From contig JBLDXI010000017.1 in assembly GCA_047495785.1 (NCBI GenBank), positions 1,054,001 to 1,118,000 of the forward strand: a DNA stretch of 64,000 nucleotides, read 5' to 3'. This DNA comes from Lepidodermella squamata. Its lineage: Eukaryota; Animalia; Gastrotricha. The notes beneath the pieces are model-generated. The model was not told where the DNA came from. It saw nothing but the letters and a program-made list of their open reading frames with translations, and ran no database searches. Positions 1 through 64,000 of the stretch are shown piece by piece; positions within the stretch are counted from its first letter, which is position 1, and each line of letters starts with the position of its first letter. The position numbers were made by a program, and so were the translations under genes.

Positions 1-3000
1 CACGCTCGATCAGTACGGCCTGAATGCTGAGTGTTCGATCGAATTTAAGACGGCTCGGCGGCCGCTCGTCGTACAGCTGCCGGATTTACAACTGCGAACG
101 ATGCTTGTTGATTTTTCGGCCACCGTCTTCCGTGTCGTAATCCAAATCTGTAAAGAGCTAAGTGAGTAGTAGTTGCTTTCATTAATTAATTCATTTGTGT
201 TTATTGGTAATTAAATATATCGGGTTCTCGAAAATTAATGTGCGCCATTGCAGCGTCATTTTCTCGCGTTTTGGTAATAATATAACAATAATGCGATGAG
301 ATAAAATTGTCCATTTTGTGCCCGGCGCTTATAATAGCTTTTAATTTTCGCGAAATATTCTGCACGCGTTCTAGATGTCACGCAGGTCTCATTTCAACGC
401 ATCTGTTTAATGTTTGCTGAAAATGAGGTGACAAAATGTCCTTTTGTGATCTCGTCTCACAGGTGCTTAATACGCGTCTTGTGGCTGCGGTTTCTGAACC
501 GTAGCAAATTCGCTGGTCAAACCTCAAGCCACATATGGCCTGCGTAAATACCTGCGTTGGTACACAGCGTAAAGTAACGTCTTGAGGGTCAACGCGCACT
601 AAATATGCGCTCTTGACACTGCGCCGCCGCCGCGCCAAACTTTGCTCTCATTAAGGAGGAGTGTTTGAGTACGTGACTGGTTCGGCAATTCAGTTCCGGC
701 GGCTGACAATACCTGAACTTGGCATTCATCCGCGACGTGCGAAATGCAACAAGGGAAACGGAAAAAAACCGCAGTCCGATAATTCAATCTTCTTCTTAGT
801 CTTCGTTATATATGCGATGAGTGCAAGTCTTTTTGGCGCCGTTTTTATGCTCCCAGCTTGGATTTGTTTTTGTCGCTGAGCAAATATGAGCGGCCTATGT
901 AAGAAGAAAATTAGTAGGCGGATGTAATGCATAGAATAAAAAATCGTGTGACAGCGTTGTTATACGGCGCCGATTTGGGGCCCTTGTATACTCCGAACTC
1001 AGCATAATATAATATCGCTGTCAGCGCGCCTTGTATTCTAGTAGTTGTTATCGCTGCTTGCGTTTATTTTTCCTCCAACGATGATGTCATGATTACTATT
1101 TTTATTAGTTGCGCGATGGTCTGATGTAATATACCTAATACAAAAAAGAGCAGCGATGTTGTTTTGTTTAGGCCGTGTTTACCGCCCCGGCCGGAATTTT
1201 TCCCATCGTATCGCGGGTTTAGTTAAACATCTGGGCATCGATTTTTTTTGTGTTCGATTTTTCGCGTCCGTCTCAAGTGTGAACCATAAACACAGCGAAA
1301 TATCGGGCGGAAACAACTGCTCATTTTTGTTTACCCGCTGTCAAACGACTAGTATGGTGCCTATTGTTATTGATATAAACTGGCCAGTTGTAGTGCCAAC
1401 AGACGCTGGGCACTCGAGAGTGGCACTGAGTGTTGTGTGTATGGGTCAAAAAGCCTGTGCTGGTTATTTGTTTTGTATATTGCCGAGTGGCCTGCGAGGT
1501 CAGCGAGACGCCTGTTCTGCGCTCTGCTTTTCGCCCAGATTACAACGTTGCGCAATTTTCGGGTGGCGAAAACAAACCCTTACCGAAGCACGTTTTCGTG
1601 GGAAGCCGAGACCGAGCCATTATTTACAAGCAAAGAATACAGGGACAATGAATAAACGCGCATTATAATGTGATTAACAATGATAATGATGATAACAAGA
1701 AAATATATTAGGCCATGTGCGCCCTGTTTCGCCCGGTTGGATACAACAAGAAGCGGCCGAAGTGAGTGCGCATCGACTTGAAAACGCAAACTGTTTACGT
1801 TTACGATGCACCGAACTATAACCGAGAGAGAGCTTTCAATTTTGTTTATATCGCACGGATAGAATGTATACACTATATCAAGGTAATCGGTTAGTTATTA
1901 CCTGGAACGGAACCCGTCTGCGTTCTGCTGCTCATCGCCGCCCGACGCCCTAATTAGTTTGTTGGAGCTTCACGCACAATCAATACAAAATGCGAAATAT
2001 TATTATTATTGTTTTCATTATCATCATTATGCCGCGCCGCCGATTTATTCAGCTGCCAAGAATAAGAAGACGAAAACGAAAAAAAGCCGCAACACATTCG
2101 CTGGTGTTCGAGTGCTATATGCAAAGTGCGTGAAAAAACACACATATCGATGATAAGCCGATGCGCTCGGTACAGAGAAAAGAAGATGAGCAATAAAAGT
2201 CATTGAAACTTGAAATATATGCGCGCGCTTTAAAAAACTTGACTTATTTTGATATCACAGAGTTTCAATAATGCGAAAAACAACGCGCGACATCTTTTGA
2301 CGCCGGCGTGCAAGTGAGACTTAAATTTTTGTAGTAAATTGCCGCCGCGAGTCCTATTACTCGTGTGTTGCATTTACAGCTCATCTTTTTGTACAAAATG
2401 CATTGCTACTATTATTAATTGGCGCGAGCGCTAAATGGCACTTTTGAGGCATTACAAAATGATGTTGTAAAGTCAAAAACAATAATTTTAGCTACTTGCA
2501 CGAGGTATTCATATTACAAATTGAAAGTTGAATGAAACAGAAAGTAGATTAAATTACTTCATAATTGCGTAAATAAGCCCACAGCTTGCTGTAGTTTATT
2601 AAAACAAAATGGGATATAATACAAAAATGGCTTAAAGGCACTTTTGAGACATTTTAAGATGTTGTAAAAGTCATAGAGGAAATGAGAAAAATCGCACCCA
2701 AAATTTCTAAAATTATCTAATTTAAGCAAAAATCAATTGAATAATAATTGAAAATGTGAAACGAAAAAGTATATGAATATTTATTTTTTGCAGAATTGAG
2801 ACATCCCGAAGAACTGTCTTTGATGCTGCATTTATCAAAGGAAGATCAAAGGGCCTACGCCTCGAAGATGCAAGATCGAAGGCGGAAACCTGCAAAGACG
2901 AAGCATGACCAAGACGCGGGTACTTTACTGTCGCCGACCGGGACAAACGAGCCTCGGTGGACTGTTTCGCCTACTCAGACTATGAACCGAACGTTAGGCG

Positions 3001-6000
3001 GCGGTTCAGGGCCTAAAACGCCGACTGCTATGCGAACACCGCCAACTGGCAGCAGTCAATTCGCCACGTTCCGACGCGGCGGTCCCGATACACCGAACAG
3101 CCCGGCCTCGGCTTCAAACACCCTGTCGCCGATGTCTTACTACTCGTCGACCATGCCTCGCCCGGCTATGCTGCTGGCGGATGGCAGCAATGGCAGTGGC
3201 GCCGGGTCGCCGGCTGGGTTTGCGAATACGTTGATTCGATCGCGGAATGGCAACTCATACGAGCCGTACAATCCGCTGTTGGATTTGATCAGCACCCCAC
3301 ATATTTCGATCACAGAAGCAGCCCAACGGCTGACTACATCGCGGCCTCGTGGAATCATCGATAAAGCCTTCGCCAATGCATGGTAAGAAAAAATGAAATG
3401 GAATTGAAATTATTACCGCTTTGGAAAAATAGCCGAAAAATTCCGAATTGAGGTGGATTGATTCAATTTTAATTTCAAATAATTTAATGATTAAAAATAG
3501 ATATTTGGTATTTTCCGGGATTTTATAAGTCGATAAAATTCCGCTTAAAATTCTGATAGTATTTTGAAGAATATTCAAAATTCTGCAGAATTTGGAAGTT
3601 ATACCATTTCTGGTCCACCATGAGATAATATTGTAGGTTCTTATCTCTCTTTGTATAGTAAGTATATACGTTTTTTATGTCTCTCAGTCAATTAAAAGTC
3701 TTATCTCATGATTAGTTTTATACACTACCCAATGGGAGTTGCCATCCTCATTTTTTCGGGCGTATACTCTCATTTCTCCGGAATTAGTTTTTGTCACTTT
3801 TTTATCTCTATTATCGTTCATGAACTGCATAGCGGAACTTGGCGTAGGCGGGCGAAAAATTTGGCCGTTGTTGCTTTCGTTTGATCTTTATTAGAGCCGC
3901 GCACACGTGCGTTTTTATTCACGCTCTGCGTATATATGTTGTTGAGTTGCAACCCTGATAACGCAAATCGTAAATACCAACCGCTGATTTTATTTGGCGC
4001 CTTGTTTGCGCGCTTTCGTGGTTTTACGACACACGGCCGGACGATAAGATATCGCGCGTGGTGAAATTGTTGTTCGGTCGTGCCTGCAACTGCCGGAGCT
4101 GACCTCTTGAAACACCGCTAGCGATTTTATACTCTACGGCTATGTAAAGTATTATTGGCAATTACGTATTCAAAGCGCGTCGCTTGTGGTCCGCGACCAT
4201 TTTCGACACTACAAGCACGCGCTATTTTCGGGTATTTACCACGATGTTTTCTGGTGCGGTTTAGAAATGTCTCGGCGACACTTGTTCGTGACACGGTAGA
4301 AAAAATTGTTATTACAACGCGCCGCGGTGGTATTTAAAGCGACACGTGTAGGTATATTTATCACGCCAATAATTTATTATTATTATTATTTCGTGAAAAG
4401 CAGAACTCAACGTCGTAAAAGCTGTGTTTTATCGACTTTTCTCCTCGGGTCGTCGCGTTGTACATAAATACCCGAGAAAAATATGCGGCGCTATTTAGTG
4501 AAAAATTTTGGTGTTTTTACGACCTTGTATGTATGCGTCGCGTTCCAATGAAGCGAAATAATTGCGTCTTAATTTATGGGCAAGTGGCGCGGGTCTTTTG
4601 TCGAAAATATAATGGAGCGGCGAGATTCGTCTTCATAATTTACTGATAAAAAGATGAGAAAGACTGCAATACTTTCATAGCTTGACGATAAAGAGAGAGA
4701 GAGAAAATTAAATCGAACTGCGACCAGTATGGAACCGATAAAAATGTACCGCTTGATAACGAAAATAACGATTCGATCGTAAAAGTGAACTTCATATCGG
4801 AAGAAAGTGTAACAACTATTTATAGCCATCAGCGAGTCAAATTATTGCAAATGCAATAGGGTCTTTGAAACTAAATATTGTGGAACTAAATTTCACCGGA
4901 AGCGGATCCATATATTGTCAATTCTTGATTCGCAACTACGTGAAAAAATATCAAAATAAATTCCATAAAATTCTGTGGAATTTTCAGTTCAAGTTCAGGT
5001 GAGCACTTCATTATGATTTAGAGAAATTATTTGAAATTAACGCCTTTTTGAACTTGGATTTTGGTTTTTTATTCAATTTTATGCTGAATTTTCTTAAATA
5101 TTATAATCCCATTTTTTTGTATTTTTCAGCTGGCTAGATTCGAGTAAATCCTTACTCGAACAGGGCATCGACAAGGGCGATCGGTTGATGCTGCGCTACA
5201 AATTTTTCTCATTCTTCGACTTGAAACCAACTAAACCAAACCTTGTCCGGCTTAACCAACTGTACGAACACGCGAAATGGAGCGTTCTCGGCGAAGAAAT
5301 CGACGCGACCGACGAGGAAGCTTTCAATTTCGCCGGCCTGCAGTACCAAATCAGAACACGCCAGGCGTTGGATACAAGCAGTTCCGAAGACCTGTTATCC
5401 TCCAGCGGCAATTTACCCCTAGGAGCTGGGCCTATTTCGCCGAATTCCAACGCGTTAGGCCCAACTTCGAGGCCGGTTAACGCGGATGATGTCGACGCTG
5501 CGATTACCCAGCTTCAAGTTCAGTTGGAGACTGGAATTTCCAGCCGATCACCGGGCGTTGCCCCGAATTCGACGCTACAACGCTCGACAAGCCCCGCCGC
5601 CCAGTCGAACCAGTCGCGATCACCGGCAAGCGCTGGTCAAGAAAATTTGCAAGAAATTCCAGAATTGAAAGACTTCCTTAAAATTTCGCGGAAAAGCCGT
5701 TTTGGCCTGAATAAATTTTCCTCATCCTCGCCGTATTGGCTGGTTCTCCGCGACCTTCAGCTGACGATTTATCGGTCGAAGGAAGATGCGAATTGCGCGA
5801 CAACGCCACCTGTTGAGCGCATGAAACTGGTCAATTGCGAGGTTCAGTCAACGGCGCGATCGGCGTCCGACCGCAAATTTGTCATTCGGCTGTTTGTTCC
5901 GCATTCTGATGGCATGACTGAAATTGTGCTCAAGTGTAAAAATGTGCAGCAATACGCGGCGTGGCTGGGCGCGTTTCGGCTAGCTTCGCGCGGCAAATCC

Positions 6001-7643
6001 ATGGCGGATGCTTCGTATGAAAGTGAGGTTCAGTGCGTGCTATCGTCATTGACGAGCCCGTCGCGGCAAATGTCGGGTGGGGCGGGGTCGAAACCGGCGC
6101 TGGTCATTTCTTCGCCGTTGTCGAGTTCCAACGGGAAAGGATCGCCGAGCCCACCTGTTGAGCTCAACATCGCCGAATATCTGCCTCAGAGCATCGCGAA
6201 ACGCTTCAAACAAAAAGAGGTGAGAATTTTCGAATTTTTCTTTTCTAAAAAAAATTGAAAAAAAGATTGAAGATTGACATAAAACTTGAAGATCTTGCTC
6301 TAATTCGGTCGAATTTACTGATTGGGCAAATCCTTAAATTTGAAACGGGGCACTAATTTGGAGTATTGGGAGTATCAGGCTCTGAAATACCCTGTTATAG
6401 TACAGTTTGTCCCAAAAGATGGGACAAATCTTTCAACTTTTTTGCAGAAAATCTGCTCATTTTTTCCAAATCAAAGGTGCATAGAGCATTTTCCATCTTT
6501 TATTTTCTATATCACTCAAGAAAATTCAAATGGGTGATGTAAACAATTGCAACACTAAAACCGAAAGTGTACCACTGAATTTTTGGATTTTTTCCATTTT
6601 TCTTCCATTTTGATCGATGAAGATGATGCCCTTATGAGGGACTACTTCGTTATGAAAAGGCTTTGAATATTTTTTCGACTTGGTACCTCGGGATGTAGAA
6701 TGCTGAAAATATCGGTCCCGGAGTTGCTTACTGATGTATAACTCATTAACTGATCGCCTATAGCGCTAAATGCGGGTAGCAGCCATATTTATTTTTGGGC
6801 TTGATCAAAATTCAGATTCCCAGGAAGATGTGGAAAACAAAATTTTCTGGCTGTCTATTGTTACAGCCTTAGATTCTACTGAATTTCACTGAAGAAAAGC
6901 ATGAAATCCGAAAAATAAACGAGCTATCGAAACTCTGATACCGAACACCAAGGTATCGAGCCTTCGCTTTGATTTCCTTTGTTCAGAGATTTTGAAATTG
7001 AGAGAAATTTGCATGGGAATTTTGAAGAATAAAGAAAATTTAAATGTTCGCCGGAATTTCGACAATATTTTTCGTGATTTTTTTATTTCTCATGGTTCTA
7101 TCTTGGATCTTTAAATTCAATGCTACCATTTTCTCATCCCTGCTCTCAATTTTTCAGATAATTAATCGGATATTAGAGGCGCATTCCCGAGTCAGCGCGC
7201 TCTCTTCGACCGAGGCGAAAATGGCGTATATCCGTCAATGGGAAGCGCTGCCCTACTTCGACGTCTCGTACTTCCTCGTGCGAATCGTTCAAATCGGCCA
7301 TACAACATTGCCGGCATCCAACAACAACAAGCCCAACATCGATCAGATGGACGTGATTGGCGTAACCCCGAACAAGCTGATCCGTTACGACTCGCCTAAA
7401 TCCATGTCAATCGTTCAAGTTTGGCCGTTCGAACGCATCACATCGTGGCAGGTCGACTGGGAGAAGCGAAACGTGAAAATTGAATCCGAAGACGGCCTTC
7501 TCGCCTTCTCGTGCTACTCATGCGATTGCAAAATCTTCCACGAATTGCTAGGCGGCTACATTTTCATGGCGCTCCGTTCATCGGCTCAAAATAAACAACT
7601 CGATGAGGAAATGTTCCAGAAGCTGACAGGAGGCCGGGAATAA
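1..7643 (+). CDS. FERMT: Kindlin/fermitin family FERM-PH integrin co-activator, 5'-truncated by the window edge; exons <1-161, 2794-3382, 5130-6219, 7158-7643
   Basis: The spliced translation gives TLDQYG...VQLPDL...ICKELKLRHPEELSL, NACWLDSSKSLLEQG...LRYKFFSFFDL, LNQLYEHAKW, PELKDFL, QYAAWLGAFRLASRGKSMADASYESEV, RILEAH and CKIFHELLGGYIFMALRS...FQKLTGG. These match kindlin F0/F1/F2-PH/F3 motifs. Introns are GT-AG with consistent phases. Confidence 0.96.
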
Positions 7644-9080
7644 AAATCAAAAATAATAAAATTATATTCGAATAAATTGAAACACCCTGAAATTTATATT
7701 ATATTATACCGTGCCTAAATATCATTTATCAAATTATTGTAGAATATAAATTGATTTTTTCTATTCATAAATTATTGGCTTGTTGCAGGAAAAATCTTTT
7801 ATATAACGCCTGTGGTGCTTGTTACATATCAATTTATTGCGAATTTGACCACAAATACATTGACAACTGCGATCTTCACATCCGATTCTTCAACTTGAGA
7901 AAAGTCTCTCTAAGTAGAGTGAACCCCTATCATCATCAAAATCTATAGCGTAGAGCTGGCGATTTTTTAAGAAAAAATCGCGGCGAGAAATACACGAGTT
8001 CGACCCGGTATTTAATCCTTGAATTTTATGATCGTGAGTGAACTACTGTAAAAATGTGTTGTTAGAGTTAGAAGATATCCAACTACTGCTTTTCGTGTAA
8101 ATATAATTTGAACCGATTTTCGCGGAAATAATGATGATACATTCTTGTTTAAAGTCGCTTTAAATGCTGATTTCCTCGATTTTTTCTACATCAAGAATAT
8201 CTTCACTTGTTAACATTATTTGTAAACCATTTATTTGCTTTATCTGATTTGTTTTACGATTTTATTCAACCAATAATTGTTGTGTTATTGTGCACCTTGG
8301 AAGAGATCATCATGTACCTACAATTTTATCGTATATTGATAATTTTTTTTGAATTTTTTTTCACGAGCGATGTGGGCGATGTCGATGACATAACTTATCA
8401 TCTACATGACGTAAATAGGTATACAATTATTTAATTTCAATATATTATTCGGAATTTGATGAGTTGCAAATAAGAGAGCAAGTGAATTTGATCAACACTG
8501 TGCGTGTTTTTGGCGCTTTGAGTGTTTTTGAATGAAATGACGGCAGTTTTATTGAAATAAAGTGAAAATTATTACGAAAATCAAGGCGTTATTGTTTTCA
8601 GTTTCAATGTTTCAAGGAAAGGAATTGATCGGCTGAATCTCGCATGCCAATCGGTTCCAAAGTCGAAAATTCAGCGTGGTACCTACCTTACCTGTTCCAC
8701 CTGGACGATTATCTCAAGAACTGTGATAGTAGCTGGGAAGCCGCTCTCAAAGAAAAAGTTCATCAACGTGATGAGATATAGCTAGAAATGAATTAAGTTG
8801 GGTCATAGGTAATACTTCGTGCAAAATCGATTTTGATGACACTTTAGTGCAGTTTGGTGACAGTCCCAAAAAACGGCTCCTAGCTCATCACCAAGCCTAC
8901 GAGATATTGGTCATTTATCCGTTTTCCCCGGATTTATACGATTTCCCGGCGCGGATATATGCCTTTTAGACACCCTGGGATTGTAGTCACCCTACAGGAT
9001 TTTTTTAAATATAGGGTGGCAGGAAAAGATGCCGTTGGGCTTAAATGGACAACGTTAATCCGCTAATTTATAAGGTGGAA

Positions 9081-9206
9081 TACAGTGGGATTCCGATTTC
9101 CAGCCTTTTATCTGCGGTTCCAAGAAAATCCTGACGGGAAATCCAGGTATTTTTGCGTGAAATTGCCCTCTGCGGGTCCTAAACGGGAAGTCGGGGTTTC
9201 ACTGTA
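9081..9206. mobile_element. Small (~126 bp) non-autonomous DNA transposon (MITE), Tc1/mariner/pogo-like
   Basis: The left end tacagtgggattccgatttcc and the right end ggaagtcggggtttcactgta form 21-nt imperfect inverted repeats. All five mismatches are transitions. Both ends carry TA and a CAGTG terminus. Confidence 0.6.
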
Positions 9207-9865
9207 TTTCGTTAAAGGTGGAATAGCATGGTTAAACTACATGACTGCAGAACATAAGCAATTTTGAAAGGGATAGCTAAATAGTAAACAATTTGTGCCA
9301 AAAATATAAAATCCAGCGCCTTCTTCGGAGAAACTTCATCTCATTATCTATAGCTTGTTGTCTATTGTTAAAGAATTTCAAGGTTAATAACTCAAGATTT
9401 TCGAGCTTACAATATACGACTTCTTCGAAAAACCACGCGTGTCTCTGTGCCTTGGCCCTCGGCCAAATCGGGTGTTGAACAGTGGGGTAAAATGCAAAGA
9501 TCGGCAATATATTAATTCAGCTGATGGTATAGAGACGCTTCCGGTGCCCACTACACACCGCAATATCCTCACTTCATTACATTTGCCTTCAAGTATCACT
9601 TGTTTTATTAATGTCGCTAATAATCGCTGATGATTATTGTCACTGCGCGCGCGCGACGCCTCTTGCGAAAAGAGTGTATTATAGGAAAGGACTTGCCGCA
9701 TTTGACCAGGCCCACGGTAAATATTCGCAACAAAACGAACAAGACGCGAGCGCGGTTTCTTTCGCGAAGCAACAAATTAGTTTGCGGTACCACAACAACA
9801 ACAAAACCTGCTGGTGCGGCCGCGACCGAGGGACATTTTTGCAGAGCTAATTTTTCGCTTCTCTC

Positions 9866-12065
9866 ATGACATCACCGACATCGGACTTATCGAATTCGCC
9901 ACTTTATCAGCAAAAAAGCTCGCCTTCGAAGCCAATGACGACTAGACGCCTTTTGATGATCAAGTATCTCAGAGTAGGGTGTCTCGCCCTTTCGATAATG
10001 TCCCTAGTTTTCTCCTCAACCTCGTACAGCACAAATCGATGGTCGGTATCGTCGAACGACCTAGCAGTCGATAAATTCAATTTACCGCTAACTTTTGCCG
10101 ATCGGCATACAAAAGATGCCGAGTGTCGTTCGAAAATTTGTCGCGTTCTCGACGAACGGAAGGACGCGCTATTAGTCGGGCGTATCTACCGCGGGCTGAG
10201 TACAGTCTGCGAAATGGTGCAGCGTCGAACTGGCGAGACTTTAGTTCTAACTTGTGCTAGAACTGACGATAATTTCATCGATGTCAGTGTTATAAGACGG
10301 CTGCATTTATCGGCTGTTATTATATCGACGTTTAGCATTTTGATTTCGGGCTGGCTATTGGCGATTGGGCTGCATCGGCCGATTTCGGCGGGCAGTAAGC
10401 ATGTCTTGTGCGGGTCGAATGTTCGCAAGTTTCCGGTTCATAAAATCGGCGAGTGCACTCTGGTGCTTCAGGTGACTTCAATCGTCCTCCATCTACTCAG
10501 CAGTCTACTTCTTGGTAAGTCTGGAACGGAAAATACTTGGTGCTTTCAGACTAAGAATAGCTGAATCATTAGGACTATCTAGATCCGTCGAAAACGCTAG
10601 AAAATAAGATGGAAAACATCTCATTACTCCGAAATCGGAGGGTGGGTAGCCAGTTTTAGAAAAAAAAATCGTCCACCAAAACGTTGAGTACCACAGTTTA
10701 GTGTCATCTGAAGTGAATTTCCTAACATCATGCGAGAATTGGATTTTAACCCAGGAATTAATTCAAGCCTTGAAAAATTCACCTGATACAAATCTTTTAG
10801 AATTTAAGCTAATAGATAGCTGCTACTTTTAGAAAATGTTATCGGCAAAGCATCTAATTCATAGGAAAAGAAAGAATGTCTTGTCCCTAGTTAAAATTCT
10901 AAATAAATGCCGCATTTGTTCGAATTGTTGCCCACGGTTGAGGGGTAAAGTCGGTTCGGAAACACAAAAAATGAATTATTCACCAATTTTCGAATTTTTC
11001 ACAATTTGAGGTTGAAAGTTTAATAGCCCGGGCAGTTATATAGGAACAGATAAAAGACTAGATCTAGAGCGATCTTTCACCGGCTCAGTTTAAAAGTTGG
11101 CAACAAAAAAGGTCATTTTTTTAACATTTAGGAGTTCAGTAAAATTTCACATTTCAAATCCTGACGAAGCCGGGTTGAGTTGATGATTGATGATATTACT
11201 ATAAAAAATCGGGCAGAATTTTATCTCTTTTCATTAAAATTTTCACTGAACACCGAAAATTTCGAGATTTCAATTTTCAAAGGATGATTCACTATCTAGG
11301 AAAATTTACCTTTTCAACAATTCCTAACCTGAACCTGAAAATGTTGATCAAATTTGAAAGATAGAATTCAATTCCGTAAAGCTGAGTTGTCGTGGCTGAG
11401 TTGTCGTTAAACCATGAATTCATTTAGAGCTATTCTTATAGTCTTTTTGAAAATGTTGGCAAAGTATACTCTCAACAACCCAAATTTGCATTTAATTGCT
11501 CCATATTTTTTTTACTCTCAAATCCGAAAACAGTTTACGGTTTAAAAGTTCTGCGACTGCTCAGCCTTAAAATCATATCAATTTGCTTTTAGGTATGGGC
11601 AGTGTTATGTACGTTTCGAACAAGCAGCCCGAAGAAGTTGTTTCCTATTCGTTCTTCTTCTCAACTGTCGCATTTTCGTGCCATCTCGCCGCCGCTCTCG
11701 CTGTTACGACCGACTTTTTCATTTGCGCGGCTGTTAATAACCGCAGTCACCGGGTTCACCCCAACAACCCAAACGAATTCACCTCCGCATTTCAGCACCA
11801 CCTAGAAGGACCTGGCTCCGGATCGGGTGGTAATTCGTCGAATTTCTCAACAGTTTCCGGCACGCTAGGAATAGGATTTCGGCCGATATTGAGTGTCCAC
11901 AAGCCGAATGCAGTGACACCGATACCCGGCCAGACGTCATCATCGGCCGCAGTTGGGCCTAATCCGACAAGTTCACCGCCAAGTCAGCAAAACATGGCTC
12001 AAGGTTCATCGAACGGCAACTATGAACCGCCTTCTTTTGTAACTTGCATGCGTTATCATGACTGA
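9866..12065 (+). CDS. Claudin/PMP22-superfamily four-transmembrane protein; exons 9866-10514, 11593-12065
   Basis: Four hydrophobic segments are present (VGCLALSIMSLVFSS; LSAVIISTFSILISGWLLAIGL; LVLQVTSIVLHLLSSLLLGMGSVMYV; YSFFFSTVAFSCHLAAALAV). There is a Trp after TM1 and a GLSTVC..C variant of the W-GLW-C-C signature. A phase-1 intron runs gtaagt...ttttag. The tail is S/P/N-rich. Confidence 0.78.
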
Positions 12066-15000
12066 TGTACATAAATTGGTGTCTGGACCTAATTAAATCG
12101 CTAATTACTCGCGCTACCTTTTATTGCGCACCCTGCTGGCTGATAGTTGCCGCATACCTTGCATGATCTAGTCCGAATATTTGTATGTAATTGTTTTAAT
12201 TATTAAATCGTGGCCTTTTTGATGCTTTGAATAAACAAGACACCGATATATATCTACAAAGCGTTTTGTTTTAACAACATGGCCTCGCACGTGTGTCTCA
12301 ACGAGCTGCTCTTTTGAGGCCAAGTATGTGCGCCCAAATTTATTAGCAAGTCGTTGTAAAAACAAGAACTTGAAAGCGGTAGCGCGCGGCTGATGGTGAA
12401 ATGATCCGGCTATTATAAGCGTCAACAATTGTGTCACGTGTGAAGCGCGAGGCCGATGCGCATTTCGATATAATAAATAAAAATATCCGCGCCCAGGCCG
12501 TATAGTATTGTTTTTACAATTTATTATGCGTTTCAGATCACTTCTGAGCCGAGGCGCCCGAGCGTCACCACTTGTAACATTAAATTATTATGACGATCAA
12601 ACTGTGTACACACTTGTAGCATGAGAGCCTTATATGCATTTTGATACCCCTATCACCGAACCACTTTAATAATTTCTATTATACCTGACCGAAATCCACG
12701 CTTCCGAAGTGAGTGTATGAATGTATAAGAGCTATTTCCGCATTTTAATTAAATTATATAGAGCGAAGACGTTTTTATTGCATCACGATTATTTGCAAGC
12801 GCCTGGTGAGCTTTGCGGGAGACTTTAACTGTGCTTAAGTAGGATTTTTCCCTAATTCTGTAAAATCGTAAAATTAAAACGATTAACCTTTACAAATTGC
12901 CCCTGTAAATGAGGCTTATCACTAGCAATTACTTTGTAATTTTTTATATATTTTTTTAATTTTAAGGGAGTTGATTCCATAATTTTTGTGGAATAGTATC
13001 TCATCAAAAATTTTCTAATTATTAGAATATTTCTGCGCGCCTATTATTTTCTAAAATTGGAGGCAGAATATTAGCGCCTAAAAATATAATTTATTGCGAA
13101 ATTTAATAAAATTATTCCTATAATCCAAGCAGTCCAAGACTTAAGTCTTGCCTATATAAGTCTTCCCCTTTTTGGGATTTAGATATTCGAAAACACACCC
13201 TTTGCCCTTTGATTTCGATAATATCGAAGAAATCGCTCTAAAAATATTTTATTCATTTATGTTCCTTGTTTTCCTTTTTCAGCGAATTTGGTTAGAAATC
13301 GTGCGATTTCCGTTTTATTCAAGTGCCGATAGTAGATGAAGATCATGACCTCAAGACTTCCGTTATACTACGAGAACCTTTATTACCTTAATTAAATCCT
13401 ACAAAAACATCCGTAAAATTGGCCTATATCAGAGCCAATGATATTAGTTTAGGTATTATGTCCGAGCTCGTCTGGTCGCGCGACGACAGTTGCGCAATTT
13501 CGCTCGCTCAGTAGACGGTTCAACTTTTGACACTTTTGATCGACTGGTGTCTTCCTGAGCTCGAGAGACATCCTGGCGACATGCCGTCGCGACACCGAAC
13601 GGTGAACTCAAAATATTTTTAGCCGCGCCACTTATATTGCATTTACACACAGACTCACTTCCCGGCGTAAATATACTGCGCGCGCGGGTCTCGTTAAGGT
13701 GCGCCGACGTCGTGCTCTTTGGCCGCCGTTCTTCATTTAAATTTGAACACATACAACGCTATGACGGCCGGAAGCGAAGCCCGACTTAGTAATAATAGGT
13801 AACAACGATATCGCGCTTGTGTTGCAATTTTCTGCCCGACAAGTTAAAGCAAAGTTAACCACTACTTGATCTTCAACTCAAGTTGGGTCGAAATATTTTA
13901 GGTAAAATTTTTACTATTTTATCACGTTTTCTTCTCAGCTGTTTTCTCCCCAGAATATTTGCGATTTTTAGCCGAGTAATTACGCCTAGTTAGTGTGATT
14001 TTTGTGTTTACCAATAGCGAATTTGGTCCCCTATGGCGACTTGGCTAGGCGTAAACAACTTTATTTTTTCGCGGGCCAAGTAAACAAATTGTCTCAAAAA
14101 TTAAGCGAGACCGCTTAATTATTTTCCGCCAACACCTTGACGCTCGCGAAAAATTTCTAGGTCGTGGCGCGAGCATTATTAGAGCCTGGTAGTAATTATA
14201 GAAAAATTGTTGACAAAATAGCCACTTAAGCAAATTTACACAAATATTACCACCATCTTTCTTCTGACTCAAAGGAAGTTGCGTTAATTATATTATTATT
14301 AGTATTTGTTTTGTTTTTATGCGCGAAAAGCACCAGGAAAGGTATTTCATACTGACGCAACACACGTGTCCAATAGCTTCAAGTCGCTATAAATTATCTC
14401 GTTAAGACAATATCCTCTGTGAAACTTCCCGCCTATACCTTTATTTGTTGATCTTTCCTGCGTGTGTTTTTGTGCCTAATTATCACCCGAAAATTTACTT
14501 TCATGCGCGCCTAAATAACAACAAGTTATTTGTTGTTGTTATTAGCCGAGCGATGGCCATTTTTCGGCAGCCGTTTGTGTCTCTTTTGGCGGCTATATGC
14601 TGATATTCTGATATTGACACACGCGGTATCGCGCGCGCGCAAAATATTATTGGTGTAAAATTGCTTTGAAATTGAAACGATATATATAAAGCGTGCGCGC
14701 GAGCGCAAATTAAACAAAAATAATGATAACTATTAGAATGAAGATGTCATACATGTGGGCGTTGTGTTGCGCAGTATTATATCGTTATTTTTATTTACCT
14801 GGCATTTGCCGGACCGGAATTCGGCTGCCGACCTTTTGGCGATGATATAACTCATGTCCGCATGTTTTTGGACAACAATTTAAACAAATAGCCTTTAAAT
14901 GAAACCACTGCTATTCAATAACCAAAATCACTGGTGCGAAACTTGATCAAATAGGAAAATTTTCACAATTACAGCGGATGAATTCAGCTTTCATCTTCAC

Positions 15001-17551
15001 GCGCGGAAAAAAATGGATATCGGTCACTTGTAGGTCATTCACATTTCACGCTTTCTATATTTACCTTAATTTTTCTAGATTGAAGGGGGTAAAGCCTATA
15101 GCAGGCATTCTATCGGATTATTTCCACGTTACAGACACGCAAATCATCGATTTTTGCTCTCCAGATTTGAAACAGATATAACAAAGAATAGCGTCGTTTT
15201 TGTTAAAATAACTGTCAAGTCAAATTTAGCCTCGATTTTCGCATTAATTTTTAACAAAGGCCCTGCGTATATAGATAGATACGATGGTTATACTATGCAT
15301 TATCATCACCGCATATATAGGTAGGTGTCTAGTAATAATAACAATCACACATTTTGACGCTAAGGCGTCATTGAATTTCCGAAAATTCAATGTTTTGTTT
15401 ACGTGAGCTTGCGCCATATTGTTTTTCGGGTGGCCCCGTTTTTGAAATTCACAAGCTAAATAAACCAGGCTGGCCCGTTATCAATTATTAATATATGAAT
15501 ACATATCATTATATCTCTTCAGTTTTTCATTTCACGCCTCACGATTTTCGGCCCCCGGCTGTGCGCGCGCAAAAAAATAATCAATTGTGGGCAAAAAGTC
15601 GCAATTTGTTGTTATTTTTCCGCGGTTGTTTTTCATGTTTTTACCGCGCCCTACTGTTTTTCTTCCACGTTTATATTATTACCTGACGTCAAGTACGCGC
15701 TTGTGTACGGTGCTGGTGTCACAAAGGCGCGTTGTATTTACTCAGGACGCGCCGAAAATAACGCTAAATCGATGCTCTATTAATAATCTTGGGCGAGCAA
15801 TAAATATACGCGGAAACATTTGACCGGTTGTTTGTTATTAGCGCCTCTATTCTTTAACCAGCATCCGTTTCTTGCTTTCACACACCTGCCCGTATATTAG
15901 GCGGCGATGAGAGACGGTGAGCAAACGCCAACAAAAACGCCTAAGCTAGCGCAGCCGTGTGCACAGCGCGGCAAAACACGCCTAAAACAACAACATTTTT
16001 ATATTTGATATTGTTAAAAACCATGTTTTGCCGTTGACGCAATTGCCCAGTTCCTTTGTGCGTTCTTCATCGCCGATATGCGTATAATATTTTGTTATAC
16101 ACAGGCGTTTACTCACGAGATGACGTTGCTAAATACACTGGGACCTGTTTTCGTTTAATATATTACTCCATCTTCCTGGCCCGTTTTATAGCTTGTTTCC
16201 AAGTCATTGTTAATTTTTCATAAGATCGCGTCCCCTCTCAAACTTGGCGCTATATTATAGGTGGGTATTTTACACACCCTCTTAAATAAGCGCGCGCGCT
16301 AACTGCGCGTGTAATAAAATTGTCACATCGCGTCGTCACGGCCTAGGCAGGTAATAAGGCCTTCCCTAATAAGTAACTCGCGCCAAGTTTTTAACAAAAC
16401 TCCGCCTTTTCTATTATGAATGAGTTTTTGATGCCCTGTTGTAAATTATTTCTACCATGACGTCGCGCCCACTTTTTTCAGCTCTCATCCTTCATCCCAC
16501 GAAACACTTGCCACACAACATCATTTCCCAACACTTCCAGAGCTGTTATTGTTGTCGGTTGACTCTGCAACATAATTTTTTTCTAACACTTTGAGGATAA
16601 TATTGTTGAAAAAATGTGAAAAACATTTCTGTGCGAAACGTGTTTTTGCGCCGCTTTTTAGCATCGCGTGTGGCGATGCGCGTGAAAAGTACAGCTATTT
16701 GTCAAGTAGCGTCCGCGAGATTTTCTTCCGCAGCAAAACCGAACGCTGTAAAATACTCGAGAATAGCAACAATCGTCGCCTCAGCGTGGCGCGGGTGCAT
16801 CTTACTACTATTACTACGCCGAGTGTTATCTCTTCCTGGCGAGCAGCAGCATCTTAAGGATTGCTACAACATTATAATGATAATAACTAACACAATCACG
16901 GCTTGTTCCACTCGGGCAACAAGTGCTCGCTGACATATTTGATATAATTGACCTGAAAAACGCGTGGCGAAGCGTTGTTTTTAAGACGCGCGCTATTTTT
17001 CGCGCGCACGCCCGTTGCGCGCGCAAAAATTTAAAAGCGCGCCCACCTGTCGTGCGGCTTCAAAGGCGCTGTGACACCTCTTCTTAACTACTAAAAATAA
17101 CAACAAATTTTTAATAATTTTTGTTTTCTTCTCGCTAGATACATTAAAAAGTTGTTCGGTCTATTTACTGTTACATTACACCTGAGCGGTTGCTATTATA
17201 AATCAACGTCTTATATATGAAACCATCGTGTTCAGCTACGACTTCTTCGACTTTATCGCAGCAACGAGTGCTGAGCTAGCCCTAACTCGTCGTTCGTATA
17301 TATTTAGCGGCTATTTAGTTGTTATTTTTGCGGCTCGAGACAAAACAGCTCGCAGCAAAAGAACTAACTGCAAGGCGAAGAAAGCCATCGTAAGGCTTAA
17401 CGAAACAAACACCTCGCTCGCAATTCACGACGAGTGTACGTACCTATTATCTCGCTAACGTGTAATTAGCGAGCCTTCTCTTCTTCTGCAACTACCCTCT
17501 CGCGATTGTGGCCGTTTTTTGAGCGCGTCTTCATAATCGTTTCTCGCCATC

Positions 17552-20500
17552 ATGCAACTTAACACGCGGCACGAAGCTGCCATATCAGCCCTCATTATCT
17601 GCTTGGTCACCCTATTCCCTCGACTCACCCTCGCCCAATCTGTCGGTAAGTATTCAATAAAAAACTCGTAACGTGATAAATTTGGAAATTCGTCAATTTA
17701 ATAGATTGCGACTTCACGGGTGGAAATTTATGCGGTTGGATAGTCGATTCGCAAGATCAGTTGCAATTACAAGTTATGCAGGAGGAACAGCCACCACCGG
17801 AATTGAAAACTACTGGAGCTTTTGGTAAAGAATTCAAATATTTAATACATAGTACATAGTAATAGTATTTTCGCTATTTTTAGCCAGAATTTTCGTGCAT
17901 ATAATTTTCAAATTTTTTTAATAATTTAAGGAAGATTTTTAATTTTTGAAATTTTATTGCTTTTAAAATTGAGAGGAGCAATCCCGAGAGTTGGACAGGC
18001 TCGGTAACCGAAATCCTAATTCGAAATCAATTTCTTTTACTATTTATACCTGTTATAAAAATTTGATTTTTCCTAATTCCGAAAGGATTTTGGGAATTTT
18101 TTAGCTTTCGAACATTCTTCTCCGTGCCTCTTTTGATGTCGGTTTTCGGCGAAAACCTTTCCCAATTTGCGACACTTATTTTGCGAAATATGCTGGCTTA
18201 ACTATAATCTAGTTATTTCAGATTAATTAACGTTTCGTAAATTACCTTGAAAATCTCTTCAGAGCAATACGGTTTGTCAGTAAACATGTTTTGGGCCGAA
18301 TATCTGACTGTCTTCTGATCGAAATAAAGCGCTATTATAGTTCTAGATATTAATTCCCACGCTTTTTTGCAGATTCCGATTACATTTACATCACCATGGG
18401 CCAAATGGCGACTAAAACACGAGGCCGAGCGAAATTGCGAATAATTTCGCCCTATTTCGACACGTCGACCTACGACACGGAGGGCGGCCAGCAGTTGCCT
18501 GTAACACGGTGTTTCAGCTTCTGGTACCGTTCCGCCTCGTGGAAGCGCTCAATACCCGCTTCATTCACCTTCGGCCAGCAAAGCGGTGGCGATTTTTTCG
18601 CGCAGGAAATACAGTCAGAAAACGCAAACGTATGGCGGTACAAGCAAATTGATCTCATCTTCAAGAAGCCGACCGATCAAATTCGCGTAACAATCGACGG
18701 CGGTGATACTTACTTCAGCTACGTGTCATTCGATCACTTTTTACTTTCGTCGAAGTCGTGCGAAAACGCGCAGCACGTTGTTGATCGGTACCGTAATTTA
18801 GGCGGCAACTGCCCTGGTGAATATCTCGCCCAATTCGGCGAGCCAATAGGGTGTTACAAATGCTCGCTGGCCGAATGCATGCAGACGTGCCAAGCATTCG
18901 CGTTCTGCCGCGGCGTTTCCTGGGTCGATCGAAAGGCGTTGAATGAAGCGTTCCCAGGCAACTCTCAATGCTACCTTAAAGCCGCATCCTGCTGGCCTGA
19001 TATCGTTAAATTCGAGGGTGGCTACAAATTCTACGAAAGAATAAGCGGCTACACTGAAGTTGACAAGTTGAACTCTTCGAAAATCGGCGATGGCGAGTCG
19101 CATAATTTCCAGATCCTATCCTCCTTAAAACCAGTCCCTGCGCCAGGGCCCGGGGCAAACGCTATCGATATGGGCAAATGGCTGCCGAGAAACGCGAAGG
19201 AAGGCAGTGAATTCGAGAATCAGGTAGTTAAATGGCAAAAACCTGCCGAAGTTATTAAGGCTCAGCAAGAAAAGGAACGAGAAGCAGCGAGCCCGACGCC
19301 GACTTGGCTAACACCGACTGAGGTGATCGAAAGGCTAACAGCGACTAAGCTGAAACTCGAGGCGACGCCGCCGACTGAAACGCCCCAGCCAACTTCTGTA
19401 GGCACCCAATCTTCATCATTTTCCACGTTCAAGCTAGATACGACTACTCAGGATATTTTGACGAGTATCAGAGTTTCAGCGGATTATGAAACTTACTCAG
19501 CGGAGACGACGAATTCACCCCAGACTTCGCCACCTTCGACGACTAAATTGTCAAGTTCAACATCTTCTTACACCTTGGTGCCATCGCCGTTCCCGAATTC
19601 GAAACACATCTATGGGTAAATTTTCGTTTTTTTTAGGATTATTTTTAATTTTAATAATTATTTTCTCCTTTCCTGCTCATTTAATTTCCAGTTTCCGGTA
19701 ATTTAATTTAGAGTAATAATAATTGTGATGCGGGATTATTTTTATTCAAATATTATTATCAATTTTTTAATTGCGATGAATTATCGAAGCAAAAGCCAAG
19801 CATTACTCGCGCACTGAAAGCTCGTTTTTACTTCGAAAAACGGTTTTTTTCAATGTGGTGACCGGTGTCTACTGCTGATTCAAAGCTCTGCGAATCTATT
19901 GGGACCTTATGTAATCTTTCACAGATTGGGCGAAAAATTCAGAAATTAAATCACGTGCCATGCATGCTTTATCATCTGAATTCTTTGCCAGGAATATATT
20001 ATTTTTCAATATATGGGAATCTTTTAATTTTATTTTCATTTATTTCGGAATATTGGAGTAATTTTTTTCTATTTAAATCAAACTGAAATTTGCTGTTGCT
20101 TTTTATTCTAGCTATGTGCCTCTGCAGCCGTTCGGAAACTGTGGCGGTCATTTCATAATAGACGAAAATCACCAATATTTAGGCTGTACTCGGTGTTCGT
20201 TCGCTCAGTGTGCAACGTTGTGCTCGTTATCGGAACAATGTCGTGGCTTTTCATTCACCGAATCAATCCTTGTCGCTAAACAATGCTACCTCAAAACAGC
20301 GCTAACATGCGAACCGCAGCCGAGTAGTACCGGCTTCAAGTATTTCATCAAAATTAGGAAATCCAACGACGAGCTGCAGGCAGCTGAGGCGTCGATTGGC
20401 CGCAACGGCATAGGAGCGTTCACAATCAAACCGGTAATGCCGAAACAAACGCCGAATAGCGAGCAGGAATCGCGCGAATCAACGTCACCGGTCAAAATGG

Positions 20501-20811
20501 ACGCTGAGCCAACAGTGGCGCCGTGGCTAAGTTCAAGCGCATCGGCCGATACGTGGAACCACGTTAAATACGTCGCGCTGCGAGGCAATTGCGCCGGTGC
20601 GTTTTTGCGCGACAGCTCAGGCGAGGCGGTCACGTGCCCGCGCTGTTCGTTGGCCGCGTGCCAAAAACTGTGCGACCAGGACGACGAATGCCGCGGTATT
20701 TCTTATTCAACAGACAACACTGTAGCCGTTCAGTGCTACCTGAAAACTGTCGACAGCTGCTCACCCCTCTCCGAAAATTCCGGATACCTCTTCCATGCCA
20801 AGAAAGATTAG
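17552..20811 (+). CDS. Secreted protein: signal peptide, MAM domain, three PAN/Apple-like Cys-rich repeats and a Ser/Thr/Pro-rich mucin-like spacer; exons 17552-17645, 17705-17824, 18373-19615, 20112-20811
   Basis: Signal peptide MQLNTRHEAAISALIICLVTLFPRLTLAQ. MAM motifs DCDFTGGNLCGW, DYIYI, LRIISP, CFSFWY and VSFDHF. Three repeats of GNCxG...CxxCS..C...C....CRG.S...QCYLK...C. No TM segment is seen. Confidence 0.82.
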
Positions 20812-21411
20812 TCAAATACACCCTTAATAACATAGGCTCAAAAATTCAATGAAATTTTCGAAAAATAATGTGCTCAAAAATATTTGTCGTGTTGGATTGA
20901 AACCAACAATAAACAATTGTCTCTAGAAAAAAATAATGAAATTTCCTCCTTAAATTTTTTGTATGAATCTCAGCGGCCTCAAAAAGAAACTCCCCGATAT
21001 CTTTAACGTTTGAAAAATTCCAAAAATTATTTGTTTTGCTAAAAATTGTTAATTCCAACTTATGTCTCGCTGGCGTCTCTCTCTCTCTACCTGTTGATCG
21101 CTTTGAAGGCTGAACTATGAAACATATTGCATCGGTAGCTTTGTTTTTTGTGCTCTCGTGCATCTTATAAAAAATGATGATTGTCGATTTTATTTGCTTT
21201 TATTTGCCTCGCTGTATTGTATATTAATATATATTATATTCATTTTAAAAATATTATATATATATTGTATTGACAATCTCTCTGAATTGATGAAACAATG
21301 GAGACCAAAAAGATTTTGAATTTTTATGAACGAAAGTGGAAAAATAATAAAAATCGTCAATTTTTCAAAATATATTTTATTTTTCGGAAAATAATATTCA
21401 TATATTTAGTT

Positions 21412-24400
21412 TTACAACATTTCCTGATCCAGTTCAATATCATCTGCCATAGCAGCAGTCGTCTCGCGGGTAATAGGCGGCGTTTGATGGCGGTCTATAC
21501 ACGAAATATCCTAATAATTAAAAAGACAGAAAATGCCGCAGAAATTACCTTGCGCATTGGTAATTCTTCTCTGGAAACTGAACGCGAAAAAATTAAATAA
21601 ATATTAGTGAATAATCTTGGCATGATTCATCGATGTTACCGAAGCTTTTTGACCACTAATATTGGCTTTATTAGCTTTCTGTGCAACGAAAAAAAGCGTG
21701 AAATATAGAAAAAATACAGGTGACTAGATTTAATTGAATAAAACTGGGTGAAAGCATTATTAGTCATCGTGTATCGTCGGCGGAATGGCGTTAGTCAAGC
21801 GGTGTTAGTCATTTTTTTTCATTCTCATCAGCTTACGCTCGAATCGTGTCACCGGGCAGGCCTGTGACAACGGCAGGCGCGCCGCCTGAAGAGCCGGCGC
21901 CCCCTTCGGCCGTCTGGCTGCCGCCCTGTTGGCTGTTGGACGAATTGACGAGCGGAATCAACGAGCTCGAGTTGTAGTTGATCAACGACTGGCCGATTAT
22001 TCCGAGCCTGTATTATCAAATTAATATTTTATTCAATAGGCAACAAAACAAAAATCTCAAAAGAGCGGCAGTCGAGGGCCCTCAAAAGAAGCGGTTGCTA
22101 AGGGGGTGGGCTATAAAATTACAGGCCGCAAATTCATTCTAATACGCGCCCCACATAAATTTTGTGCCAACAAAAAAAATGTCAGAAATTTTTGCTGCTC
22201 AACGTAACAAAACTGCTGGAGCCAAGTCGCAAATTGTGCTAAACCTCCTTAACCGCGATCAAAAAGCCGTTGATAAGGACTATGTCGCCCTGTTACAGTC
22301 GCTGGTCAATCGAATCGATACGCTAGGCATTCGATCGCCGACTCGGTTGTGTTCAAACTCGTTTTGGGACGAATATTTGAAGACTGAACGGCAGAAAAAG
22401 GCGGACAAACATCGGCAAGCTATGCTAGCTGCTACGTCAATCAGCGAAAGTCGATTCACCGGCCAAAAATCGAAAAAGGACGACTCAGCTAGCGAGGCGA
22501 GTTACGACTCAGATTCCGATTCTGGCTCAGAATCTTCGAAGAAAAAGCCGAGTAATAAGAAGAAAGTCGTACCAGCTAGCGCCCCAGCCGGTGGTCGGAA
22601 CAGCGTTCAATTCGAACAGCAGGAAAAGCCGCCAATTAGCAAGCAGCGATCAACTACAGCGTCAAATGTTCGGCGAAATAGTATCAATTATTCGCTGGAC
22701 GATCCGGAATTCGACGATGAAAATAAGCGGCGATTACGTGAGAACGCGATGACTGTCATTGAACCAAACCGGCCTAAATCTGCGTACCGATCACATCCGT
22801 TCATCAAAAAGCTACTGCTAACCGCTATTGAGCCGCCGAAATCGATCGAGGATGCAAATACGGAAGCCTTGAAGAAGAAACGAGCGGCCAAAAAAGCGGC
22901 TGACGCTAAAGCTGAAGAGGCTGAGTTTGGCCCGGCTCCAAGCCGTTCGTCTAGTCTACAGAGCAGTAACGATCCGCGAAACAACTCGCTTACAGCTAGG
23001 AGACAAACTTTAGCTCGAGCAAAATCAGCGGCTGCTATTCCGAAAACGGAGTACGAATCGATAAATCCGATTTTTCTCGACGAGAAAAAAGGTTAGAAAT
23101 TCCAATATTTACTCGCCCAATTTTCAAAATTGTGTTTTCTAGGTCAAGAATTGTATCGAATTTTGATTCAACAAGAGATAAAGTGGACCCGGCAAGCTAT
23201 CAGCGACGCTTCTCGACGAAATAGACTTTCGTCAAAACGCGAATATGCATTCTTTTCGTGAGAATTCCGTCTTATACCGCTGTTTCATTTTTAAATAAAT
23301 AAATTCTGGAACTTACGCCATTTTCCGAACGTTGATAAATCGACCGAGCGGAGGTTGTTCGACGGCGATCGGAGCCTTGAGGAAGGGGCTGAAAAAAGCG
23401 GAAATAGTAGTCAGAATCTTTAATCGCGAATTTTTCCAATTTTAGTGTATCATTTCAAATTTTCTGTTAAATTTTTAAAATTTCCTTACTTTACTTCCTC
23501 GGCTTTCTGGGCGTGGCGATCGCCCCCGGGTGGTTTAGCGCTTGGAAGCACGCACTCAGCGGCAACACTGCGTTGCTCCATGAGCGACTTTTTCGGCGGT
23601 CTTTTCATAGCAATTCGCTGAGCGACGTGATCTTTCGCGGCTTCTTTTATCGACTGCTCATAGCGAACCGCAACTCGGTCGATACACGCCAAAATTTGCT
23701 CATCAGTTAACGGATGCGCCAATTCTATTTGATTTTTCGTCTTCTTATGAGCTAACGGCTTGACAATAGGCCTGAAATTTCGATTAATATACATAAAAAC
23801 CTCCTCAAAAATAGTATTTTTCAGTAATTACGGTCTAATAATCTCTTCGTCGTGTTCCATTGTAACATCATTATCAGTTGATTTCGAGCGGCCAATTTTC
23901 GTGCTATTCGTTCTGGCTGATTTCGGCACAAGGCTACCATGAGCAGACGCTTCTTTTTTCGCACGAGGAGAGGCTTTTTCCGCATCAGGGCCAATACGTT
24001 GAGATAACATGAAATTTCCACCCATTCGGTCGATTAAAGCAAGAATTTGCGAATCTTTCAGGGGTTTTCCGTTTTTCGACAGAACTATCTTCTTGGGGTC
24101 AATCGATTCTGCATCCGGAACGGGTTCTTCCTCATCTTGACGCTTTTGAGGCGTGCTTGTAGTTCGAAGAGCCCGGTTGAAAGAATCGGATCTCAGGAGG
24201 CGGCCTACCTCTTTTTTAATGACTTCACGATCTCTGCGGCCAAAGGTTATCCAAATAAATTCCACAGCATAACTATATAACGCTTCAAACATTTGGCGAT
24301 CAGTGAGCGTGGTTGAAACACGACACTTTCCTCGATTCATGTGATGAAGTTGGTCCATGCCAAGACCGAGAATCATTGTGTTGTATACAACGCCGAACTG

Positions 24401-25203
24401 TTTAGCGGCATCTTTCATTTTCAGCGCGACTTCAACTAGCATTTGCTCCTCGGCCTGGCTGCGGGAAACGTGCATGCCGTCGGAATGCTCGTCGGCATCT
24501 TTTTTAGCGAAGAAGTAGTTGAAGTAAACAGCTAAGGAGGCCATGAGCTGATCAAACGGCGGCCCCGCGTCTAGATCGTTGCGATGCATAGCGTGCTGCT
24601 GAGACGTGCCCAATTGCTGACAATGTGCGCAATGGGCGTGAGAGACCGATTGCAAGAAAAACTCTAGGAAAGTGTCCGGTATCGTCTGCCGATTAACAAG
24701 CATCTCGTTTAGAGCAACAGCTGTAAAGGGAAACCGCAAAAAAACATCATTTGTTTACGCTATTAGCGCTATTGGCGTTAGAAAACTTATTTACCGCCGC
24801 CTAATTTACTCAACCGCATAATAAAAAATGCGTTACCTTTAATGTCCAGAAAAGTAACAGGCCGTGAAGATGGATCAGTACCAGAGGGTCTATCATTGGT
24901 TGCCTTTGTTCTCATCTCCAATACTAGCTTTTGTATCCGCTTTTGGTATTCTTGATCGTTACGCTCTCTCTTACTGAAAAGAAGAAAACTGCGGAATATT
25001 TACGTTCAAACTGTTCAAGACCTACACGTGAGTAACTCGATCCTGAAACTTGCTTTTGAATTTATCGGCTTTTGTATCACTTTCAAATCTGCGAATAAAC
25101 ACAGTGCATAGTAAGGATTATTAATCATTCCTAATGCAAACTTTTTAAAGACTATCGTTTTCAAAGAATCGTTCCATTCGAACACACCCGTCTTCGGAAT
25201 CAT
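21412..25203 (-). CDS. PPP1R36: Protein phosphatase 1 regulatory subunit 36-like; exons approx. 25203-25142, 25088-25026, 24973-24837, 24720-23832, 23771-23490, 23388-23317, 22007-21837, 21577-21549, 21494-21412 (may instead stop at 21833)
   Basis: The spliced product contains VTFLDIKAVAL, YNTMILGLGMDQLHHMNRGKCRVSTTLTDRQMFEALY, WITFGRRDREVIKKEVGRLLRSDSFN, KRPPKKSLMEQRS and LGIIGQSLINYNSSSLIPL, recalled as PPP1R36-family motifs. The last two small exons are inferred from splice signals and frame only. Confidence 0.82.
22112..22118 (+). promoter_or_regulatory. Candidate TATA box of the nested gene
   Basis: TATAAAA preceded by a G-rich stretch (ggggtgggc), about 60 nt upstream of the ATG at 22179. 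Confidence 0.4.
22179..23261 (+). CDS. Orphan hydrophilic Lys/Ser/Arg-rich protein (~343 aa) nested antisense within a PPP1R36 intron; exons 22179-23091, 23143-23261
   Basis: An open frame of over 300 codons, with TATAAAA at 22112, its own 51-nt GT-AG intron in consistent phase, and AATAAA near 23294. No family was recognised. Confidence 0.72.
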
Positions 25204-27481
25204 GGCTGATTCCCATAAATTTATTTGCCCGTCACGCGACGCCTGTTAAGGTATGCTTTTAGAGTGAATTCAATCATTAATTTTGTTGATATCTCACTTG
25301 GTTCTCGTCCATTACAATGACTCGATAAATAACAAGTCAAATCTTCAGTACCTATAAAAGAATTCAAGAACAGTTAAGATGAAACAGTTGAGAACAAAAC
25401 GCAATGAATGACCTCGGGATATTTTAGCATAAAACCGAGCACATCCTCAAAGGCTTTTATTTCCAACTTCCAACTTCTTCAACAGCCCTTAAATATGGCT
25501 AATAACCCAAATGCTGTTAGATCTACATTGATTCTGTATTAAAAGTGTTAAAAGTGATCCAACGTGTGTTCATATCTGCATTTGATTACGGCCGATTCGG
25601 GGAAATAAACCATTGTAACTACTACTAGGTTTCAGATTAGCACGACGTTACAGCAAATTCGCGAGCTTCAAGGCTCGCTAAGGCTCACTAATAACTCTTA
25701 AGACTTTTGCAGTTCACGTAGAAATAACTGTATACGAATATTACAAGAAGAAATAGGTAGTCAAAGTAATATTTGACTTGAACATTTAGTTGGCAAAGCC
25801 AGGCGTGTCACAAGCGAGGTGATTTGCCCCAAACTAAACAAGGTGTGAGGTCTAACATCAGGATAGCTCAATTATAGAGGCGGCGATACGGGTTAATACC
25901 AGGCATGCATATCCCAGCATATCTCAGCATACCCAACTACGATTAATTGATTATCGATGACACCCCAGCTGAATTCAACCATGATCATGGCATCTGTAAG
26001 GACATATCAATCTTGAAGAATCAATTAAGTTTCAAAAGGTAGCTTCAATCGCGTTGCGTTAGCCCACTTTGAGGCCCAAGAATTGCTGTATTGCGACCAC
26101 CCAATGCTTCATTATTATAGGAAGGATGAAGCTAGGACCCTCCAACATATCTATACAAACGGATTGAGTACACGAAACACACCTGAAGTTGCTCCGAGGG
26201 TGTTCCAAAAACCATGTGTTGCAACGCCGTAACTAGGTAAAAAACTTTACATATATTATTTTGTTTGTCATTAAATGCAATGTTCATATTATTTTTAAAA
26301 AAAAACGAAAACGTTTTATAATATCACGTGACCAATCTGGATTTTCAAAAAAAGAGGGAAAAAAGGGAGGGGATACGTTCGTTCTGCAACAAGAATCTTG
26401 CAGGCGCGGTTCGCGGTTTGTTTGTCTAGAGCCCTTAAGTCATGATACCTGTTCTCCACGAAAATTAAATACGGATATGTCTGATTAGAACAACAATTGT
26501 CACCCATAACTCTGCCAAAATTGAACCCTTTGAGTATCTTTTGAGTGTTATGGCATATTTCAATAGCATTTTGGGTGGGCTGCTTACAGAGTTTCCTTCG
26601 AGAGTATCCTTCCCTAAAAGAATTTCACTGTTACTCGTTGAATAGATACCTTCTACTTTCATGTTTATCTACCCTCTACCCTTGCAAGAATTTGCTGTCG
26701 CAATAGTTACTTGTCAAACCCAGAACTCAACACTGTCTCTGATAGTAGATTTTCGGGAAAAAAAGCCCGCAAGCCCCGGGCGATTCTGATAGAGCATGTG
26801 TTTGCGTTATACATGTAGTCTTGGAGGAATGCTATATGCTATGTATGGCTTATTCCACCTGGACTTTTTCTAAAAAGAGCGTAATAGTTTCGATATGTAA
26901 TTTCGGTTCTTTTAATCATTTCCTTCATGTAGATTTCGAAAGCGCATGAAACCGAATGCATGCCGATTGCCGATTTGACATTCTCAGTTAGGGAAAACAA
27001 TTTCGGCTTTTGATATTGAAAAGCCCAAAGCCCTGATTGAGGGGAGTAGATCAGTTACTCCTGTTCATGAGCTATGCGAATTTTGATTATATAAGAGTAA
27101 TTTTCAATCGTGATTTAGGCTTACCAATTAGTAGCAATCTACTTTAATAGGTACTCCCAGCGTATTCAATGTTTATCTTCCGCTATTCGAATGGCTAACC
27201 TTTCCATCTCCTTGCAGAATTCGACTCCAGTTTTACACATAACCTCATTGATTCTGCCTCAATCCAGTTTCGCATAACATAATAAGCGTCTAATTTGTGA
27301 TAAGACTGAAAAGTGAAGCTTTTTCTTCCGCTTTACGCTATAATTTTTAATACTGCCCCTACACCCTCGCATGTTTGCCCTACTTCCTCTGTGCACTTCT
27401 TGTGTGATTCTCTTACGGCGGATGCCTTAATGATTGCATCCGTTGTTATACCCGTTATAATCTACTGACTTTTTTTAACAG

Positions 27482-28835
27482 CATAGTGAATCAACTTATG
27501 GGCGATTTAATGACCGCGGTTCCTTGCTCGTTCCACTGTTTACTGTCAATGGGAATACCATTTGCCATCCTGGTTTCTTTCGTCTTCTTCGCATATGTGG
27601 CGAAGCCTGAAAACACATTCAACGATTTGGTCAATTTGATTTGGAATTTTACGATTGCATGTGTCTTGTTGCCTTTAAATTTGATCGCTCTTCAATTCGA
27701 CGAAGCTCCCGAAGCTGACTTGTTTGTATGGTTTCCTATGAGCTTCATTGTTGCTGGCACGATAGAACCAAGGCAGCAAAAGATTAATGCTATTGCATAC
27801 GCTCATGTGATTTTGAGCGTAACATTCTCACTCTTATTGATTTATCTGCGATTTTTCCGTAGAAAATCAGCTTATCTCTTTGATATAGTGGCCAACTCTT
27901 GGTTTATCATTATCTCATGTATTTGGTTGCTTCTGGGGGCCCCTGTAGATGGTATTTCAGGCATTACGAATAAGCTGAACTCTTCTTGGATTGTTTTATC
28001 TTGCATATCTTTATTTGCGACTTTACTTAAGCTTTGAAATTTCAGTAGATTTTTTGTTTAATCGAGCGAAAGTTTTCAAGTAAAAATGCTGGCCGGGGTT
28101 CCAATTTCGCTGATTGCAGTTTACGGAAGCGCTTTGGTTTTTTCATTCCTCTATTTCGTTATTCTCCGCGTGCTGCGCAGGGGCAAAATCGGCTGTGGGA
28201 CGACTATCGTTGCCGTCGTGGCATTTCAAATGACCTACCTCATGTCAACGATGCAGACATACTTCATTTTCGGCGAGAAGCTGGACAAGAATGGTTCATA
28301 TGTCGAAAAGCCGTTCGATATCACTGACGTCCACGGGATTTTCAAAGACGCATCGGCTTATTCTCTGAGGCAATATGGCGAGAAAGCTGACTCTCGCATG
28401 TTTTTGGACGAATATCAGCCAACTTTGAAGGCATTATTCGGCTACGGAGCAGGTGTTATCGGCAGTTTTCTGAGTTTCTTGGTCTGCACGGGTCACCTGA
28501 CTTGCAACTCCTGCGTTTGGATCACTCAGACAATCCACGCCACCTGGTTGCTTGGCATTGTTTTCGCCTGGTACGCGCCAGAAATCCTCAGCGGCCAGAA
28601 ACATATTGTCGACCTGAACATGGTTCTCTACTGCCAAATTCCGTTGATTCTGTACTCTTTCCTGGCTATTCTGGGCGCATATTTCCGCGGTTGCAGATCT
28701 AGTGGACAGGCCTGCCCGGCGTACCCGGCGGCTCCGAAGCCTGTTCCTCAACTTATTCCGAGCACCTCAAAGCCTCAAGTTCAACAACAGCAGCAGCAGC
28801 AGCAGAAGCCGAAGGAAAAGGCGAAGAAGCATTAA
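27482..28835 (+). CDS. Uncharacterised multi-pass membrane protein; 5' end and the intron near 27950-28080 unresolved
   Basis: Two adjacent hydrophobic ORFs (27486-28037 and 28086-28835) each carry roughly five TM-like segments. There is an acceptor ttttaacag at 27481. The C-terminus is poly-Q followed by KPKEKAKKH. Confidence 0.6.
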
Positions 28836-31800
28836 ATCATTCGATGATGATGATGCGCGCTCTTTAAAATCCAATTGGGCATCTAAATTTTTCGAGTGCT
28901 GATTTTTTGCTGGTATTTTATCCTCATTTTAGTATCTGATTTTCCGTTGTGCCACACAACTTAACGCTTTAATTTACAATTTTAATCATTGTTATTACTC
29001 CTCAGTTTTGTTTTTGATCTCCTCCGTTTTGTGCCTCAATTATTATGTCTACGTCTACCTTGAAATGATTCATATCCCTGTGTTTTTTTTGACGTTTAAT
29101 AAAAGAAAAAACGAGCCCGTTGTGCAATATATTAACTCTCTTGCCAAATACTGCCTCCTTAATAATGACTAACGTTGTCGGTTGAAAGGTCATCAGTTCA
29201 ACTGTTTAAGTGTGCTACGCTAATACGCATGACTAATCACGCCCGTGTGCCATCATGACTTTTTGGCTTGGTTTTTTCATCTCTCTGTTTGTAACCAATA
29301 ATAACAAGAATAAACCACGACATAAACCGTATTTTCTCGTTTGTTTTTTACGAAATTAGATGATATAATATGTAACCTATAATCGATCGTCGTTATCGAG
29401 ATCTAAACAAGTCAACCCGGTGAATAAAAACTTGATTTGTTGGTTGTGATCGAGCGACGTGCGATTTTGTGGTCACGCACAGATGGATCAGTACTTCAGC
29501 CAAGAAACGGCGTATCGCCTTTTAGCCGGCCGACTGTTGGCAACGATGGTTCCGCAGATTGACACGAATGCGGCCTACGCCCACGATAGTCAAAAATATA
29601 ACGGTTTGTGCCGCATGAAACGAAAACAAATAATAATAATAATTAGAGGTTATGCTAAATGATGCGTGAGATAATGGGAGGTGCTAAATGGCGATTGATT
29701 CGTATCTTCTGCCAGTGATTGCTATCGCGCGTCATTTCCCACCGCGTGCTGTATTGTTTCCATGAGGAAATCGCGCAGGCGGCTGGCTGCTGATCGATTG
29801 ACTTTTTTAGCTTTACGCGCCCGCAAAAAACGAAGTTGGCCGCTGTATGTTTGCGTTTTTTATAAAGCCACATATATATTTTTGTATTCGTGGAGTTAAA
29901 TGGAAAAATCGATGCGCCGTTATTATACATACTGGAACAACTCGTTTTTTTCGCATTTGGCAAATACAAAAAACGCACATGAAATTTCGTATATATGTTT
30001 TTTCGTCATCGTCACGAGAGGGAGTGTGCAGGAGCGTTCGAAAACTCATTTATTTTATTTTTCCTTAAATCTACGTGTAATATTATTAATATAACATAAA
30101 TTATTGCCCCCAGCGATGTAATTTATAAAACGAGATTTCTGACTTTTTTCACCCCTATCACGGTTGAGTGAGCAGCGATTTTCGCTGTTTTTTCTCTCTT
30201 CATCTTTTTAAATATGCTCATCCACAATTTATACCCTGTGACTTGATGGCCTGTAGAAGCGGTGGGGCGTTGTAGAATTTAGGCGCTTGACACTAGTCCT
30301 GAGTTGGTTACTTTTTTGCTGATTGTCCTACGCTGATAATCCTTGAGATTAATGCGCTAGGTAATATTTTCAGCAACCACTCATCCGCGCAGACAAAAAA
30401 ATATATATAATATTATTCATTATTTAGCTCGAACAATTTCGCATTACCCGCGTGAGTTGAGGGAGGAGGGTGGATGGATGGATGGAGAAGCCGTGCGCAC
30501 ATGTGCTATTATCAATCACCCGCCAGCGTATTATTATTTAATGTACATACATGTTTTTTTCTCATCTGTTCGCTGTTAGAACAGGTGTGTAGCTGAAACT
30601 GATGAATGAATCGATAATATGTCAAGCATAAACATAGCCAGTAGTAGTGCGTTGTTGGTTCATCACCGCGTTGATCGCACCCGACCAGCCCTGCTACTAC
30701 GTATTTTTACGCTCGTTTTTCTCAATGGAAACTATGATACTTTTATCGTGTAGTAAGTAGTAAATGGCTACAGCGTCGCGTGGCTCGTAATTTTACTTAA
30801 GACCTATCTTTTGCTCACCCTAGGATATGACTAATAGGCAAAACGATTGTAATAAAACTTCTTATCGTCTACGAACACAAAAAAGCGGGGTAGCCCCCAC
30901 CCTATATGTTGGAACCGTTTTTTCTTCATATCGTGTGTAGTGCGTGGTGGTTGCATTCATGTTTTCTCAGCAGGTTTAATTTTTTCCTAGTGATGATGAT
31001 AAGATTATACGCGAAAAAGAGCACTTTATTGTTTCTTCACGTCTCGAGTATATGTGTGTTCCCCTCGACCCGCACTCATGTTTTTACTGCGATTTTTGTA
31101 GTAATGATGCTGATAATAAAAAACACCAGCAGAAAAAGTCGTCATTGGCCCGTTATGCCTGCTTTTTCCCGGGTATTGCCTTCCTTATCGCCGTTATTCA
31201 TGATGTTAATTATTTTATAGTCGAGGGCGTCTGGCTTCCTGTTTACTGTTCTCCATCCATGTAGTTTTTCTGGGGGCTTTTTCCCACTCACAGGGCCCCG
31301 ATTTCTTACCTAGATTTAACTACCAGTTGACGTATTTTTTCCTGGATTTAATTGATTCAGGTCAAATAGAAAAATTCCTCCTTAATATTTCATAAATTTT
31401 GAAATAGAATCCCATCGCTCTTAGTAACCCAATTTGAAGGGCTTAAATCAAGGTTTTAGTTGTTGAGATTATTAATTTACAAGTCCGTGCCGCTAGTTTG
31501 CGGTAGTTTTAATGGATAAATTTTTGGCTTGAATTCATGTTAATAACGGCAGAATTAATTGAAATTTAATTAGGTTGTAGAATCCCAAGAGTTGTTGAAT
31601 TAAACCGGCTTATGTTTTGAGCTTAATTGATATCTGTCTTAGTTCCAACGCATAAAGCTGTAATTTTGATACTTTCCGATTTAAATCCGCTCTTTATATC
31701 CGATTTCAAGTTGTATTACTGCGAAGCAGCGCAATCCGTGGGCGCATTTCGGGTTTATTCCGGAAATTCGTGCGTTTTGTTGAAAAATAGTCTTAAATAG

Positions 31801-34000
31801 GCTATTTGCAAGATTTTCTCTTGTATTGACCTTTTATTTGCTGTTAAATCAGAGCTAATTTACCGCTTTGTGCCTAGGAGAGATGTCGCCGTTATAGTAG
31901 ATTTTGTTTTGTTTACCTAAAGTGCACCGGTTATTGGTCTGAAGTATTTAAGCCTCTCGACTTCCGCTTTTCGGCGCCTTAATCCACTTGTTTGAAGCAT
32001 GCTCCGACTCTCGAGCCATCTTGACAGCTAGAAGTGTGGCGCCCTTTGATCGTGTTTCACCGTACCTATAAACAGATATTATATAGCCTCATTGTATCGC
32101 TAATAATGATATGCATGTGTGGTGCCCAGGGGGCGTAAAACGACTACAGCGACGATTCTACCTTGTATTTCGGTTACATTTACTCTGTTACAGACGTGTG
32201 GATACACTTGTCGAACAGCGTGTTTGCACTGTTTTGTGTACCCGGCGCGGTACTAGAGAGAATAGGCTACAGTCTCGTCACTCGTTTTGTTGTTTCGTAA
32301 CGCGAGAGACTGACAGCAATCACGTGTCCTGATATTAAGGTGGGTGGGTAGGGTGGTTACAAAGGTGCTAGGTTTGCTTGAACTTTTTGTAGTGCCGGGC
32401 AGTGTCCTCCCCTCGAAAGTGGCTACGCCTATCCGTGGCGAGCAAATAGTGACGCCTAACTAGCTCCTTGACACGTATCTCGACACGATGTAGGCACAGA
32501 AGATATAAAAGACACGGCTCATCATCATTATATTGACACCGGAATCGCTTGCCGAGCAAATGCGCGAATCGAGTTCCCATCGCGAGACCTCTCTAGGTGC
32601 ACTTTCTCACACCTTCAAATAGGTAGCGGACGTTTTTGAGAGGCGCCTAATCCTCGACTCGACCTTTCGTTACACACCACTATTCATTTCATCACATATT
32701 CTCTCGCTGTATAGGATTGACAGAGTCGTAATAATATATATTGTTTTATCAAGACCTCAAAACTGACCAAAAGTGGCTTCTAGTAGTTTCTAATAAAAAA
32801 TTTCCGTCTTGGGAGAAATCAAACAGCCGCAATGAACCATGTTTTCGACATATTACTGCGTGCGGCAACCATGGGTAGTCACGGTACGTTCAATTTTTAA
32901 TTTCTCACACCCCGTTTTAATTTTGTCGCGTAGTAGTATATCGTGGATCCATTCATAAATTTTCTCCGCTCAAGTCACGAGCAATTTTCTCTGATCGATT
33001 GAGATGAAAATATATTATTATATCACGGGTTCCATTCACGTATTATTAAGCGCAGGCGTATCTAATTAATTAAACCCGGCGAGAAGATTTCAAGTTCCGC
33101 TCTTTTTTCTCCGCATTAACGCTCTATCTCCCGAGCAAGGTGTCAGGTTTTATTTTCAATCGCGTCACAGCGCTGCGTATGTACGTATTTTTTGAAAAAT
33201 CAATGTGTTTTTGTCTTTTTGTCGAATTTTTGTTTCATCGCGCGCGCAAAGAGACACCTATAGAAGTTGTGAGCGCCAAGTATATTGTATTATCGCAATT
33301 TCGTGTGTATATTATGGCGCCAGTGTTGTAATTTTATATGCCAGCGTGCAAGCCCTCGGCAAAAGACCTCGCTCGCTCGCAAAAAATGACGACGATGACG
33401 ACGATATTATGCTAAAATGCGCGCGCGCACAGCCAATCGATATCGCTTCTTAGTTTTTTTCGTGTTTGAGTAGCTTTATTTTTTTACTCACTCTCGCTCG
33501 CTCGTTTTTTCTATGCGCCGTCGCTTTAGATCGACTACTGTTTAGTATATTTTTTATTATCTGTGGTTTTGACATCACAGATAGGCCATATTTTTTTATA
33601 AATTTTTTTCCCGTAGAGCTTAATCCAGCAAAACTAAGACATTTGTGCGTGTTGCGTCTAGCTGCCCTAATTCCACAGGTAGTTGAGTCACTTGGCCCGC
33701 TCTTATACCTATAAGCTCGGAAACAATTTTGATGAGCCATGCAAATTAAAACGCAACTATTTGTATGCCCACACACTCACTCTACTCTCTCTGGCTTTTG
33801 TTTGATCAGCTCTGATTAAATGTGGCCTGCCAGTCACCCTCTAAAATTCAAGTGCGCTCGTTATAAACTTGTTCCTGTTAAGAAAGTAAACTGCGCCCCC
33901 AACTGCGCGGGGTCAATTAGGAATGCGCGCGCGCGCCTGTCACGCTCTTTAACGTTATATTATTTATTAAGGCGGATTTTTGTGACGTGTGCGCGCAAAA

Positions 34001-37000
34001 ATGATTTTCGATCAGCAACACCATAACCTGTATTTGACGTCTTTGTTTTCGATGACATTAACAGGCTCGCCTGCCGATTATTCTCAACAAGTTTTTGGCT
34101 CATCGGCCAACACATCGGCGAATCACAATTCGAGCTATTCCAACTCGGCGCATAATAACTCGAGCAGCGGTGTTTTGCTGTTGAATAGCAGTCATGACTC
34201 TTCGACGTCGATCGGCAACAGCCCGGCGTCGGGTACCGATCACTCGGGCTCGTTCTCAGCCGGAACGCCTGGCAGCGTAGCAGGCATGATGAACACGAGT
34301 GGTGGCAACAATAATCATCAACGCTCGATTTCAAACTCTGGCCTCATGTTTTCGTCATCGGCAACGCCGCCCATTGCTGATATGATGTCTTCGAATGGCC
34401 AGCAACAGCAGCAACGGCGGGCTGGCAAACAAGGCGGCGGGGCGCAGTGTCCCGAATGCGATAAACGCTTCAATAATTCATCGGCTTTGGCTAAGCACAA
34501 GCTGATGTAAGTTACTCATTTTTAAATTTTTAAATTTTTAAAAAATTATGAAAAATTTCATTGTCTCCGATTTTTATTTAAATTCTGGTGAACAGTAGAA
34601 GGGCAATTTTCCAAAAAAAAATCGGACATTACTATCGATTTACACGTTTTATAGTGTCTCGTCGCGCATTTTTTCCGGAAAATTCTTTGCTTCCTTTGAT
34701 GCTTTTTTAAACTTTTTTTTCTTAATTTTAGACACAGTCAAGAAAGGCGTTACTCGTGCCCGAAGTGTGGTAAAGGCTTCAAGCGTCAGGATCATCTGTA
34801 AGTAGCTATTTCCTTGATGAAAAATTCTCGAAAAAATCTATCGATTTTTCTTGCTAGATCCGGTCACATGATGACGCACGAGGAGCAGAAGCCTTACAAG
34901 TGTTGGGTTGAAGGCTGCGATAAGTCTTACTGCGACTCGCGTTCATTAAGGCGGCACCTCGAAAACCACCACGGCCAACACATCGAATCGCCCTTCATCT
35001 GCCCACCCGAGTACTCGGCCTCAGTGCCGACGTCGATGACGAGCAACAAGCCTAGCAACATCGAATCAGCCGCCAGCCTTAAGGCGGATCAATTTTTCTC
35101 GTACGAAGACGATCGGATTCGGCAGCTGGCTGAGTTGAACAACAGCAGCCAGCCGACGCTGAACAGAATGCCGGACTGCGTGAGCCGGCAGCAACACTTC
35201 AGCCCGATCACCCCGGCGCCCACGAGCCCAGGGCGCCGCGCCACCCTAGCCTCGCAGTCGTCCCTCGCCAGTGACCGGCAGTCGACAAGTAGCGGTAACA
35301 ACATCACGATTGTCTCGTGTTCGATGTGTTCGAAAAAATTCCGCAGTCTCGCCTCGCTGAACGGGCACATGAGAATTCACGGACCGAGACGGTCGACGTT
35401 GAGCGGTGTGGTTAAGGAGGACGTTTCGTCGCACGACGGCCCTGCCTCGGTCGGTCACAGCCGGCCCGCCTCGCCTATGAATAACCTACGGCCAATGGTT
35501 ATGGAGGGCCTGCTTAGCACGGTTGATAAACTGCCCCTCGGCTCGACTTCGAGTGTTTTCACGCCCGGGCCGTTATCTGCGGCGCAACCCTCGCAAATGC
35601 TGGCTCATCGGCAGATTCAGAATGCGAATCAGGAGTTGATGAATCACCAGGCGAGTTTCAACAACCGCCAATCGATGGATTGCCAACAACAGCAACCGCA
35701 GCAACAGCAACAGCCGCCTGTTTTGCGGTTCCATCAACAACCACCCCTTCCATTAGCCACCGTACCCCAGCAGCAGCAGCAGCAGCAACCACAGCAGCAA
35801 CACTGCGGCCCGCTTGACCTTGCGTTCGGCAACTCCGGAAATTCGCTTAGCGCTGCGTCGCAACAGGTATAATTGAATTTTCGTGTGTCGTTGTTCCCAT
35901 TTCCGATAAATTTTGTCAAATCATTTGAGCGGAATAATTGATTTAGCCGCAGAAAACGCGTTAGTTGCAAGGAAATAATGCGAAGAAATTTGATATGCAA
36001 TGTCACGCCAAGGGGTTGAGCTAGGAAAATAAATTTCAAATCGTGTCTTAATTAGACATGTCTTTGTCAATTAGGAGTCCAACCGTAACCCTAGATCTTC
36101 GTTCGTTCCAGGGTTTTGATTTGACGAAATAAAGGCGCTGCCTGAAAGAATAGCTTCATTGCTATCCTTTCATGGGCCTTGCTTTTAGTGTAAACAAATT
36201 TTCAATCCTAGATTCGTCCAAAAATGTCAATTGACAAATATTCGGAAATTTCAAGATTGTCTGGAAAAAAATTTGCTCGATATTCAACTCAGAAGTTAAA
36301 AAAATTGAAAAATGAAAAAAACTGAGTTGATAGCTATTTCAAAATAATTGAGAATTTTCATTGAAAATTTGTAAGTATTTTTAATTTTGAGAAGTTTTTT
36401 TTTAATTTTGATATTATGGATTTTTAAGATAGATTTTTTAAATTCTCAAAATGCTTCAATTTTCCAATTTTTGTTCGATTTTCCTAACAGAATACGGATG
36501 ATTATCACATGGCGCCTTCGATGCCGTCGTACTCGCAGAGCCAGGCTGGTGGCAACCAGGGTGCCAACAACTCGACCGCCTCGCTCGCCCTCGCCATGAT
36601 GAAAGCCGCGCTGCCGAGCTCGTTCGCCGTCGACCGCGTCGACCCTCGCTCTGCCTGGCTGTCATCGCTCTACAACCCGGATACATCAAACGGCCCCATG
36701 TCGCTAATGGCCCAAATGTATCAGCAGCAGCAGCAGCAACAGCAACAGCAACAACCTAACAACCAAGTTGTTGTACCCCAACCGCCGATCTCATCGCAAT
36801 TCCAGGCGCAATGCCAGCAATCACAGCCGAAATTCACCGTGCCGCAATCGCCGGGCAGTTTCCTGAGGTCGAGATTCGGCGTGCAACCCCCGATGCCGCC
36901 GAGTTTCAACTCATCGACCTCCTGGACACCGTTCCCGAACCAACGCCAGCCGGCGCCGTTGATGAAAGACATCGGAACGAGCCCGTTCGTGACAATTCCG

Positions 37001-39750
37001 AAAGATCGGCAGGTCTTCTTCCCGCCGGACAGCGACGACCAAACGTCAGGGTGTCTATCGACCCAACCTCAGTGTTCACCATCGACACCCGGCACGATCA
37101 GCGTAGTCGGCGATCACCCGCCACTTAGCGCTGGCCCCCTCAGCGCTGGCTATATTAGCGTAGTTGGGACACCCCCGCAACGATCGCCGGCAATTATGTT
37201 CGGCACGCCGGGTTCGAGCAGCCACTCGGGCGGCGCGAATTCGTCATCGGCCGGCAGCGACACCCTGCCGCCGTGTCGCATGATGTCGTCGACTACGCCG
37301 TGCCCGCCCAGCCCGATTGCTATCAATACAAATACGAAGAGCAACGTGCAAATGGGGCTGTTGATGCCGGCGCCTAGTCCGCACAAACTGCCGGGCGGGC
37401 ATCACCACCGCATGCCGCCGCCTATCGACTTGCCACCCCCGCCACCGAGCTTCCGTGCTAGACCGAAATTTTTCACAATTCATGAAAATGACGAAAACAA
37501 CCATCATCATAATCAGGTTTGTGAAGAAAATTCCTCATTTTGCGGTTTTAAAATTTTCAAAAATTAAATTAAAAAAATCGAGAATTGAAATTTTAAAATT
37601 GAAAATGAAACATAAATTTGTAAACTATTTTTTCGAATTTTTTAAATTTTAAATTCGATTTTAATATTAATTTTGAAATTGTTAAATTTATAATGAAATA
37701 TGAATTTTGAATTTTTTTGAAGTTTCGATTAAGATTTTGAAATTTGAAATTTAATTTGTGAATTTTCTCAGGGCGTCGCACCTCAAAGCAGTAGTCATCA
37801 GGTGCCAGCCGGGCCGAACCAGGACAAAGAAGACCATTTGTCTGATCTGGACTCAAGCCCGGAACTCTTCGACCAGTCGGACTTCGACCCGCATATCTAC
37901 CTACGGTCTCCGCCGCAGACCGCCCCGCCGGTACTCTTCGCCGGCGGCAGTGAAATTGACGCGAAAAAGATGCGCCACTTCTCGTTCGACGACTGTGACG
38001 TCGATGCCGTGAAACAGCGCGATCTCGAGCGTGACCTGTGCACGCCGTCGCCACCGCCGCCGGAAGAACTGGCCGCGCGAGCTCAAGGCCCCCTCCCTTC
38101 CCCGGCCGCGGTTTTCAAATCACCACCGCCGTTTTTCTCGCGAAAACCCACCGAAAATTTGACCCCGGCCAAGATCGAACCAGCCGCCGCTGTCGTTGTG
38201 CCACCCCCGGTTTTAGTCACCCAGTCGTCGGAGTCGGTCAAGGTTGAAACAGCAGTGGCGACTACAACCACCCACTCTACGTCATCGGTTTCCTCCGAAC
38301 ATTCCATAACATCAGGGACGCGAAAATCGAGACCAAGACCGCCGCCGTTGCCGATTCTCGACTCGAACTACGGCCCGGTCTCGCAACTACGGGCGCATAT
38401 TGACGCGTTGGGTAGCGCCAACTCGTCGCTACAGTCGGCTGGTACGGTTTCATCAGCCGCCTCGTCTGCCAGTTCGTCGTTCGGACTGCATCACCAGCAG
38501 CAACAACAACAACAGCCGGCTGTGAAGCCTGAACCGGTCGTGCAGATAAAACCAGCTTCCACCTCGTTCATACCTCCGTACACGCCGCCGCCGATTCTCA
38601 GCCCGTTCCGCATGACGCCGGGCACGTTCTGGGCGTTGAAACAAGCCGATTCGGCTAACAACCTCGCTTCATCGTCCGCTTCTTCCGTTTTCTTCAACTC
38701 GAGTTACAACAACGGCGATGGAACGCCGCTGAGCGACCGCAGACCGCGCATCAACGTCGGCCACCAATTCCAGGCCGAAATTCCGCCCTACCGCCGGCCG
38801 TCGCTAGCCATGCGTGACACTGACCGGGACGAGTTGATTTTCAACCCGAATTGCCTGGCGAATATCTCGGACGACCACATACAGGCGTTGTGTGAGTTGG
38901 CGCGGTCTTCCGCTGCCGGTTCGCCGCATGGTTCCAACATCGAGCTAGTTATGCATCTGTTAAGCGCGACGAATGGTAACATCGAGAAGGTCACTCTGTT
39001 GCTACTTAACGCGGGTGGAAACGCGGAATTGCCGTCTTCGGTCGCGAACTATCGATACCAGGAGAACGCGGTTTGGTCTGCGGAAGAAATCCGCCTTTTC
39101 ATCTCAGTTGTTGGGCAGTTGAAGAAGGACTTCTGGCAAATCTCAAAAGTGGTAAGTAATTTTTCTATAAAATCGATAATTTTTTTTAATTTGATTTTTC
39201 CGATCAGATGCGAACGAAATCGGTGAAAGAGTGCATCGAATTTTACTATTTGTGGAAGCGATTGTTCTCCGAGCTGAGCGCACCGCCGGCCAATGCGCAG
39301 ACAGGCGAGCCGCCGGCGAAACGGCAATGCCTAGGCCCGGTTTCGGAGACGCCCGCGCCATCGACCACCTCGTTCCGCCTCGGTGCCGCTAACACCAGAA
39401 TGCCTCAACAGGCCGACGCTTCGCGGCAAAATATTCATTTCTGCGACTTTTGCCCCAAGTAATTTTTTTAAATTATTTTGAATTCAAATTTTAATAATTT
39501 TAATTTTAAGGAGGATTTTTGTAATTTTTTCATTTTATTTTTTTGCAGAGTGTTTGACAAAAAACGGGCGAAAAGTTTTCATATGAAGCTCTACCACCCG
39601 GCTGCGTCCGCAGCATCGACGCCGGCCAGCGTGGCCGCCTCGCTTTTGACCTCATCAGCCGCGGCGGGCAAGACAACGTCGACCTGCTGCCAGCTGATAT
39701 TCGCCCCTGTCTCTTCGCCGAATGTTCACACAGCGCAAGTCGCGCAATGA
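34001..39750 (+). CDS. ZNF541/TRERF1/MIDEAS-family C2H2 zinc finger + ELM2-SANT HDAC-complex scaffold; exons 34001-34506, 34732-34797, 34858-35866, 36491-37516, 37772-39151, 39208-39458, 39549-39750
   Basis: Triple finger [49 protein letters not shown]...CWVEGCDKSYCDSRSLRRHLENHH is ZNF541-type. CSMCSKKFRSLASLNGHMRIHG and PYTPPPILSP are family motifs. ELM2 is PRINVGHQFQAEIP and SANT is WSAEEIRLF...KDFWQISKVMRTKSVKECIEFYYLWK. A final finger is CDFCPKVF...HMKLYH. Confidence 0.93.
35683..35800 (+). repeat. CAG/CAA poly-Gln coding tracts (further tracts at 36722-36754, 38495-38515 and 28782-28805)
   Basis: Runs of cag/caa codons are directly visible. Confidence 0.85.
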
Positions 39751-41963
39751 TGATGGCCGACAAATTTTTATCAATGACGTTGAAAACCAGAATTTTCTTT
39801 CATTTTTTTAATAATATTATTATTATTAATACCATTACTATTTATATACGGGAAAACGCGCATTCTAAAAACGTGTATATAGCGAAATTTTTATTTAAGG
39901 TGTTGTATAAAGAATACCAATATTGTTGTCGACTTTTCTCTTCTCTTTTCTTGTTTTCGGTTTCTCGAAACAAACTGCGCTGCAATCGTTTCTTGTGTCT
40001 TGTTTTATCCAAGCATAAAAAAATTTATAGTAATTATTCTAAAAAGGAAAGGCGCTGACAGGCCCCGGTTTTTACTTCTTGTTCAAGTTTTGCGACTGAT
40101 CTAAAATCGGAGCACGAATTTATTGAGAAAAAAAACAAACTCGTCGTCATTTGATTTTTTGTTATCATCTTGCATGTGGTTGTGTACGTATTGCGAAGTG
40201 TCTGTTAGCGCGATTTTTTATGTCTCTTCAAATTTTTTATACGTGTATAACCATTGCGGTAATGACAAGAGACTGGAACAGTAAAAAAAAGGCTGGCTGA
40301 TTTTTGAAATCGAATTCCCGGTGAGAAAACAGTTTTTGCATTACATGATTTCCTTGTCTCAATTTCGAAGCTATTCGTCGGCTTTATCTTAACTACATAC
40401 GGTTTAAATTTGGTATTGTATACAAAATTATTACCGGTTTAATTTCTATCATCTGCTTGTTATTCGACCGGGCGCTTTTTTATATTGTAATTATCTCTAT
40501 CTTCTTCTAAAATTATTTCGACTTTTTATAAATATATATTATATAGCTGACTTTCTCGACTGATAAATTAGGGAGAATTATAACTAGATTATAGCACCAT
40601 TCTATTTTCTTTCTACCCTGGTAATTTTAATATGAAAAAAACATATCATTTCTATAAAAAAAATTCGAATTATAGTGGTTGTGCATTTTATGGAAAAAAA
40701 ATTCAGATGAATAACTATCGTTTGGTACATGAAATACCTATCAATCTTTTGCGTGTGGTTGTCTACAATTTCTTCTATCAAGAAAGTAACAATGATAACC
40801 AGCTGTTTTTTTTCTGAAAAACCACAATCTTAACACGCCTATTTGCTCTGCAACAAACGCGTCTCATATTTCGGGTAAAATTCAATTTCTTTTATCTTGT
40901 GTTAATTCAGTCGTTAAACTAGTATTTTGAGCAAATTATTGACTGATTTAATCAAAAAAATCGGGGCAATTTATTTCGACGATATGCGCCTAACAATCGA
41001 CGTTATCTTATAGCTATATCAACTCTCTTTAAGATGCGGTATATAAATTGACGAATATACCTGTTATTTCACAACTGATATTCATTTTTAAGAGGAAGCT
41101 TTTTGTGACAGAAAAATATCTGTTCGAAATTCACATATATAATTGGCTCTATATATAAATGATTGATGACAAAGTAGAACACTTTTTTGACTGTTCTTTT
41201 GATTTCTATACATCTCCCTCTGATCCGCGATACTGTCTTTTTTGTTGAAATTATGAAATTATTGAAAAATAATAAAAATGCGGGCTTCTTATTTGAAACT
41301 TGTTGTCTCGGTTTGAATTTACATTGGTTAAATTTGGTTGCAGATTGCTGGCTGAAAAATAGACGCTGGACGCGGATATTCGATTTTTTATCCATTTTGG
41401 AAAAGGATATTCGAAGAGTTATAAAATTTCCACGCTCTTCAATTACGGAAAAAATGAAAGGGACATCAAGATCAAGATCTTGTATAAATCCTCACATCGG
41501 GAAGCCTTGGATGTGCTTATTAGGCAACCGGAAAATACCCTTCAAAAAGTATTCTGAGAACCTAATTACGCTGTAGATTTCAACGAAGGTTTTGTAACTC
41601 GTTCATTGCTCATTAAAAGCCCCTTGATAAAAGGTATAATAGTGGAATCGATTTTCCGTATATAGGGTTTGAAAATATTCAGCTGACGGATGCCACTCCT
41701 TCACTAGGCAATCCTGTTTTCAGATATTGAGGAAAATGAGTGAGATTCACATTGGAATAGGAATTGAAATTTGCAGGCTGAAGAAAATTGATACTTATTC
41801 GGGAATAAGTCATTTTGGGCGGTCGGCTTCAGTTATTTAGTTTCTTTCAATTTTTCAATCGTTCTTTCCTCATCAGGAGCAAACGCCGGAATCTGAAACA
41901 GGACTGCACGTTTAAATCGAATGGAACTGAACTAATATGACGAGACTGAACGGACAACTGTGA

Positions 41964-42695
41964 TACCGTAATGGTGGTTATTTTGGACAAAAACATGGTT
42001 TTCAGCTCTAGAAAATCAGGAAAAAATTATACAAATGTGAAACTTTCAGGGCATGAGGGGGGGGCCACATCCGATCTCTGGGCAAAATTTGGTAATTTTC
42101 TCATTTTACCTTGATTTTATAAAAATGGTGCGTGGTTAGGCTAAATTTGGACACTTCATTAGCATATTCATAATTGTCGGAATGCGTGCAGAACTTGAAA
42201 CTTTTCTTGAAATTCCTAAAAAAATGCGCACATGGTGCAAAGAAACTGATGACGTCATCCAAACTCGATTCAAATTTTTTTCCCGCTATTTTTCTCTCAA
42301 CGCATTTATTATGTCCAAAATTACCCCACGTGTGGCCTAAACTTTGAGGTCACCTGTACCGAATTCCCGTCGACAAAGGTCAATTATTATTTTGCCAGTC
42401 GAGAGTTCATGGTGTCAGTTGCCACTGGTAAAAATTTCAAGTCGAGATATATTCAGATTGACTGGGAATTAGGGGGTCCCAAATCGACGTTTAGAGACAT
42501 CCTACCTTTTCAATTTTTGTTGAAGACAGGTAACTTCCATTATACCTCGTATTTGGTACCGTTGGAAAGCCCAACTCTCAAGGAATCTGAGGATTTTTAC
42601 CGATATTTTTATTCACCATCCTGATCGAGCAAAATTTAGCTGATAAGGTGTAGTGTCCAAATTTAGCCTGTCCAAAATTACCCAGCGTTACGGTA
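41964..42695. mobile_element. ~730 bp non-autonomous DNA transposon (MITE-like) with TA ends and sub-terminal repeats
   Basis: The left end taccgtaatggtggttattttggaca matches the reverse complement of the right end, taccgtaacgctgggtaattttggaca. There is a perfect internal 18-bp inverted pair, aggctaaatttggacact (42138-42155) and agtgtccaaatttagcct (42652-42669). A further tgtccaaaattaccc copy is at about 42312. No transposase ORF. Confidence 0.72.
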
Positions 42696-42750
42696 TGCCC
42701 ATTTTTTTCCTTTAACTTTGCTCGAGCTTCCTCATTGGATTCAGACTCGC

Positions 42751-42774
42751 TAAATAAATAAATAAATAAATAAA
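42751..42774 (+). repeat. (TAAA)6 microsatellite
   Basis: taaataaataaataaataaataaa. Confidence 0.9.
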
Positions 42775-43004
42775 AATGACCAGATTCTCATATTGCGTCC
42801 GTCAAAAATAGGCTGCTGTTAAGCTGCGATGAAAAAGGTCAGTAAAAAAGGCCGAAACTCATTTTTCGGACATCCGTCCTCGAGCAAGGGTGAGCAGACT
42901 TACAGCAGTTCATTGTCAGTTTGCCGCGAACTCGGAGCTTAATCGGCTTATCGAACCTTTTAAAGCTCGGCAAAGCGAGGTTCTTTCAAGTTATTCGCCG
43001 AAAA

Positions 43005-45940
43005 ATGGCATTCGCTTTCCAAACTCTGATTCTACTCATCAGTTTTGCCGCACTGAAAGCTGTTCAATATTGTAAGATCATTATTCGATTAACCGCCGTT
43101 TAATTTCGAAACTTTGAACAGGTGACAATGACTGCAAAACTGGCGATGGCAGCTTTTGCGTAAAAGACGATCCTAGTTCGTTCAGCATTTGCCTATACGG
43201 CAAGCGCATCGATGTGAAAAAATGCCCGGGCGGTCTCGTTTTCGATATCGTTCAAAAAACTTGCAAATGGCCGAGCGACGTCACCGGAAATCAGTGTCCG
43301 TGCGAAGGATCCACAACATCCAGCACAACGTCTACAACCACGACCGCGAAGAAGACTACCACTACTACCACCCCGACTAGGTTAGAAATTTATACAATAA
43401 AATAATTACATTCAGAATACTTTTTTCATTCAGGACAGCTAGTAGCGCTTCTACTTCACGTTTGTCTACCACCCGAGTCACCACTACGGCTGCTTCTACA
43501 ACTACCCCTGCTAGGTTGAATTTCGAAGAATTTTCATGTTGCAACTAGGAATTTCCTGTATATTTAGGACTACTATAACTAGCACTAAGCCTACCACGAC
43601 TACCGCGAGCCATGCTTCACCATCTAGCCCCTCTACCACCCGGAGTACCACTACTGCGAAAACTACTACCCCCTCCACCACCAGGAGTACCACTACTGCT
43701 AAAGCTACTAGCCCCTCTACCACCCGGAGTACCACTACCACTAAAACTACTACCCCTGCTAGGTACATTTTATCGATTATTGCCTCGAATTTTCATAATT
43801 TTTCTGAATTTTTAGGACAACTCAAACTAGCACTAAGCCGACTACCACTACTACCACGAAAGCTTCAACGTCTCGCCCGTCTACGACCCGGGCTACCTCT
43901 ACTACGGCTCCATCTACTACTACGACCCCTGTCAGGTAAGAAACATTCCTCATATTTCTAATAGTCTTAACTTTGTCTCAATTTTTTAGGACTACTACTA
44001 CTACTACTTTTACCAGTACCAGTACTACCTCACCTCCAACTTCGACAAGGCCGTCTGACCCTACGAATAACTTTCATCGAATTTGCTACTTCACAAACTG
44101 GTCAGTCTATCGCAAAGGCCCGGCTAGCTACACCGCGGCTAATGTCGACCCTTTCCTATGCACCCACATCATTGTCGCTTTTATGCGGCTTCAAAACGCT
44201 CAAATTTCCTACTTGGAAAATGCTGATAGCACCACGTTGGCGACCCTGACCAAGCTGCGAAATAAACAAAATCCGGCCCTGAAAATTATGGTTGCTGTCG
44301 GTGGCTGGAATGCCGGATCAGGCCCCTTCACCGAAGTTCTTGCGGATAAGTCCCAAAGGTAGGAAAGAAATCTACTTAATAAATGGTGTAAAATATTAAT
44401 TTTTGCGTAGTTTCATCAACCAAGCTATTTCATTCCTTCGCCAAAACGATCTTGATGGTTTGGATATTGATTGGGAGTAAGTTTGAATACATTTTTCAAA
44501 CCTTCCCTACTTAAACCCGGAATTTTTAGGTATCCTTCCGGTTACGTTAGCCAGTACAGCAGTTGGATGTTGGTGAGTTTATCTATTTTTCGTAATCGAT
44601 TCTTCGATTTTTTATATGGTTTATAGGCCATGCGGTCGGCGTTTGAAGCCGAGGCGCGCAAAACTGGGCTGAACAGGTTGCTTTTGTCTGCCGCGGTTTC
44701 AGCTGGCGCTGGAACTATCGATTCCGCCTACGACGTTCCGAAGTTATCGCAAGCCGTTGATTTCATCAATGTGATGTCCTACGACTTGAACGGCGCTTGG
44801 AATCCGAAAACTGGCCTCAATTCCGCGATTCAAAGCAGCGATCAATTTAACGTGGTATTTTAGTCGAAATTCGCGTTTTGTACTTTTTCAAATTTTAAAT
44901 TTAAATCTTGAGAAATTCGCGGCTGAATACTGGGCTAAAAAAGGTGCCGATAAATCGAAGCTGGTCGTTGGCGTGCCAATGTATGGCCGTAAATTCAAGC
45001 TCTGTGATAGCAACACGAAGAACCCTGGCGTTGGCACTCGAGCCTGCGGATCAGGCGATGCTGGTATGTTCACAGGCGAATCGGGCTTTGAAGCTTACTA
45101 CGAGTCCTGCTTGAAACTGCAATGCGCGTCCGGCAATTGGGTCACGGCGTGGGACGACAACGGCCAGGCGCCTTACATGTACGCCGGTAATCAATGGATA
45201 ACGTATGAAAACATCACGAGCATTGCGGCCAAGGTTAATTTCGTTAAATCGAATAAATACGGAGGAGTCATGGTTTGGGTAAGGTCAAAATGTGGGACAT
45301 TGTGAATTTTTCACTATTTAACTGTAAAATAGGCAATTGATCTGGACGATTTCAACGATATTTGCGGTTCAGGTGTCAAGTATCCTCTAATGAATACTCT
45401 TGTCGCGGTATAATTAAAATATTCATTTTTTCATTAAAGAAAGTTTTTTTTTATAATTTTAAGGTGGCTACAAATGGACCGATTCCCAAGTTGAACCCAA
45501 CGCTGAAACCAACTGTCGACCCTTGCACCGGGGCTGGCTCAGGTGGTAGCAGTGGCGGCTCGTCAGCCTCAGATTCTGCCCTTGACAAATGTATTTTATT
45601 ACTCTTAATAATTAAATTTATTTTGCTAATAAATTCATATTTTTAAGGTGACAACAAGTGCGCAAATGACGGCATGTATTGCATGCCTAACAACCCGGCT
45701 CAGTTCTACCAATGCCTCCAGGGCACTCGCTACCCGCCTCAAACGTGCCAATCCGGCCTTTCATACAACTACAAACTTAAAAACTGCGACTGGGCCGCTA
45801 ATTACCCCGGCTGCAACTGCGTCCTTCCCGTAACCAGCACAATCAAATACGCGTATTTCGCAAATGGCGCTATACCGTCGGAGAATGACACCATTACAAC
45901 AGCGGCGCCGGTTGAAAATGTCAATCGCACCGTGTCCTAA
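43005..45940 (+). CDS. Chitinase 1 (signal peptide-CBM14-Thr-rich linker-GH18-CBM14); exons 43005-43071, 43122-43380, 43434-43514, 43568-43762, 43816-43935, 43990-44358, 44411-44476, 44530-44572, 44627-44854, 44913-45278, 45333-45407, 45464-45590, 45648-45940
   Basis: GH18 motifs CYFTNWSVYR, LCTHII, KIMVAVGGW, DGLDIDWEYP, MSYDLNGAW and GVMVWAIDLDDF. Chitin-binding type-2 motifs CPGGLVFD...CKWP and CQSGLSYN...CDW. Confidence 0.95.
43629..43754 (+). repeat. Three 42-bp tandem repeats encoding PSTTRSTTT(A/T)K(T/A)T(T/S)
   Basis: The translation reads PSTTRSTTTAKTTT / PSTTRSTTTAKATS / PSTTRSTTTTKTTT with near-identical DNA. Confidence 0.88.
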
Positions 45941-46117
45941 ACCGTTGTTCACTTGATAATTGTTCTCATACCCAGTGTTTTACCAATAAAAATTGCGTAA
46001 TTGGGAATTTTGATTGTCTCTTTTGATGTCGCACACCTGAATGACAAAAGACAGGGAGGAGTGTGAGTGGGGGTTGAACATCGACATCAATGCCCACAAT
46101 CAGTTACACCGTTACAC

Positions 46118-46124
46118 TATATAA
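46118..46124 (+). promoter_or_regulatory. Candidate TATA box, chitinase 2
   Basis: TATATAA about 50 nt upstream of the ATG at 46168, within a 227-nt intergenic gap. Confidence 0.5.
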
Positions 46125-46167
46125 GAGCAGAATTTGGAGAACAATCATCACATTGTCACATTTTGCC

Positions 46168-48509
46168 ATGATTTTTATTACTCCGGTGTTGGTTTTCGCT
46201 TTTTTGAGCGGAGCAGCAAGCGCATTACAATATTGTAAGAAATTTTCTTGAAAATGTTCAAGCGCATCATTTGTAATCTTTCAAGGTGATAGCGACTGTA
46301 AGGCAGGCGATGGTTACTACTGCGTCAAGGGCGAACCGAACGCGTTCAGCATTTGCGTCGGCGGGTCTCGTCTGGGCACCCTGAGATGCCAGTCGCCCCT
46401 GGTGTTCGACATCTCACAGAATGCCTGCAATTGGAAAGATCAAATTCAGGGCGAACAATGCCCTTGCATACCGCCTACAACGCCAGGCCCGACTACTCCA
46501 TTCACTACAGCAGCTATGACCAAATGGTAATTTAATTCTTTAATTTAATTAAGCCTAAAATTTCTCAATTATTTAAATTATTTTTTCAATAAAAAAATTT
46601 CGTAGAGAAAAAATTTACAAATTTAAAATTAAAATTAAATTAAATTAAATTAATTAAAAATCGTATATTGTTTAGGACTGGCGCTCCTCCAGTGACAAGG
46701 CCGCCAACTCCGGCCGGTTTTCAACGCGTTTGCTATTTCACGAACTGGTCCGTTTACCGGAAAGGCCCCGGTAGCTACACCGCCGCCAACGTCGATCCTC
46801 TCATGTGCACCCACATCATTGTCGCGTTCATGAAGCTGTCCCAAGGCGTCATTTCCTACCAAGAAACCGCCGATCCTGATACGCTGAAAGCGCTGACAAA
46901 GTTGCGCGATGAGAAGAATCCGGCGCTGAAAATTATGGTGGCAATCGGCGGGTGGAACGCGGGCTCTGGGCCGTTTATTGAAGTCGTTAAAAGTCAATCG
47001 TCTCAGTTCCGTTTCATCAGTCAAGCCATTTCTTGGTTGCGTCAACATGATCTAGATGGTTTGGACATCGATTGGGAGTATCCATCGGGCTACGTCAGCC
47101 AATACAGTGATTGGATGCAGGTATACATTTTTTCATTTTTTTGGATTCAAATTAGTTAAAATTAATTTGAAATTTTGAAAATAATTTAAATGATTTAAAA
47201 TAAATTTTTGTATAGAGCATCCGGGATGCCTTTGAAAAAGAAGCCGAGGCAACGGGCCTGAACCGCCTTCTATTAACGGCCGCAGTTGCCGCCGGTACTT
47301 CGAACATCGACTGGGCTTACAATGTCCCGCGACTATCTCAAGCCGTTGATTTCATTCTCCTAATGTCCTACGATCTAAACGGTGCTTGGAATGCGTTTAC
47401 TGGGCTGAATTCAGCTATTACTGGCGGCGAACCTCTTTCAGTTGTAAGTACAAAGAAATCCCAAAAATTGCTAATCAGTAATTTTTCTGATTTTTCATAG
47501 TCTTTCGCTGCGAATTATTGGGTGCAAAAAGGCGCTGATCGCCGCAAGGTTGTAGTCGGTGTCCCAACTTACGGTCGAACCTTCAAGCTGTGCAACCCCG
47601 GCCCGACTCAAACCGGTATCGGAGCCCGAGCTTGTGGCCCCGGTAACGCGGGTGTCATGTCGGGAGAAGCTGGTTTCGAAGCTTATTACGAGTCATGCCT
47701 GAAATTGCAATGCTCATCGGGCGGCTGGACGTCGGTTTGGAATAGCCAAGGCCAGGTTCCTTACATGTACTCGGGCAATCAATGGATTTCTTACGAAAAT
47801 GCAACCAGCATTGCTGCCAAGGTCGAATTTGCTAAGAGCAATAATTACGCCGGTGTTATGGTTTGGGTAAGAATTTTTTTAATTAAAATGAATAATTTTC
47901 TGAAATTTTTCTGAAATTTCAGGCTCTTGATTTGGATGATTTCAATGACATTTGCGGTTCCGGAGTCAAATCACCTTTGATGTCAACTCTTGTCGCTGTG
48001 AGTTTAAACACTTCAAGCAGTTGAAAATTTGTTACTGATTTTATTTCAGGCTGCTCAAAATAGACCATTGCCAACTTTCAATTCTGTCCCGAAACAGACT
48101 GTCAACCCGTGTGATCCGCTTTCTTCCTCTGGACCCAGCGGTGGAAGTGGTGGGACAGTTACTTCATCCCCTCTATCAGCCTGTAAGTTTTGTAGCCTTT
48201 AAATAAAAAATTTAATTTTTTAATTTTTAAGGTGACAATAATTGCGCGAGGACAGGATTTCACTGCGTTCCGGGCGATGCAACGAAATTTTATCAGTGCG
48301 AGAACGGCGTTCGTCACCCGCTTCAAACTTGCCAGCCCGGCCTTAATTTCAACATCGGCACAAACTCATGCGACTGGCCGGCAAATTGCCCTCCGTGCAC
48401 CTGCTCCGTCAAACGCGAACTCATGGCAGGTATCGATGACACAAATGACATCATAAACCACGCCAATCGCCACCATAACTTTAACCGCTTGCGTGAAATG
48501 TGGATGTGA
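46168..48509 (+). CDS. Chitinase 2 (SP-CBM14-GH18-CBM14-tail); exons 46168-46234, 46286-46526, 46676-47120, 47216-47443, 47501-47866, 47923-47997, 48050-48182, 48232-48509
   Basis: Signal peptide MIFITPVLVFAFLSGAASA, CYFTNWSVYR, DGLDIDWEYP, MSYDLNGAW, GVMVWALDLDDF and two CBM14-type domains. Confidence 0.95.
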
Positions 48510-48670
48510 TGAGATCAATTGTTCGAAAAATAAAACTTTTAGGTGGCTCAGACTTGTTTTTGTCCAGAGTCTTAATTACGGACAGCAGGATAATCTGGGT
48601 GTCCTAACACATATTGGCCGTCTTAGTATTTAACGGGCGAAGATTCAGCGAAAGTTTCATTTGAAGCGAA

Positions 48671-50865
48671 ATGTTTGTTGGATTTTTGTATTCGTTTGCT
48701 GCTCTAGTCACCCTGCTACCCGGCCGAGTTCGGGGTTATATCTACTGCGATGATAACTGCTCATCGTCCGGCATGTTTTGCGTCGCTGACGACCCAGCCG
48801 CATTCAGCGTCTGCGGATCCGGGGTTCGTTTAGGCACCCTGCGCTGCCAATCAGGTCTCTACTACGACTACACGCTATCAGCTTGTAACTGGCCGAACGC
48901 AGCGCCGAAGCCTCAATGCCCGTGCCAATCAGCCGCAGCTACGACAACCCCAGGTTCAACCAGCCAGGGTGACACAACCGCCGCATCATCGACTAGTACC
49001 ACCGCGGCTCCAGTAACCCGACCTCCGGTTCCGACTGGCTTCCAACGTATTTGCTACTTCACGAACTGGTCTGTCTACCGTTCAGGCCCGGCTAGCTACT
49101 ACGCCGGAAATGTCGACCCTTTCATGTGCACCCATGTGATCGTTGCGTTCATGTCGCTGACAAACGGCAAAATCTCCTACCTGGAAGCGTCAGATGGCGA
49201 TACGTTGAAGTTTTTGACAAATCTTCGCGATACCAAAAATCCGGCTCTGAAAATTATGGTGGCTATCGGAGGTTGGAATGCTGGCTCTTGGCCTTTCATT
49301 GATGTCGTAGCCAAAAATGAAACGCAAGACAGGTTTTATTTTGAAATTTGAAATTTTTTTCAAAAATTATTCGTCCATTTTCAGCTTCATTTCGCAAGCG
49401 ATTAATTTTTTGCGAAAAAATAATCTGGATGGCCTGGACATCGACTGGGAATATCCAACCGGTTATATTCCGCAATTTATCGAATGGATAACGGTATTTA
49501 CGATTTTTTCAATTTTAAATTATTAAATCTTAAATTTAATTTTCATTTTTCAAATACCTAAAAACCTGAGATAAAAATTTTCCTATTTTCTCCAGAAATT
49601 GCGCAATGCTTTCGAAACCGAAGCGAAATCGACTGGTTCTACTCGTCTCCTGTTGTCCGCTGCTGTTTCAGCCGGGCAAGCTACCATCGACTACGCCTAC
49701 GATGTCCCAAAACTCTCGCAAGCCCTCGATTTCATCAACCTCATGTCTTATGACTTAAACGGCGCTTGGAACCCAACAACCGGTCTCAATTCTGGGCTCC
49801 ATCCGCAAAATTCACAGGACCAGTTCAACGTCGAATGGTGCGCGAATTACTGGGTCACGAAAGGGGCGGAGCCTAGTAAGATTATGATTGGCGTGCCAAC
49901 TTACGGCCGAACGTTCAAGCTATGCGATACGACTGGTAACACGGGTATTGGCGCGAAAACTTGCGGTACCGGAAGTGGCGGCTATTTCACGGCAAGTGCT
50001 GGGTTTGAAGCTTACTACGAGTCGTGCTTGAAACTGCAGTGTACCACTACGAATTGGACCGTTGTTTGGAGCTCAGCTGGCGAGTCGCCCTATATGTATG
50101 CTGGTAATCAGTGGATTTCGTTCGAAAATGCGTCCAGCATCGCTGCGAAGGTTAATTTCGCAAAATCGAATAACTTTGGCGGCGTCATGGTTTGGGTAAG
50201 AAAAACTCGAAATTACGTGGTCGTTTATTTTTAACCTCTAATTTTAGGCTCTTGACCTGGATGATTTCCAAGACATTTGCGGGTCTGGAGTCAAGTCTCC
50301 CCTTATGAAAACTTTGGTCGCTGTGAGTTTTTTTTAGAATTTTCTCAATTTTTTTTATTTGATTACTTTTCAGGTAGCTACTGGAAATCCTTTGCCTCAA
50401 TTCAATGAAAATCCAAAAGCGGCAATTTCCTCACCTTGCGACCCTGGAAACAGCGGGTCGCCTTCCGATGGCAGTGCTACTGTGCCTCCTGGGACCGTCA
50501 TCGACCTAAATGATTGTATAATTAGCCAATTTTTTTGAAAATTTTTGCTTCTAGCTGATTCCATTATAAGGTGACGAAAACTGCAAATTTGATGGAACGT
50601 ATTGCGTACCGGATAACAGCCAGTCTTTCTATCAATGTCTAGCTGGTGTTCGCTACCCGCTTCAATACTGGTAATTGAATTTTCGAACATTGATTTTTTT
50701 CATAATTTCTCGGTTTACTTTTATAGCCAATCGAATCTCTACTACAACTACTTGAACAATGCTTGCGATTGGAAGGCTAATTACCCTGGTTGCAACTGCA
50801 CGATTCCCACGACTACAACGTCGACCCAAACAACACCGTTGGCCTCAACAACTGTTCAAGCTTAA
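48671..50865 (+). CDS. Chitinase 3 (SP-CBM14-GH18-CBM14); exons 48671-49332, 49385-49493, 49596-50195, 50248-50322, 50374-50515, 50571-50670, 50727-50865
   Basis: Same GH18 motifs including DGLDIDWEYP, with N- and C-terminal CBM14-type domains. Confidence 0.95.
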
Positions 50866-51074
50866 ATTACTGTTTCTAACTGTTTCTAACCGGCTTAAAT
50901 TAAAACTTGCCTGATTTAGATTAAATGCGATTGTTTGAACATTGTCTCGTCAACTCAATAAAATAGGAGGATGCGATAAAAAATGATGTTCTTGACACGC
51001 GTGCAAATGAAAACTCGCGCTTTCATAACTTGAGAAAATTTAAATAAATTCTCAGTTGAAATTTTGAGCTAGAA

Positions 51075-53295
51075 ATGAAAATTCCAATTTTTCTAGTTTC
51101 AACTGTATTTTATTGTTCTATCCTAAAATGCTCTGGCTACATTTATTGTGATAATAATTGCCGTAGTGGTGATGGCTATTTCTGCATCTCTGACGACCCT
51201 GCCTCGTACAGCGTTTGCAATGCTGGGTCTCGAATCGGCACCTTTCAGTGTGGGACGGGTCTGTGGTGGGACGCGGCTCAGAAAGTGTGTAACTGGCCGT
51301 CGAGTATCAAAGGCAAGCAATGCCCATGTGAAAATGGGAAACCAGTGATTAATCAGCCGACATTGTCCGATCAACCCACAACTACATCGAAAAAAATTGA
51401 AAACGAGAAGCGGAAACTCAGCTTACAAAAACCTCTTTTCAGGTTGGATTTTAACAGAATTTTGAATTTTTTGAATTTTAAATATTTAATTAAATATTAT
51501 AGAGATTTATTTTCTTTATGCTTTGGCTGCTAAAGTTGAATTTTCAATCATGAATTTTTTTTTAATTTTCCAAATAATATTAATCATTTTAAGGCGCAAT
51601 AAGGAGGATAAGTCGTTCAAGAGAGTCTGCTATTTCACAAACTGGGCAGTTTACCGAAACCCTCCAGCTCGATTCACCGTGGCTGATGTTGACCCGACGA
51701 TTTGCACCCACATTATAGTGGCATTTATGAATCTAGCTGGCGGCCGAATCTCATATCGAGAACATGGCGATGCTGGCACATTAGCCGCTCTCGCTAAAAT
51801 GCGCGATGAACAAAATCCTGATCTCAAAATAATGGTGGCGATCGGTGGCTGGAACGCGGGTTCTGGTCCGTTTGTAGAAATTGTCAATTCCGAAGCCAAA
51901 ATGGATGCGTTCATCGATCAATCGATTGAATTTCTTCGCGAAAACAACATTGATGGCCTTGACATGGATTGGGAGTAAGTCATCTCTTACATCTTATCAA
52001 AATTTTTATTTAAAATTAAAATAGGTACCCTATAGGCTACAAGAGCCAGTTCTCAAATTTGATGCAGGTATTCTGAAAAATTGTTTTAATTTCATTTTTA
52101 ATATAATTTAAATTTTAGAAAATAAGTGATGCGTTTGATGAAGAAGCTGAATCTACAGGAAATAGTAGGCTAATTTTATCAGTCGCGGTCGGTGTTGGAA
52201 AGGATAAAATCGATAAGGCATATGACATACCGGCGATTTCAGACGCTGCAGATTTCATTAATTTGATGACCTATGACCTCGCCGGGCCGTGGGACACGAA
52301 AACAGGTCACAATGCCGGCATTGGAAAGCAATCACATGACGATCAGTTCAATCTACACTGGGTCGCTGAATACTGGCTAGAAAATGGCTGTAATTCGCGG
52401 AAAATGGTCCTTGGAATACCTGTTTATGGTCGGAAATTTCGGTTGACCAAAATTCGGAATGCACAAATCGGCGCCGAGGCATGTGGACCAGGTGATCCGG
52501 GTCGATTTACGGGCGAGTCTGGCTTTGAGGCTTATTATGAATCCTGTTTAAAGCTGCAGTGCTCTAAACGACGTTGGACACCAGGTTGGGATGAAATCGG
52601 CCAAGTTCCTTACATGTATTCCGGGGATCAGTGGATTTCATTTGAAAATCAATCTAGCATCATTGCGAAGGTTGAATTCGCTAAATTAAATGGCTTTGGC
52701 GGCGTCATGGTTTGGGTAAAAATTTCACCTTGAATATCGGCAAGTCTATAAAATTGAACATTTGAAACCCTAGACATTGGATCTGGACGATTTTTCTGAC
52801 ATGTGCGGCTGTGGCGTAAAATTCCCATTGATAAAAACAATAATTGCGGTAAAATCGATTTTCATTTTTTCATCGAATTTCAAAATTTTCCCTGATTCAA
52901 AAGATAGTAGCTAATAAACCTGTGCCTAAGCTGAGCAGGGTGCCCAAGCCATCAACCGAACCATGCGATCCATCCGATTCGGCTTGGATGGAACGAGATG
53001 ACGTAATCCCGGGGAATGAAGAAGCGAATTCGAAATCGACGGAAAATATTGATTTATCAATTTGCGACGATAACTGCGCCAAAGACGGTGTTTATTGCGT
53101 TCCAGATAATCCCAACGCGTTTTATAAATGTTTGGCCGGCGAAAGATATCAACTGCAGTATTGGTAAGTTTTTCACATGACGATATGCAGCTAACATTTT
53201 TACTATTTTTCAGTCAACCGGGATTGAAATACAACTACATCAGCGAATCATGCGATTGGCCAGTCAATTACAAAAAATGCAACTGTGAAATTTGA
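51075..53295 (+). CDS. Chitinase 4 (SP-CBM14-GH18-CBM14), the most divergent paralog; exons 51075-51442, 51594-51974, 52025-52067, 52119-52715, 52774-52848, 52904-53163, 53214-53295
   Basis: CYFTNWAVYR, DGLDMDWEYP, MTYDLAGPW and GVMVWTLDLDDF. The linkers are charged rather than Thr- or Gly-rich. Confidence 0.94.
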
Positions 53296-53535
53296 AAATG
53301 TGTGTAATTTTACTTGAGAAATAAAGTAATGTCCCAGAATTGGGATTAAAACTCGTGCGAATACGAAATATTAGTTTTTGTTACGCGTTCGCACTTCTTT
53401 CGCTCATCGCCGCTCATCAATTTATCTCAGCAATCACACCCTTTTTAAACAATGGTTCCCATGCCCGCCCAGGTAATAACAGGGCGTCTGGGAGTTATGC
53501 ACTATCGCACGCCTTGATCGGGACATTTCATCGCG

Positions 53536-53543
53536 TATATAAA
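53536..53543 (+). promoter_or_regulatory. Candidate TATA box, chitinase 5
   Basis: TATATAAA about 70 nt upstream of the ATG at 53610. Confidence 0.5.
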
Positions 53544-53609
53544 TACGGCGTGATTAAGGTGGGTAAAAATTATCATTTCTTTTTCTCGTCTGTGATACGT
53601 TTATTTCTG

Positions 53610-56604
53610 ATGATTATTTCGTTAGTCTTCGCGCTTTCGGCCATTCATCTAGCGCATGGTCTAACCTACTGTGATAACGGCTGCAAGACTGGCAATGGCT
53701 ATTTTTGCGTCGATGGCGACAGCGCCGCTTTCACTGTTTGCAACAATGGCAATCGTATAGCAACGTTGCGGTGCTCGAACAACTTACTTTGGGACCCCGT
53801 GAACGGTGTGTGCAACTGGCCGACTGCAATCGCTAAAGCTTGCTCATGTGGCGGCTCGGCGACTACGACTACTACGACGTCGACAACTACTACGCCCGCA
53901 GCGACCACCACTCGTGCAACAACTACCACTACCACCGCAGCAACTACTACTACTACTACAGCGGCTACGACGTCAACTTCGACTACACCGCGGCCAACTA
54001 CTACAACAAGCACGACTACAACGACTCGGTAAATTTTCAAAAAAAAATGTCCCGACCTTTATCAAATTCAAGAAAATCATTCAAAATTATTCGAGGAAAC
54101 TTTTTGAATTAGCGAAAGATTTGATTATTAGTTCGGCATAAATAATCGATATTCGAACGATTTCCTAAATTCCATAAAAAAAATTATCATTTCTCCGATA
54201 TCGGATGTCGGTTCCACCATTATTGGTTTCGAATTTTCATTACCGCATGAAAATGGTTCCAAATACTTGCGCCACCAAAATAGAGGTTTTAGCTCTCAAT
54301 TTTCAAGCATTCTAGCGCTAAAATTCCCAGATTTTTCGCGATGCCGAATTTTCCTTTCTTGATTGAAAATTATTACCTGTGTGGCGTGTGGCCCTCAAAA
54401 GCAATCTTACACTCTCAGGTTTGTACAATAGTTTTCATTCTTGGGTTACACAAGACCGCAGATATCGAAAAAAATCAACTTTTTCAAAATCGATAATGAT
54501 GTCTTCTCAGTAGCTAACTCTGTAGGCTAAGGAATTGCTCGTAAATTGGCCGCTCATAGCGAAAAATACGCATCATAAAATGAGAATGCTATCTGTTAGG
54601 CGTGATAATAATAAGAAAAATTAGGTAATAAGATTTTTTGGGTAAATTTGGTGCTGCAGCCTCAATTTAGAATCGGAACCTTTTTATAAGGTTGCGCGCA
54701 TTTTCAGTGGCATTTTTCCTACATAGTCTTGTCAATTTTCACGAATCGCAAATAATTTGTCTTTTCTTTATCATGATAGACCTACTACTACGACTACTAC
54801 TACTACTGTTACTACGACCAGAGCGTCCACGACTACCGCCACTACTCGTTCATCACCGCCAACTGATTTCCTCCGCGTTTGTTACATCACAAACTGGGCC
54901 GTCTACCGTCAAGGTCCGGCCAGCTTCACGGCTGCTAACGTCGATCCTACGCTATGCACCCACATCATCGTCGCTTTTATGAAACTGTCCGGCGGGCAAA
55001 TTTCGTACCTCGAAAGCGCAGATGCAGACACTTTGGCGACCCTGGCTAAAATGCGCGATACCCAGAACCCATCGATGAAAATTATGGTTGCTATCGGCGG
55101 CTGGAATGCTGGCTCTTGGCCGTTCACAGAAGTTGTGAAATCAAACGAAACAATGGACGCCTTTGTCGTTCAAGCCATCTCATTTTTGCGGCAAAACAAT
55201 ATCGACGGCCTGGATCTTGATTGGGAGTCAGTTCATTTTTTGATTAATTAAAACTGAATTAATTAAATAATTTTTTCAGATATCCTCAGGGCTATGTGCC
55301 TCAATTCAGCCTGTGGTGCCAGAAGCTGCGTGATGCTTTTGAGGCTGAAGCTATTGCAACAGGTAGAAGTCGTCTCCTGTTATCGGCGGCCGTTGCCGCG
55401 GGTCAGGGTACCATCGACTGGTCCTACGACGTGCCGAAACTGTCGAAAGCCATGGATTTCATCAATCTCATGTCCTACGATTTGAACGGAGCGTGGAGTG
55501 CCGCGACCGGCCTCAACTCCGGTCTGCGGCCTCAAGATGCCAGCGACACCCTCAACATCCAATGGGCCGCTAATTACTGGGTGAAAAAGGGCGCAGATAT
55601 CAAGAAAATGATCATCGGCGTGCCAACTTACGGCCGAGTTATCAAAATCTGCAACCCTGGCCCGACTCAAACTGGCATGGGATCTAAGGCATGTGGTACT
55701 GGCAATGTCGGTCCTTGGACGAATGAGGCAGGTTTTGAGGCTTACTATGAGTCGTGCTTGAAGCTGCAATGCCCGGCTGGTAATTGGACATCGGTTTGGA
55801 ACGAGGCTGGACAGGCGCCGTTCATGTATTCCGGCAATCAATGGATTACCTACGAAAATGTCAACAGCATTGCGGCTAAGGTCAACTTTATCAAATCGAA
55901 CAACTACGGCGGCGTCATGGTTTGGGTACGTTTTCAATTTTTTTCGGAATTTTCCAGAATTTAATTTAAAATTTTAATTTTAGACACTCGACCTCGATGA
56001 TTTCCGCGACATTTGCGGTCATGGTATTAAATCGCCGCTCATGAAAACTCTGCTTGCCGTAAGTTGTTTCAAAATGAATCATCGAAAATCTATCATTTTG
56101 GTTAAATTTTAGGTTGCTACCAACCAACCTGTGCCAACCATCAATTCAGTTATGAATCCGTCGGTCAAGCCGTGTGATCCTCTCAACACTGGTAGCACTG
56201 GTGGCACCAGCGGCGGGTCATCAGGCGGCGATGGCTCTGGTACCAGCGGCGGTGGTACCAACGCGAATCTCTCAATTTGCGACAAGAATTGCGCAAAAGC
56301 TGGTCTGTACTGCGTTCCAGACAACCCGAACGCTTTCTATCAATGCCTCGCCGGGGTTCGCTACCCGCTTCAGTACTGCCAGACTGGTCTTGTGTACAAC
56401 TACAAGACGCAGGGATGCGATTGGCCGGCTAATAATGTCCCCTGTGATTGTGTGTTACCTACAATTACTACTACGGCAGCGCCGAGTGCTGGCAAGAGGA
56501 AGCGATTTTTCAGCAAAAATCTTCAGCATCGTCATTACTACCGTTATCTTCCGTTCTTGAGCAATAACCGTCGCTACTATGAATACCCCGAAAATAGTCT
56601 GTGA
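53610..56604 (+). CDS. Chitinase 5 (SP-CBM14-poly-Thr-GH18-Gly/Ser linker-CBM14-tail); exons 53610-54028, 54780-55226, 55280-55925, 55984-56058, 56113-56604
   Basis: CYITNWAVYR, DGLDLDWEYP, MSYDLNGAW, GVMVWTLDLDDF and two CBM14-type domains. The C-terminus has GKRKR followed by a Tyr/His/Arg-rich tail. Confidence 0.95.
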
Positions 56605-56913
56605 TTTCTAGCTTGCGAATTCCACTAGTTACTTCCGTAGTTTTCAAAATTGATTTGTTGTTGGTTTAATGAGCACTTGATTTCAATAATAAGGCAATAA
56701 ACAAGAGCATAAGTGAGTGATTATTCTTCATTTTTCCTATAAATTGGCGTAGAAGCGACTCCTTATCAGCGGCGTTATCGCATTCGAGGCGGCCACCGAA
56801 AGGGGCGTATAATGTTGATAAAGTATCAACACCACGCCCTTCATCTGATAGAGTCACACATTATTCTAGTTATTCGTTTCTTCCGGCGTTGGCTTCCTTA
56901 ATAGGTATATAAA

Positions 56914-58537
56914 ATGACTAGCGATTTCGCAATCCAGCCATTCGCGCTTCGGCGGGTGAATGATGACGAAAAATTCGGATTTGCCCTGAAAACGCAGGCA
57001 TTAACGCCTGATGGGGCTTTGAAACAACTGGTCATCAGCAGCATAAATCCCGGCGGCCCGGCTGAGAGAGCTGGCCTTCAAGTTGGAATGGTTGTTCTCG
57101 ACATTAACGGTGTCCCTCTCACCTCCGGCTCCGTGGCTGATGCAGGCCGTGCGATTGCTTTAGCCGGGCCAGGCCAGCCTACGATGGTTAATGTTAGGGT
57201 CGAAGTGCCTAGAGGCCTCCCCCGCCTTAGTGCTCTACCCACCCCGCCGAGTTTAACCGGTGGAGCAGCGCCTGTCACCCCTGTCCCTCGGAAAACCCTA
57301 GCATCACCCTCGACGCCTACCTCTCAACCACGGCAGTCGTTAGTTGCAAATCCGATTAACACCAGTGATGCAATTGTCCTCGATGTTGGCGCTTGGCAGT
57401 GTAAAATTGGCTTCGCAAACCAAACTGCCCCTATGATTTTCCCGACAATTGTTGGCCGGCACAAACTGGCGGGTGTAGGGCCCATGTCACCCCTAGGCGG
57501 TGTCCCTAGCATGTACGGCTCTACGGCTTTCAGCAAGAAAGGCATGCTCAAATTGAGTTACCCATACGAGAGAGGTGTCGTCAAAAATTGGGACGACATG
57601 ACTGCACTTTGGAAATACGCTTTCAAAGATGAGCTCCGAACAGAGCCAAAGGATAGAGCAGTATTATTGACAGGTTAGATTCGATTTTTTCCGGTTCTTT
57701 AATCATTATCTATTTTAAATAGAGCCCTTGTTCAACGGCAAGGAGCAGCGTGAAAAGACTGCTCAGATCATGTTTGAAAAGTTCGAAGTCTCCGCCTTGA
57801 ACATTGCCTTGTCAACACTTCTTGGCATGTATGCAACTGGGCGAACTAATGACTCGCTTTTAGTTGATGTCGGCGATAGCCTTACTCAAATTCTGCCGGT
57901 TCGACACGACTACAACGCTGCGTTTTTGGCCTCGCAGAAGTATAACCTAGCTGGTAGCGATGTGTCTGAAAGACTGGCGCAGCTACTCAGCGGTGAAACC
58001 GGGCACAGTTTTACAGCTCTGGATTATAATTTGCGAGAAATCAAAGAAAAATTCGGTGCTGTGGCTGTTAATTCCCAGGCTGCCGAGCAGACTGTTGCGA
58101 AGGAAAAATTCACTCTGCCTGATGGCAATGTTATAGAAATCGGCTCCGAGAGATTCAGGTGTACCGAAGTTCTTTTCGACCCTGCTCGAGTTGGAATGGC
58201 CAACATTAAAGGAATACCAGAGGCGGTTATTACAGCCGCAGCTAAATGCGACGCTGAAGCTCCGACCTTGTTGCAAAACATTGTTGTCAGTGGTGGTTCG
58301 ACTGTGTTCCCAGGCTTTGCCGAACGTCTACAAAACGACATAAAAGCCCAGACTATTCAAGTTTTTGGCCGGCAGCTTGATGTTAAGGTGGCGACCGAAC
58401 GTCACGGCAAGTTATCTGCCTGGTTAGGTGGTGTTGCGGTTTGCAATTTGGCCGGATTTCAGAACCAATGGATAAGCAAGGCCGAGTACGCTGAACTTGG
58501 TTCTGCGGCTGTTCATCGAAAAGCTGCGCCGATTTAA
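56914..58537 (+). CDS. PDZ domain-proline-rich linker-divergent actin-like protein fusion (~524 aa); exons 56914-57673, 57723-58537
   Basis: PDZ: EKFGFAL...VISSINPGGPAERAGLQVGMVVLDING. Actin fold: AIVLDVG...CKIGFA, FPTIVGR, LSYPYERGVVKNWDDM, VLLTEP.FN..EQREKTAQIMFEKF, REIKEK, FTLPDGNVIEIGSERFRCTEVLF, NIVVSGGSTVFPGFAERLQ, SAWLGG, WISKAEYAELG...VHRK. AATAAA near 58626. Confidence 0.92.
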
Positions 58538-60056
58538 GAAATCAGTGACGCGAAAACATTGCTGCAATTGAACAAACTTTTACCGTATATGTACACCATC
58601 AATAGTAGTTATACCCAGGTGATTTAATAAAAAATAGTTTAGAATGAGTAGTAGCGTTTATTTGAGTAAATTAACTGTCGTGCCACATGCCATTCCCAAT
58701 CAACATTTTTGAAAAATCAGTTATTCGTCGAGAAACACATGCATTCAGACAAAACACCGAGATTGCAATGAAATGAGCAGACTGTCGATTACAAACCAAG
58801 CTTCAATCATTATCATTTACATCAACAGTTTTCATGTATTTGACAATGAAAATGGTAGAAGAAAGATGGATTAAATATGTAATATTCAAAAAAAGAGTCG
58901 AATCACGTGCCAAACTGCTATTTCAGAGTCGGTTGTTTTCAATTTAAGGCCTGAGGATTTCGTTCAAAAATGTTTCTAGAACTCTCGAATCCGATTCTTA
59001 TCACAAAATTGCCAGTATCGTCATTGATAGGTATAAGAATACGAATAGAAACAAATTTATAAACATTTTGCAAGCAGGACGTTTTGTAAATTTGTAAAAT
59101 TGTTACATAGCCAAACATATGTCTTCGCGGATTTGGCTTCGTATTTCTTCTGAATCATTCTTTGAATTCTTTGTAGGCGAAAACTCCAATGTCCAGCCGG
59201 CTTCTTTGATATAAGGATGTGAGGATCTTTGTGCTTTCGCTCAGATTTTTACCAAATTTTTCGTACTGATAGAAATATACCAATCATTCGCCACCGAGTT
59301 GCTAGTTTTGATTAACGGGAATGAAAGAACCTTGGTGAGTTCAGATTTCCGAAGTACAGGCCAGCGTAGGTCGAATTGGCAGTGGGAGGCGCCTTGTTCA
59401 AAATACTCAACTTTTTTCAATCCATCTCATGGATTTATCAATGCCAGCAATTCTTCTTCGGTCATTTCAAGTCGGCCAAGTCAGCCGCCAGTTTCAGTCG
59501 ATAAAGCAAACGACTGTCGATATCTAGAAACAGAAAAAACATCTCCATGTCGGATCAGGAATAATATGCCTTTAGTTGCATAGCGTCCTTGGAAGTTCAG
59601 ACAAAAAGGAAAAAATATATGGGTAAATAATGCAGCTTCTCCTGACCACAGGATTCTGACATCATGCCATCGAGCCGCACGATTTTGGATGGTATAAGAC
59701 ATAAGACATAGGACAGATTTATTCGAATCGCCTCAGACAGATACGTTTACGAATTATATAACACCTACAGGATTTTGGGTGGTTTCCAAGTCCAAGAAAT
59801 TCAAAAAGTTACCGCCAAAACATGTTCACGCAAATTTAAAAAAAACTACAAAGCCAATACAAAAATGTAAACATTATTTTAATTTGTGTTTGTAGAAAAC
59901 ATAGTTACTACATGCGTCCTTGTCAACGCAGCATTTTCGGCAGGCGCCGGGTGGGATGTGTATAGCTTCACACGTTTAAAGCCACAGGCGGAGAGTCAGG
60001 GCTTATTGTTGCCAATATTCATCTTGTTTAATGTTTTATTTCCGGCAAAAACTCAA

Positions 60057-63000
60057 ATGGTAGCTTCAAAGACTCTACACTGGGGATGTATAGAGGTGGC
60101 AGCATCGTTGATATGGACGAACTGGGAAATAGGCAAAGAGTACACTCGGTTGCTAAATGTCAAGAACATTGGACCGCGGGCAAGAAAACTGAAGTTTCGG
60201 TATATATTAGTGACATTGGAAAACTTGATTACTTTCAACCTTTATCAATTCTTCCAAGGATACCAAGCAGTCGATTCTTTGTCACGCTGTACCCGAAGCC
60301 GATAATTTTGAGCCCTGGTACGACTTTTCAGTTACCTGTAACTTTCAAGCCGATGGAAAATGTCAAATATCATGATGCGATCGAATTTTATTCCAAGGTA
60401 TTTTGACCACTTGAGTCTTGAAGCTCAGTTAGTAATTAATTCTGTTTCAGGACGAGGGCTTTGCGCCATTTTCTGTCGGTTTGCAAGGCGAGCTCCCTAA
60501 GCATGTTCTTCATTGCCCAGAGGCACTCAACATCAATATTTGTGCTGTCGGAGAGTCCGTCTCGTTACCTTTCGAGGTTACAAATAAATCGTTAGCTCAT
60601 CATTGATTTCAAAGATAGTTGTCTAAACCTTTCCAAATTTCAGAAACTTGCGAACATCTTTCTCTTGGCTTGTCGATCAACCGTTTGCTATCACTCCTCA
60701 AAGCGGATTTATTGACGGAGGTGCTTCTCTCAAATGTCAACTGTCTTTTTCTCCCAAGGAGGCTCGCACTTACGTTATGGAGGCTGTCTTAGCTTATGGT
60801 GAAAACTTGCAGGAAGACGATGGTTCTGAAACATTGAAGGAAACTTGCAAACTGAGTGGAATCGGAAAATTCCCTCATGTTGTTGTCAGATACGAAGGCA
60901 GCTCTCTGGGTAAAGACGGAAAGGTTGAATTTGGCCAAATCCCATACGGAAAGAAAATTCAAAAGACTTTCCAAGTTGTGAATATGTCACCAGCCGTCAC
61001 TCGATTTCGTATTAGAAGGCGTCATCCTCAAATTAAAAATGTAGATAAAGCCTTCAAATTATCTACGAAAGAGGGGATTTTGCCTGCACTGGGTTATGTC
61101 GACGTAGAAGCGTCATTCGAACCCACATGTCCTGGTTTAAAGTTCGAGGACCATTTTATAGTGGAACCAGCGTGTTTGGCTAGTCGAGCATCTTTCTCAC
61201 TATCAGGCTCTTGTGTCTCCCCAGTTGTATCCCTGCAGCCAACTGTTTTGGAATTCGGATGCTGCTCAGTAGTCCCTAATCCGCCGATTCTGAAAACATT
61301 TACCATTACAAACCACAGTCCGTTCTCGGATGCTGCGTTTGAAGTGATTGTCGACAATACGGTCGGCGTTTTCAAATTTTCATCACTGAGTGGCATCTTA
61401 AAACCGGGTGAAAATCGCCTCATCTCCGTTAGCTTTTATGCGCCGCTACCCATAAACTTCTACCGACGTGTTACCATATTGATTGCTCACCATGACCCGC
61501 TCATGATCGACTTGATTGGCACAGCCTTCAGCATGGATTGTCACCCTCCGGCATTGAAGGCCGAACATTTAGGCCGATATCGAGCTGCTGTTGACAGAGG
61601 TCTTGCTCGGTACTTCCCAGAGCAGTTGCAGATGTTTTTACAGGAGGGCAAATTGAAGGTCGATGACGCCGGGGCCCTGGAAGTTGTCGATGCCCTGGCC
61701 CTGCCTGGCTACTCCCCACCAAACGTTAGCTGCTCAACCATCGCCCCAATAGACGAATATTTCGACGACGGATATCACTCTGCTCATGTTTCTAACAGCC
61801 CATTTGTCAGTTTCGATCACGAATGGGTTCACATGGCAGCGTCTAATAACACCCTGAAAAAGCCTCAAACTATTCACTTGACAAATCACACGAAAGGCAA
61901 AATTATTGCACAGTTCACAGTTGTTCCAGAAAACGAAAAGTCGCAGAGTCATTTTGTTGTCGAGCCCATGAAATTGGAAGTTCTTGCCGGTCGATCAACA
62001 GCTTTTACCGTCAGACTATCAGACGCTGCTTTAGCCGCGTTTTCGACAGTTGGGACTTTCTTAACGTCGAATATTGAATGTTACTGTTATCACTCTGTTC
62101 AGCGGGAACATACCTTGGTTCAGCAAGAGGTTGTTATGCCGCCGTGGTGTTTGTTACTCAACGTCACAGCTAGCACTTATCCGTTAAATGCCGAAAGAGC
62201 TGTTCCGATGGTGCTTACCTTCAACCCTTTAGACGCAATTTTCTTCCCTTCCCTCGTTATCGGCGAAACGGCGTATCGAACGCTGCTAATTTCCAACAAA
62301 CTCGACCTACCCGCGTTGATAAATATCGAAAAGCCAACAGATGAGAGCTTCGAGGTCAAACCTAGCATTGCGGTAGTTAAACCGGGCTCCCACGTCGTAG
62401 CAACCGTTCGATTCCGGCCTAATGACGCGCAAATTCTTCAGCAACAACTGAAAGTTAACGTTAACGAAGTGGCAAAAAATACGAAAGAACTAACGCTTTA
62501 CGGAGCTGCCGAACCGCCAGATGTTGTTTTCGATGAAGGTGATCTGGTTTTCATTGCACCGACTTGCATTAACTCAGAGTCATACCTGCCTTACACGATA
62601 AGAAACGCGAGTAGACAACGAGTTGAGTATCAATGGCACGTTCCAGTTCAATATCGCGATGTTCTAACAGTCAGGCCAACTATTGGCTGCCTGGATATTC
62701 GCGGATTTCAAACTTGCAAATTCATCTACACCCCAAAGGTAGGTCAAATAATGATCAAATATGAAGGGATTTTTGTGATTCATTTTTCGATTTTCAGAGT
62801 GAATCCAGACAAATGATGAAAATTAATTTGGCTACCAGAGTCATTCCGTCGACAGTAATAAACCCGGATAACGTCCCGACTCGCGATTTTCGAGTTCGAA
62901 TCGTTGCTGAAGGTTGTGTTGGCAGTCTAATGGCCCGTCAAACTCTTCACAACTACGGATCGTTGCGAGTTGGCCGATCTCAACGCGTTCAAGATTTCGT

Positions 63001-64000
63001 GGTAACAAACACCAGCGACTGCCCAGTCCACGTTCGTTTGGTCTACCAGCAACGCATCGAGCCACTGGAGGAAGACGAACAAATCTACGAGGTGACGTCG
63101 TCTTCATCGACCCGAAACATCATCACCATGGATCCGGATGAATTCACGGTCAACCCGCATTGCGATCAAACAATTGTTGTTCATATTAGGCCGAAGCAGA
63201 GATGCCGCTATCATTTTAAGGTGGCCTACGTGCTGCTGGATAACTACGGCGATCCGCTACCTCCGATCGAGTCTGAAAAGTCTCTACCACCCGAGAAGCC
63301 GTTGGCAAACCTCGTAGCCGAGGGAATTTACCCTCAAATCTTTGTAAGCGACGTTCAAGCCTCGGGCAGTGCTCGGCTTGTAACAAAACGTCACCTTTGG
63401 CAATTGTTATCCCTGGACGATTTGAACGTATGCCTGAGTTCGGACCCTCACGAAGCAGAACTGGGCAAAAGCCGAGCGAATTTCTTGCGAAATTCTGCCC
63501 GAAGGCGTTTAGAGACGAATACGCCAGATTTTGACGGAAATGATCAGATTGTAGATTACAAACCAAGATCTTACATTCAATTCGACATGGGGGCGATGCC
63601 GTTGAACACAGACCCATGGAAGGTGCATCTTACGATTCAAAACAGCGGGCCGTTAGACGCCGAGTGGCAATTTTTATTCCCGACTGATTTACTCGTCGAC
63701 ATCCAACCATGGGCTGAAAATCTTGATTTCGACGAAGAAGAGCTGCATGAAATGATGATAGTTGATAACAAGCTATTCGATATCACCCCGAGAAAGGGCA
63801 CGCTGCCAGCGAATGGCGGCCAGCAAATGATTACCGTCACTTTTCGGCATCAATTTATCGGAACTTCTCGCCTACCTGTCCTCCTTAAAGTTAACGATGG
63901 CCGCGAGGTTCTTCTAACGTTGACCGGAGCTTCAGTTGCGGATGATACGCCCTATCTTTACCTGCCTAAAACCAGGTTTTGCCTAGCCCCTGTCGCGATT
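60057..64000 (+). CDS. CFAP65: Cilia- and flagella-associated protein 65 (CCDC108), 3'-truncated by the window edge; exons 60057-60199, 60259-60397, 60451-60590, 60644-62738, 62798->64000
   Basis: The N-terminus WGCIEVAASLIWTNWEIGKEYTRLLNVKN...FFVTLYPKPIILSPG...PVTFKPME resembles CFAP65. It is followed by repeated Ig-like ASH/MSP modules (F.I.P.SG.(I/L), NFYRRVTILIAHHDPLMIDLIGT, VMPPWCL). The last exon is open to the window end. Confidence 0.9.

What the first reader, a model, noticed from the sequence alone, without database searches (positions are those of the whole stretch)
56914..58537. PDZ-actin chimera: a scaffold domain fused in-exon to a full-length divergent actin
Seen: a complete PDZ domain (~aa 8-98, with KFGF at the GLGF loop), a ~50-aa Pro/Ser/Thr linker and the N-terminal ~100 residues of an actin fold sit in one uninterrupted exon. 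The linker is GC-rich, unlike local introns, so the fusion is not a gene-merging artefact. Known: conventional actins and Arp1-10 are essentially single-domain proteins, and I do not recall a characterised PDZ-actin protein. PDZ domains bind the C-termini of membrane proteins. Inference: this may be a lineage-specific actin that tethers directly to membrane receptors or junction proteins, acting as a seed, cap, anchor or specialised filament.
Basis: partly seen in the sequence, partly recalled or inferred. Interest (0 to 1): 0.9.

Follow-up and report, generated by a model that had tools for sequence, protein, structure and literature searches.

The report
PDZ domain fused to orphan actin
An unidentified invertebrate has a real, expressed and conserved gene that joins a PDZ docking domain to a complete but very divergent actin-like domain, a layout I found described nowhere, although its function is untested.

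Summary
A two-exon gene (56914-57673, a 49-nt GT..AG intron, 57723-58537) encodes 524 aa. It has a canonical PDZ domain (KFGF loop), a 52-aa linker that is 48% Pro/Ser/Thr, and a full actin fold.

- **Expression:** A public run that behaves like RNA has the intron removed. It shows no depth in the upstream spacer and unbroken depth across PDZ, linker and actin.
- **Selection:** Listed variants in the coding sequence are 23 synonymous to 2 non-synonymous, and 10 to 1 within the PDZ.
- **Relatives:** An exhaustive HMMER search of 1.84 billion representatives found one true relative. It is a 537-aa protein with the same layout, encoded as a single uninterrupted ORF on metagenome contigs. Identity to it is 53% in the PDZ, 35% in the linker and 55% in the actin fold. 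That gene is also under purifying selection (14:1).
- **Actin domain:** It is only 44% (window) and 36% (relative) identical to conventional actin. It falls outside the Arp1, Arp2 and actin clades. It has lost Gln137 and His161 but keeps the phosphate-loop scaffold.

The best reading is a lineage-restricted, non-canonical actin-related protein that a PDZ domain targets to partner C-termini. It probably does not build bulk filaments. The closest precedents are Arp53D, filactin and POTE-actin. The function is inferred, not shown.

The parts
56902..56913 (+). In-frame TAG (56902-56904) and a short 5' leader before the start codon. The AG at 56903-56904 is a possible (trans-)splice acceptor.
   Evidence: Sequence read directly. 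RNA-like depth in X1 starts in the bin 56894-57047 and is zero over 56586-56893. The acceptor role is inference only.
56914..57673 (+). Exon 1 (codons 1-253 plus the first base of codon 254): PDZ, linker and the first ~100 residues of the actin fold
   Evidence: ORF, Pfam matches, spliced translation
56935..57207 (+). PDZ domain (aa ~8-98). The carboxylate-binding loop is K20-F-G-F23. The alpha-B helix begins at about S72-V-A-D.
   Evidence: PF17820 at E 4.9e-11 and PF00595 at E 2e-9. Weak matches to the GRIP1, Mint, Scribble, TIP-1 and Shank PDZ domains in the PDB. 53% identical to the relative, with the 8-mer NDDEKFGF identical.
57208..57363 (+). Linker rich in Pro/Ser/Thr (aa 99-150), probably disordered, with many S/T-P sites
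   Evidence: 25 of 52 residues are P/S/T. 35% identical to the relative, where it is about 13 aa longer. There is no Met between M91 and M174, so the actin fold has no start codon of its own.
57364..57673 (+). N-terminal part of the actin fold (aa 151-253): P1 loop D-V-G-A-W-Q-C-K and a family-specific D-loop with an insertion
   Evidence: PF00022 at E 3e-19, profile positions 4-100. Residue map.
57674..57722 (+). Intron, 49 nt, GT..AG, phase 1
   Evidence: Sequence. X1 contig joint 57671->57721 (the cut +2 fits equally), skipping 49 nt, depth 80. The DNA run X2 keeps these letters.
57723..58537 (+). Exon 2: rest of the actin fold (aa 254-524) and the TAA stop at 58535-58537
   Evidence: PF00022 at E 3.4e-58, profile positions 104-409. 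The best PDB matches are all conventional actins, E ~5e-52.
58538..58560 (+). Short 3' UTR. An RNA-like contig ends at 58560 and continues into a 26-letter homopolymer.
   Evidence: Loose end in X1 (table 7). The printed strand of the homopolymer does not fit a poly(A) tail; this is unresolved (note).

Best explanation
This is a genuine protein-coding gene for a 524-aa chimeric protein. It has an N-terminal canonical PDZ domain, a flexible ~50-aa Pro/Ser/Thr-rich tether, and a complete but highly divergent actin-fold domain. The actin fold forms its own orphan lineage of non-canonical actin-related proteins.

**Shown.**
- The gene model and the splicing.
- RNA-like coverage of the whole ORF.
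- Purifying selection on both domains.
- A second organism with the same layout in one uninterrupted ORF.
- No internal start codon for a free actin domain.
- The phosphate-loop scaffold is kept (D11, K18, D154, G156, G301-G302-S/T303).
- Both hydrolysis residues are lost (Q137 to S/A, H161 to Q). G15 is replaced by Trp and H73 by Arg.
- The D-loop, W-loop, hydrophobic plug and subdomain-3 contact residues are heavily changed.

**Inferred mechanism.**
- The PDZ groove docks the protein onto the C-terminal tail of a membrane or scaffold partner. This step resembles the Arp53D N-terminal tail, which is necessary and sufficient to place an actin fold at special structures.
- The tether then lets the actin-fold module reach out.
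- That module probably still binds a nucleotide but turns it over slowly or not at all.
- It probably acts as a locally anchored Arp-type binding or capping surface for actin or actin-binding proteins, not as a bulk filament subunit.
For: **Gene model.**

**Domains.** Pfam matches lie above the curated cut-offs.

**Expression.**
- Run X1 has the 49-nt intron removed, and also the 54-nt intron of the upstream gene.
- Depth is zero over 56586-56893 and 33-80 in every bin from 56894 to 58587.
- One contig (57073-57332) spans the PDZ C-terminus and the linker.
- No loose ends or joints lie inside the ORF other than the intron.

**Selection.**
- 23 synonymous to 2 non-synonymous among the listed CDS variants: P(<=2 of 25) = 1.4e-12 under neutrality.
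- In the first 102 codons (PDZ), 10:1, P = 1e-5.
- In the second species, two samples differ by 14 synonymous to 1 non-synonymous, P = 3e-8.

**Relative.** P0001 and P0151 (537 aa) have PDZ plus Actin as one ORF on L001 8550-10163 and L082 1820-3433. Identity is 53% in the PDZ, 35% in the linker and 55% in the actin fold.

**Residue map.**
- The P1 loop is 88% and the P2 loop 75% identical between the two orthologs, but 50% and 38% identical to actin.
- The D-loop is 60% identical between the orthologs and 13-20% identical to actin.

**Fold.** AF2 of the relative's actin domain gave pLDDT 76. Its best structural match is actin (Z 40, 38% identity), ahead of Arp3, Arp4 and Arp8.

**Tree.** The two PDZ-actins form a 100/100 clade on a stem of 0.81, outside the Arp1, Arp2 and conventional-actin clades. 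The clade identities were confirmed.

**Analogy.** Arp53D's N-terminal tail is necessary and sufficient for its localisation (PMC8291977).
Against: - No experiment or structure tests PDZ ligand binding, nucleotide binding or polymerisation.
- X1 is only guessed to be RNA by the tool. I infer RNA from the spliced joints and the empty spacer.
- Contigs cannot prove a single transcript.
- The variant list is the tool's 'best supported' subset: 40 of 98 are shown.
- Only two lineages are known, so conservation arguments rest on two sequences.
- The family-specific but conserved D-loop and P-loops could equally serve a polymer of its own.
- An N-terminal fusion on a long linker is sterically compatible with filament incorporation, because the actin N-terminus lies on the filament surface (general knowledge).
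- The full-length AF2 model failed (pLDDT 46), so no inter-domain contact could be assessed.
Confidence: 0.5

Rival explanations
1. Specialised filament, seed or cap. The actin fold polymerises with itself, or adds to the ends of conventional filaments. The PDZ then staples that polymer or filament end directly to receptor or junction tails.
For: - The fold is complete with no net indels in subdomains 3 and 4 (264 aligned residues on both sides).
- The LPDGN(V/K)IE motif at the subdomain-4 tip and much of subdomain 1 are kept.
- The D-loop is replaced by a family-specific version that is 60% conserved between the orthologs. This pattern would be expected if it still makes a contact.
- The N-terminal position of the fusion faces outward in F-actin (general knowledge).
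Against: - Q137 and H161 are both lost, which removes polymerisation-coupled ATP hydrolysis.
- Identity to actin is only 25% in the W-loop, 31% in the plug, 33% over 283-294 and 20% in the D-loop. All are below the domain average of 43%.
- F375 and Y166-Y169 in the target-binding cleft are changed.
- The overall divergence exceeds that of Arp1 and Arp2.
Confidence: 0.25
2. Arp-type subunit of a complex that is not a filament (dynactin-like, chromatin-remodelling or axonemal). In this reading the PDZ is an assembly module and not a membrane tether.
For: - Most Arps work as complex subunits (PMC8291977 introduction).
- An AU test cannot reject a grouping with Arp1 (p = 0.29).
- Structural neighbours include actin-like proteins of trypanosomatid axonemal doublets (31% and 27% identity).
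- The downstream neighbour gene is CFAP65. Adjacency alone is weak evidence.
Against: - The pairwise score to actin is higher than to Arp1 or Arp2.
- None of the class-specific insertions seen in Arp4-8 is present: exon 2 aligns 264 to 264 residues with actin.
- In the ML tree the pair lies outside the Arp1 clade (100/99) and the Arp2 clade (100/100).
- PDZ domains usually bind short C-terminal tails at membranes (general knowledge).
Confidence: 0.15
3. Artefact, or a young non-functional chimera. Either two neighbouring genes were read through by chance or by mis-assembly, or a recent fusion is drifting neutrally.
For: - The protein is absent from the searched protein collections apart from one metagenome relative.
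- The actin domain evolves quickly: 55% identity between the two lineages.
Against: - The same layout occurs in an independent assembly of another organism, as one uninterrupted ORF.
- Three studies hold the window's gene.
- There is no stop codon and no Met between the domains.
- RNA-like coverage is continuous and spliced.
- Synonymous changes are in strong excess in both species and within the PDZ itself.
Confidence: 0.03

Closest known systems
Arp53D and other non-canonical (orphan) actin-related proteins of animals (PMC8291977)
   Same: - A lineage-restricted, fast-evolving actin fold, further from actin than Arp1 or Arp2.
- An N-terminal addition that, in Arp53D, is necessary and sufficient to target the fold to special actin structures.
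- Kept by selection.
   Different: - Here the addition is a folded, recognisable PDZ domain on a 50-aa tether, not a 40-aa unstructured tail.
- The PDZ is as conserved as the actin fold (53% against 55%), whereas the Arp53D tail is its fastest-evolving part.
- The tissue of expression is unknown here.
Filactin of Dictyostelium and Entamoeba (PMC2441452)
   Same: A large N-terminal non-actin region fused in one polypeptide to a C-terminal actin domain.
   Different: - The actin domain of filactin is described as 'extremely homologous to conventional actin' and is classed as an actin. Here the domain is 36-44% identical and lacks Q137 and H161.
- The N-terminal part is not a PDZ.
- Filactin is amoebozoan, not animal.
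POTE-actin chimeras of primates (PMC7073761)
   Same: A lineage-specific in-frame fusion of a protein-interaction module (ankyrin repeats) to an actin module at the C-terminus. The intron-poor actin part here (one intron; none in the relative) is at least compatible with a retrogene origin.
   Different: - POTE-actin carries a nearly unchanged beta-actin retrogene and is evolutionarily young.
- The PDZ-actin domain is old enough to have diverged to 55% between two lineages.
- It has remodelled nucleotide and contact loops.
Arp1 (centractin) and Arp2
   Same: Actin fold of similar length without large insertions. The G-I/V-V-K-[DN]-W-[DN]-D-M motif resembles Arp1, which is why the pattern scan retrieved Arp1 and Arp2 genes.
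   Different: - In the ML tree it lies outside the Arp1 clade (100/99) and the Arp2 clade (100/100).
- It is 35-38% identical to Arp1 and 30-36% to Arp2, less than to actin.
- Arp1 and Arp2 keep the DNGSG/DNGTG loops, and they have no PDZ.

Membership tests
Actin/Arp superfamily (Pfam PF00022, actin fold) | Full-length match to the actin profile above the curated cut-off | tested here: met
   Exon 1 scores 69.3 bits and exon 2 scores 197.6 bits against a cut-off of 27. Together they cover profile positions 4-409 of 410. The relative P0001 scores 270 bits over positions 2-408.
Actin/Arp superfamily (Pfam PF00022, actin fold) | Four-subdomain actin fold | tested here: met
   Tested on the relative's domain only. 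The AF2 model has pLDDT 76. VIA-align gives Z 40.0 with rmsd 2.4 over 340 residues to actin, and Z 31-39 to Arp3, Arp4 and Arp8.
Conventional actin | Very high sequence conservation and clade membership | tested here: not met
   Identity to actins is 44% (window) and 36% (relative). The pair lies outside the actin clade in the ML tree. An AU test does not reject a sister grouping (p = 0.22).
Conventional actin | ATP-hydrolysis residues Gln137 and His161, Gly15 in the P1 loop, His73 | tested here: not met
   Q137 is S/A, H161 is Q/Q, G15 is W/W and H73 is R/R in the window protein and the relative.
Conventional actin | Nucleotide-binding scaffold (D11, K18, D154, G156, G301-G302-T303) | tested here: met
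   All are kept in both sequences, with S or T at position 303. K213, E214 and K336 are kept only in the window protein.
Arp1 (centractin) | Falls inside the Arp1 clade | tested here: inconclusive
   The ML tree puts it outside a 100/99 Arp1 clade (clade identity confirmed). The AU test does not reject a forced grouping (p = 0.29). The pairwise score to Arp1 is lower than to actin.
Arp2 | Falls inside the Arp2 clade | tested here: not met
   It lies outside the 100/100 Arp2 clade (identity confirmed). Identity to Arp2 is 30-36%. The AU test did not finish.
PDZ domain (PF00595 / PF17820) | Profile match above the curated cut-off | tested here: met
   PDZ_6 scores 42.6 bits (cut-off 27) and PDZ scores 38.2 bits (cut-off 23.2). 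The relative scores 28.1 and 31.8 bits.
PDZ domain (PF00595 / PF17820) | Carboxylate-binding loop of the x-Phi-G-Phi (GLGF) type before strand beta-B | tested here: met
   K-F-G-F at aa 20-23. The 8-mer NDDEKFGF is identical in the relative and is the longest identical stretch in the PDZ.
PDZ domain (PF00595 / PF17820) | Binds C-terminal peptides | not testable with these tools
   The residue at alpha-B1 is Val (window) or Thr (relative), not His, so a class I ligand is unlikely. This is an inference from the alignment.
Non-canonical (orphan) Arp | Lineage-restricted, divergent actin fold outside Arp1-Arp10 | tested here: met
   One relative cluster was found among 1.84 billion representatives. 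None covering the PDZ was found in 241 million metagenome records. The best PDB-cluster identities are 38% to actin and 31% or less to anything else. Arp5, Arp6 and Arp10 were compared by structure only.
Filactin / POTE-actin type fusions | Near-conventional actin module fused to an Ist1-like or ankyrin N-terminal part | tested here: not met
   The N-terminal part is a PDZ and the actin module is highly divergent.

The most novel reading that the evidence does not exclude
The PDZ-actin could be the subunit or nucleating seed of a separate, lineage-specific actin-like polymer. The polymer would be assembled directly on the C-terminal tails of membrane proteins. Its own co-evolved D-loop and cleft contacts would replace those of F-actin, and it would lack hydrolysis-driven turnover. 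That would be a second, membrane-templated filament system built from the actin fold in an animal.
Probability: 0.1. Interest if true: 0.85.

Novelty: new variant of a known kind. Interest (0 to 1): 0.55.

Why it matters
Actin-fold proteins are among the most constrained proteins in eukaryotes, and they are nearly always targeted indirectly, through separate binding proteins. This gene wires a standard tail-recognition module (PDZ) directly to an actin fold, and selection has kept the combination in at least two lineages.

It offers a natural experiment on two questions: how an actin fold is re-purposed after it loses hydrolysis residues, and how N-terminal targeting modules specialise Arps. 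The second question was opened by the work on Arp53D.

The gene also adds a domain architecture that appears to be missing from the protein collections and papers I could search. Together with the unverified PH-actin note, it hints that this animal lineage may have several domain-fused orphan actins.

Tried and rejected
1. **Full-length AF2 model of the relative** with a mixed alignment: pLDDT 46, unusable. No inter-domain contact or PDZ groove could therefore be examined, and both prediction jobs are spent.
2. **Apparent second and third relatives.** P0002, P0003 and the top 'Globodera actin' hit P0152 are tandem or partial actin mispredictions without a PDZ. Ten other long proteins with N-terminal extensions before an actin domain also have no PDZ.
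3. **Word-index search with the relative's first 270 residues** found only itself. The ESM Atlas gave only generic actin clusters.
4. **JGI metagenome scan.** The 80 kept loci match only the actin part at 32-58% identity (mostly 32-46%). They were useful only as a source of Arp1 and Arp2 sequences.
5. **Self-binding of the PDZ to the protein's own C-terminus.** I considered this unlikely because the tails are not conserved as ligands...AAPI in the window protein against ...SSPLH in the relative. It was not tested structurally.
6. **Naming the organism.**
   - Exact look-ups of two window ORFs found nothing.
   - A search with the CFAP65 piece found nothing at E 1e-30.
   - Run names are coded.
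   - The presence of CFAP65 argues for motile cilia.
7. **Resolving the origin of the actin domain.** AU tests cannot reject a grouping with either Arp1 or conventional actin. The Arp2 test did not finish.
8. **Poly(A) tail.** The homopolymer at 58560 is printed as T on the + strand. This is unresolved.

Full report
**Observation**

The window holds an ATG-initiated ORF at 56914-57678 and a second ORF in the next frame at 57728-58537. Between them lies an AT-rich 49-nt stretch that starts with GT (57674) and ends with AG (57722).

Joining 57673 to 57723 restores the frame through a split Glu codon. The result is a 1575-nt CDS of 524 codons. The junction reads VLLTEPLFNGKEQREK, which corresponds to the actin LLTEAPLNPKANREK segment.

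Pfam gives the following matches:
- Exon 1: PDZ_6 (E 4.9e-11), PDZ (E 2e-9), and Actin profile positions 4-100 (E 3e-19).
- Exon 2: Actin profile positions 104-409 of 410 (E 3.4e-58).

The linker (aa 99-150) has 25 Pro/Ser/Thr in 52 residues. It is the most GC-rich part of the locus, at 0.59-0.62. An in-frame TAG lies 9 nt before the ATG.

**Is it one expressed gene?**

One search for public runs found three studies that hold the stretch. I laid four runs on 55200-59800.
- Run X2 covers every bin, including the intron, so it is DNA.
- Run X1 is flagged only as a guessed RNA run, but it behaves like RNA:
  - It has a contig joint that removes exactly the 49-nt intron (depth 80).
  - It has another joint that removes a 54-nt GT..AG intron in the upstream chitinase gene.
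  - It has no depth at all over the 300-nt spacer 56586-56893.
  - It has unbroken depth of 33-80 in all bins from 56894 to 58587.
  - One of its contigs (57073-57332) runs from the PDZ C-terminus through most of the linker.
- No joint or loose end lies inside the ORF other than the intron.

Contigs cannot prove a single molecule. However, the protein has no Met between M91 and M174, and M174 lies inside the actin fold. The relative has none before M202. A free-standing actin domain therefore has no start codon in either species.

A contig ends at 58560, 23 nt after the stop, and continues into a 26-letter homopolymer. The strand printed for it does not fit a poly(A) tail, and I could not resolve this.

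**Selection**

Of the variants that the tool listed within the CDS, 23 are synonymous and 2 are not. With 76% of sites non-synonymous, the chance of 2 or fewer non-synonymous changes in 25 is 1.4e-12. Within the first 102 codons (the PDZ) the split is 10:1, P = 1e-5. The listed variants are the tool's best-supported subset (40 of 98 shown).

**Relatives**

I ran an exhaustive HMMER search with exon 1 (PDZ, linker and the actin N-terminus) against 1.84 billion cluster representatives. It returned two proteins below E 1e-30.
- **P0001** (537 aa, E 1.4e-70) aligns over residues 8-253 and has PDZ plus Actin in Pfam.
- **P0002**, together with P0003, is a tandem-actin misprediction.

P0001 is encoded as one uninterrupted ORF on a 10.3-kb ENA metagenome scaffold, next to exons of an SNF transporter. 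Its near-identical copy P0151 lies on a contig from a second sample. The two copies differ at 15 nucleotides, 14 of them synonymous (P = 3e-8).

Identity between the window protein and P0001 is 53% in the PDZ, 35% in the linker and 55% in the actin fold. The PDZ is thus as constrained as the actin fold. Its most conserved stretch is the carboxylate-binding loop, where NDDEKFGF is identical.

Further searches added nothing:
- A word-index search of 5.8 billion proteins with the relative's N-terminal 270 residues found only itself.
- A pattern scan of 241 million metagenome records found only ordinary actins and Arps.
- The ESM Atlas showed only generic actin clusters.
- Ten longer 'extended actins' from the hit list have no PDZ.

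**What kind of actin fold?**

Exon 2's best PDB matches are all conventional actins (E about 5e-52), aligned 264 to 264 residues without net indels.

Pairwise identities are as follows:

| Comparison | Window protein | Relative |
|---|---|---|
| to conventional actin | 44% | 36% |
| to Arp1 | 38% | 35% |
| to Arp2 | 36% | 30% |

For scale, Arp1 is 57% and Arp2 is 50% identical to actin in the same comparison.

In a maximum-likelihood tree (LG+C20, 45 rows), the two PDZ-actins form a 100/100 pair on a long stem (0.81). They lie outside the Arp1 clade (100/99), the Arp2 clade (100/100) and the conventional-actin clade. They sit loosely with two other long-branch orphans. The clade names were confirmed against the PDB. 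AU tests do not reject a forced grouping with Arp1 (p = 0.29) or with actins (p = 0.22), so the origin is unresolved.

An AF2 model of the relative's actin domain reached pLDDT 76. It matches actin best (Z 40, 38% identity). It then matches an axonemal actin-like protein of Leishmania (31%), followed by Arp3, Arp4, Arp8 and the rest at 16-27%.

**Residue map on actin numbering**

- **Kept in both:** D11, K18, D154, G156, G301-G302-(S/T)303, Y/F143, A144, and the LPDG motif at 242-245.
- **Changed in both:** N12 to V, G15 to W, Q137 to S or A, G158 to S, H161 to Q, H73 to R.
- **Also changed:** Y166, E167 and G168 in the W-loop, I345 to A, and F375 to A or S with a 2-3-residue C-terminal extension.
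- **Phosphate loops:** P1 and P2 are 88% and 75% identical between the two orthologs, but only 50% and 38% identical to actin.
- **D-loop:** it carries an insertion. It is 60% identical between the orthologs but 13-20% identical to actin.
- **Contact surfaces:** the W-loop, plug and 283-294 region are 25-33% identical to actin, below the domain average.

I read this as a nucleotide pocket that is still used but has lost the two residues that actin uses to position the attacking water. The filament-contact surfaces no longer look like those of F-actin. This is the usual pattern of an Arp.

**Mechanism**

Shown: the fusion is real, obligate, expressed and selected in both parts.

Inferred:
- The PDZ has a canonical loop. 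It has Val or Thr, not His, at alpha-B1, so it probably does not bind class I ligands.
- It docks on the C-terminal tail of a partner.
- The Pro/Ser/Thr tether has many S/T-P sites and is a flexible, possibly phosphorylated leash.
- The actin fold acts as a locally anchored Arp-type module that binds actin, filament ends or actin-binding proteins.

The closest functional precedent is Drosophila Arp53D. Its 40-aa N-terminal tail is necessary and sufficient to place an actin fold at fusomes and actin cones (PMC8291977). Filactin (PMC2441452) and POTE-actin (PMC7073761) show that N-terminal modules fused to actin exist, but both carry near-conventional actin.

I give about 0.5 to this reading. 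I give 0.25 to a self- or co-polymerising anchored filament or cap, 0.15 to a role as a complex subunit that is not a filament, and 0.03 to an artefact or neutral chimera.

**Context**

- Upstream, on the same strand, are GH18 chitinase genes with peritrophin-A domains. Downstream is CFAP65.
- Notes from this scan describe the genome as that of an animal that uses spliced-leader trans-splicing.
- They also mention an unverified PH-domain-plus-divergent-actin gene elsewhere in the genome. I tested neither note.
- I could not name the organism.

**Novelty**

Full-text searches found no paper with the terms PDZ-actin, actin-PDZ or PDZ-Arp. Broader searches found nothing relevant. I could not query InterPro. 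The gene is best filed as a new variant of a known kind: a non-canonical Arp whose N-terminal targeting part is a bona fide PDZ domain.

Noticed in passing
window 48671-56604 (+): Pieces of GH18 chitinase with CBM14 (peritrophin-A) and a mucin-like stretch lie at 48671-49351, 53340-54032, 55296-55964 and 56131-56604. These suggest at least two chitinase-like genes in tandem. The 54-nt intron at 56059-56112 is confirmed by a spliced contig in run X1.
   Followed up: partly
window 59886-62816 (+): The downstream neighbour is CFAP65 (cilia- and flagella-associated protein 65, with several Ig-like domains). The animal therefore has motile cilia or flagella. A search for named relatives of the 722-aa piece found nothing at E 1e-30.
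   Followed up: partly
window 58560: An RNA-like contig ends 23 nt after the stop codon and runs into a 26-letter homopolymer. The homopolymer is printed as T on the + strand, not the A expected of a poly(A) tail. No AATAAA lies upstream.
   Followed up: no
window 34814-35872 and 36509-37567 (+): Two adjacent ORFs of exactly 352 aa. The second has no Pfam match and its exact product is not on record. They may be a tandem duplicate of an unknown gene.
   Followed up: no
window 59363-59413: DNA run X2 replaces 49 letters with 'AC' (ends GC..CT). This is an indel polymorphism between strains in the region between the PDZ-actin gene and CFAP65.
   Followed up: no
L001 1197-4330 (-): The metagenome scaffold that carries the PDZ-actin relative also carries several short SNF (sodium:neurotransmitter symporter) pieces, presumably exons. 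This supports an animal origin for that contig. The relative's gene has no intron where the window gene has one.
   Followed up: no
P0147, P0148 (protein representatives): Two other long-branch orphan actin-like proteins (377 and 351 aa, 32-36% identical to the PDZ-actin fold) group loosely with the PDZ-actin pair in the tree. P0148's best PDB matches are conventional actins. The grouping may be long-branch attraction.
   Followed up: partly
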